From positions 1 through 25,229 of the forward strand of contig JBNMNB010000103.1 of assembly GCA_051270635.1 (NCBI GenBank): a stretch of 25,229 bases of DNA, in the 5' to 3' direction. Below are positions 1 to 25,229 of this stretch, piece by piece (positions within the stretch are counted from its first letter, which is position 1; each line of letters begins with the position of its first letter). The translations under genes were made by a program, and so were the position numbers. The DNA comes from Verrucomicrobiales bacterium. Its GTDB lineage: Bacteria; Verrucomicrobiota; Verrucomicrobiia; Verrucomicrobiales; DEV007. Below the pieces are notes generated by a model. It was not told where the DNA came from. It did no database searches and worked only from the letters and a program-made list of their open reading frames with translations.

Positions 1-945
1 AAGCGCATGACTGCTGTCACTGGCGAAGCCCTTGGAGTGAAGCCTAATCATGTGCTGGTTTGTTCCACTGGTATCATCGGTATCCCAATGCCGATGGACA
101 GGATCGAAGCGCGGATCCCGAAACTGATCAGTGGCCTGCAGGCAACAAAAGGGGACAACTTCGCAAAATCGATCATGACCAGTGACACCTTTGCTAAGAG
201 CTTCTCCATAGAAGTGCCGATGGGGACAAAGACGGTAAGAATTGGGGCTTCTGCAAAGGGTGCCGGAATGATTCGCCCCAACATGGCGACCATGCTCTGC
301 TTCATCACTACTGATGCTGCAATCGGTAAAGCTGAACTGCGAATGATGACACAGAGTGCCGTAGAGCAATCCTTCAACCGAATCTCAATCGATGGCGATA
401 CCAGCACTAATGACACCGTGATCGTCCTGGCAAATGGTGCCGCAGGGAATCGAAAAATCCAGGGAGGTAGTCCCTCCGCACGAAAGTTTCGAGAAGCGCT
501 CGACTACGTGATGTTGCACATGGCCAAAATGCTGGTGCGAGATGGCGAGCGGGTGACCAAGTTTGTCGAGATACGCGTGCGCGGCGCTGGTTCATTCACG
601 GATGCAAAGAAAGTCGCTGAATCGGTAGCTAATTCCATGCTGGTAAAGTGCTCGTGGAATGGCTGCGATCCCAATTGGGGGCGAGTCATGCATGCGATTG
701 GCTATTCGCGGGCCCGCGTTCGCGAAGAATTAGTGGACATTTATTTTGACGGCTTGTGCGCCGCAAAGAGCGGCCTGGCGACTGAGACTCCCATTGAGAA
801 ACTGGAAGCGGCGGTGACAAAACGCGAATTCACGGTCACGATCGACCTGCACCTCGGCGAGGCAGAGCATTCTGTGTTTACCAGCGATTTGTCCCAGGAA
901 TACGTGGATTTCAATCGTGCGGAGTATGCGGTGCGCGTCAGCTGA
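1..945 (+). CDS. argJ: Bifunctional ornithine acetyltransferase / N-acetylglutamate synthase ArgJ (5'-truncated at window edge)
   Basis: The reading frame is open from nt 1. The protein contains the ArgJ autoproteolysis signature GMIRPNMATMLCFITTDA (ATML self-cleavage site). About 315 aa are visible of an expected ~400, so the N-terminus lies upstream of the window. Confidence 0.85.
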   Translation, partial: KRMTAVTGEALGVKPNHVLVCSTGIIGIPMPMDRIEARIPKLISGLQATKGDNFAKSIMTSDTFAKSFSIEVPMGTKTVRIGASAKGAGMIRPNMATMLCFITTDAAIGKAELRMMTQSAVEQSFNRISIDGDTSTNDTVIVLANGAAGNRKIQGGSPSARKFREALDYVMLHMAKMLVRDGERVTKFVEIRVRGAGSFTDAKKVAESVANSMLVKCSWNGCDPNWGRVMHAIGYSRARVREELVDIYFDGLCAAKSGLATETPIEKLEAAVTKREFTVTIDLHLGEAEHSVFTSDLSQEYVDFNRAEYAVRVS

Positions 946-968
946 TCCGGGAATTCGGGCCGTCACGG

Positions 969-3478
<2,510 letters not shown>

Positions 3479-3573
3479 TACAGCGTCTCGGAGGTCTCAG
3501 CGGTGAGGGGATTAGGAGATTTCGTTGACTGTGAGGGCATCGGTTTCCTGGGCTTGTCATCTCCAGGGCATTC

Positions 3574-4677
3574 GTGTCACTCTGCGGTGCGGTGGCTGAT
3601 GATCTCTCCAACTCTCACGATTCCTTATCCGGCGGTGACTCACCCAGCGAAGTCAGCGATGACTATTGGATCGATCTCGCCAGGCACCCACACGATGCCT
3701 TTTTTAAGGAAATCTTCACCAATACGGAAGATGCCACCGCGTTTTTTCAATCTCACCTGCCTCCTGATGTAGTGGAATCTTGCGAATGGAGCACTCTCAA
3801 AGTGTTGCCTGGATCATTCGTGAAAAGTACGTTGCAGCAAGCGCATTCAGATCTTCTGTTCTCTGTGCAGAGCCGATCAAGAAATCCCTCTATAAGTGGG
3901 AATTCGGAGACTCGCGAATTTTTGCTTTATCTGTTGTTCGAGCACCAGAGCAATGTCGATCCCATCATGCCACTCCGGCTTCTCAGCTACATGGTACAGA
4001 TTTTTTCCGCTCATCATGAGCGACACGGCCTGCCTTTGCCACCAGTGATTGGATTCGTATTGCACCAGGGGCCGGACAAGTGGACGGTTTCGCAGCACTT
4101 TGATCAGCTATTCGATTTGCCGGATGATCCTGTAATGAAGCAGGCGCTGCTCCCGTTTCTGCCGAATTTTCAGCACGGACTTCTTGATCTAACTCAGTGC
4201 GATCCCGGGCAGGATGAGGATGTTCGTTCGGTGCGTATCGTCTTGCAACTCATGAAGCTTGCGCGCGAAAAGCGGCTTCTGGAGTTTTTTGACTGGCTCG
4301 TTATGGCCTGTCAATCATTCCTTGAGGATTTGCCATCCAGGCGGCTCGAAACTCTTCTACTCTACGCCCTGCACGCTGACAGCAATCTTGACATTGAACA
4401 GCTCGCCCGTAATGTTGAGAGCAGCAAACAACTGCAAAAACTCACTATGTCCGTAGCTGAAAAACTAAAAGCCGAGGGGAAAGCCGAAGGTAAGATCGAA
4501 GGGAAAACCGAAGGAAAGATCGAAGGTTTGTGGATTGGGCGTATTCAATTGCTTCAGACGTTGATGGGAAAAGAGGCCTCTACGGACGAAGACTTAACTG
4601 CACAGTCCATAGAGGAGCTTCAGGAAATGTTTGAGGTATTGCAGGTATCGTATGACGCGACAGTCAAGGGCAAGTAA
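3574..4677 (+). CDS. Rpn/YhgA-like PD-(D/E)xK recombination-promoting nuclease / putative transposase (Transposase_31 family) with a repetitive C-terminal tail
   Basis: N-terminal HPHDAFFKEIF matches the hallmark PHDxxFKxxF motif of Rpn family proteins. The C-terminus carries AEGKAEGKIEGKTEGKIEG repeats of the kind found in the variable tails of this family. The true start may lie downstream of 3574, because the N-terminal extension before the PHD motif is unusually long. Confidence 0.7.
   Translation: MSLCGAVADDLSNSHDSLSGGDSPSEVSDDYWIDLARHPHDAFFKEIFTNTEDATAFFQSHLPPDVVESCEWSTLKVLPGSFVKSTLQQAHSDLLFSVQSRSRNPSISGNSETREFLLYLLFEHQSNVDPIMPLRLLSYMVQIFSAHHERHGLPLPPVIGFVLHQGPDKWTVSQHFDQLFDLPDDPVMKQALLPFLPNFQHGLLDLTQCDPGQDEDVRSVRIVLQLMKLAREKRLLEFFDWLVMACQSFLEDLPSRRLETLLLYALHADSNLDIEQLARNVESSKQLQKLTMSVAEKLKAEGKAEGKIEGKTEGKIEGLWIGRIQLLQTLMGKEASTDEDLTAQSIEELQEMFEVLQVSYDATVKGK
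4473..4530 (+). repeat. Imperfect tandem 12-nt repeat (GAAGGnAAGATC-like) encoding (E-G-K-x)n in the Rpn C-terminal tail
   Basis: The sequence gccgaggggaaagccgaaggtaagatcgaagggaaaaccgaaggaaagatcgaaggt can be read directly in the window. It encodes AEGKAEGKIEGKTEGKIEG. Confidence 0.6.
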
Positions 4678-4685
4678 GCCCAAGG

Positions 4686-5312
4686 CTATTTCAATTGAAC
4701 AGCGCAGCCAGGGCAGTGCCGGGGATGGAACAGTTCCCCGAGAAATTTATCGCATGCCGGGCAGTGCCACCAAGTGTGGAGCGCGACCATGGCCATAAAT
4801 AAGAATGGGAGATTAATGAGAAGAAGGATGGAGAGGGAAAAGTGATCGACTGAGAAAGAAAGAGCTACCGAAGCGAGATTACTGAAATGGAACGCTAGTG
4901 CCAGTCTATGTTTCCATTTATTGCTCGCATGTCGGGCGTAGATCATATCTTGCTCGGCCTGCGACGTAACAGTGAATTTCTTTGCGCCGACCTGCAGTTG
5001 CTCCCCACATTGTGGGCAGAACTTGGGCTTAGAAATCTTGCCAATGTATTGGTGACATTGAGGGCAACTTGCCAGTCGCCGAGCGATGATTGCAAATCCA
5101 AGAATCGCCAGGGCTAGTCCTGCCATCAAGGGCCAAATGTTCGTTCCTTGATTGTTAGCGACAAGGAAAGTGAAGAATCCTCCTGCGACCCACAACAGGA
5201 GTAGAAAGCAAACTGCCAATACCCACTGCCGAAATCTCGATTTTCGCAATGCCTCTACATTGGCGAGAATACGCGCATCTTCGGCCGGATCAGATGTCGC
5301 GTTGATTGACAT
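4686..5312 (-). CDS. Membrane protein with tandem duplicated [2-TM + CxxC-x12-CxxC zinc-ribbon] modules; last gene of the flotillin/AAA cassette
   Basis: The protein is 208 aa. It contains two pairs of hydrophobic helices, each followed by a Cys4 ribbon with identical spacing: CPQC-x12-CPQC and CPAC-x12-CPGC. The start codon region overlaps the stop codon of the upstream giant gene by 23 nt (5290-5312) on the same strand, which suggests translational coupling. The gene is convergent with the Rpn gene, 8 nt apart. Confidence 0.6.
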   Translation of the reverse strand: MSINATSDPAEDARILANVEALRKSRFRQWVLAVCFLLLLWVAGGFFTFLVANNQGTNIWPLMAGLALAILGFAIIARRLASCPQCHQYIGKISKPKFCPQCGEQLQVGAKKFTVTSQAEQDMIYARHASNKWKHRLALAFHFSNLASVALSFSVDHFSLSILLLINLPFLFMAMVALHTWWHCPACDKFLGELFHPRHCPGCAVQLK

Positions 5313-8300
5313 CGGATTGGATGTCCACAGGAAGATCTTCGATTGTTTGCGGTTCTCGAGGAGCGCTGCCTTCGTGCACGGGGACGACTTTGATCTCCAC
5401 GTCTACCGGGACAGAGCGAAGATTTGCGATGATAGTCTCGAGTTTTTCAATAGTGACATCGGCCAGGGTGGCCGGTGCCCGTTGATGTGCGGCGGCATCA
5501 CTGAGAACGGTGCCAATTTGCTTCAAGTTCTCGGAGAATAGGCTTAGCTGACCGACAACTCTGGAGACGGGATCATTGTCGCCACCACCGCCGAGAATTT
5601 GATTTCGGCCGAAAGTTTCTTTGATCGAATTCCAGCGCGCAGTCCCAGTTTCATCCAGTGTGCTTTCGAGTTCCTTGAATTTGAGAAGGTTGGATTCGGC
5701 GCCAGTTGTCAGCGTTTGCGATTCGTTTTCGTAGTGGTCGACGATCACGCCCTCGACTTCCTCTGCGGTCATCATCGCGAGGATTTTCTCGGCGATGCGG
5801 TTCATGTTCCGATACGAACCCTGTAGTTTGAATGCAGGCTCGGTGCGGTAATTATCCTCCATCGCGGCAGATCGTATGTATTCAAGATTCACCCGCAGGA
5901 TGGTGTCGCGCACGCGCATCAGCTTCTCGACGATCGAGACCAATTCGTCGATTTCTTCCATGGCGTAGTTGCCCTCGAAATCGATACTTTCACGTGAACC
6001 GCTATCGGCAATTTTCATGATCGCGTAGACGTCCTGCTGGCTGCGGCTGGCGAGCTTGCTAAGCACTGGATTCGATGTGAGTGAGTTCTCGATATAGGAA
6101 TCTTTGAAGACACTGCCGTGACCGCCGATGATATCGCCGAGGTTGTAAGTGTCGGCGCGGTTCGCCAGCATGTCGGGAATCTGGAACTTGCCACCGCTCT
6201 CTGTGTAGGGATTACCAGCCATGACAACGGCGACTTTCTTGCCACGCAGGTCGTAGGTGCGCGGCTTGCCATTGTAGACGCCTTCGATCTTGCGCTGGGC
6301 GTCACACAGCGAGATAAATTTTTGCAAAAATTCTGGGTTACAGTGCTGGATATCATCCAGGTAGATCATCACATTGTCTCCCATCTCCAGCGAGAGATTC
6401 AACTTGTTCACTTCCTCACGCGCGCTGGCATTTGGGGCTTCGTCAGGATCGAGGGAGGTGACGTGGTGGCCAATGGCCGGGCCATTGATCTTCATAAAGG
6501 TGATGCCGAGCCGGTTGGCGACATACTCCATGAGCGTGGTTTTACCATAGCCAGGCGGGGAGATGAGCAAAAGCATGCCCATGCGATCGGTACGCGTGTT
6601 GACTCCGGCGGTTCCCAGTTGTTTCGCAAGGTTATCGCCGATCATCGGCAGATAGACGGAATCGAGAAGCCGATTGCGAACAAACGAAGACATGACGCGC
6701 GGCTTGAACTCGTCGAGACGCAGTGATGCGCGTCTATTCTCGAGCAATTCGCCCTTCAAGTGACCATAGGATTCGAACCTGGGCACGGATACTTCGTCGA
6801 AGTCACGCATCTTCTCCAGGAAGCCGTTGTAGTGCAGCGTGTAGGTGCCGCCTTCAGTCAATGCGTGCGATCCTGACATTCCTTCAATGTCTGCACGAGT
6901 GGCGATCTCGATGACGTCGTTGGAGCGGAATCCGCCTCGGAGTAAGTGCGCCGCGGCCTCATGCAGGACATCTTCGGAAATCGTGTTACTTTCGCCAGCC
7001 GTGAATCCGCGCAGCCAGTCGAGCATGATTTCGAAGCGCCCAGTTGGATCAGTTTCCAGAGCGCCCCAGGCTTCGTCGAATTTTTTTGCCAGGCGTTTTC
7101 CCGTGAGTGCCGTTTTGAAATGGTTGACGGCTTCTGCGGCTTCGAGAGAGACCACGGGATTGCCAGGCGACGTGAACTGGTGAAACAAGTAACGGGCTGC
7201 AGAACCAGTAATCGCCGGGCGGAAGGGGAGCCGTGGATGATTCTGCAGGAATGCCTCAATCACTTCGGTAAACTCACTGATACTAGCGTGATCATTGGTC
7301 GCTGTTGGGAATGATTCCCGCACCAGCCTGAACGATCGCAGTTTCGCCTCCAGCGTGTGCTTTGCTTCAATGTCATCCCATTGTTCCCAGAAGAGAAGTC
7401 CACAGGCGCGTGTGCCAGGAGCATAGCGCAGTAATCCGGCAGCCAGGTGAATCGGCAACAGGCTATCAAGCAGCAGTGCGCAGTCACGATCGTGAACTCC
7501 CTTGGTGTAGCCTTCGGAATAGCGAGGCCCCATGAATCGCTGAATGGACTCCAGCTGCTCGCTCTCCGGCTGTGCCGCGAAGTCGTCTACTGAGTCGGTG
7601 CCAAGCAATGGATCGCTGCCGGATTCCAGTGCGCGTAGAATCCGCCATGCTAGAAATTCAACACGATAAACGGCCTCATTTTCTGATACAGTTTCCTGCT
7701 CCCACACTTCATGGGTAGCGAGGAATGCGGGATCGGTGATCTTTTCGAAGAAATTCGTTCCTGCCAGGTGAAACAACATCGTATCATCACGGGGCACGAT
7801 CGACAGTTCCAGTTCCTGCGTATTGGTGGCGAATCGATGGTTGCCAAGCCGGATGACATTAGTGCCATCTTCGAACAATTCCTGTCTGTCTTTCAGCTGG
7901 CGGACAGCATCTTCACGCAGCGTCTTGAGGCGCGTCTGGACATCACCGGCTTTCACCGAATCTCCCAGTTCCTCGAGTTGCACGATAATGTTGCGCACCT
8001 TTTCGATCATCAAATCGGATGCGAGATACCCGTTGATGTCGTTGATGGTTTTGAAACCTTCCAGCCGATGACGAATACCGTTGAGCACGCGATCGGCGGA
8101 CTTTGCCAAAGTTCCTGCCCGGCGATTGCGGGCTTCCAGCAGCGACTGCTTGCGCGATTCGAAGGCGCTATAGACTTCTTCGCGCTTGGTCGTGAGTTGT
8201 TCGACGTATTCTTCGAACTCGCTGAACCTGCCTTCCAACTCTTCGAGCTGGATCATCGTCTTGGTAAGGAATTCGTCGCACTTCTCAGGTGCGCTGCAGA

Positions 8301-10425
8301 GATCCAGATAATTGATGACCGATTGGTTGAGAAGTTTCAACTGAGCGGTGAACTGAGCAGCGCCTTCCGTGCGTGACAGATTCTTCTTTCGATTCTTCAG
8401 TTCTACTTTAACCTGATTCAGAGTCGAATAGATGGAAGAAACGTCGTCAATAATCTTCGTCGTATGAGTGGCATCCTCGATCTTGAGGTTGCTGACGATG
8501 TCGATGAGCATTTCTAACTCAGCGCCCGCAGCATCCAGTTCCTTTTGCGTTTCAGTGGCCTCAGCAGCCTTGTTGATATCAGGAATGCGTTCCTGCTGGA
8601 CCGCGACCTTTTGCCGGTAGGGATCCAAGGCTTCGTCACGCAGCAGGAACTCGACACAGAGGTTCGACTCACGCTCACTTGCATCCTGGCTCTGTTCTTC
8701 GAGTGAATCGACCAACTTGAGATCAACGTAGCGCAGGTCGCGGAGCGAAATGATTTCGCCGCGCACAGTGCGGAGTTCGGCCAAGTTGTGCACGAACCCG
8801 AGGATATCATCGGGCCGTGTGTGCTCAACGGTTTTCAGGATTTTCGCGGTCTTATCGCGCACCCGGGCAGTCTCTTCGCGGGTGTTCTTGCGCACACGCT
8901 GGACTTTGTCGAATTCGTCGATCGCGGCCTGTGCGGCGCGATTGATCTCTGTCAGTGCACTCTTGAGGTCATGCGCTTCGTTGCGACCGGCCCAGAAGTA
9001 GGCGTCGCTGATGTCGCCGGTGATCTTGACTAAATCGACATAGAGATCGGCATAGCTGTCGTCTTTTCCGAGAAGAGTGAGGACTTGCTGGCACTCGGCC
9101 ATGCAGCGCACGATCTCTGCATTGCCCACCTTGTAGAGAAACGAATCCTGTTGCGTATCAGGCGCGAACGATTCTTCAATGTACGGCGTCTGCCATACTT
9201 GCAGCGCGTGATGCTTTTGCGGTTGTTCCTCATCGCGGAAATAAATCAGCTCGCCATTGGCGAACAGGCTGTAACCATTGCAGATGATCGGCGTCGACAC
9301 TGAACGCGCGATCAAATTGTAAGGCATAAGTATGTAGTCGCCGCTGATGCGATGGTAGAATACGTAGAGGAAATCCTCTCCGTTAGACGATGCGATGCGA
9401 CGGTCGAAGTACATATTCGAAAGGTCGTTTTCGAAGAGTTTGAATTCGCCGCTCTGCAGGTAGTAGCCGTTGGAGAAAATGATTCCGTGATCGTCGGGCA
9501 GGAGGACACACGAATGGCGAATGGAATCGATCCGCCGCACCTCGCGCGTCTTTTCATTGAAGACAAGAATACGTTCGTCCTTTTCCTGATACGGTTTGAT
9601 GTTGAGGATAATCAGGCTGCCGACGAAAGCGTAGAAAATTTCCGCATCGTCGAGCGTCTGGTCGACATGGTCAACCGGCTCGGTGTAGATGCCTTCGCCA
9701 GACTCCGTGTTGTCCTCCAGCTTGACCGTTAGATCACCACCGATGGTTTCGACGAAGATGCGGTCTTCAATTGAAATGTGTGGATGATCGCCCACGCGCT
9801 GCATGTCGCGGTGTGCGCGTTTCCATTCGAACTCACGCTGTGGTGGGAATGCGTATTCGTGATCGAAACGGTTGCCGAGATACTCAAGTGTTCCGTTCCC
9901 GTCGATGAGGAATTTGAACGTCTTGCGATCGTCGATCGACTTTCCGACTTGGAACGCCATGTAAAGGTTCGGCCCGATGACCATGAACTTTACGAAGACC
10001 GTCTCCCGATAGAACTTGTAGAGATATTTAAAATCTTCAGCGAAGGCGCTGTCTTCGACAATCGTATCGAACGGGCACTCGTGGAATGTATGCGACTGCG
10101 GATCAAACGAGTAGCCAGCAAAGACATCACTGATGTCAGTTGTCGACTTTAAGCCAAGCTGGACATTATATGCGAACAGAAACCGATTGGCTCCGATCGA
10201 GATCATGTCGCGCGGTGTGCAATTATTCTGCGTGGTGACGCGATCAGTGGCAATCAGCTGAGCTTCAATTGCTCCGAAAACGTCTTGGCGATCGGTATTG
10301 AGTTGATTCAGGCGCTGACGCAGATTCGTGCCGTGCTTCTCCATCCGCGCACGGATGATCTCATAGGCACCGCCTTCCAGCTGATCCTGCTGCTTAGGTG
10401 GTTCTTCCAGGATGACTTCAGACAT
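5290..10425 (-). CDS. Giant (1711 aa) multidomain protein with a single MoxR/AAA_5-type AAA+ ATPase core, a long central coiled coil, and N- and C-terminal domains of unknown function
   Basis: This is a single uninterrupted ORF. Walker A is LLLISPPGYGKTTL at about nt 6535-6575 (residue ~1292). Walker B plus the MoxR-like DEINRA-equivalent is VMIYLDDIQHCNPEFLQKF at about nt 6340-6372. Sensor-1 and the arginine-bearing segment VAVVMAGNPYTESGGKFQIPDMLANRADTYNL lie at about nt 6121-6215. This segment aligns with the MoxR/AAA_5 consensus fVlATqNPiEqEGTYpLPEAqLDRF. Residues ~480-840 (about nt 7900-9000) are heptad-rich coiled coil. A possible GGAGA ribosome-binding site sits 9 nt upstream of ATG 10425. 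Confidence 0.85.
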   Translation of the reverse strand: MSEVILEEPPKQQDQLEGGAYEIIRARMEKHGTNLRQRLNQLNTDRQDVFGAIEAQLIATDRVTTQNNCTPRDMISIGANRFLFAYNVQLGLKSTTDISDVFAGYSFDPQSHTFHECPFDTIVEDSAFAEDFKYLYKFYRETVFVKFMVIGPNLYMAFQVGKSIDDRKTFKFLIDGNGTLEYLGNRFDHEYAFPPQREFEWKRAHRDMQRVGDHPHISIEDRIFVETIGGDLTVKLEDNTESGEGIYTEPVDHVDQTLDDAEIFYAFVGSLIILNIKPYQEKDERILVFNEKTREVRRIDSIRHSCVLLPDDHGIIFSNGYYLQSGEFKLFENDLSNMYFDRRIASSNGEDFLYVFYHRISGDYILMPYNLIARSVSTPIICNGYSLFANGELIYFRDEEQPQKHHALQVWQTPYIEESFAPDTQQDSFLYKVGNAEIVRCMAECQQVLTLLGKDDSYADLYVDLVKITGDISDAYFWAGRNEAHDLKSALTEINRAAQAAIDEFDKVQRVRKNTREETARVRDKTAKILKTVEHTRPDDILGFVHNLAELRTVRGEIISLRDLRYVDLKLVDSLEEQSQDASERESNLCVEFLLRDEALDPYRQKVAVQQERIPDINKAAEATETQKELDAAGAELEMLIDIVSNLKIEDATHTTKIIDDVSSIYSTLNQVKVELKNRKKNLSRTEGAAQFTAQLKLLNQSVINYLDLCSAPEKCDEFLTKTMIQLEELEGRFSEFEEYVEQLTTKREEVYSAFESRKQSLLEARNRRAGTLAKSADRVLNGIRHRLEGFKTINDINGYLASDLMIEKVRNIIVQLEELGDSVKAGDVQTRLKTLREDAVRQLKDRQELFEDGTNVIRLGNHRFATNTQELELSIVPRDDTMLFHLAGTNFFEKITDPAFLATHEVWEQETVSENEAVYRVEFLAWRILRALESGSDPLLGTDSVDDFAAQPESEQLESIQRFMGPRYSEGYTKGVHDRDCALLLDSLLPIHLAAGLLRYAPGTRACGLLFWEQWDDIEAKHTLEAKLRSFRLVRESFPTATNDHASISEFTEVIEAFLQNHPRLPFRPAITGSAARYLFHQFTSPGNPVVSLEAAEAVNHFKTALTGKRLAKKFDEAWGALETDPTGRFEIMLDWLRGFTAGESNTISEDVLHEAAAHLLRGGFRSNDVIEIATRADIEGMSGSHALTEGGTYTLHYNGFLEKMRDFDEVSVPRFESYGHLKGELLENRRASLRLDEFKPRVMSSFVRNRLLDSVYLPMIGDNLAKQLGTAGVNTRTDRMGMLLLISPPGYGKTTLMEYVANRLGITFMKINGPAIGHHVTSLDPDEAPNASAREEVNKLNLSLEMGDNVMIYLDDIQHCNPEFLQKFISLCDAQRKIEGVYNGKPRTYDLRGKKVAVVMAGNPYTESGGKFQIPDMLANRADTYNLGDIIGGHGSVFKDSYIENSLTSNPVLSKLASRSQQDVYAIMKIADSGSRESIDFEGNYAMEEIDELVSIVEKLMRVRDTILRVNLEYIRSAAMEDNYRTEPAFKLQGSYRNMNRIAEKILAMMTAEEVEGVIVDHYENESQTLTTGAESNLLKFKELESTLDETGTARWNSIKETFGRNQILGGGGDNDPVSRVVGQLSLFSENLKQIGTVLSDAAAHQRAPATLADVTIEKLETIIANLRSVPVDVEIKVVPVHEGSAPREPQTIEDLPVDIQSDVNQRDI

Positions 10426-10552
10426 TCTTTAATTTCTCCGGTGCAGTGGCTTCATTGAACGACGGACGTTCGATATCGGTATCCGCATTCTCTTGTGTGA
10501 CGGTGGTCGATTTCCCCAGTTGTTTATGGGAGGATGACTACCCGTCTCTTGA

Positions 10553-12643
10553 TCACTTTTTAGTGACTGCATCGATGATTTCGCCAGCATTGGTTCCGGC
10601 CACGCCGAATCGTTCTGCTGCACCACGTAGTCCGCGTAGCTGCGCCGCATCGTCATCGCCAGCACTGCCGATCATTTGCCCCAGCAAGGCGGACACGGTC
10701 AGGTTTTTGAGATCCTCACTGGTGATGCCGAACTGATCGATCCAATTCGAGAACTGGGAACGAAAATAGTCAGGATCGCCGTTGAAGAACGTCTCTTTGA
10801 CATCCTGCAGGGCACGACTGTTGCCAATCATGCGATCAACCGATTTGCCCGTAGAAATGGCACCGGTGATCTTATCGAAGAATGCGATGTCGCCACCGAC
10901 AATGTCGATTTTCGCCGTGCGCAGGGCTTCGCCCACCACACTTGCCTGCTCGGCCGCGATGTCGCGATGCACATTGATCTGTGCCAGATCGACCTGCTTC
11001 TCTTTGTCGAGACGCAGTTTGAATTCTTCGTGCGACTGACCAGCTTCGTTAAAGAGCTTCATCGCTGCTGCTTTCTTGTCGATGCCTTCTGCCTCGGCCA
11101 TTGCCTTGAGACGTGCGACTTCCGCTTCGATCGAACCCTGCTTCTCGGCAGCCTCGGCCTTAGCGATCATTACCTGGGCTTCACCCAAACCAATGGCGGC
11201 TGATTCTGCAGCGACACCTTCAGCGAGCGACTTCTTCGCAGCGGCCTGCTTGGTAGAGGCTTCCTGCTCGGCTTCGGAAGCAATGAGGATTTCTTCAGCA
11301 TGCAGCTCAGCAGATTTTTTCGAAGCTTCAGCAGCTTTGACGCGCTCATAGAGCAACTGATCAGCGTGCAATTGAGCAGCTTCCTTGTCGGCTTCCGCTT
11401 GTTTGAGCACTTTCACCAGCACTTCCTGTGCATCCTTTTCGGCAAGGGTTATCGCGACCTGCTTCTCACGGTCGGCACCTGCGAACGCTTCCGTATCGAG
11501 GATTTTCTGCTGCTCGATCACCACTGTCTTCTCGACTGCGACACGTTCTTTGATGACGTCCTGAATGTTCTTCTTCTCGATCTCGACTGCTTTATCTCGC
11601 TCGATCCCTTTCAGCGATGTCAAGCGATCGCGCTCGATCACCTCCAGCATGCGATCGCGCTCGACCCGCTCAAGCTCGACCGCATCAGTGCGATCTTTGT
11701 TGCGCTCAGCGACCAGCACTTGACGGAATTTATTCTGCTCGGCGACTTCGATTTCTTCCTCAGCAGCAATGCGTGCCTGCTCAGATCTCTGACGCTGTTC
11801 CTGGCGAACTTTTTCGGCCTCGGCCTGCTCGCGTGACTGCACGGTTTCGATTTCACGGCGCTGTTTCGCTTCTGCTTCAGCCAGTTGCCGCTCCAATTCG
11901 AGTATCGCTTCCCTTGTCTCTACGTCTTGTTGTTTGATCACGCGTTCCTTGTCTCGCTGAATCTGGTTCGCCAACTTGGCCTGTGCTGCCGTGCGGTCAG
12001 TGATCTTCTTAATACCTTCTGCATCGAGAATATTGTCAGGATCCAGGGAATCGAGCGGTGTTTGCTCCAGGTGGTCGATCGAGGCATCGTCGAGAATGAA
12101 TCCGTTCAAGTTGGTGCCAATGATCTTGATGATCTCGTCGCGGAAGGTGTCGCGCTCGTCGTAAAGTTCAACGAATTCGAATCGTTTACCGACAGTCTTC
12201 AGGGCCTCGGAAAATTTGGCATCGAACAAGGCTTGAATCTCCTTCTCGTTGGATGCGCGGTCACAGCCGATCAATTGGGCCACATGCTCGACGTCCTTGG
12301 CTGTTTTATTAACTCGCACGAAGAAGACGACCTTGATATCGGCTCGCATGTTATCTTTACAGATCAGTCCATTGTTGGCGCTGCGATCGATGATGATGCG
12401 CTTGACGGAGATGTCCATGATCTCAACACGGTGAATGATTGGAAAAACGAACATGCCGGAGAAATTGACACGCGTTCCTCCCATTCCATTTCTGATGAGC
12501 GCACGCCCTTGATCGACCTTGCGCCAGCAGCGCATTGCGATCACCGCAATGAAAAGGACAAAACCAATCAAGAGCGGGATCAGAAACATTCCCAATCCCT
12601 TAAAGAGTTCTGTCCCTGCTTGTGCCAACAATGATTCATTCAT
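10553..12643 (-). CDS. Flotillin-like SPFH/Band-7 protein (YqiK/FloT-like) with extended EA-rich coiled coil
   Basis: The protein has an N-terminal TM helix (FLIPLLIGFVLFIAVIAM) and an SPFH domain (ICKDNMRADIKVVFFVRV...). It then has a long charged coiled coil with flotillin-type EA repeats (AEAEAKQRREIETVQSREQAEAEKVRQEQRQR...; KAEAAEKQGSIEAEVARLKAMAEAEG). At 696 aa it is longer than E. coli YqiK or B. subtilis FloT. Confidence 0.9.
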   Translation of the reverse strand: MNESLLAQAGTELFKGLGMFLIPLLIGFVLFIAVIAMRCWRKVDQGRALIRNGMGGTRVNFSGMFVFPIIHRVEIMDISVKRIIIDRSANNGLICKDNMRADIKVVFFVRVNKTAKDVEHVAQLIGCDRASNEKEIQALFDAKFSEALKTVGKRFEFVELYDERDTFRDEIIKIIGTNLNGFILDDASIDHLEQTPLDSLDPDNILDAEGIKKITDRTAAQAKLANQIQRDKERVIKQQDVETREAILELERQLAEAEAKQRREIETVQSREQAEAEKVRQEQRQRSEQARIAAEEEIEVAEQNKFRQVLVAERNKDRTDAVELERVERDRMLEVIERDRLTSLKGIERDKAVEIEKKNIQDVIKERVAVEKTVVIEQQKILDTEAFAGADREKQVAITLAEKDAQEVLVKVLKQAEADKEAAQLHADQLLYERVKAAEASKKSAELHAEEILIASEAEQEASTKQAAAKKSLAEGVAAESAAIGLGEAQVMIAKAEAAEKQGSIEAEVARLKAMAEAEGIDKKAAAMKLFNEAGQSHEEFKLRLDKEKQVDLAQINVHRDIAAEQASVVGEALRTAKIDIVGGDIAFFDKITGAISTGKSVDRMIGNSRALQDVKETFFNGDPDYFRSQFSNWIDQFGITSEDLKNLTVSALLGQMIGSAGDDDAAQLRGLRGAAERFGVAGTNAGEIIDAVTKK

Positions 12644-12694
12644 GATAGTTTCGATATGACCGTCTTCCGATGGTGTGGGTTAGTGGTAGTTGTT

Positions 12695-13336
12695 TTAAAG
12701 TGCTCGGACGAAATAGGCGCCGGTCTTTTCGTCTTCATCAATGACGAGACACTCGTCACCTTTCTTGAGCCGTGCATTGCCTTCGCGAACTCGGACATTG
12801 ATGAGTAGGGGAGCCCCGCGCATTTCGATTTCCACTTGCCCCAGGTCCGTGGAAACACTGCCGCTGCGGACGATGCCGGTGCGGCCAATGATGGGTTCTT
12901 GAGTTTCTTTGTCCGCGTCTTTCATTTTCTGCAAGACTCTGGCCATGGGCGCAGTGACCGCCTTGGCGATGAATAAGCTCAATACGAAACTGGCAAAGCC
13001 GACCAGCACCGCAGCGACAACACTGCCAGCTCCAGTGAAGAAGAAATTTCCAACAATTGACAGAACCCACATGCTGATAGCCATGATGCTGATCACGATC
13101 ATAACGGGCACTTGGTCAACGTTCACAAATCTCAACAAGGCCGCGAAAATGCTTCCGCCGCCGTGGCCGGAGAGGTCCCCATCTGCATCGATTTCCGTGT
13201 CGGCATCCAGATCGAATTCAAATCCATCACCGAAAACTCCGATACTGGCGACGATCCAGTAGATGACTACCAAGCATAGCAACACCGTCATCGGCAGATT
13301 ATACCAGGCAGTTGCTTCGTGGAATAGTTCAGTCAT
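12695..13336 (-). CDS. NfeD-like / YqiJ-like (DUF1449) inner-membrane protein with C-terminal OB-fold; the flotillin partner protein
   Basis: The layout matches YqiJ: an N-terminal TM helix, an acidic D/H-rich loop (FDLDADTEIDADGDLSGHGGGS), two more TM helices, and a C-terminal beta-rich OB-like segment (GRTGIVRSGSVSTDLGQVEIEMRGAPLLINVRVREGNARLKKGDECLV). It is immediately upstream of the flotillin gene on the same strand, 51 nt away. Confidence 0.7.
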   Translation of the reverse strand: MTELFHEATAWYNLPMTVLLCLVVIYWIVASIGVFGDGFEFDLDADTEIDADGDLSGHGGGSIFAALLRFVNVDQVPVMIVISIMAISMWVLSIVGNFFFTGAGSVVAAVLVGFASFVLSLFIAKAVTAPMARVLQKMKDADKETQEPIIGRTGIVRSGSVSTDLGQVEIEMRGAPLLINVRVREGNARLKKGDECLVIDEDEKTGAYFVRAL

Positions 13337-13514
13337 GTTTAAATTCTGGGAATGATCGCTGCCAACTCGCTACGATTGAGAGATACTTCCGTAATTGAGC
13401 GTAGCTTACACATTCGCACCAGTGAGGCCATTATAATAGGTTAGATGCTTTGTACCGAGTAGACACGATTTTTCGATACCCAAGGCGAAGAATAATGGCT
13501 AAGGTCGACCACAG
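13337..13514. promoter_or_regulatory. Divergent intergenic region between the cassette and the HTH gene. It holds a palindromic ATTATAAT -10-like element and an inverted/direct repeat motif.
   Basis: TATAAT can be read on both strands at about 13430-13437. At about 13357-13406 the motif cGCTACG-ATTGAG-N13-ATTGAG-CGTAGC is visible: a 6-bp inverted repeat flanking a direct repeat. Position is consistent with promoters for both the nfeD-like gene (minus strand) and the HTH gene (plus strand). Confidence 0.35.
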
Positions 13515-14000
13515 ATGAGCGAATCCCACGAAGTATTAAAAGAGGCGTTTGAGAAAACCAGTCCTAAGGAAATTGCCGCTGAGTTGGCTGTTTCTTTATC
13601 GCTTGTCTATAAATGGGCACAGCCGAACACGGAATTGGGGAGCGGATCTCGTAATCCGCTCGATCGTGTGCATGAGCTGATGCGCTTGACCCAGGATCCG
13701 CACATCATCCAGTGGCTGTGTCAGCAGGCAGGCGGGTACTTTGTGCGAAACCCTGAAAGCAACTGCAAAGAAGGTTTCGAGGTCGTGCCGGCGACCAATG
13801 AGATCGTCCAGCAGTTCGCCGATCTCCTTTCGATCATCACCAAGGCATCACTGGATAATACGATTACGCCCGCCGAATCGGCACAGATCCGCAAATGCTG
13901 GGATGAGCTCAAGGCCTATACCGAAGGATTTGTCACTTGCTGTGAAGAGGGCGATTTTGAGAATATCGACCTGAAGCGGGCAGCGCACTCCTCCAGTTGA
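13515..14000 (+). CDS. Small helix-turn-helix DNA-binding regulatory protein (phage CII-like style HTH), transcribed divergently from the cassette
   Basis: The protein is 161 aa. The HTH-like segment is PKEIAAELAVSLSLVYKWAQP. The C-terminal part is acidic and Cys-containing (CWDELKAYTEGFVTCCEEGDFE). I cannot assign a family confidently. Confidence 0.55.
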   Translation: MSESHEVLKEAFEKTSPKEIAAELAVSLSLVYKWAQPNTELGSGSRNPLDRVHELMRLTQDPHIIQWLCQQAGGYFVRNPESNCKEGFEVVPATNEIVQQFADLLSIITKASLDNTITPAESAQIRKCWDELKAYTEGFVTCCEEGDFENIDLKRAAHSSS

Positions 14001-14020
14001 ACAGGCAAGGGGTTGTCTGG

Positions 14021-14830
14021 CTAAGCAGACAGCTCGCTGTTTTCGGTCATCCAGTCCTTCAACAAAGGAAGGGCATCAAGCAACTCAGCGCGCAGAACAT
14101 CGCGTAGTTCCTGGCTCAGGATATCGCGAGAATCAGTATTCGCAGGCGTCTGCTCGAGCTGGATACGCAATCCAAGAACGACGGGTGATCTTCCAGCGCG
14201 AGTCAAAGCTTCGCTTATTTCATCCTTGTGCGGCTCTAACAGGCGCTTTGGCACTTTAAAGATTCGCGCAACTTGCACGTAGGCTTCCGCCACTTTTCCT
14301 AAAGGGACATGCAGCCCAGCTTCAATGAGGTGCTCAAGAAATGGACGCACTTGAGTGTCTTGCTCAAACATGGCATCATGCAGTGCGCGTTGGTAGCGTT
14401 GACCAGCTTTCCGGTAAGCTTCCCGTGCTTCCACCACTTTATCGTTAGACCATACTTGGCGCAGTGCGCGACGCAGTTGGCGTTGCTCGGCCATGGAAAG
14501 CTTATCCAGCTCGGTGCGCAGGACTTCCCGCCGCCGGGCTAGTGAACTGGTGGTCGTGGACTGAGCCTCGATCTGAGAAGCGCCGGGCAGTTCGCTGTAT
14601 TCGGGCAAGCCGCCCAGTTCAGGAACGCTGGAAAGATCTGGCATATCATTGCCACCTGGCATGTCGCCTGGCATATCGGGCATTCCTGAGCCGAATGGCG
14701 GAGGCATGCTGTCGTCCAGCGGGTTCTGAGCATAGGCCAAAGTCAGACATCCGCCTGCTGCTAAAGTCAGCAGGGCAAGCGGCAATGGCAGACGGGGAGT
14801 GGAGGAAAGGAGTGGAATCCAGAGTTGCAC
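14021..14830 (-). CDS. Putative periplasmic protein with Met/Pro-rich linker and LTxxQ-like (Spy/CpxP-style) helical C-terminal region
   Basis: The ORF is open to 14986, but a signal-peptide-like segment (LPLPLALLTLAAGGCLTLAYA-QNP) appears only about 55 codons in. The longer version would overlap the SD-supported start of the divergent gene at 14932. I therefore propose the GTG start at 14830 (VQLWIPLL...), with the start remaining uncertain. Motifs include MPDMPGDMPGGNDMPD and LSMAEQRQLRRALRQ. Confidence 0.45.
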   Translation of the reverse strand: MQLWIPLLSSTPRLPLPLALLTLAAGGCLTLAYAQNPLDDSMPPPFGSGMPDMPGDMPGGNDMPDLSSVPELGGLPEYSELPGASQIEAQSTTTSSLARRREVLRTELDKLSMAEQRQLRRALRQVWSNDKVVEAREAYRKAGQRYQRALHDAMFEQDTQVRPFLEHLIEAGLHVPLGKVAEAYVQVARIFKVPKRLLEPHKDEISEALTRAGRSPVVLGLRIQLEQTPANTDSRDILSQELRDVLRAELLDALPLLKDWMTENSELSA

Positions 14831-14931
14831 ACGGGATAGAACCACAGGATTGCGAAACTGTCGCGGTCGATCTGAATTTGGTTGAATCTTGCGTTCAACG
14901 TCCACTAAGGCTAGGGGAGGGATACCTACAT

Positions 14932-15768
14932 ATGTCAGATTCAAATGTGCCAGCCGACTTGAGTCAGGACGACTCACCAGAATCACCTGCCGAAACCTTC
15001 GGCAGCAGTGCTGAAGTGAAGGCGGATTCCTCGCCGCCAGCCAAGAAGTCGAAAGAGAATCCGTTGATGAACATTTTGATCAATGTTCTGATTCCTGTAG
15101 TGGCACTCAGTGCTTTAAGTAAGGACGGTGGTAAACCTTGGCACATTGGCCCGCTGTGGGGGATGATCGTAGCCGTCACATTTCCAGTGGTTTATGGAAT
15201 CTGGGACTTGATTCGCAGTCGCAAAGTCAACTTCTTCTCGGTAGTTGGGATCATCGGAGTTCTGTTGACTGGAGGAATCACGCTTTATGTATGGAACGCT
15301 GACGGGACTGTGAAAGAGAGTGCGGCTTTCCTTTTTGCCATAAAAGAGGCGACGATCCCGATTGTGTTCGGAATCCTCATCTTGGGTTCGCACTTCACCG
15401 GCAAGCCCCTGATGCGGTTGTTTCTATACAATCCTGATTTGTTTGACGTCGGCAGGATTGAGAAGGCGATTGCCAAGCGCAATGAGGAGACCGACTATCA
15501 AAAGGCGCTGTTGAAAACGACCTTCATCATGGCTGGATCATTTTTCTTGAGCGCCTGTTTGAACTACGGGCTGGCGATGTATTTCTTGAAAGGAGCAGAT
15601 AGTACCAAAGAAGCATACAATGCCGCGATTGCAAAACTGACCGGCTGGGGATATCTGGTCATCGGCCTTCCCTGCATGATCATTTGGTTTATTGCCGGCT
15701 GGTTACTGGTGCGTCAGTTGAGGAAGCTGACCGGCCTGGAGTTTGAAGATCTGACTGTTCCTCGCTGA
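14932..15768 (+). CDS. Multi-pass inner-membrane protein (about 6-7 TM), family unassigned
   Basis: ATG 14932 is preceded by GGAGG 12 nt upstream. The acidic N-terminus is followed by several hydrophobic helices (ILINVLIPVVALSAL; IGPLWGMIVAVTFPVVYGIW; FFSVVGIIGVLLTGGITLYVW; ...). The upstream part of the ORF (14464-14931) is antisense to the neighbouring gene and is treated as non-coding. Confidence 0.6.
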   Translation: MSDSNVPADLSQDDSPESPAETFGSSAEVKADSSPPAKKSKENPLMNILINVLIPVVALSALSKDGGKPWHIGPLWGMIVAVTFPVVYGIWDLIRSRKVNFFSVVGIIGVLLTGGITLYVWNADGTVKESAAFLFAIKEATIPIVFGILILGSHFTGKPLMRLFLYNPDLFDVGRIEKAIAKRNEETDYQKALLKTTFIMAGSFFLSACLNYGLAMYFLKGADSTKEAYNAAIAKLTGWGYLVIGLPCMIIWFIAGWLLVRQLRKLTGLEFEDLTVPR

Positions 15769-15797
15769 GTTTCCTAAATTAAATGGGAGTGCCAATA

Positions 15798-17984
15798 ATG
15801 AAGCCCTACCGCATCGGAGTCTCGTTCATTGCAGGGCTTGCTCTTTGGACATTATCGGTGCTTCAGGCAATAGGGGATGAGACCCATTACCGTGTCGAGG
15901 GCATGGCCAGTTCCAGCGCCGCGCAGCTTGAAGCCGTGCGCCTTCTGGTGCCGTGGGTTTCCGTTTCGACCACTACTGGGCAAATGCAGGCGCGGGTCGT
16001 TTTTCGCAATGTCAGTCGAACTCCAGCGCAGCCCTTTGGACTAATGGGCAAGGACGATTATCAGCTGTTATTGGGCAATGGAAAACGGCTGTCGTCGTCG
16101 TCGAGTTCTGATTCGCTGGCGATTGTCATTCCTGCCGAAGGCCTCGCTCCAACGCAATCGAATAGCGGAGTGCTCACTTTTGACCTGCCTGCTGAGGTGA
16201 CGAAATTCGGTGACTCGGCTTCGCTCCAGGTATCGCGGTTTCAGCCGGTTGCTGTCCAGTTGGTGCCTGGTCGGGTTTTTTCACCTCCGCCGCTGGGAGT
16301 GCAACTACCAGTGCAGCAGGTGCTGCGCAGCTCGCACGATTCGATGTCGCTGGTCGCATTGGAAGTCGATTCCGCGATGATCACTGCTGAGGGAAAATTG
16401 GTGCTGTCGATAGGCTTTCGCAATGTTGGTCGCGCCAATCTGAATGTCAGCACACGTCTCTCTGGCAAGGATGCACGTCTGGCCGACGGTGAGCTGAATG
16501 TGCACGCGCCCGATGCCATTTCTCCCGCACTGACGACCAGTATCATTCCCGGCACTGGCGTCTTGGAGGCCGGGACACCGCATAGTGGAACAGTCAGATT
16601 TTCGATTTCACATCCCGTCGCAGCTGAGCAGTGGCAATTTTTTTATCCTGGCTATCAGCGCATGGGAGCACAGTGGAATGCGCAGAAGAACCGCTTTTTG
16701 GTGAAGGTGTTAGACGATCCTGCTGTTCCCCCTGTCAATGCGTCGGGAGCCGGCGGTGAACTTGCTGCCGATGAACGGCGATTCAGAAAAATTGATGCTC
16801 TACTGGGACGTCTGAACAAGAATATCGCAGCTGGAAATACTAGCGCTTACCTTGCTGCACTGCCGCCTCACCTGCGGGAATCGCATGCTCGCCTACTGCG
16901 TGAGCATATCCGAGTGGGCGCGCGTGACCTTGAGTATCGACTTCCTCCGCTGCAAAAGTTCCAGCCTTCTTCCGATGGGGTGGTTCGAAACGTCCAGCTC
17001 TCGCTACGCTATCAACTGAATGACGGAGCGCAGAATAGGCCGATGGTGGCCTCAGCCGTAGCCAGCTTTGCCGGAGACAGGGGGCAATGGAGGATGGTCG
17101 ATTGTCGTTTTGTAAGAGCTGCACCATTCTGGTTGCTCGGCTACGTCGACGTCCATAAGACAGACCATTTTACGATATTTTACCGCGCAGGCACCGCGTC
17201 CGCAGATCGCATTGGCAAGGCTGGACGCCAACTTGAGAAAGCATTCCGCAATCTGAAGCGTAAAGGGCTCCCGGTCGAAGATCGCAGCCTTGCCATTTTT
17301 CTCGATAAGCCCGAGGATTTTACGACGGTCGCGGGAATGGATGCCGATCGATTCGATGGCGCGGCCATGCTGCATTATGAAAATGTCGACGGTACTTTTG
17401 AAGTGCGGAATCGCGTGATCTACATCAATGACGCACGCTTTGTTACGGGGCAACGCCTGTGGGGAATGCAGGACAGGCAGGCAACGATCACTCATGAACT
17501 AGTGCACCTTTACTTGAGCAAAGTGACCCGGCCGTGGATTCCCTCCTGGGTCACCGAGGGCGTAGCGGTTCATTTTGCCGGACAACACAATTCGTGGTCA
17601 CGCCGAGCACTGCGCAAGAATCCCTACTTCGAAAAATTGACGCTGACAGAATTAAGCAAGCAGCACACGCTATCGGAAGGAAGTGCCGACGCGAATGCCA
17701 CGCAAGCAGGATATCTATTGTCAGGAGAAGCCTTTGCGATTCTCGACAAGAAAGGCAAACAACGGAAGCTACTCGAATTCTATCGCAGTTACGCCGGATT
17801 TACATTCGAGAGTATCCGCGCAGCACTATCTTCTCAAGGTGCGAAGTTGCCTGCTGGACAGGCTCCCAGTATCGCAACTGCCGGCCCAGTCCTGACAGAC
17901 ATCCTTCTGCTACAACACTTCGGTACCGACATCAAGACTCTTGACTCTGAAGTCAAGGCATCGGCTCGTAAGCGTGGATTCTAG
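15798..17984 (+). CDS. Secreted protein with HExxH zinc-metallopeptidase motif (DUF1570-like)
   Basis: The signal peptide is MKPYRIGVSFIAGLALWTLSVLQA. A GGGAG ribosome-binding site lies 8 nt before ATG 15798; the alternative ATG is 15783. QATITHELVHLYL contains HExxH, with a downstream EGVAVHF glutamate. Otherwise the protein is of unknown function. Confidence 0.65.
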   Translation: MKPYRIGVSFIAGLALWTLSVLQAIGDETHYRVEGMASSSAAQLEAVRLLVPWVSVSTTTGQMQARVVFRNVSRTPAQPFGLMGKDDYQLLLGNGKRLSSSSSSDSLAIVIPAEGLAPTQSNSGVLTFDLPAEVTKFGDSASLQVSRFQPVAVQLVPGRVFSPPPLGVQLPVQQVLRSSHDSMSLVALEVDSAMITAEGKLVLSIGFRNVGRANLNVSTRLSGKDARLADGELNVHAPDAISPALTTSIIPGTGVLEAGTPHSGTVRFSISHPVAAEQWQFFYPGYQRMGAQWNAQKNRFLVKVLDDPAVPPVNASGAGGELAADERRFRKIDALLGRLNKNIAAGNTSAYLAALPPHLRESHARLLREHIRVGARDLEYRLPPLQKFQPSSDGVVRNVQLSLRYQLNDGAQNRPMVASAVASFAGDRGQWRMVDCRFVRAAPFWLLGYVDVHKTDHFTIFYRAGTASADRIGKAGRQLEKAFRNLKRKGLPVEDRSLAIFLDKPEDFTTVAGMDADRFDGAAMLHYENVDGTFEVRNRVIYINDARFVTGQRLWGMQDRQATITHELVHLYLSKVTRPWIPSWVTEGVAVHFAGQHNSWSRRALRKNPYFEKLTLTELSKQHTLSEGSADANATQAGYLLSGEAFAILDKKGKQRKLLEFYRSYAGFTFESIRAALSSQGAKLPAGQAPSIATAGPVLTDILLLQHFGTDIKTLDSEVKASARKRGF

Positions 17985-18083
17985 TAGTTCGCCGCAAAGA
18001 ATTTCAGATTTCTTTTCACTAATCCGTATTGAAACCCGTGCGCCAACGCGCACATCATCAGCTCCGCGCGCTTTACCTTCACG

Positions 18084-19781
18084 ATGCCCACTCGTCTGTC
18101 CAGAATGTCGTTCGAATCTTGTGCTATGGTGCCGGCGATGCATGGACTCTCAAGGATTCAACGGCCACTCACGATCTGCTTTTACTGGCTGTTTCTGTGG
18201 GGGACGCTCGGATCGTTTTCGATCTGCTGGTCGCAGGAAAACAAGATTACGGTTGAGATTGACGGGATCACCTTCGATTCGAATTATGACAATGGTAGTC
18301 TGGAAACGGTGAGATCCGTGGGTGCCGATCTTTTTCAGGCGCAGTTGTTTGTCGAATCGGGCGAGTTGGGAGAGCGTTCCTACTGGTTTCGATTCCGTAT
18401 GCATGGTGTCGCCGGCCGTTCGTTCAAGCTTGCGCTGGATCATCGGGAAAATCGTCGGCCATTCATTCGCATCGGCGATGCGCCGTGGCGTCGTATGACG
18501 GCGGAAGAGTCGCCCAATACTTCACGAGTGATACTAAGTTTTGATGAGGACGAAGATGCTGCGGAATTGGCATTCTTCGAGCCGTTGGGATTGGCGGAAA
18601 CCTATGCTGCGGTAAATCAACTGGCATCCGGTAACGCATTTTTTGAATCGGAAGTGATTGGCCAGAGTTTTCAAGGCAAGGATGTGGTGATGATCACAGT
18701 CAACGACGTGCGCTACCCATCAGCAGGAAAGCATCGCGTCTGGCTGCACAGTCGGGCACATGCGGGAGAAGTGACGTCGACGCACAGTATGCTGGGCTTT
18801 CTACGGCAAGTGCTGGACGACTCGGAGCTCGGCCGTCGCCTGCGGGAACATTGTATTTTCCACATCGTCCCCATTTTGAATGTCGATGGTGTCGATCTCG
18901 GGCATACGCGCTGGGATGCGAGGGGCATGGATCCAGAGCGGCCGTGGTGCGATGTAAATATTCCTGTCGTGGAAGGCGTGAAGAAAGTGGTGGATCAATT
19001 GATGGCAACAGAGAATCCGATCAAGGTGGCGCTGAACTTGCACTCTACCCGTGGCACCTATGCGGATACCTTTTTCTTTAAACATTTAGCGCCTAGCGTG
19101 ACACCGGAATTTGAATTGATCCAACAGCGCTACATTGATGCTTTCGCCGGGGCGACGCCATTGTTTGAGAATCTGGATCCGCAGACGTCGCAGTTGAATG
19201 CCTGCCTTTTTATCGAATCCTATTTTTGGAACAACTGGGGAGAATCAGTGATGGCATTGACGCATGAAGGTCACTACGGTAGACGAATTACGGATGATGA
19301 ATACCTGACGGGAGAGGACTATCGAGAGATGGGACGGGGAATGGCTGTCGCGCTCGTTGACTATTTTGGACTGCCCGAAGCGACTGAAACCGACTTGGAC
19401 TACGCTGGATGGCTGACGCTTCAATTTGACCCTGCGCAGCGAGCGGACAATCGCGTTTCGGGGATTGCTGCAGATCCAGATGGAGATGGCGTGAGCAATT
19501 TTGAAGAGTTTCTGGTGCAGACGGAACCGCTCAGCCCAGCGTCTGTGTTGCCGCCGTTGCAGATACTGAACGGTGAGATCACCTTCACATTGGCAGCTCG
19601 TTCTTTGGTTACTGGGCTGGAATTGCAAAATTCTGTGAATCTCGAAGACTGGGGTGCAGTCGAGAACAGTGGCTTGGAAAAATCGCTGACTGTGGCTGAG
19701 AGAGTCGAGCGGACAGAAGTGGTGGTTAAACAGCAGGGGGAGGGTGATCAGGTATACTTTCGACTGCAGTTTGCTCGATAG
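18084..19781 (+). CDS. M14-family zinc carboxypeptidase-like secreted protein with C-terminal Ca-binding-type DxDGDG motif
   Basis: HSRAHAGE carries the HxxE zinc ligand pair. NVDG and the second zinc-His context VALNLHSTRGTY match the carboxypeptidase A family HS motif. The C-terminus has DPDGDGVSNFEEF. A hydrophobic signal-like segment (LTICFYWLFLWGTLGSFSIC) is present. The start is ambiguous among ATGs at 18084, 18105, 18126 and 18138. Confidence 0.65.
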   Translation: MPTRLSRMSFESCAMVPAMHGLSRIQRPLTICFYWLFLWGTLGSFSICWSQENKITVEIDGITFDSNYDNGSLETVRSVGADLFQAQLFVESGELGERSYWFRFRMHGVAGRSFKLALDHRENRRPFIRIGDAPWRRMTAEESPNTSRVILSFDEDEDAAELAFFEPLGLAETYAAVNQLASGNAFFESEVIGQSFQGKDVVMITVNDVRYPSAGKHRVWLHSRAHAGEVTSTHSMLGFLRQVLDDSELGRRLREHCIFHIVPILNVDGVDLGHTRWDARGMDPERPWCDVNIPVVEGVKKVVDQLMATENPIKVALNLHSTRGTYADTFFFKHLAPSVTPEFELIQQRYIDAFAGATPLFENLDPQTSQLNACLFIESYFWNNWGESVMALTHEGHYGRRITDDEYLTGEDYREMGRGMAVALVDYFGLPEATETDLDYAGWLTLQFDPAQRADNRVSGIAADPDGDGVSNFEEFLVQTEPLSPASVLPPLQILNGEITFTLAARSLVTGLELQNSVNLEDWGAVENSGLEKSLTVAERVERTEVVVKQQGEGDQVYFRLQFAR

Positions 19782-19845
19782 AGAGAGTGATCAATCGGCC
19801 GACTTCTCACTTGCATCGCAGGCTGTCTGGGCTGACTTAACACGG

Positions 19846-20214
19846 ATGCGCGCTCGTTTAACCAAAGAGTTCACTTTTGAAGCTGCCCAGACTCTACCCA
19901 ATGCCCCTAAAGGGCATAAGTGTCGGCGTATGCACGGGCACAGTTTTAAACTCGAAATCTCGGTAGAAGGGGAGGTGGACGAGAGTATCGGCTGGGTTTA
20001 CGATCACGCGAAAATTTCGAAAGCCATGCGCCCGTTGTTGGAGGAATTGGATCATTCCTACCTGAACGAAATTGAGGGGCTGGAGAATCCGACGATCGAG
20101 TTAATGGCTGCCTGGTTCTGGCGCAAACTGGAGACTGATTGCCCCGGGTTATGCGAAATTATCATTCACGAAACGCCGACTGCGAGATGCACGTTCCACG
20201 GCTTTGGTGAGTAG
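19846..20214 (+). CDS. queD: 6-carboxy-5,6,7,8-tetrahydropterin synthase (queuosine biosynthesis)
   Basis: The protein is collinear with E. coli QueD: FTFEAAQTLPNAPKGHKCRRMHGHSF carries the CxxxHGH zinc motif; LDHSYLNEIEGLENPT corresponds to LDHHYLNDIPGLENPT; and it ends ETPTARCTF. I chose the start at ATG 19846 (123 aa). The longer ORF from 19744 overlaps the upstream gene. Confidence 0.9.
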   Translation: MRARLTKEFTFEAAQTLPNAPKGHKCRRMHGHSFKLEISVEGEVDESIGWVYDHAKISKAMRPLLEELDHSYLNEIEGLENPTIELMAAWFWRKLETDCPGLCEIIIHETPTARCTFHGFGE

Positions 20215-20238
20215 CAAATCAAATTTGGCTGCGCATCG

Positions 20239-21012
20239 TCACGCGCGACCAGTGAGTCGATAAGCGAGCGTGCCGATCCACTCTCGTAACACGAACTCCC
20301 ACTGCCACAGTGTCCATGCGTCCGGAATCAGGCTGCGAAAACTGGAGTAGACGGGTTCGGAACCGCGAAAATCTGTGGAGTAGGGGACGACAGTCAGACC
20401 GGCCTTTTCGAAGCAGGCCACTGCCCGCCGCATGTGCAACGCCGAGGTAATGAGCAACGAACGCTGCATTTGATCGTCAGGGCTCAACAATTTTGCGCTG
20501 AACACGGCATTCTCATTGGTATTACGCGAGTCCGGTTCCACCAAAATATCGCTGGCGGGAATGCCGAGATCGAGTAGAAATCGCTGCGCCAGTGGAGCTT
20601 CAGATATTCCGTCGGCAAAGAACGCGCCTGTGCCACCTGTCAGAAGGATTCGGCGAATCTTGCCCGTCTTGTAGAGCCGGACAGCGTCGGTAAGTCGATT
20701 CGGATCTGAGCCCAGAACCAATTGCTCAGGTGAACTGCTGGGAGAGTTCGAGTAACCGCCCAGCACAATGCCAGTATGGAAAGGAGTCGTGATGCTGCCA
20801 GGTGCAAGATCAGGAACTTCCCAGACATTCGCGGCAATTCGAAACACCACTGGGTTGGTGAAAACCAGGAGGACTGCGACTGCTGCCGTGCCGCAAAAGC
20901 GGAACAACTTGGGGCGTGATTTTCGTGTCAGTAAGGCAACAACCGACAGTATGAGAAACCAGATCAGCGGCTTCAGGAACAGTGACGCTATTTTTGACAG
21001 GGCGAAGAACAT
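20239..21012 (-). CDS. DUF218 (YdcF/SanA/ElyC-like) membrane-anchored protein
   Basis: The protein has N-terminal TM helices (IASLFLKPLIWFLILSVVALL; AAVAVLLVFTNPVVF) and a DUF218-like core (ILLTGGTG...; LITSALHMRRAVACFEKAGLTVVPYSTD). The start is taken at the ATG (M33 of the longer ORF) that avoids overlap with the upstream gene. The alternative start is 21108. Confidence 0.6.
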   Translation of the reverse strand: MFFALSKIASLFLKPLIWFLILSVVALLTRKSRPKLFRFCGTAAVAVLLVFTNPVVFRIAANVWEVPDLAPGSITTPFHTGIVLGGYSNSPSSSPEQLVLGSDPNRLTDAVRLYKTGKIRRILLTGGTGAFFADGISEAPLAQRFLLDLGIPASDILVEPDSRNTNENAVFSAKLLSPDDQMQRSLLITSALHMRRAVACFEKAGLTVVPYSTDFRGSEPVYSSFRSLIPDAWTLWQWEFVLREWIGTLAYRLTGRA

Positions 21013-21028
21013 GAATCCAGCAGGGGAG

Positions 21029-22204
21029 CTAGTCAATTTGATTCCAGTAGACGACCAAGTTTCTGGTACTCCGCCCGGCCGCCACGATGTCAAGTTTTCC
21101 ATCACCATTCAAGTCGGCAACTTTGAGATCCTCGCAGGCCATTGTGTTATCATCTATGAGCTGCTGCGACCAGGGGATGGCGTCAGTTTTTCCTGGGACA
21201 TAGAGTCGGATGCCAACCTTCCCGTCCACGTCCGGACTGCGCCAGCCAGCGATTACTTGAGGATTGCCGGTGCCTTGCACATCTGCCAGTGCCAGCGCAT
21301 GTCCGGCATTCAGGGATTCGTCCAGAACCAGTGGAATTTCGCTTCCGCGCGCGACGATCAACTTGTTGCCGTGTAAGGGTTGAATGGCCGCCGTCGTCTT
21401 ACCAACTCGCCGAACCTCACCGTAACCGATGTCTGATGGCTGGAACTCTTTCGTCCATTTTTCATCCTTCCAGGCAAGTGTCACGATCCCTTCTCTTCCG
21501 CCGATGACCAGTGTATCTGCGCCTCCTGCAGGATCGATGTTGAGATCAAAATTATGCGTCATGTGCATGCTGTCATCGAGCACAGTCGATTTCCATCGGG
21601 AGGCATCTTCCGGCTGATCTGGGAAGTGATAGGCAGTGACGCGTACGCCGTTCTCTCCTTTGCCGCCGCGGTTTCCGATGCCGTGCAGCGGCAGAACCAC
21701 GAGACTGAATTCTCCGTCGCCGTCACGCACCCAGTGCATGCGATGGGTAGTGGGATCATGGGGCAACTTAACAGGTTTCCATGGTTTCGTGGCATCGTCA
21801 GGTCGGAGCAAATAGTGGATTGAACCAGAATCCTCACGGCTGCTGGTTTCACCAGGATTCCAGTTCGCCCCGGCAGCGATCTCCACTTTTCCATCACCAT
21901 CGATGTCTCGCGCAGCGATGCAGACGTTGTCTTTCAGTGAGAGTCTGGCAGCAATCACGAATCGTTTCCAGTCCGGGTTCCGATACCACACGATCTCCTT
22001 TTGGTCTGCCAGCAAGATGTCGCTTTTTCCATCTCCATCGACGTCACCAATGGCCAATCCGTAGCCAATTGAAATATCCCCGATCTTCTGCGCTTCGAAC
22101 GAGGCAGTTGATTGGCTGACGGAGTCCTCTGCCTGTGCCGCAATCAGACAGTTAAGTCCTGCAACGGCGGTGAATGCGATGTCTCTAAAAAGCGGAAAAT
22201 TCAT
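21029..22204 (-). CDS. Secreted FG-GAP repeat protein (integrin-alpha-like beta-propeller repeats)
   Basis: Repeated D-x-D/N-G-D-G-K motifs (DVDGDGKSDILLAD; DIDGDGKVEIAAG; DLNGDGKLDIVAAG) are typical FG-GAP Ca-binding repeats. The signal peptide is MNFPLFRDIAFTAVAGLNCLIAAQA, and the start is chosen at this Met (22204). The longer ORF runs to 22315. Confidence 0.7.
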   Translation of the reverse strand: MNFPLFRDIAFTAVAGLNCLIAAQAEDSVSQSTASFEAQKIGDISIGYGLAIGDVDGDGKSDILLADQKEIVWYRNPDWKRFVIAARLSLKDNVCIAARDIDGDGKVEIAAGANWNPGETSSREDSGSIHYLLRPDDATKPWKPVKLPHDPTTHRMHWVRDGDGEFSLVVLPLHGIGNRGGKGENGVRVTAYHFPDQPEDASRWKSTVLDDSMHMTHNFDLNIDPAGGADTLVIGGREGIVTLAWKDEKWTKEFQPSDIGYGEVRRVGKTTAAIQPLHGNKLIVARGSEIPLVLDESLNAGHALALADVQGTGNPQVIAGWRSPDVDGKVGIRLYVPGKTDAIPWSQQLIDDNTMACEDLKVADLNGDGKLDIVAAGRSTRNLVVYWNQID

Positions 22205-22571
22205 GGGGAACAGTTGCAGAAATGGGATCGGTCGCCAAGACCAACTGAAAAAAGTCAAAAAAAGTCTGCGGTGAATAACCTGTGAGTAAACAGAGGATCT
22301 CCGAGAGTTGTTCACAGGAGTATCCAGATCAGGAGTGAGAGATCGTTCGCAAATTATGGGATATCACGTTCTCTTCCAGTGCTGACAGGTGAGTTATTCA
22401 CAAGCTGAAGTAGTTACTAACAAATTGGAACGTCGAGAAAAAACGGTTTACGAGTGCTCTGCGTTTCTGTCATAACCAAAAAGTCAATCACCCGACCTTG
22501 TTTTCACTGTCTCGGTCGGAGGTGCGATTGTCGAGGCTAAGGCTTCGACGCTACTACCCGCTCAATGAGCA

Positions 22572-22611
22572 CCCTCCTTCTTCCTTACCTCAGGAAGTTG
22601 GAGGGTTTTTT
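22572..22611 (+). terminator. Rho-independent terminator-like hairpin + T6 on the plus strand
   Basis: The sequence is CCCTCCTTCTTCC-TTACCTCA-GGAAGTTGGAGGG followed by TTTTTT. It forms an 11-13 bp interrupted stem followed by a U-tract. No plus-strand CDS lies upstream. Confidence 0.5.
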
Positions 22612-22629
22612 GTGAGCTACAGGTGGTGC

Positions 22630-23514
22630 TTAACAATCAAAGTCATTTCGCGGTTCGATGAATCCTAACTCTACCAGAAAGCTGTCCGCAGAATCGACCG
22701 TAGCGTAGTAATTTTCATCATTGACGTTAAAATTGAAAAAGCTGTGACTAGCCCCTCCGAACTCGACTAGCTCGCAGGCGTTCTTCTTTCGCCGCATCTT
22801 CTTAGCGAACTTCTGTGCACCACGCAGTGGCACTGAAGCATCCGCACTGCCGTGAAACAAGATCATGGGAGGTAACCCGGAACGAATGCACTTCAGCGGA
22901 TTGGATCTACTGGCAGTCTTGGTGTCCGGGAAGGAATCGAACCCGAATCCTCGCTTCGAGATATCGAGCACTGGTGAAAAAAAGATGCAGGCATCGGGGG
23001 CACATGGCGTGTCCGCATCGTCGGATGATTCATCAAATTCTTCGCCACACATTGCGGCTGCAATCGCCGCGTGTGCTCCGCAGGATCCTCCCGATGCCAC
23101 GATTTTCTGCTCATCGATTCCGAGTTCTCGACGATTAATGCGGGCCCATCTAATGGCCGATCGAGCGTCCGCCATTGCTTGCAGTGGTGCTTTCCCCGAT
23201 GATGCGCCCATGCGGTATTCCACTAGAATGCAGACTGCTCCTCGGGATGCAAAGAACATCGCGTGCGGGGCAAACTGGGTAATATTTCCGTGATCCCATT
23301 GACTGCTGTGGAAGAAAAGGATTGCCGTCCGCTGATCGTCGACGCTCCAGTCTTGGGGAACAAAAACATGGACGCCCAGGGCCCTTTCACTTTCAGGATC
23401 GAACTTATAGGAATGCTGTGATGCGTGATCGAGCAGGCGTCGATTACGATCGACGATTCCTATCGCCCGTGCCCGTGCTCGATCGGGTTCTTCGATTACT
23501 GATTCCAGCTGCAT
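22630..23514 (-). CDS. Alpha/beta-hydrolase fold esterase/lipase-family protein
   Basis: GxSxG nucleophile elbow is present in VASGGSCGAHAA. An HGSAD motif (catalytic His region) is present. The protein is 294 aa and its family is otherwise unassigned. Confidence 0.75.
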   Translation of the reverse strand: MQLESVIEEPDRARARAIGIVDRNRRLLDHASQHSYKFDPESERALGVHVFVPQDWSVDDQRTAILFFHSSQWDHGNITQFAPHAMFFASRGAVCILVEYRMGASSGKAPLQAMADARSAIRWARINRRELGIDEQKIVASGGSCGAHAAIAAAMCGEEFDESSDDADTPCAPDACIFFSPVLDISKRGFGFDSFPDTKTASRSNPLKCIRSGLPPMILFHGSADASVPLRGAQKFAKKMRRKKNACELVEFGGASHSFFNFNVNDENYYATVDSADSFLVELGFIEPRNDFDC

Positions 23515-23597
23515 AAATACATTACGAGCATCAACCTTTTTGCTGGAAATTACAATGAATTTCTCAATCGAGGAAATTCGTTGTCCAACTGGGCACC

Positions 23598-24572
23598 TTG
23601 GTTTACATCTGCATTCCTATGTTGCCTCTGACGATGACGCCCGACGAATCTATTGTGAAATCAAGATTATCTGCCCGTGTAAGCCTCCAGCTATTTTGGC
23701 TCTTGCTACTGGCTTTGTTCGTTCAGGTAGACGCGCAGACTGCCTGTGCTCAGGAGATTGATACGAAAGTGCGCCTGGCGCTGCAGCGGAATTACTCGAA
23801 TTGGAAACGCGCAATGATCTCGAAAGATCTGCAGGGATGGAATGCCCACACTTCTCGCTATCGTCAGACGGTCACGCGAAACTTGATTGTTTCGCAGAAA
23901 AGGGACTGGCCGCGCTCACTTTTCGCGGTGCCCATCCAACCTCCCGGGGTTGAACTGTTACGCCTGATTGAGGCCAAGGCGGTCGGAGATATGGGCCGAC
24001 TGGTCTATTTTGGTAGAGCCGATTTCCGGGTTTCCGATCAGAAGCCGCCAAACAGTATCTTCATGCTCTACTTTTTGCAGGAAGGCGGCGAGTGGAAGTT
24101 CGACCGCACTCGTTACTTTAATCTTTCCGGCAACGACCGAGTGGCGGAAATGTCGAAGAACGGCAACTTCAGTTTTCTATCAGAAACCGATTTTGCGATG
24201 CCGAAAAAAATGCCAGTGACGCCACCGCATTGCCCATCCCCCTATTACGTTGGTCAGATTAGAATTGTATCGATGGGGTATAGGACGAGTGCCAAGTTCA
24301 ACAATTTTCACGATACTCTGGTGGATGACACGATGGCGAACGAAGTCCTCATCGGCGGAATTCGCAAAGGACCGAATACATTGAAGTTGAAGGTCGACGG
24401 ATCACCGACCGCAAATTCTGGCGAGCGAAAGTTTGAAGTCGCCGTTTATGTAAATAGCACTGAGCGTGATCGCCCAAGCGTGCGCGTCTTCCACCTGGAT
24501 CCGGGCGATCGAGTTCAGGCTGAGTATGAGTTCACCGTCTGGGCCAATGCGGTGACGATGCAAAAGCGGTAG
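23598..24572 (+). CDS. Hypothetical secreted protein
   Basis: A signal-peptide-like segment LQLFWLLLLALFVQVDAQTA is present. I recognise no motifs. The start is uncertain; the alternative ATG is 23634. Confidence 0.5.
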   Translation: MVYICIPMLPLTMTPDESIVKSRLSARVSLQLFWLLLLALFVQVDAQTACAQEIDTKVRLALQRNYSNWKRAMISKDLQGWNAHTSRYRQTVTRNLIVSQKRDWPRSLFAVPIQPPGVELLRLIEAKAVGDMGRLVYFGRADFRVSDQKPPNSIFMLYFLQEGGEWKFDRTRYFNLSGNDRVAEMSKNGNFSFLSETDFAMPKKMPVTPPHCPSPYYVGQIRIVSMGYRTSAKFNNFHDTLVDDTMANEVLIGGIRKGPNTLKLKVDGSPTANSGERKFEVAVYVNSTERDRPSVRVFHLDPGDRVQAEYEFTVWANAVTMQKR

Positions 24573-24586
24573 AAACCCATGCGAAA

Positions 24587-24613
24587 GCGGGCTCCGATTT
24601 CTCGGAAGCCCGC
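24587..24613. terminator. Hairpin between convergent genes. It is probably the terminator for the minus-strand SOD gene and possibly bidirectional.
   Basis: GCGGGCTCC-GATTTCTC-GGAAGCCCGC forms a stem of about 9 bp. The T-richer flank (TTTCGCATGGGTTTC) is on the minus-strand side. Confidence 0.4.
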
Positions 24614-24644
24614 TCGAAAATTGGCAGTCTATCAATCAGGCGCT

Positions 24645-25229
24645 TTACGCTTTTGCAGCTGCGTAGCGAGCATTGATGGCATCCCAATCGACAACATTCC
24701 AGAATGCATCGACGTAGTCAGGGCGGCGATTCTGGTAATTGAGATAGTAGGCATGTTCCCAGACATCCAATCCAAGAAGGGGTGTCTTTCCTTCCATTAA
24801 CGGGCTGTCTTGGTTGGCAGTGGAATACACTTCCAATGCGCCATTGGCAACACTGAGCCAAGCCCATCCGCTACCGAATCGAGTCAGACATGCTTTTTTG
24901 AACTGTTCCTTGAACCCATCGAAGCTACCGAAGCTCGCGTTGATCGCATCGCCCAAGTCACCAGTGGGAGTTCCACCTTTTCCGGGAGCCATGCTGCTCC
25001 AGAACAGCGAGTGATTTGCGTGACCGCCGCCATTGTTGCGGACTGCGCCACGGATGTCATCGGGCACTGCGTCCAGACTACTGATCAATTCTTCGATCGG
25101 TTTTGATTCAAGGTCACCATTTCCGGCGATCGCATTGTTCAAATTCGTGATGTAGGTCGCGTGGTGTTTTCCATGATGAATTTCCATCGTGCGCGCATCG
25201 ATGTGTGGCTCGAGGGCATCGAGGGAATA
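24645..25229 (-). CDS. Fe/Mn-family superoxide dismutase (5' end beyond window)
   Basis: Hallmark SOD motifs are present: [24 protein letters not shown] and WNVVDW. The frame stays open upstream of the annotated Met to the window edge, encoding [19 protein letters not shown]. This matches the canonical SOD N-terminus, so the true start lies beyond nt 25229. Confidence 0.9.

Follow-up and report, generated by a model that had tools for sequence, protein, structure and literature searches.

The DNA analysed here, referred to as the window, is an entire contig of 25,229 bp from a Verrucomicrobiales MAG. Its upstream run of argJ, kdsB and pyrG is borne out by Pfam and ends with pyrG at position 3478, after which lies a full-length Rpn/YhgA-like nuclease gene (rpnL; 3574..4677, forward strand, as are all features within it). 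This open reading frame starts with GTG, an in-frame GTG at 3592 being the only alternative, stops with TAA (4675-4677) and encodes 367 aa; its translation is a 100% match to a deposited protein, named 'putative transposase YdaD' in the database. The first 28 residues (3574..3657) form a Ser/Asp-rich extension that is predicted to be disordered and is absent from most homologues, which align from about residue 33, and the AF2 model of the full-length protein, with a mean pLDDT of 86.9, falls below 50 over residues 1-22. The Transposase_31/PD-(D/E)XK-type nuclease domain (PF04754) covers residues 39-248 (3688..4317). Further downstream, a putative internal translation-initiation region, A-rich and without a Shine-Dalgarno (SD) sequence (4417..4446), precedes an in-frame ATG at 4447-4449, the codon of Met292, from which 76 codons lead to the stop, exactly as the sequence-only reading had pointed out; this nested in-frame ORF (4447..4677) is the predicted rpnS, a putative intragenic antitoxin. 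Inside it, TRF, a repeat search and the translation delimit five tandem units of 12 nt, or four residues (KAEG KAEG KIEG KTEG KIEG; 4468..4527). The gene converges on a Zn-ribbon ORF (4686..5312, reverse strand, stop at 4686-4688), which is the last gene of a DUF3686/AAA cassette and a neighbour outside the Rpn module; the 8-nt distance between the two stops that had been claimed earlier was confirmed (4678..4685), and no terminator-like hairpin was found in this spacer.

Assignment to the Rpn family is supported by two models that score above their cutoffs, namely the Pfam model PF04754 (Transposase_31/YhgA-like; E=2.8e-43, 148.3 bits against a cutoff of 21) and the Rpn model TIGR01784 (59.6 bits against 52.1). 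The PHDAFFKEIF motif occupies residues 39-48. E. coli RpnA shares 24% identity with the protein (BLASTP, E=1e-18), and in this alignment its core residues D11, D63, E82, Q84 and R94, mutants of which show lost or altered activity (PMC5350276), correspond to D41 (codon 3694-3696), D93 (3850-3852), E123 (3940-3942), Q125 (3946-3948) and R135 (3976-3978). Across an alignment of 118 sequences, D93, E123, H124, Q125 and R135 never vary, and the conservation of D41 is 90% or higher. With family models above their cutoffs and the five RpnA core residues kept, the identification as an Rpn-family PD-(D/E)XK protein made from the sequence is supported. The equivalog models PRK09857 (RpnA) and PRK09956 were matched with 55.7 and 74.8 bits, below their cutoffs of 583, and the former score indicates that the gene is not an RpnA orthologue; orthology to any of the named E. 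coli paralogues (RpnA-E) is thus not supported. A Foldseek comparison of the full-length AF2 model with the PDB gave no significant match, and a PDB sequence search with the full-length protein did not have RpnAS among its matches.

The database names would make the gene an insertion-sequence transposase marking a mobile element that imported the neighbouring DNA. Such a role is suggested by the Pfam name Transposase_31 and by a partial match to PRK09956, the 'ISNCY family transposase', as well as by the location of the gene at a synteny break and by the presence of several homologue copies on some contigs. However, the PRK09956 score lies far below its cutoff, and neither terminal inverted repeats nor target duplications were found around the gene or around the 3.5-14 kb segment that follows pyrG, where bracketing repeats did not exceed chance-size matches. 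Moreover, Zhong et al. did not obtain evidence that rpn genes transpose autonomously, and autonomous transposases of the PD-(D/E)XK type are not known (PMC10400941). A transposase identity is thus scarcely credible.

The cassette adjoining rpn extends over about 9 kb and encodes Zn-ribbon, DUF3686-AAA, 696-aa and YqiJ-like proteins, and a CII-like regulator is located at 13515-14000. The earlier label 'flotillin' for the 696-aa neighbour was not confirmed, as comparison with Pfam, NCBIfam, PADLOC and PDB sequences gave no match for this protein; for DUF3686, a literature search found no paper. Rpn and this cassette could have been acquired horizontally as a single defence island that Rpn delimits, a view in agreement with the tight convergent junction, with the CII-like regulator and with the reported enrichment of rpn genes close to defence genes (PMC10400941). 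It also agrees with the lack of the 3.5-14.0 kb segment next to pyrG in the closest genomes (L001 and L002) and in the g321-g434-g733 flank of another relative (L163), a lack that fits an island yet is not specific. Comparison of the flanking synteny bore out one half of the proposal, in that synteny does end directly after pyrG; nevertheless, this break is a generic one, the gene 3' of pyrG being different in all 11 of the Verrucomicrobiales genomes, and the two flanks are adjacent in no relative, an empty site joining pyrG to the far flank being found in none of those compared. None of the genes that lie downstream in the window occurs in the pyrG flank of 80 genomes, and the far-flank gene g733 has two relatives only, with 63-65% identity and a different context. 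GC content (0.50-0.56), GC3 (0.53-0.64) and RSCU/codon usage are uniform throughout, without the deviation across the segment that might have been expected of foreign DNA, and scans found no tRNA, Rfam family, integrase or att-like repeat as a boundary. Similarly, PADLOC, applied to Rpn and six neighbours, returned nothing but a non-significant AAA match (best E=0.006) and no recognised defence neighbours, and neither cassette genes nor pyrG occur near Rpn homologues in any of 80 loci. Given the generic break, the even composition, the lack of tRNA, Rfam or repeat boundaries and the missing Rpn-cassette pairing, the placement of the gene does not stand as a sign that the cassette was horizontally acquired. 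The island-boundary idea is a weak one, and a common defence island is quite unlikely. On the favoured reading, rpn is an accessory gene in its own right, insert-like and bordering the kdsB-pyrG block, with no functional tie to the cassette.

A different link would be that the recombination-promoting, RecA-independent activity of Rpn itself gave rise to the junction when it captured the 9-kb DUF3686/AAA cassette beside pyrG. We regard this as highly improbable. If true, rpn genes would both mark and generate the boundaries of variable regions, and orphan rpnS genes would be footprints of such events, acting as cross-immunity antitoxins.

The tail of the Rpn protein provides more specific indications. 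Consistent with the C-terminal tandem repeats claimed from the sequence, which are confirmed as five K-x-E-G units, TRF reports at 4468-4527 a period of 12 nt with 3.6 copies (score 58) and a longer period of 24 nt with 2.2 copies (90% matches, score 87). The units follow a GX3 periodicity, lie within the first, long tail helix and combine one hydrophobic/variable residue with charged residues and Gly, in agreement with the published unit type. They start 8-10 residues past the internal Met, and the published rule is that four-residue repeats begin 8-20 residues past it (Zhong et al., 2023; PMC10400941). Among 166 homologues the number of units ranges from 1 to 13 and always changes by four residues per step, and the spacing is divisible by 4 in each of the 117 homologues that could be anchored. 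Among pairs whose N-domains share at least 85% identity, the unit count differs in 203 of 287, including a pair with 100% identical N-domains (8 and 6 units) and another with 99.6% identity (7 and 5 units). The tail would accordingly merit the description hypervariable that it had been given, at the level of the clade rather than of this locus, since the closest relatives of the window gene are at best 54-55% identical to it.

Additionally, the tail is found as a gene in its own right. Free-standing tail ORFs that begin at the homologous Met adjoin full-length rpn genes at three loci of relatives (L131, L138 and L139), orphan tail genes are present at two (L091 and L165), and some free-standing tail genes sit mid-way along long contigs. 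A tail-profile search yielded, among its best 150 cluster representatives, 46 short proteins (<=100 aa) starting at the homologous Met. Because tail-only genes begin at this Met, the tail is a self-sufficient coding unit. The window itself has no stand-alone tail copy. Of the short 'stand-alone' proteins in the database, some may have arisen as gene-calling artefacts on contigs that are fragmentary. In related contigs, orphan rpnS modules comprise the tail together with about 75 nt of upstream sequence.

The tail profile aligns with E. coli RpnAS from Met1 to Met1 over 46 columns (hhalign probability 87%, E=4e-6). In the AF2 prediction, a long helix runs across Met292 and the repeats and is followed by two further helices; in the model of the tail, the three span residues 3-39, 47-51 and 55-74. 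The RpnAS structure (7TH0) was recovered neither in a PDB sequence search with the tail profile nor by Foldseek, which found no significant PDB match for the tail model. The window tail has no match to PF14261 (DUF4351) at E<=10, and a set of 35 tails (the window and 34 homologous ones) has none at E<=1, which places this tail type outside the Pfam model. Matches to the Pfam model Yae1_N in 10 of 35 tails are sub-threshold, remaining below the gathering score, and reflect the periodicity.

Met292 itself is invariant in all 118 aligned sequences, which are about 50% identical, and is one of only 28 invariant columns of an alignment whose mean column identity is 55%, a constancy beyond what chance would give. 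BLASTP aligns it with M244 of E. coli RpnA, the verified internal start whose mutation abolished RpnAS (PMC10400941). The same conservation could be retained in a gene with one product only, in which the tail is merely a C-terminal dimerisation domain, Met292 is kept structurally and no small protein is made. Indeed, Met292 is part of a conserved MSVAEKL motif, in which A295, E296, K297 and L298 likewise show conservation of 90% or more, and structural constraint by itself could suffice to retain it. Moreover, neither an SD sequence nor anti-SD pairing was found upstream of ATG 4447, and no convincing promoter precedes it: a promoter scan of 3300-5400 gave counts at or below the shuffled expectation, the single promoter-like site (4289-4318) being at chance level. 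A terminator scan of the same interval likewise remained at or below the shuffled expectation. However, most genes of this contig also lack an SD, which makes SD-less starts the norm here and the missing SD at ATG 4447 uninformative. In addition, internal initiation at the homologous Met has been proven for E. coli RpnA (PMC10400941), and this Met is also the position at which the tail-only genes begin, some of them amid long contigs. A single-product gene is therefore unlikely.

As to the initiation region, positions -20 to -1 of ATG 4447 contain 50% A, and the site has a predicted accessibility of z=+1.3 in the window, in a poorly structured region that is more open than the remainder of the mRNA. 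Among 47 homologues the internal start shows a mean accessibility of +1.4, with 98% of values above 0, statistics that are inflated by the relatedness of the sequences. Both the A-richness and the accessibility at 4447 might be by-products of the K/E/N-rich peptide encoded there.

Collectively, the alignment of Met292 with M244, the homology of the tail to RpnAS and the stand-alone tail genes starting at the equivalent Met favor, by comparison, the internal-start antitoxin that had been suggested from the sequence. The intragenic-antitoxin reading is thus well supported by sequence comparison, and we consider it probable (roughly 0.7) that this one gene yields both products of an RpnL/RpnS-type toxin-antitoxin module. 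In such a module, the 367-aa RpnL would be the Rpn/YhgA-family member, a DNA endonuclease of the PD-(D/E)XK type whose catalytic core is complete, and the 76-aa RpnS would be a second product made in the same frame from ATG 4447 (Met292). A long helix bearing the five K-x-E-G (GX3) units and, after it, two shorter helices would make up RpnS, and this stretch would also form the C-terminal end of RpnL. On the model of E. coli RpnA, RpnS may pair with the C-terminal segment of RpnL and thereby keep the nuclease from acting; the count of four-residue units would set the register and, in this way, determine which RpnS neutralises which RpnL. Release of RpnS, e.g., upon phage infection, could free the nuclease to damage DNA, possibly resulting in an abortive-infection-like defence. 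We infer internal translation, toxicity, neutralisation and a defence role in this organism on these comparative grounds.

Under the two-product reading, the database name 'putative transposase' would give way to that of a two-product toxin-antitoxin/nuclease module. The traits defined in E. coli, i.e., internal initiation at the equivalent Met, a four-residue repeat ruler and stand-alone antitoxins, would extend across a large, uncultured verrucomicrobial clade that includes genomes hardly using Shine-Dalgarno sequences, supporting the generality of genes-within-genes antitoxins. They also provide an annotation rule for rpnS, namely M-x-x-A-E-K-L-x-x-x-G followed by xxxG units. No new question is opened by this rpn locus.

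Its closest counterpart is RpnA (YhgA) of E. coli K-12, which comprises the RpnAL nuclease and the intragenic antitoxin RpnAS (Kingston, 2017, PMC5350276; Zhong et al., 2023, PMC10400941; RpnAS = PDB 7TH0). Both proteins belong to the same Pfam family and have equivalent core residues, their internal Met residues are homologous and lie in the common motif M(T/S)(I/V)AE(R/K)L(R/K)xEG, and their tails, aligned from Met1, both consist of a long first helix followed by shorter ones. On the other hand, identity is only 24% and the equivalog model does not indicate orthology; the K-12 tail has 49 aa and no repeat expansion, whereas that of the window has five units; and the window protein differs further in a third helix that is longer by about 22 residues and in about 30 disordered residues added at its N-terminus. 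RpnA also has an SD-like site at the K240/E241 codons, which was mutated in published work, whereas the window gene has no such site.

Periodic helices of this kind have a parallel in the Yae1/Lto1 deca-GX3 proteins, in which consecutive helical GX3 units are reported by Paul et al. (2015) to mediate the specific pairing of two proteins. This is drawn as an analogy only, with no claim of homology, and the biology, eukaryotic Fe-S protein maturation, is unrelated. E. coli RpnC and the plasmid-encoded RpnP2 carry four-residue repeats of matching unit type in the first tail helix, in numbers that vary among strains. In RpnC, the repeat number sets RpnL-RpnS specificity, according to an experiment in which KGIE was inserted, and RpnP2 protects against T-even phages; repeat-matched specificity and defence were thus measured in those systems, whereas the window gene is known from the sequence of an uncultured Verrucomicrobiales host. 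The tail genes found downstream of rpn or orphaned in relatives are similar to the rpnE-ypaA arrangement (RpnESs). In contrast to stand-alone RpnS proteins of the DUF4351/PF14261 type, the window tail has no separate copy and is not described by that model. Taken together, it is well supported that the window gene is another, ordinary example of the E. coli arrangement described in 2023.

The window spans an entire contig (25,229 bp) of a Verrucomicrobiales MAG. Its ORF at 3574-4677 (+) follows argJ (7-945), kdsB (969-1865) and pyrG (1862-3478), and is identical to a deposited 367-aa protein carrying the database name 'putative transposase YdaD'. The protein matches PF04754 (Transposase_31, YhgA-like; E=2.8e-43, residues 39-248) and exceeds the curated threshold for TIGR01784 ('Rpn family recombination-promoting nuclease/putative transposase'). 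Against the equivalog models of E. coli RpnA and 'ISNCY transposase' it scores 55.7 and 74.8 bits, far under the cutoff of 583 in both cases; it thus belongs to the family without being orthologous to any E. coli paralogue. A corrected annotation of the gene is worthwhile. The following details of the sequence-only reading are borne out: the argJ-kdsB-pyrG run ending at 3478 (Pfam), the PHDAFFKEIF motif (residues 39-48), the repeat-bearing C-terminus (KAEG KAEG KIEG KTEG KIEG at 4468-4527), the in-frame internal ATG at 4447, 76 codons before the stop, and the 8-nt gap between the rpn stop and that of the convergent Zn-ribbon ORF (4686-5312). TRF resolves the repeats as period 12 with 3.6 copies and as period 24 with 2.2 copies (90% matches).

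By BLASTP, the protein is 24% identical to E. coli K-12 RpnA (E=1e-18; reference sequence taken from NC_000913), and its D41, D93, E123, Q125 and R135 align with RpnA D11, D63, E82, Q84 and R94. In E. coli, mutating these residues eliminated or changed every RpnA phenotype (Kingston et al., 2017, PMC5350276). Across 118 aligned sequences, the nearest relatives in the database at 47-56% identity to the window protein, positions D93, E123, H124, Q125 and R135 never vary, and conservation of D41 reaches at least 90%. At the level of sequence, both the family assignment and the catalytic core are demonstrated.

Zhong et al. (2023, PMC10400941) described two products of rpn genes: RpnL, the full-length and toxic nuclease, and RpnS, a small antitoxin made from an internal start. 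In their account, the four-residue repeats of RpnS begin 8-20 residues past the initiating Met, within a long first helix, and differ in number among strains, thereby setting RpnL-RpnS specificity. The codon at 4447 corresponds to Met292, which aligns with M244 of RpnA, the start whose mutation abolishes RpnAS (PMC10400941), within a common motif (MSVAEKLKAEG in the window, MTIAERLRQEG in E. coli RpnA). Met292 is invariant in 118/118 sequences, one of only 28 invariant columns. hhalign places a profile built from 35 tails (the segments from this Met onward) on the 49-aa E. coli RpnAS, Met1 on Met1 (probability 87%, E=4e-6, 46 columns), with a gap where the tail has its extra repeats. In each of the 117 homologues with both anchors, the residue spacing between MSVAEKL and a downstream anchor of the type G-x-W-I-G-K-I-Q is divisible by four, and the number of four-residue (GX3) units ranges from 1 to 13 (n=166 homologues). 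Unit number is unequal in 203 of 287 pairs with N-domains at least 85% identical, for example 8 versus 6 units with 100% identical N-domains, and 7 versus 5 with 99.6%. In predicted structures a single long helix spans Met292 together with the repeats (full-protein residues 285-330; tail residues 3-39), followed in the tail by helices at 47-51 and 55-74. PF14261/DUF4351 did not match the tail, and searches by sequence and by fold both missed the RpnAS crystal structure 7TH0; sub-threshold matches of 10 of the 35 tails to Yae1_N, a deca-GX3 motif, are read as common GX3 periodicity and not as homology. Taken together, the alignments establish a homologous internal Met and hypervariability of the repeats in the clade. 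Very long arrays also occur in some homologues, such as (RMEG)x7 against x2 in a near relative (loci L090/L100 versus L106), and (RSEG)x7, (REEG)x6 and (EARG)x6-7 (L093; L108; L129/L143), indicating how far four-residue expansion can go in this clade.

Conservation of Met292 could instead have structural reasons only. The strongest counter to this explanation is the existence of tail-only genes starting at the homologous Met. In six-frame translations of 80 metagenomic loci, HMM searches revealed such ORFs in L138 (1823-2047), L139 (6992-7177, plus a degenerate third copy), L131 (6999-7223) and L091/L092 (6067-6294). The L138 ORF lies directly downstream of a full-length rpn and has its neighbor's unit number, and the L091/L092 orphan lies upstream of the full-length gene and has 4 units versus its neighbor's 5; RpnS can also be a separate downstream gene (Zhong et al., 2023). 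Additionally, the tail profile has 1,551 matches at E<=0.001 among 1.84 billion cluster representatives; among the best 150 of these, 76 are <=100 aa and 46 begin precisely at the M-x-x-A-x-x-L motif. Some short entries could be gene-calling artefacts. One representative (P0126, 76 aa) was followed to DNA, where it occupies the middle of a 48-kb contig and recurs on a contig of a second sample; upstream lie a stop codon and only ~25 codons of rpn-like sequence, and a ParE toxin gene adjoins. This genomic evidence shows the tail to be an autonomous coding unit. Orphan RpnS-like genes (L165/L166, 3001-3231; L091/L092) retain ~25 codons of rpn sequence before the internal Met, without the nuclease domain; one of them is the neighbor of a ParE toxin gene on contigs of two samples.

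No Shine-Dalgarno (SD) sequence precedes ATG 4447; this says little for or against an internal start, since most genes of the contig, pyrG included, also lack one. The sole sigma-70-like match, at 4289-4318, is within chance expectation. The 20 nt before 4447 are 50% A, the highest among 16 start sites examined, and predicted accessibility of positions -20 to +10 exceeds that of the rest of the mRNA (z=+1.3; mean +1.4 and 98% positive in 47 non-identical homologues). Since the sequences share ancestry and encode a K/E/N-rich peptide at this point, such features are only compatible with an internal start and no proof of it. Most confidently placed starts on the contig (pyrG, the YqiJ-like gene, g733, sod and others) have no SD and often A-rich leaders, which suggests largely SD-independent initiation in this organism.

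The sequence-only reading had also cast rpn as a possible island boundary, with possible horizontal acquisition of the adjoining region. In the two closest genomes (L001, L002; pyrG 90% identical), the genes past argJ-kdsB-pyrG are a convergent cyclophilin gene and one for a TonB-dependent receptor, and 0 of 16 window downstream genes occur within 10 kb; synteny therefore stops at the pyrG stop. This break is real but generic: the first gene past pyrG is a different one in almost all of the 11 Verrucomicrobiales genomes examined (cyclophilin, pilin-like N_methyl proteins, bPH_2, DUF4838, BaxI, a polyvalent-protein kinase and unknowns past kdsB-pyrG), and the break thus marks where a small conserved block ends. 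On the far flank, the ORFs g321-g434-g733 (from ~14.0 kb) are syntenic in one relative, L163, at 59-73% identity, where a XerC-like recombinase takes the place of the cassette upstream. Both relatives' flanks therefore lack the 3.5-14.0 kb stretch, a pattern that would fit a variable segment; the joined flanks, pyrG next to the ~14.0 kb side, were found in no genome. Composition is unremarkable throughout (GC 0.50-0.56, GC3 0.53-0.64, uniform codon usage), island tests found no tRNA, Rfam family or bracketing direct or inverted repeat, and neither cassette genes nor pyrG lie beside Rpn homologues at any of 80 loci. With these further island tests negative, the boundary proposal is not supported, and we conclude that rpn is an independent accessory gene whose adjacency to the cassette has no demonstrated meaning. 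L163 homology covers only residues 118-321 and 157-434 of the mechanically listed ORFs at 14021-14986 (-) and 14464-15768 (+), which overlap by 523 nt, so the true genes are probably non-overlapping, of ~205 and 279 aa.

The cassette itself (4686-14000) comprises four co-directional minus-strand genes, encoding the Zn-ribbon protein (208 aa), a 1711-aa DUF3686 + DUF7902 protein with a C-terminal AAA domain (23-nt overlap with the Zn-ribbon ORF), a 696-aa protein and a YqiJ_N-like membrane protein, adjoined by a divergent CII-like HTH gene (Phage_CP76; 13515-14000). The 696-aa protein is unmatched in Pfam, NCBIfam, PADLOC and PDB, and its earlier 'flotillin' label was not confirmed. PADLOC returned nothing significant for the cassette genes, and a literature search on DUF3686 found no paper; the cassette is possibly an uncharacterised system. 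Rpn matched no PADLOC model, and no recognised defence genes were found among its neighbors. A further Rpn homologue, on a 283-kb contig (L162, 1183-6671), has a context unrelated to the window's: it adjoins a DnaE2-type polymerase gene and two upstream unannotated genes, an arrangement reminiscent of the imuA-imuB-dnaE2 mutagenesis cassette and probably coincidental.

We favor, with a probability of about 0.7, the reading of this locus as an RpnL/RpnS toxin-antitoxin module, in which the 76-aa product of the gene's own 3' end would restrain an intact nuclease, with the five GX3 units serving as a putative pairing ruler. Translation from 4447, toxicity, neutralisation and any defence role would follow by analogy with E. 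coli, from which we infer them. As far as primary sequence can tell, all the elements described by Zhong et al. (2023) are present here, and the locus is a new example, unsurprising to a specialist, of a kind already described in 2023.

Follow-up and report, generated by a model that had tools for sequence, protein, structure and literature searches.

The conserved unit in this 25,229-nucleotide Verrucomicrobiales MAG contig (the window) is a set of three genes, in the order YqiJ-type NfeD, YqiK-type flotillin and giant ATPase. On balance, it is best read as an "abbreviated", PspA-less three-gene operon of the PSP envelope-stress network, whose giant protein would use ATP to remodel flotillin/NfeD assemblies under envelope stress; a remodelling or stress role that is ATP-driven and tied to the membrane had already been proposed in an earlier sequence-only reading of this DNA and, from the linkage to flotillin and NfeD, it is still the best reading. 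The same reading took the system to be undescribed, which does not hold: the three-gene operon, including its "abbreviated" form, was described computationally by Ravi et al. 2024 (PMC11237479), who tied it to the phage-shock membrane-stress network and found the versions lacking PspA to be widespread. The operon has thus been known from comparative genomics since 2024, and the family is uncharacterised experimentally, as no experimental study of the giant ATPase family or its operon was found in the literature. A recheck on the sequence reproduced exactly the ORF coordinates, the intergenic gaps (51 nt and 127 nt) and the 23-nt stop/start overlap between the giant and zinc-ribbon genes first noted for the four minus-strand genes; co-transcription of the three core genes is inferred only from this spacing. 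The features of the locus are as follows.

13515..14000 (+): CII-like (Phage_CP76) HTH protein, divergently transcribed
12695..13336 (-): YqiJ/YuaF-type short NfeD, 213 aa, first operon gene
10553..12643 (-): YqiK-type flotillin, 696 aa
5290..10425 (-): giant ATPase, 1711 aa, DUF3686 + DUF7902 + AAA family, third and last conserved operon gene
4686..5312 (-): zinc-ribbon ORFan, 208 aa, outside the conserved system

Gene order is what defines the unit. The 80 related loci are the best-scoring matches of a pattern-based scan and are skewed to closer relatives. The flotillin gene lies directly upstream of the giant gene, on the same strand, at 57 of 60 loci, and the NfeD gene lies upstream of the flotillin gene at 52 of 60; these 60 loci represent at least seven phyla, with members in Verrucomicrobiota, Planctomycetota, Bacteroidota, Desulfobacterota, Kiritimatiellota, Omnitrophota and Clostridia; the order NfeD, flotillin, giant is also kept in the three distant family members checked for it (29-32% identity over the N-terminal domain). 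The linkage of the flotillin/NfeD pair to a giant AAA+ protein, proposed from this single locus, therefore reaches the deepest branches of the family, and chance adjacency of the giant gene, which the proposal had named as its own refutation, is ruled out by the 57 neighbourhoods. Pairwise distances between flotillins and between giant proteins correlate as well (Pearson 0.80, 52 loci). Exceptions are few: three loci (L032, L046, L049) carry the giant gene with no flotillin gene within 6-10 kb, and NfeD is missing from five Limisphaerales/Pedosphaera-type loci. No gene downstream of the giant gene is conserved across loci.

The two smaller proteins of the core keep the identities first given to them. 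The product of 12695-13336, read as NfeD/YqiJ-like, matches Pfam YqiJ_N just above the cutoff (E 3.8e-5, 24.3 bits; cutoff 23), and the HMM of its family recovers E. coli YqiJ at 3.1e-13; its transmembrane segments are N-terminal and its soluble β-domain C-terminal. The 696-aa product of 10553-12643 is confirmed as a flotillin by profile methods only: Pfam Band_7 goes undetected in 20 of 20 family members tested and a PDB sequence-profile search gave no match, but hhalign aligns flotillin family A2 with E. coli YqiK over residues 28-412 (probability 100%, E 7.5e-40) and the family HMM matches YqiK at 9.6e-71, the match being confined to positions 13-461 of a 715-position profile. Homologues bear the names flotillin or YqiK in NCBI, JGI and UniRef. 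The protein is composed of an N-terminal TM/hairpin, the SPFH domain, a Glu/Ala-rich coiled coil and a conserved C-terminal region of ~250 aa, which is family-specific and has no aligned counterpart in E. coli YqiK.

The 25 kb of the window hold no PspA. At 15-16 Bacteroidota loci the operon reads CesT_Tir_1, PspA, NfeD, flotillin, giant, and the place of the CII-like regulator is taken by a divergent, repressor-like HTH_3 + Peptidase_S24 gene; Popp et al. 2022 (PMC9239133) link PspA, Band-7/FloT, NfeD and HTH regulators. In four loci the operon is followed downstream by polyamine/PSP genes, in a block of DUF4178, DUF350 and 7TM-spermine-synthase, and in one (L085) by TelA. A rival reading has the giant AAA+ protein act chiefly on polymers of PspA (ESCRT-III-like), making it a bacterial Vps4 analogue for which flotillin and NfeD are no more than a membrane platform. 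Such an arrangement is a serious but distinctly less probable possibility; it draws on the presence of PspA in the same operon at 16 Bacteroidota loci, on a PspA gene that follows the giant gene after 27 nt at one locus (L038), on a JGI homologue of the giant protein labelled "phage shock protein A", and on the view of Ravi et al. (PMC11237479) that associations of PspA with AAA+ proteins reflect an ATP-dependent remodelling of membranes similar to that by Snf7/Vps4.

The genes around the core bear on its origin. The Rpn nuclease gene and the divergent HTH gene reported as flanks are both present, as Transposase_31 and Phage_CP76/CII-like by Pfam (Phage_CP76 E 2.3e-8). The divergent CII-like gene is retained in both closest relatives (L081 and L082), a homologue neighbours the operon at five more loci (L001, L003, L010, L020 and L029, the L001 copy being Phage_CP76), and its product is a candidate regulator of the operon. 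Phage-type regulators of this kind, CII-like or CI/LexA-like HTH + S24, together with the adjoining Rpn gene and with PD-(D/E)XK and IS200-like insertions between the flotillin and giant genes at some loci, would suit an anti-phage defence or abortive infection cassette, in which the giant propeller-ATPase senses infection and flotillin/NfeD act at the membrane. This is improbable, however: PADLOC gave no significant match on the cassette or its flanking genes, its sole match among the four proteins being a 14-bit one at the level of a Walker A motif; GC content is even throughout the window and the surroundings are housekeeping genes (ArgJ, KdsB, PyrG, SOD, QueD-like); identity across phyla, about 43-64% for the giant protein and 39-73% for the flotillin, is unusually high for defence genes; and the cassette is carried by most sampled Verrucomicrobiales relatives and looks vertical. 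The same even GC, housekeeping neighbours, lack of a significant PADLOC match and cross-phylum conservation lend no support, as far as the core goes, to the accessory or mobile origin first suggested for the cassette; only the Rpn gene and the zinc-ribbon ORFan look like local additions, outside the machine.

The giant protein belongs to a family of more than 3,300 homologues, with intact members of ~1,600-1,930 aa; homologues from different phyla show 46-64% identity to it. The AAA+ domain, named earlier as its only recognisable enzymatic module, is not the sole one that can be identified: Pfam adds DUF3686 (E 1.3e-180) and DUF7902 (E 1.1e-26) to AAA (E 8e-8) and AAA_5 (E 7.4e-5). Its models comprise a β-propeller, a helical rod that resembles spectrin, a further helical domain and the AAA+ module, with these elements.

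9193..10251 (-): β-propeller, residues ~59-411, inside DUF3686
7873..9141 (-): helical rod, residues ~429-851, includes DUF7902, spectrin-repeat-like three-helix bundles
6046..6678 (-): AAA+ ATPase module, residues ~1250-1460, with a pre-sensor-1 β-hairpin
6535-6561: Walker A, SPPGYGKTT, residues 1289-1297
6343-6363: Walker B, YLDDIQH, residues 1355-1361, Asp-Asp, not Asp-Glu
Residues 1402-1406: sensor-1, MAGNP
Residues 1422-1425: Arg finger, in NRAD

The β-propeller is presumed to be a head that binds a partner or substrate. The module, as modelled, is a true AAA+ fold, and its Walker A, Walker B, sensor-1 and Arg finger are at least 90% conserved among 76 homologues; as the Walker B motif has Asp-Asp instead of Asp-Glu, hydrolysis may be slow or regulatory. 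Its nearest folds are NorQ/CbbQ/midasin, Hsp100 and RuvB. The initial description as MoxR/AAA_5-like stands in so far as AAA_5 passes its cutoff of 22 bits with 23.2, and falls short in that RuvB ranks first in Foldseek; "MoxR-type" is fair for the nearest fold only and is no family membership. The RuvB rank, the family name "DNA repair ATPase" at NCBI, the Pfam title of DUF3686 ("ATPase involved in DNA repair") and the LexA-type HTH + S24 regulators beside the operon in Bacteroidota could together point to a RuvB-like DNA repair ATPase, its adjacency to flotillin reflecting membrane tethering of a DNA-processing activity. This is very unlikely, given that RuvB_N reaches 23.7 bits, under the Pfam cutoff of 27, that the RuvB models of NCBIfam, whose cutoffs are 282-299 bits, reach 21-24, that no DNA-binding domain was detected in the protein, that no paper in the literature backs the name, and that the conserved partners are all membrane or PSP proteins.

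The zinc-ribbon protein has the tandem features ascribed to it, namely two [TM pair + CPxC-x12-CPxC] repeats with hydrophobic segments before each ribbon and halves that align to each other (E 9e-8); its ORF has the lowest in-frame codon score of the window, yet above the off-frames. That it anchors the giant ATPase in a four-component machine, as the four-gene cassette of the sequence-only reading implied, is scarcely credible despite its coding-like frame bias and the same-strand overlap of its start with the giant stop: the overlap sits in a C-terminal tail of the giant protein that is not conserved, the gene is found neither at any of the 80 related loci nor in the two closest relatives (giant protein 87% and 79% identical), a search of 5.8 billion proteins recovered nothing but the protein itself, and an analogous CxxC or TM protein does not recur downstream (a CxxC protein in just 1 of 69 loci). 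The four-component architecture is effectively refuted as a general rule and could hold at most as a strain-specific add-on; the ORFan, known from this organism only, is not a component of the machine.

For the preferred reading, a remodeller of flotillin/NfeD assemblies, the following mechanism can be proposed. Flotillin and NfeD would form an oligomeric scaffold at the cytoplasmic face of the inner membrane, and the giant protein would oligomerise via its AAA+ ring, its long spectrin-like arms and β-propeller heads reaching this scaffold, with the family-specific C-terminal region of the flotillin as the likely contact point. ATP may be spent on assembling, opening or disassembling the flotillin scaffold, or on extracting and refolding clients held on it. 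FloA-NfeD stabilises unfolded proteins ATP-independently (Ukleja et al. 2024, PMC11222466); the net effect of the giant ATPase would be to add an energy-driven step to an otherwise ATP-independent holdase. Expression is probably stress-controlled via the divergent regulator, CII-like here and of the LexA/CI-like self-cleaving repressor type in Bacteroidota.

The closest known system is the operon of Ravi et al. 2024 (PMC11237479), typified by the neighbourhood of Dokdonia donghaensis ANH61663.1. The likeness lies in the three core proteins, their order and orientation and the domain architecture of the ATPase; the full layout, including the divergent cHTH + protease regulator, is reproduced by the Bacteroidota loci, while the window, which lacks CesT/Tir and PspA and has a CII-like regulator rather than HTH + S24, fits the widespread "abbreviated operon". 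As the published account is purely computational, this comparison is one of architecture, not mechanism. The two-gene operons yqiJ-yqiK of E. coli and yuaF-floT of B. subtilis share the order and orientation of NfeD and flotillin, with YqiJ/YqiK homologues; in E. coli, however, no giant ATPase follows and sibD/ibsD come next, and the flotillin of the window is ~140 aa longer than YqiK, which leaves its C-terminal ~250 profile positions unmatched.

Functional coupling of an SPFH scaffold to an inner-membrane AAA+ ATPase would be shared with HflK/HflC-FtsH, in which an SPFH cage surrounds an AAA+ protease. By comparison with FtsH, neither a peptidase domain nor an FtsH-like TM anchor was detected in the giant protein, which is five times larger per AAA+ module; coupling in the window is genetic, via a shared operon, whereas ftsH lies outside the hflKC operon. 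In comparison with the MoxR family (NorQ, CbbQ, RavA) and the AAA modules of midasin/dynein, the giant protein is 1,711 aa long against about 300 aa, its operon lacks a VWA partner gene, the helix-2 insert is not visible in its model, and Hsp100/Clp and RuvB score nearly as well for its AAA+ module. Vps4-ESCRT-III/Snf7 and the PspA-linked AAA+ ATPases are conceptual analogues, an AAA+ motor being genetically coupled to a membrane-remodelling polymer; the giant protein is from a different AAA+ lineage than Vps4, has no MIT domain, and belongs to an operon in which PspA is optional, occurring in some lineages, whereas flotillin is nearly obligatory.

The four minus-strand ORFs of the cassette lie exactly where the sequence-only reading had placed them; they are listed here with the two flanking plus-strand genes and with the Walker B motif of the ATPase, hereafter called the giant protein.

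3574-4677, plus strand: Rpn/YhgA-like (Transposase_31) gene, convergent with the zinc-ribbon ORF
4686-5312, minus strand: zinc-ribbon ORF, 208 aa
5290-10425, minus strand: giant ATPase ORF, 1711 aa
6343-6363, minus strand: Walker B motif YLDDIQH, residues 1355-1361 of the giant protein
10553-12643, minus strand: flotillin ORF, 696 aa
12695-13336, minus strand: NfeD-like ORF, 213 aa
13515-14000, plus strand: CII-like (Phage_CP76) HTH gene, divergent from the operon

Gaps of 51 nt and 127 nt separate the NfeD gene from the flotillin gene and the flotillin gene from the giant gene, and the giant and zinc-ribbon genes overlap by 23 nt; a single transcript for the operon is presumed and unproven. 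The 178-nt divergent intergenic region between regulator and operon (13337-13514) contains only short repeat matches, probably due to chance, and a scan for promoters and terminators returned counts at or below shuffle expectation. GC content stays level along the window (0.49-0.56), and the rest of the gene neighbourhood is of an ordinary chromosomal kind (ArgJ, KdsB, PyrG, an M14 peptidase, a QueD-like PTPS, DUF218 and SOD). The cassette has no megablast match in 5,426 E. coli genomes, which rules out an enterobacterial locus despite a GC content of ~52%. Three ORFs adjoining the CII-like gene (14021-14986, minus strand; 14464-15768 and 15783-17984, plus strand) have neither a Pfam nor a PADLOC match; since the first two, of 321 and 434 aa, overlap, only one of them is likely to be real. 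In L082, one of the two closest relatives of the locus, a 461-aa gene without Pfam match occupies the position equivalent to that of the 434-aa ORF and is a candidate counterpart by position alone.

The NfeD-like protein passes the Pfam YqiJ_N model narrowly (24.3 bits against a curated cutoff of 23), and an HMM built from the NfeD homologues of related loci retrieves E. coli YqiJ at 3.1e-13; the gene for this short membrane protein lies immediately upstream of the flotillin gene and is co-oriented with it, as in NfeD-flotillin operons of the YqiJ-YqiK type. Pfam Band_7/SPFH matches neither the window flotillin nor any of 20 family members, and comparison with the PDB, by single sequence and by family profile, gives just a compositional coiled-coil match to QmcA. 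Alignment of the flotillin family with E. coli YqiK by hhalign reaches a probability of 100% (E 7.5e-40, residues 28-412), the family HMM retrieves YqiK at 9.6e-71, and the homologues are entered in databases as flotillin or YqiK. Judged by these profiles, the flotillin identity is correct although the standard models fail and profile-profile comparison is needed to see it; both assignments made by the sequence-only reading, flotillin and NfeD/YqiJ-like, are thus borne out. YqiK spans positions 13-461 of the 715 in the family profile, the remaining ~250 being a conserved region specific to the subfamily. In the giant-linked flotillins, these C-terminal ~250 residues (residues ~440-696 in the window, 10553-11320, minus strand) carry the nearly invariant motifs HEEF-L-L-K (538-547) and IDIVGG (579-584). 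The region is unmatched by E. coli YqiK, which makes it a candidate for docking of the ATPase.

An AAA+ ATPase had been thought to be the sole recognisable module of the giant protein, a view refuted by Pfam, which assigns residues 35-477 to DUF3686 ('ATPase involved in DNA repair', E 1.3e-180) and residues 598-681 to DUF7902, in addition to AAA, AAA_22 and AAA_5 matches around residues 1282-1408. The family has more than 3,300 matches under the NCBI name 'DNA repair ATPase', a search with the DUF3686 N-domain gives 716 cluster representatives at 50% identity, and nearly all intact members are 1,600-1,930 aa long. The structural statements about the protein all depend on AF2 models whose underlying alignments are shallow (26 sequences, all ≥54% identical). 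The model of the N-terminal half (pLDDT 80) predicts a helix (18-50), a β-propeller (59-411) and then ~420 residues of long helices (429-851), while that of the C-terminal half (pLDDT 76.6) predicts a small β unit and a helical domain (~920-1235), then the AAA+ module (~1250-1460), whose α/β core bears a pre-sensor-1 β-hairpin, and further a lid and a helical domain at the C-terminus. A PspA/ESCRT-III-like fold was considered for the helical region and rejected, spectrin-like repeats being dominant instead. No transmembrane segments are predicted in the models, and Pfam finds no match to Peptidase_M41 or any other peptidase.

Among 76 full-length homologues, Walker A (SPPGYGKTT), Walker B, sensor-1 (MAGNP), NRAD, the presumed arginine finger, and LQGSYRNMNR are ≥90% conserved. 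In Walker B, Asp-Asp stands in place of Asp-Glu across phyla, presumably resembling the DnaA-type Walker B (DDIQ); to go by the motif, this may render ATP hydrolysis slow or switch-like. Foldseek places RuvB first for the AAA+ module at 3e-5, followed by ClpB, dynein, NorQ, ClpX, MCM and p97; by sequence profile, the giant protein has Walker-A-level matches only in the PDB (E ~4e-4), too weak to classify it.

A scan of one genome per species, over 185,579 species, gave at least 591 stretches encoding relatives of the giant protein, of which the best 80 (46-64% identity), the top scorers of this pattern-seeded scan, were analysed; these belong to Verrucomicrobiota, Planctomycetota, Bacteroidota, Desulfobacterota, Kiritimatiellota, Omnitrophota and Clostridia. 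Where enough upstream DNA is present (60 loci), a flotillin homologue lies directly upstream on the same strand in 57 and an NfeD homologue is present in 52; L032, L046 and L049 have neither within the flank, and five Limisphaerales/Pedosphaera-type loci run from flotillin to giant without NfeD. The order NfeD, flotillin, giant is kept in the three deep-branch members sampled (N-domain 29-32% identical), and pairwise distances of flotillin and giant are correlated (Pearson 0.80, 52 loci). Together, this linkage, the order kept in deep branches and the correlated distances show that the adjacency is not due to chance, so that the gene-neighbourhood check of the giant homologues upholds their proposed association with flotillin and NfeD. 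No conserved gene family follows the giant gene among the loci, and ORFs found in the flotillin-giant gap are heterogeneous insertions. Small genes of unrelated kinds have repeatedly entered this spacer (L004:9516-9935, L008:9535-9909, L028:76-501, L033:2287-2661 and L005:6802-7251, as well as L030, L045 and L076). Four Verrucomicrobial loci have PD-(D/E)XK_3 ('GxxExxY'-type) genes there, Roseibacillus has an IS200-like Y1 transposase, and lipoprotein-like ORFs occur in Bacteroidota; insertions of 0.4-2.4 kb are tolerated by the operon at this junction.

The identity of the genes and their membership in one operon can be asserted with high confidence. The role of bacterial flotillins is still debated, and they are not known to have a dedicated energy-consuming partner. 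SPFH proteins form large membrane-attached oligomers, and AAA+ modules generally form rings that remodel protein substrates. NfeD partners promote SPFH oligomerisation (summarised in PMC13086221), and the FloA-NfeD pair of S. aureus is an ATP-independent holdase for unfolded proteins (PMC11222466). One tentative reading is that the DUF3686 giant protein would be a motor dedicated to a bacterial flotillin machine, and would open, disassemble or unload the flotillin/NfeD assembly with ATP. The giant protein would form an AAA+ ring whose arms, each a spectrin-like rod with a propeller head, would engage the flotillin/NfeD scaffold, the subfamily-specific C-terminus of the flotillin being the obvious candidate for the contact site; ATP would drive assembly, opening or disassembly of the scaffold, or the extraction of clients from it, and the divergent HTH regulator would control expression. 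The specific remodelling mechanism is no firmer than a working proposal; if true, flotillins would for the first time be seen in an energy-coupled system, and those of bacteria would gain a concrete, testable biochemical cycle that combines a holdase with an unfoldase/remodeller.

A role in membrane stress, within the phage-shock-protein (PSP) network, is probable. In 15-16 Bacteroidota loci, CesT_Tir_1 (E 1e-52 to 1e-54) and PspA_IM30 (E ~1e-40) genes precede those for NfeD, flotillin and giant, with a divergent HTH_3 + Peptidase_S24 gene. In an Anaerohalosphaeraceae MAG, a PspA gene (L038:6790-7479) lies 27 nt 3' of the giant gene, and in locus L084 the distance to PspA is ~6 kb; TelA (L085:13001-14221) lies downstream of the giant gene in a deep-branching member. 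Downstream of the giant gene in L035, L048, L077 and L079 stand DUF4178, an unknown gene, DUF350 and a 7TM-spermine synthase (e.g. L048:7084-10886), and the DUF4178/DUF350/7TM-spermine-synthase block corresponds to the second class of operon in Ravi et al. (PMC11237479). Neither the window nor its Verrucomicrobial relatives have the CesT/Tir-PspA dyad; the window thereby matches the abbreviated, PspA-less form defined by the same authors (PMC11237479). That the giant protein acts instead on PspA, in the manner of Vps4, is an unlikely alternative to flotillin remodelling.

Phage defence is considerably less probable, for PADLOC-DB 2.0 gives no significant defence-model match on the cassette or its flanks: the sole match on the cassette is a 14-bit, non-significant hit of mad8 at the Walker A region, and the flanking genes have none. 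True DNA repair, as implied by the database name, is very improbable: RuvB models stay below threshold, at 23.7 bits against a cutoff of 27 for Pfam RuvB_N and, by far, at 21.5-23.6 bits against cutoffs of 282-299 for the NCBIfam models, and the name, which is without visible support, probably reflects just a weak resemblance to RuvB. The regulator gene beside the operon differs between phyla: for the window and its relatives in Verrucomicrobiota and Kiritimatiellota it is CII-like (Phage_CP76) and usually divergent, and in 15 Bacteroidota loci it encodes a LexA/CI-like HTH_3 + Peptidase_S24 protein (L034:3894-4673, L050:3877-4695). The S24 type points to induction through self-cleavage, perhaps in response to DNA damage, and this may be the family's sole connection to its 'DNA repair' name.

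The four-component machine of the sequence-only reading, zinc-ribbon protein included, is hardly credible: the linkage of flotillin and AAA+ protein holds for three genes, and the fourth is absent from all 80 best loci and from the relatives whose giant proteins are 87% and 79% identical. The zinc-ribbon protein has two CPxC-x12-CPxC motifs, each following hydrophobic segments, and its halves align with each other (E 9e-8); it matches only itself among 5.8 billion proteins, and 3' of the giant gene a comparable CxxC or TM protein is not recurrent (1/69 loci). The 23-nt overlap falls within the final ~60 codons of the giant gene, a stretch that is unconserved. Frame bias in the zinc-ribbon ORF is coding-like, yet its codon score is the lowest in the window. 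Of all well-supported genes in the window, this ORFan and the convergent Rpn/YhgA-like gene score lowest in codon usage; they stand at a synteny break, as the downstream genes differ in all close relatives. The most plausible view of the zinc-ribbon gene is that of a strain-specific neighbour, which may have been acquired along with the Rpn (Transposase_31) gene.

In several hundred species of many phyla, the operon joins a YqiK-type flotillin and NfeD to an AAA+ ATPase that is large and highly conserved, with recurrent joining to PspA, TelA and polyamine/PSP genes, and offers a natural entry point into how flotillin scaffolds are assembled, opened or emptied in envelope stress. It had been proposed as a candidate undescribed system; the layout was in fact published from comparative genomics by Ravi et al. 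2024 (mSystems; PMC11237479), who reported operons joining CesT/Tir-PspA with three further genes, YqiJ/YuaF being the prototype of the 3TM protein that the third encodes. Popp et al. 2022 (PMC9239133) likewise linked PspA with Band-7/FloT, NfeD and HTH regulators. Our literature search found no paper mentioning DUF3686 or PF12458 or tying 'DNA repair ATPase' to flotillin, and found none on YqiK, PspA and AAA+ together. The value of the window thus lies in confirmation and refinement, not discovery: added here are the quantified linkage, a domain map of the ATPase, the flotillin-specific C-terminal region, the lineage-specific regulators and the exclusion of the zinc-ribbon gene. The operon family, described computationally and experimentally uncharacterised, remains a good experimental target.

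Compared with known systems, AAA+ proteases of the FtsH type, which associate with SPFH proteins (HflK/C), possess an M41 peptidase domain and a TM anchor, whereas neither is detected in the giant protein. MoxR AAA+ proteins are ~300-350 aa long, against 1,711 aa for the giant protein (1,600-1,930 aa in its family), and the MoxR hallmark of a VWA partner gene is missing, with no conserved gene downstream or in the gap. In Pfam, AAA_5 reaches 23.2 bits (cutoff 22), a level equalled or exceeded by AAA_22 and by AAA (33.2 bits); AAA_3 is not among the models reported. The closest likeness is to the operon of Ravi et al. (PMC11237479), whose layout is reproduced by the Bacteroidota loci; the giant proteins of Flavobacteriia (L056, L067, L068, L072 and L073), found in that identical gene layout, are 48-49% identical to that of the window, which suggests that the window ATPase is homologous to the Dokdonia ATPase of those authors. 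Theirs is a β-propeller-CC-AAA+ ATPase, and the window protein is likewise predicted to have a propeller (59-411), helices (429-851) and an AAA+ module (~1250-1460); the published order YqiJ/YuaF, flotillin, ATPase is also that of the window and is held in deep-branch members too, the window being a new Verrucomicrobial case of this operon family.

Follow-up and report, generated by a model that had tools for sequence, protein, structure and literature searches.

Flotillins and the NfeD proteins that partner them occur widely in bacteria, and the mechanism by which they act is debated. SPFH proteins, eukaryotic as well as bacterial, form large membrane-attached cages, and we know of no mechanism by which these cages are opened or recycled. 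In the ESCRT-III/Vps4 system, a possible functional analogue of the locus described here, a membrane-remodelling polymer is served by a dedicated AAA+ recycler. Among SPFH proteins, which build membrane-attached cages, there is a bacterial precedent for the pairing of such a scaffold with a hexameric AAA+ enzyme: HflK/C surrounds the AAA+ protease FtsH (PMC11260169). FtsH is a membrane-anchored protease of the classical AAA clade housed in a periplasm-facing cage. Ravi et al. (2024, mSystems; PMC11237479) described a flotillin/YqiJ/AAA+ operon associated with PSP and placed the AAA+ protein among PspA partners, suggesting ATP-dependent membrane remodelling.

The window (the whole stretch of DNA that was analysed, 25,229 nucleotides) contains a form of this operon on the minus strand, on which all features given below with coordinates are located. 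In this cassette a YqiJ(NfeD-like) gene comes first, the gene of a long flotillin (YqiK-type) second and the AAA+ ATPase gene third. The first gene (12695..13336) encodes a 213-aa YqiJ/NfeD-like membrane protein that matched Pfam YqiJ_N with 24.3 bits against a cut-off of 23 (E 3.8e-5), and the direct BLASTP match to E. coli YqiJ was marginal (E 0.049). The second gene (10553..12643) encodes a 696-aa YqiK-type flotillin with a transmembrane segment, an SPFH domain and a long coiled coil, which aligned with E. coli YqiK at 30% identity (BLASTP, E 4e-47); Pfam Band_7 was undetected in this protein even at E 10. The three gene families, their order and the domain description of the ATPase all match the published operon and nothing essential differs. 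Since the CesT/Tir-PspA dyad is absent from the 25-kb window, the locus corresponds to the 'abbreviated' version of the PspA/CesT-flotillin-YqiJ-AAA+ envelope-stress operon, a form without the dyad that is part of the published description (PMC11237479). To that description the present analysis adds the AAA+ fold class, the spectrin-like helical region, two deviant motifs that are invariant (SPPGYGKT and DD) and the frequency of linkage. In contrast to FtsH, the ATPase encoded here is a soluble protein of another clade that lacks a protease domain and is partnered by a cytoplasm-facing YqiK-type flotillin.

In order to evaluate the linkage, gene order was compared in 80 related loci. In 68 of the 80, the ATPase gene was immediately preceded by a flotillin gene in the same orientation, equivalent to 68 of the 71 informative loci, defined as those with more than 2.5 kb of DNA upstream of the ATPase gene. 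Only three informative loci (L026, L037 and L040) had no adjoining flotillin gene, a finding counted against the scaffold-remodelling model discussed below. A YqiJ-like gene preceded the flotillin gene in at least 52 loci. Loci from Bacteroidota carried added genes, PspA in 17 and CesT_Tir_1 in 13, and a PspA/polyamine cluster is added to the cassette of pQBR103. No conserved neighbour family beyond YqiJ, flotillin, PspA and CesT was found in the 80 loci, nor any conserved gene downstream of the ATPase gene. These results establish the genetic linkage and strongly support a functional link to the neighbouring flotillin.

The ATPase gene (5290..10425) encodes a protein of 1711 aa (194 kDa, pI 5.0) from an ATG start, and no transmembrane segment was predicted. 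The architecture had been regarded as unusual and the N-terminal part as without a nameable motif. It is not a one-off, and both the N-terminal and the helical parts have names: the protein matches a defined family, DUF3686+DUF7902+AAA in Pfam terms, which bears the NCBI name 'DNA repair ATPase' and is present in the operon of Ravi et al. (PMC11237479). Pfam DUF3686 (PF12458) matched residues 35-477 with full profile coverage (601.2 bits against a cut-off of 25, E 1.3e-180) and DUF7902 (PF25472) matched residues 598-681 of the helical region (93.3 bits against a cut-off of 26, E 1e-26). More than 3300 homologues were found with query coverage of 97-100%, and 444 clusters at 50% identity scored E<=1e-30, results indicating that the architecture is not due to chance. 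The protein is collinear over its full length with other family members, and alignments with full-length homologues of 1600-1900 aa span all 1200 N-terminal residues at identities down to 27%. Family hits were distributed over at least 585 species in Verrucomicrobiota, Planctomycetota, Bacteroidota, Desulfobacterota and Clostridia, with other members in Pseudomonas, Proteus, Vibrio, Halomonas, Streptomyces and Deinococcus. The protein is a real, non-unique member of a widespread bacterial giant-ATPase family that is experimentally unstudied. Literature searches for DUF3686/PF12458 or 'DNA repair ATPase' together with flotillin found no paper, and those for MoxR with SPFH/flotillin, or for bacterial flotillin with AAA+, found none treating the DUF3686 ATPase family.

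The domain order outside the AAA+ module was established from Pfam, conservation and AF2 models of two overlapping halves of the monomer, modelled separately. A long N-terminal helix (residues 15-50; 10276..10383) precedes an all-beta, beta-propeller-like domain of approximately 26 strands (residues 56-412; 9190..10260) that forms the core of DUF3686. The helical region that follows (residues 429-850; 7876..9141) consists of tandem spectrin-like three-helix-bundle repeats and includes DUF7902 (8383-8634); matches in this putative arm were to spectrin repeats and propellers. The suggested parallel between the helical stretch and the flotillin coiled coil was not borne out, there being no sequence similarity (best E 0.6). 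One JGI name suggested that the helical region is PspA-like, a reading that is not supported, as no match to Pfam PspA_IM30 was obtained even at E 10. The middle region (residues 860-1240; 6706..7848) was modelled as a small beta element, an alpha-helical domain, a second beta element and a long connecting helix; it had no Pfam match even at E 10, and its residues 900-1200 showed the lowest conservation in the protein. The chain terminates with helices and an acidic tail (residues 1621-1711; 5293..5565), the tail being poorly conserved and of low confidence with pLDDT below 50 from approximately residue 1670.

The single AAA+ module anticipated near the C-terminus was confirmed, with Pfam AAA_5 aligning across the alpha/beta core. 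The predicted extent of residues 1270-1430 was too small: the module occupies approximately residues 1250-1620, comprising the core (1250-1435; 6121..6678; Pfam, AF2 and alignment) and a helical lid with C-terminal helices (1436-1620; 5566..6120; AF2 and invariant columns) that includes the invariant sensor-2 motif QGSYRNM (1535-1541; 5803-5823). The three motifs originally quoted are all present in the predicted order, except that Walker A reads SPPGYGKT (1289-1296; 6538-6561) and not GPPGYGKT, the initial Ser being invariant across the DUF3686 ATPase family. Walker B was located at VMIYLDD (1352-1358; 6352-6372); since IYLDDIQHCNPEF begins at residue 1354, the motif is of the form hhhhDD with D1357/D1358. 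Asp in place of the usual catalytic Glu is counted against the scaffold-remodelling model. A pre-sensor-1 beta-hairpin (1379-1392; 6250-6291) is followed by the segment of residues 1398-1427 (6145-6234) containing sensor-1 N1405 and the Arg finger R1423, with VAVVMAGNPYTESGGKFQIPDMLANRADTY beginning at residue 1398. With regard to the helix-2 and pre-sensor-2 inserts of MoxR proteins, the AF2 model showed a long extra helix at residues 1489-1521 before sensor 2 and, linking beta2 to alpha2, a conserved loop of 18 residues in which no hairpin was predicted. K1295, D1357/D1358, N1405, R1423 and R1539 were invariant among 30 sequences of 31-53% identity, and the catalytic residues, as judged from the alignment, are intact. 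The C-terminal motifs SPPGYGKT, LDDIQH, AGNP and NRAD were likewise family-invariant in alignments of 30-92 sequences and present in this protein. The putative pore-loop segment GH.VTSLDP contains no aromatic residue, which makes peptide threading doubtful.

The fold of the module is that of the PS-I hairpin / PS-II insert clade, with known MoxR proteins as its closest structures, and the nearest folds were CbbQ/NorQ, dynein and midasin. AAA_5, the Pfam model of the MoxR-class CbbQ/NorQ/GvpN group, was the only one to span the whole alpha/beta core (23-26 bits). The MoxR/RavA type originally proposed is supported in part, by fold and by AAA_5; membership by sequence is weak, with no match to AAA_3 (MoxR) and an hhalign probability of 10% against E. 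coli RavA. Stand-alone MoxR proteins are five to six times shorter than the ATPase, which also differs from the class in its Ser-first Walker A, in DD rather than DE in Walker B and in having no VWA/MIDAS partner gene. The lack of a VWA partner had been foreseen, and none was conserved in the 80 related loci or matched among the scanned ORFs of the window. Dynein and midasin contain six concatenated modules, whereas the ATPase has one per chain. No PF00004 match over the whole domain with a second region of homology, of the kind that defines the classical AAA clade (Cdc48/Vps4/FtsH), was found. Classification by sequence search of the PDB, with the protein or with a 70-sequence profile, was abandoned since matches were limited to the P-loop of p97 and RuvB, from which the module cannot be classified.

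The position of the ATPase gene, almost always right after the flotillin gene pair, indicates that scaffold remodelling is the most likely function and not DNA repair. With moderate confidence we propose that a ring of the DUF3686-DUF7902-AAA+ protein remodels the flotillin/YqiJ membrane scaffold under envelope stress. The soluble ATPase would form a ring by way of its single MoxR/dynein-class module, probably with six subunits and a mass of ~1.16 MDa. Each subunit would extend an arm of spectrin-like three-helix repeats with the beta-propeller-like domain at its tip. The geometry of ring and arms is putative, the AF2 models being of two separate halves of a monomer. The cytoplasmic flotillin/YqiJ scaffold may be the docking site of the propellers and arms, as may PspA in operons that encode it. 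Hydrolysis of ATP in the ring would then drive mechanical remodelling of the scaffold at the inner membrane face, presumably triggered by envelope stress, the outcome of which could be assembly, opening, disassembly or extraction of a client. It is doubtful, though conceivable, that six propeller-tipped arms grip a cytoplasmic flotillin cage while the ring, at or near the narrow end, opens, disassembles or pulls the cage in the manner of dynein or midasin. On that reading, the ATPase would provide the first example of an ATP-driven machine dedicated to an SPFH/flotillin scaffold, and bacterial flotillins would gain a regulated assembly cycle analogous to that of ESCRT-III/Vps4. A giant AAA+ motor with intact catalytic residues, genetically locked to one flotillin subfamily in many phyla, is a clear candidate for the missing ATP-dependent step of SPFH cages.

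The names given to the family by Pfam ('ATPase involved in DNA repair') and NCBI imply instead an ATPase of DNA repair or branch migration. The alignment of E. coli RuvB by hhalign at a probability of 95%, restricted to 73 columns from Walker A to Walker B, and the RuvB chains among the top Foldseek matches by E-value agree with these names; the closer resemblance of the first half of the AAA+ core to RuvB than to RavA in sequence is counted against scaffold remodelling. The RuvB scores were below the cut-offs (NCBIfam RuvB, 23.6 bits against 282; RuvB_N, 23.7-26.2 against 27) and no repair genes, ruvA and ruvC included, were found near the ATPase gene in the window or the 80 related loci. A repair function is hardly credible, and 'DNA repair ATPase' is probably a widely propagated but wrong annotation. 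The ring could otherwise act as an unfoldase or disaggregase on unfolded or damaged membrane-associated proteins gathered by a flotillin/NfeD microdomain, and not on the scaffold itself, and so provide the step that requires ATP. This we consider unlikely, given the pore loop devoid of aromatic residues, the lack of a protease partner gene and the closest folds (CbbQ/NorQ, dynein, midasin), which remodel specific partners and are not general unfoldases.

PspA belongs to the ESCRT-III superfamily and is co-encoded in the extended versions of the operon. The ATPase might be a Vps4-like regulator of PspA polymers for which flotillin and YqiJ are merely the membrane platform. Co-occurrence with PspA and the CesT/Tir chaperone in Bacteroidota and on pQBR103, and the place of the AAA+ protein among PspA partners (PMC11237479), are consistent with this role, which we regard as rather improbable. 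A role in anti-phage defence or another conflict, where the ATPase would set off disruption of the membrane by the flotillin, is suggested by the YhgA-like transposase and CII-like regulator flanking the cassette in the window, by family members on megaplasmids and by small endonuclease genes inserted inside cassettes. However, no meaningful PADLOC match was obtained, contexts are varied and mostly housekeeping, the cassette is vertically widespread in phyla with identity tracking taxonomy, and neither an effector nuclease nor a toxin or sensor domain was found in the conserved genes, all of which makes this function very unlikely.

A phage origin of the cassette was considered and rejected, PHROGs giving generic ATPase matches only. 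A promoter/terminator scan of the cassette was uninformative, with fewer sites than in shuffled sequence. In addition to the genes of the published operon (PMC11237479), the window carries a downstream ORF (4686..5312) encoding a membrane protein with two zinc ribbons by Pfam. Its candidacy as a conserved fourth component was rejected since no homologue was found in the 80 related loci; the ORF is lineage-specific and outside the conserved cassette. It overlaps the stop codon of the ATPase gene by 23 nt and is possibly co-transcribed with the cassette.

At 5290..10425 the minus strand carries an ATG-initiated gene for a protein of 1711 residues with a computed mass of 194 kDa and pI of 5.0, in which no transmembrane segment was predicted. 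A hexamer, if formed, would have a computed mass of 1.16 MDa. The three AAA+ motifs of the original prediction are all present in the order proposed, with the correction that Walker A (residues 1289-1296) reads SPPGYGKT and not GPPGYGKT. The other two are IYLDDIQHCNPEF, beginning at residue 1354, and VAVVMAGNPYTESGGKFQIPDMLANRADTY, beginning at residue 1398. The first residue of Walker A is an invariant serine across the family and, with the DD Walker B, represents a family-specific deviation. An alignment of 30 sequences (31-53% identity) shows no variation at Lys1295, Asp1357/Asp1358, Asn1405, Arg1423 or Arg1539; thus, judged from sequence, the AAA+ module is very probably an active ATPase.

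The regions originally described as having no nameable motif belong to defined families. DUF3686 (PF12458) matched residues 35-477 (E 1.3e-180, 601 bits) and DUF7902 (PF25472) matched residues 598-681 (E 1e-26). Searches of NCBIfam, PADLOC and PHROGs gave nothing specific. More than 3300 homologous proteins were retrieved at E≤1e-5, the best 120 of which cover 97-100% of the query and carry the NCBI name 'DNA repair ATPase'. Residues 1-1200 alone retrieved 1390 clusters from a library of 50%-identity representatives, 444 of them at E≤1e-30. Collinearity among full-length members (1600-1900 residues) extends from end to end down to approximately 27% identity, and conservation is high over the entire chain save residues 900-1200, with its peak at the AAA+ module. 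A pattern scan covering a single genome for each GTDB species verified at least 585 relatives, those listed including Verrucomicrobiota, Planctomycetota, Bacteroidota, Desulfobacterota and Clostridia. Plasmid records searched with tblastn added Pseudomonas fluorescens pQBR103, Proteus, Vibrio, Photobacterium, Halomonas, Streptomyces, Nonomuraea, Deinococcus and Hymenobacter. For all its striking structure, the protein is an ordinary member of a large Pfam-defined family that was earlier described only computationally. No experimental paper on the ATPase was found in the literature searched; as the coverage is incomplete, this counts solely as absence of evidence.

The domain anatomy was obtained from two AlphaFold2 models built on 45-sequence alignments, covering residues 1-880 (mean pLDDT 85.9) and 860-1711 (mean pLDDT 85.4, pTM 0.72). 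A disordered N-terminus (residues 1-14) and a long helix (15-50) precede an all-beta domain of approximately 26 strands (56-412), followed by helices, three of them 49-58 residues long (429-850). A small beta element with an alpha-helical domain (about 860-1165) and a beta element with a connecting helix (about 1177-1235) lead to the AAA+ alpha/beta core (about 1250-1435), a helical lid with extension (1436-1670) and, after residue 1670, a low-confidence tail.

Sequence methods detect only the P-loop half of the AAA+ module, and its Pfam matches are weak throughout: PF00004 matches only the first half, AAA_5 aligns over positions 2-125 of 139 barely over the cut-off, and RuvB_N falls under its cut-off. 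Matches to p97 and RuvB in PDB searches with phmmer and hmmsearch span approximately 35-60 residues. Alignment of the family profile with hhalign gave a probability of 95% over 73 columns for E. coli RuvB, 90% for ClpX and only 10% for RavA. Comparison of the modeled structure was clearer. Further dynein chains scored 12.8-13.5, next ClpB, ClpA and Hsp101 12.3-12.8, Lon, HslU and the majority of classical AAA proteins approximately 11-12 (NVL 12.6), and ClpX and RuvB-like proteins 10.3-10.6. Foldseek E-values were alike for RuvB, NorQ/CbbQ, ClpB and MCM, and the top target-normalized TM-scores (0.49-0.56) were those of NorQ/CbbQ. A beta-hairpin predicted between alpha3 and the sensor-1 strand (1379-1392) and an extra long helix (1489-1521) ahead of the invariant QGSYRNM motif would fit the pre-sensor-1 and pre-sensor-2 insert clade; a helix-2 hairpin was not predicted by AlphaFold2. 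Thus, the proposed MoxR-like character is borne out as a matter of fold class, the AAA_5 or CbbQ-NorQ-dynein-midasin group. It does not extend to the MoxR family proper, from which the protein is set apart by its sequence profile, its size and the lack of a VWA partner.

Two genes lie upstream in the same orientation. One encodes a flotillin-like protein of 696 residues (10553-12643) that shares 30% identity with E. coli YqiK (E 4e-47), the other a YqiJ_N-positive membrane protein of 213 residues identified with Pfam (12695-13336). The gap is 51 nt between these two genes and 127 nt between the flotillin and ATPase genes. The Pfam Band_7/SPFH models miss this flotillin-like protein even at E 10, and likewise its Hymenobacter orthologue; the long (~690 residues) flotillin subfamily seems to lie beyond the reach of the usual domain model. 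Conservation is strong over residues 540-600 of the protein.

Comparison of 80 related loci by tblastn and ORF clustering placed a flotillin homologue directly upstream of the ATPase gene, on the same strand, in 68. Nine of the other 12 have less than 1.6 kb of upstream sequence and only L026, L037 and L040 truly have no flotillin within the available DNA, giving linkage in 68 of 71 informative loci. In at least 52 loci the flotillin gene is itself preceded by a YqiJ-like gene; downstream of the ATPase gene, no conserved family was found in the 80. Linkage to the YqiK-type flotillin and NfeD-like partner is near-obligate. Several lineages lengthen the cassette on its upstream side. Bacteroidota add CesT_Tir_1 (E 3e-53) and PspA_IM30 (E 7e-39), next to which an HTH-S24 (LexA-like) regulator is divergently transcribed, and the pQBR103 cassette is preceded by PspA, rhomboid, DUF2491, DUF350, DUF1190 and glutathionylspermidine-synthase-like genes. 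The Streptomyces order is small ORF, flotillin, ATPase. The pQBR103 locus (L085, 85.4-104.3 kb), in which a small ORF, the SPFH protein and the giant ATPase follow the synthase-like gene, has two PSP-associated operon types fused on a megaplasmid.

The same arrangement was described by Ravi et al. (2024, mSystems, PMC11237479) as four-element operons that include CesT/Tir-PspA and a YqiJ/YuaF-type 3TM protein. The authors also noted abbreviated operons, more widely distributed, in which PspA is lacking, and read these as assemblies for sub-membrane dynamics. The window is one case of the abbreviated form. To their account the present analysis adds a fold class for the motor, the recognition of the arm as spectrin-like, the motifs that are deviant yet invariant, and the quantified synteny.

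SPFH proteins form membrane-attached cages in published structures; that of flotillin measures 32 nm in width by 22 nm in height and has a narrow end constricted by C-terminal residues, and HflK/C encloses FtsH hexamers (PMC11260169). Four features, namely a ring-forming AAA+ module of the remodeler class that is soluble and has its catalytic residues intact, the spectrin-like arms, the propeller and the flotillin linkage, lead us to propose a hexameric motor. The domain identities and the linkage are established here; the oligomeric state, docking partner and direction of action are inferred. The long arms and terminal propellers would attach to the flotillin/YqiJ scaffold, as well as to any PspA present, and the ATP cycle may assemble, open or dismantle the scaffold, or extract its clients, in envelope stress. 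The chances appear about even that the flotillin scaffold itself is the target; among the competing, less likely readings are an unfoldase of clients and a PspA-specific analogue of Vps4.

A true role in DNA repair is the reading implied by the database name, which appears to stem from the Pfam title. No DNA-binding domain and no repair neighbors were found, the RuvB similarity is limited to the P-loop region, and nothing observed here backs the name. It is highly likely that the ATPase works with the flotillin system and not in DNA repair, and the family is a promising candidate route to how bacterial flotillin scaffolds are regulated. A conflict system is a further, improbable reading of the cassette.

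Between the flotillin and ATPase genes, unrelated lineages repeatedly carry small endonuclease-like genes that stand alone (PDDEXK_3 or DUF559/Vsr-like; L005:9516-9935, L042:9536-9958, with equivalents in L003, L008, L024, L028 and L041). This suggests that the gap is a favored insertion site of selfish elements. Phospholipase D (HKD)-like genes lie near the cassette in four loci (L052:16559-17263, L055:9259-10113, L032:15459-15935, L066:1314-1799), in agreement with the remark of Ravi et al. on PLD genes in some such operons (PMC11237479).

In the window, a minus-strand ORF for a 208-residue zinc-ribbon membrane protein (4686-5312) overlaps the stop codon end of the ATPase gene by 23 nt and is internally duplicated, with a CxxC...CxxC zinc ribbon ending each half. 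None of the 80 loci has a homologue of this ORF, which is therefore a lineage-specific add-on; zinc-ribbon proteins, B. subtilis YdjG/YdjL, occur in other PspA/band-7 operons (Ravi et al., PMC11237479). A YhgA-like gene (Transposase_31, PD-(D/E)XK; 3574-4677, plus strand) is convergent with the cassette, between it and pyrG. Divergent from the yqiJ-like gene is a CII-like (Phage_CP76/phrog_101) regulator (13515-14000, plus strand), with homologues of 50-72% identity at the same position in L002, L004, L009 and L020; this protein and the HTH-S24 proteins of Bacteroidota may regulate the cassette locally. Farther downstream, beyond the CII-like gene, plus-strand ORFs of 434 (14464-15768) and 733 residues (15783-17984) had no Pfam or PHROG match, and the former is overlapped by an antisense ORF of 321 residues (14021-14986).
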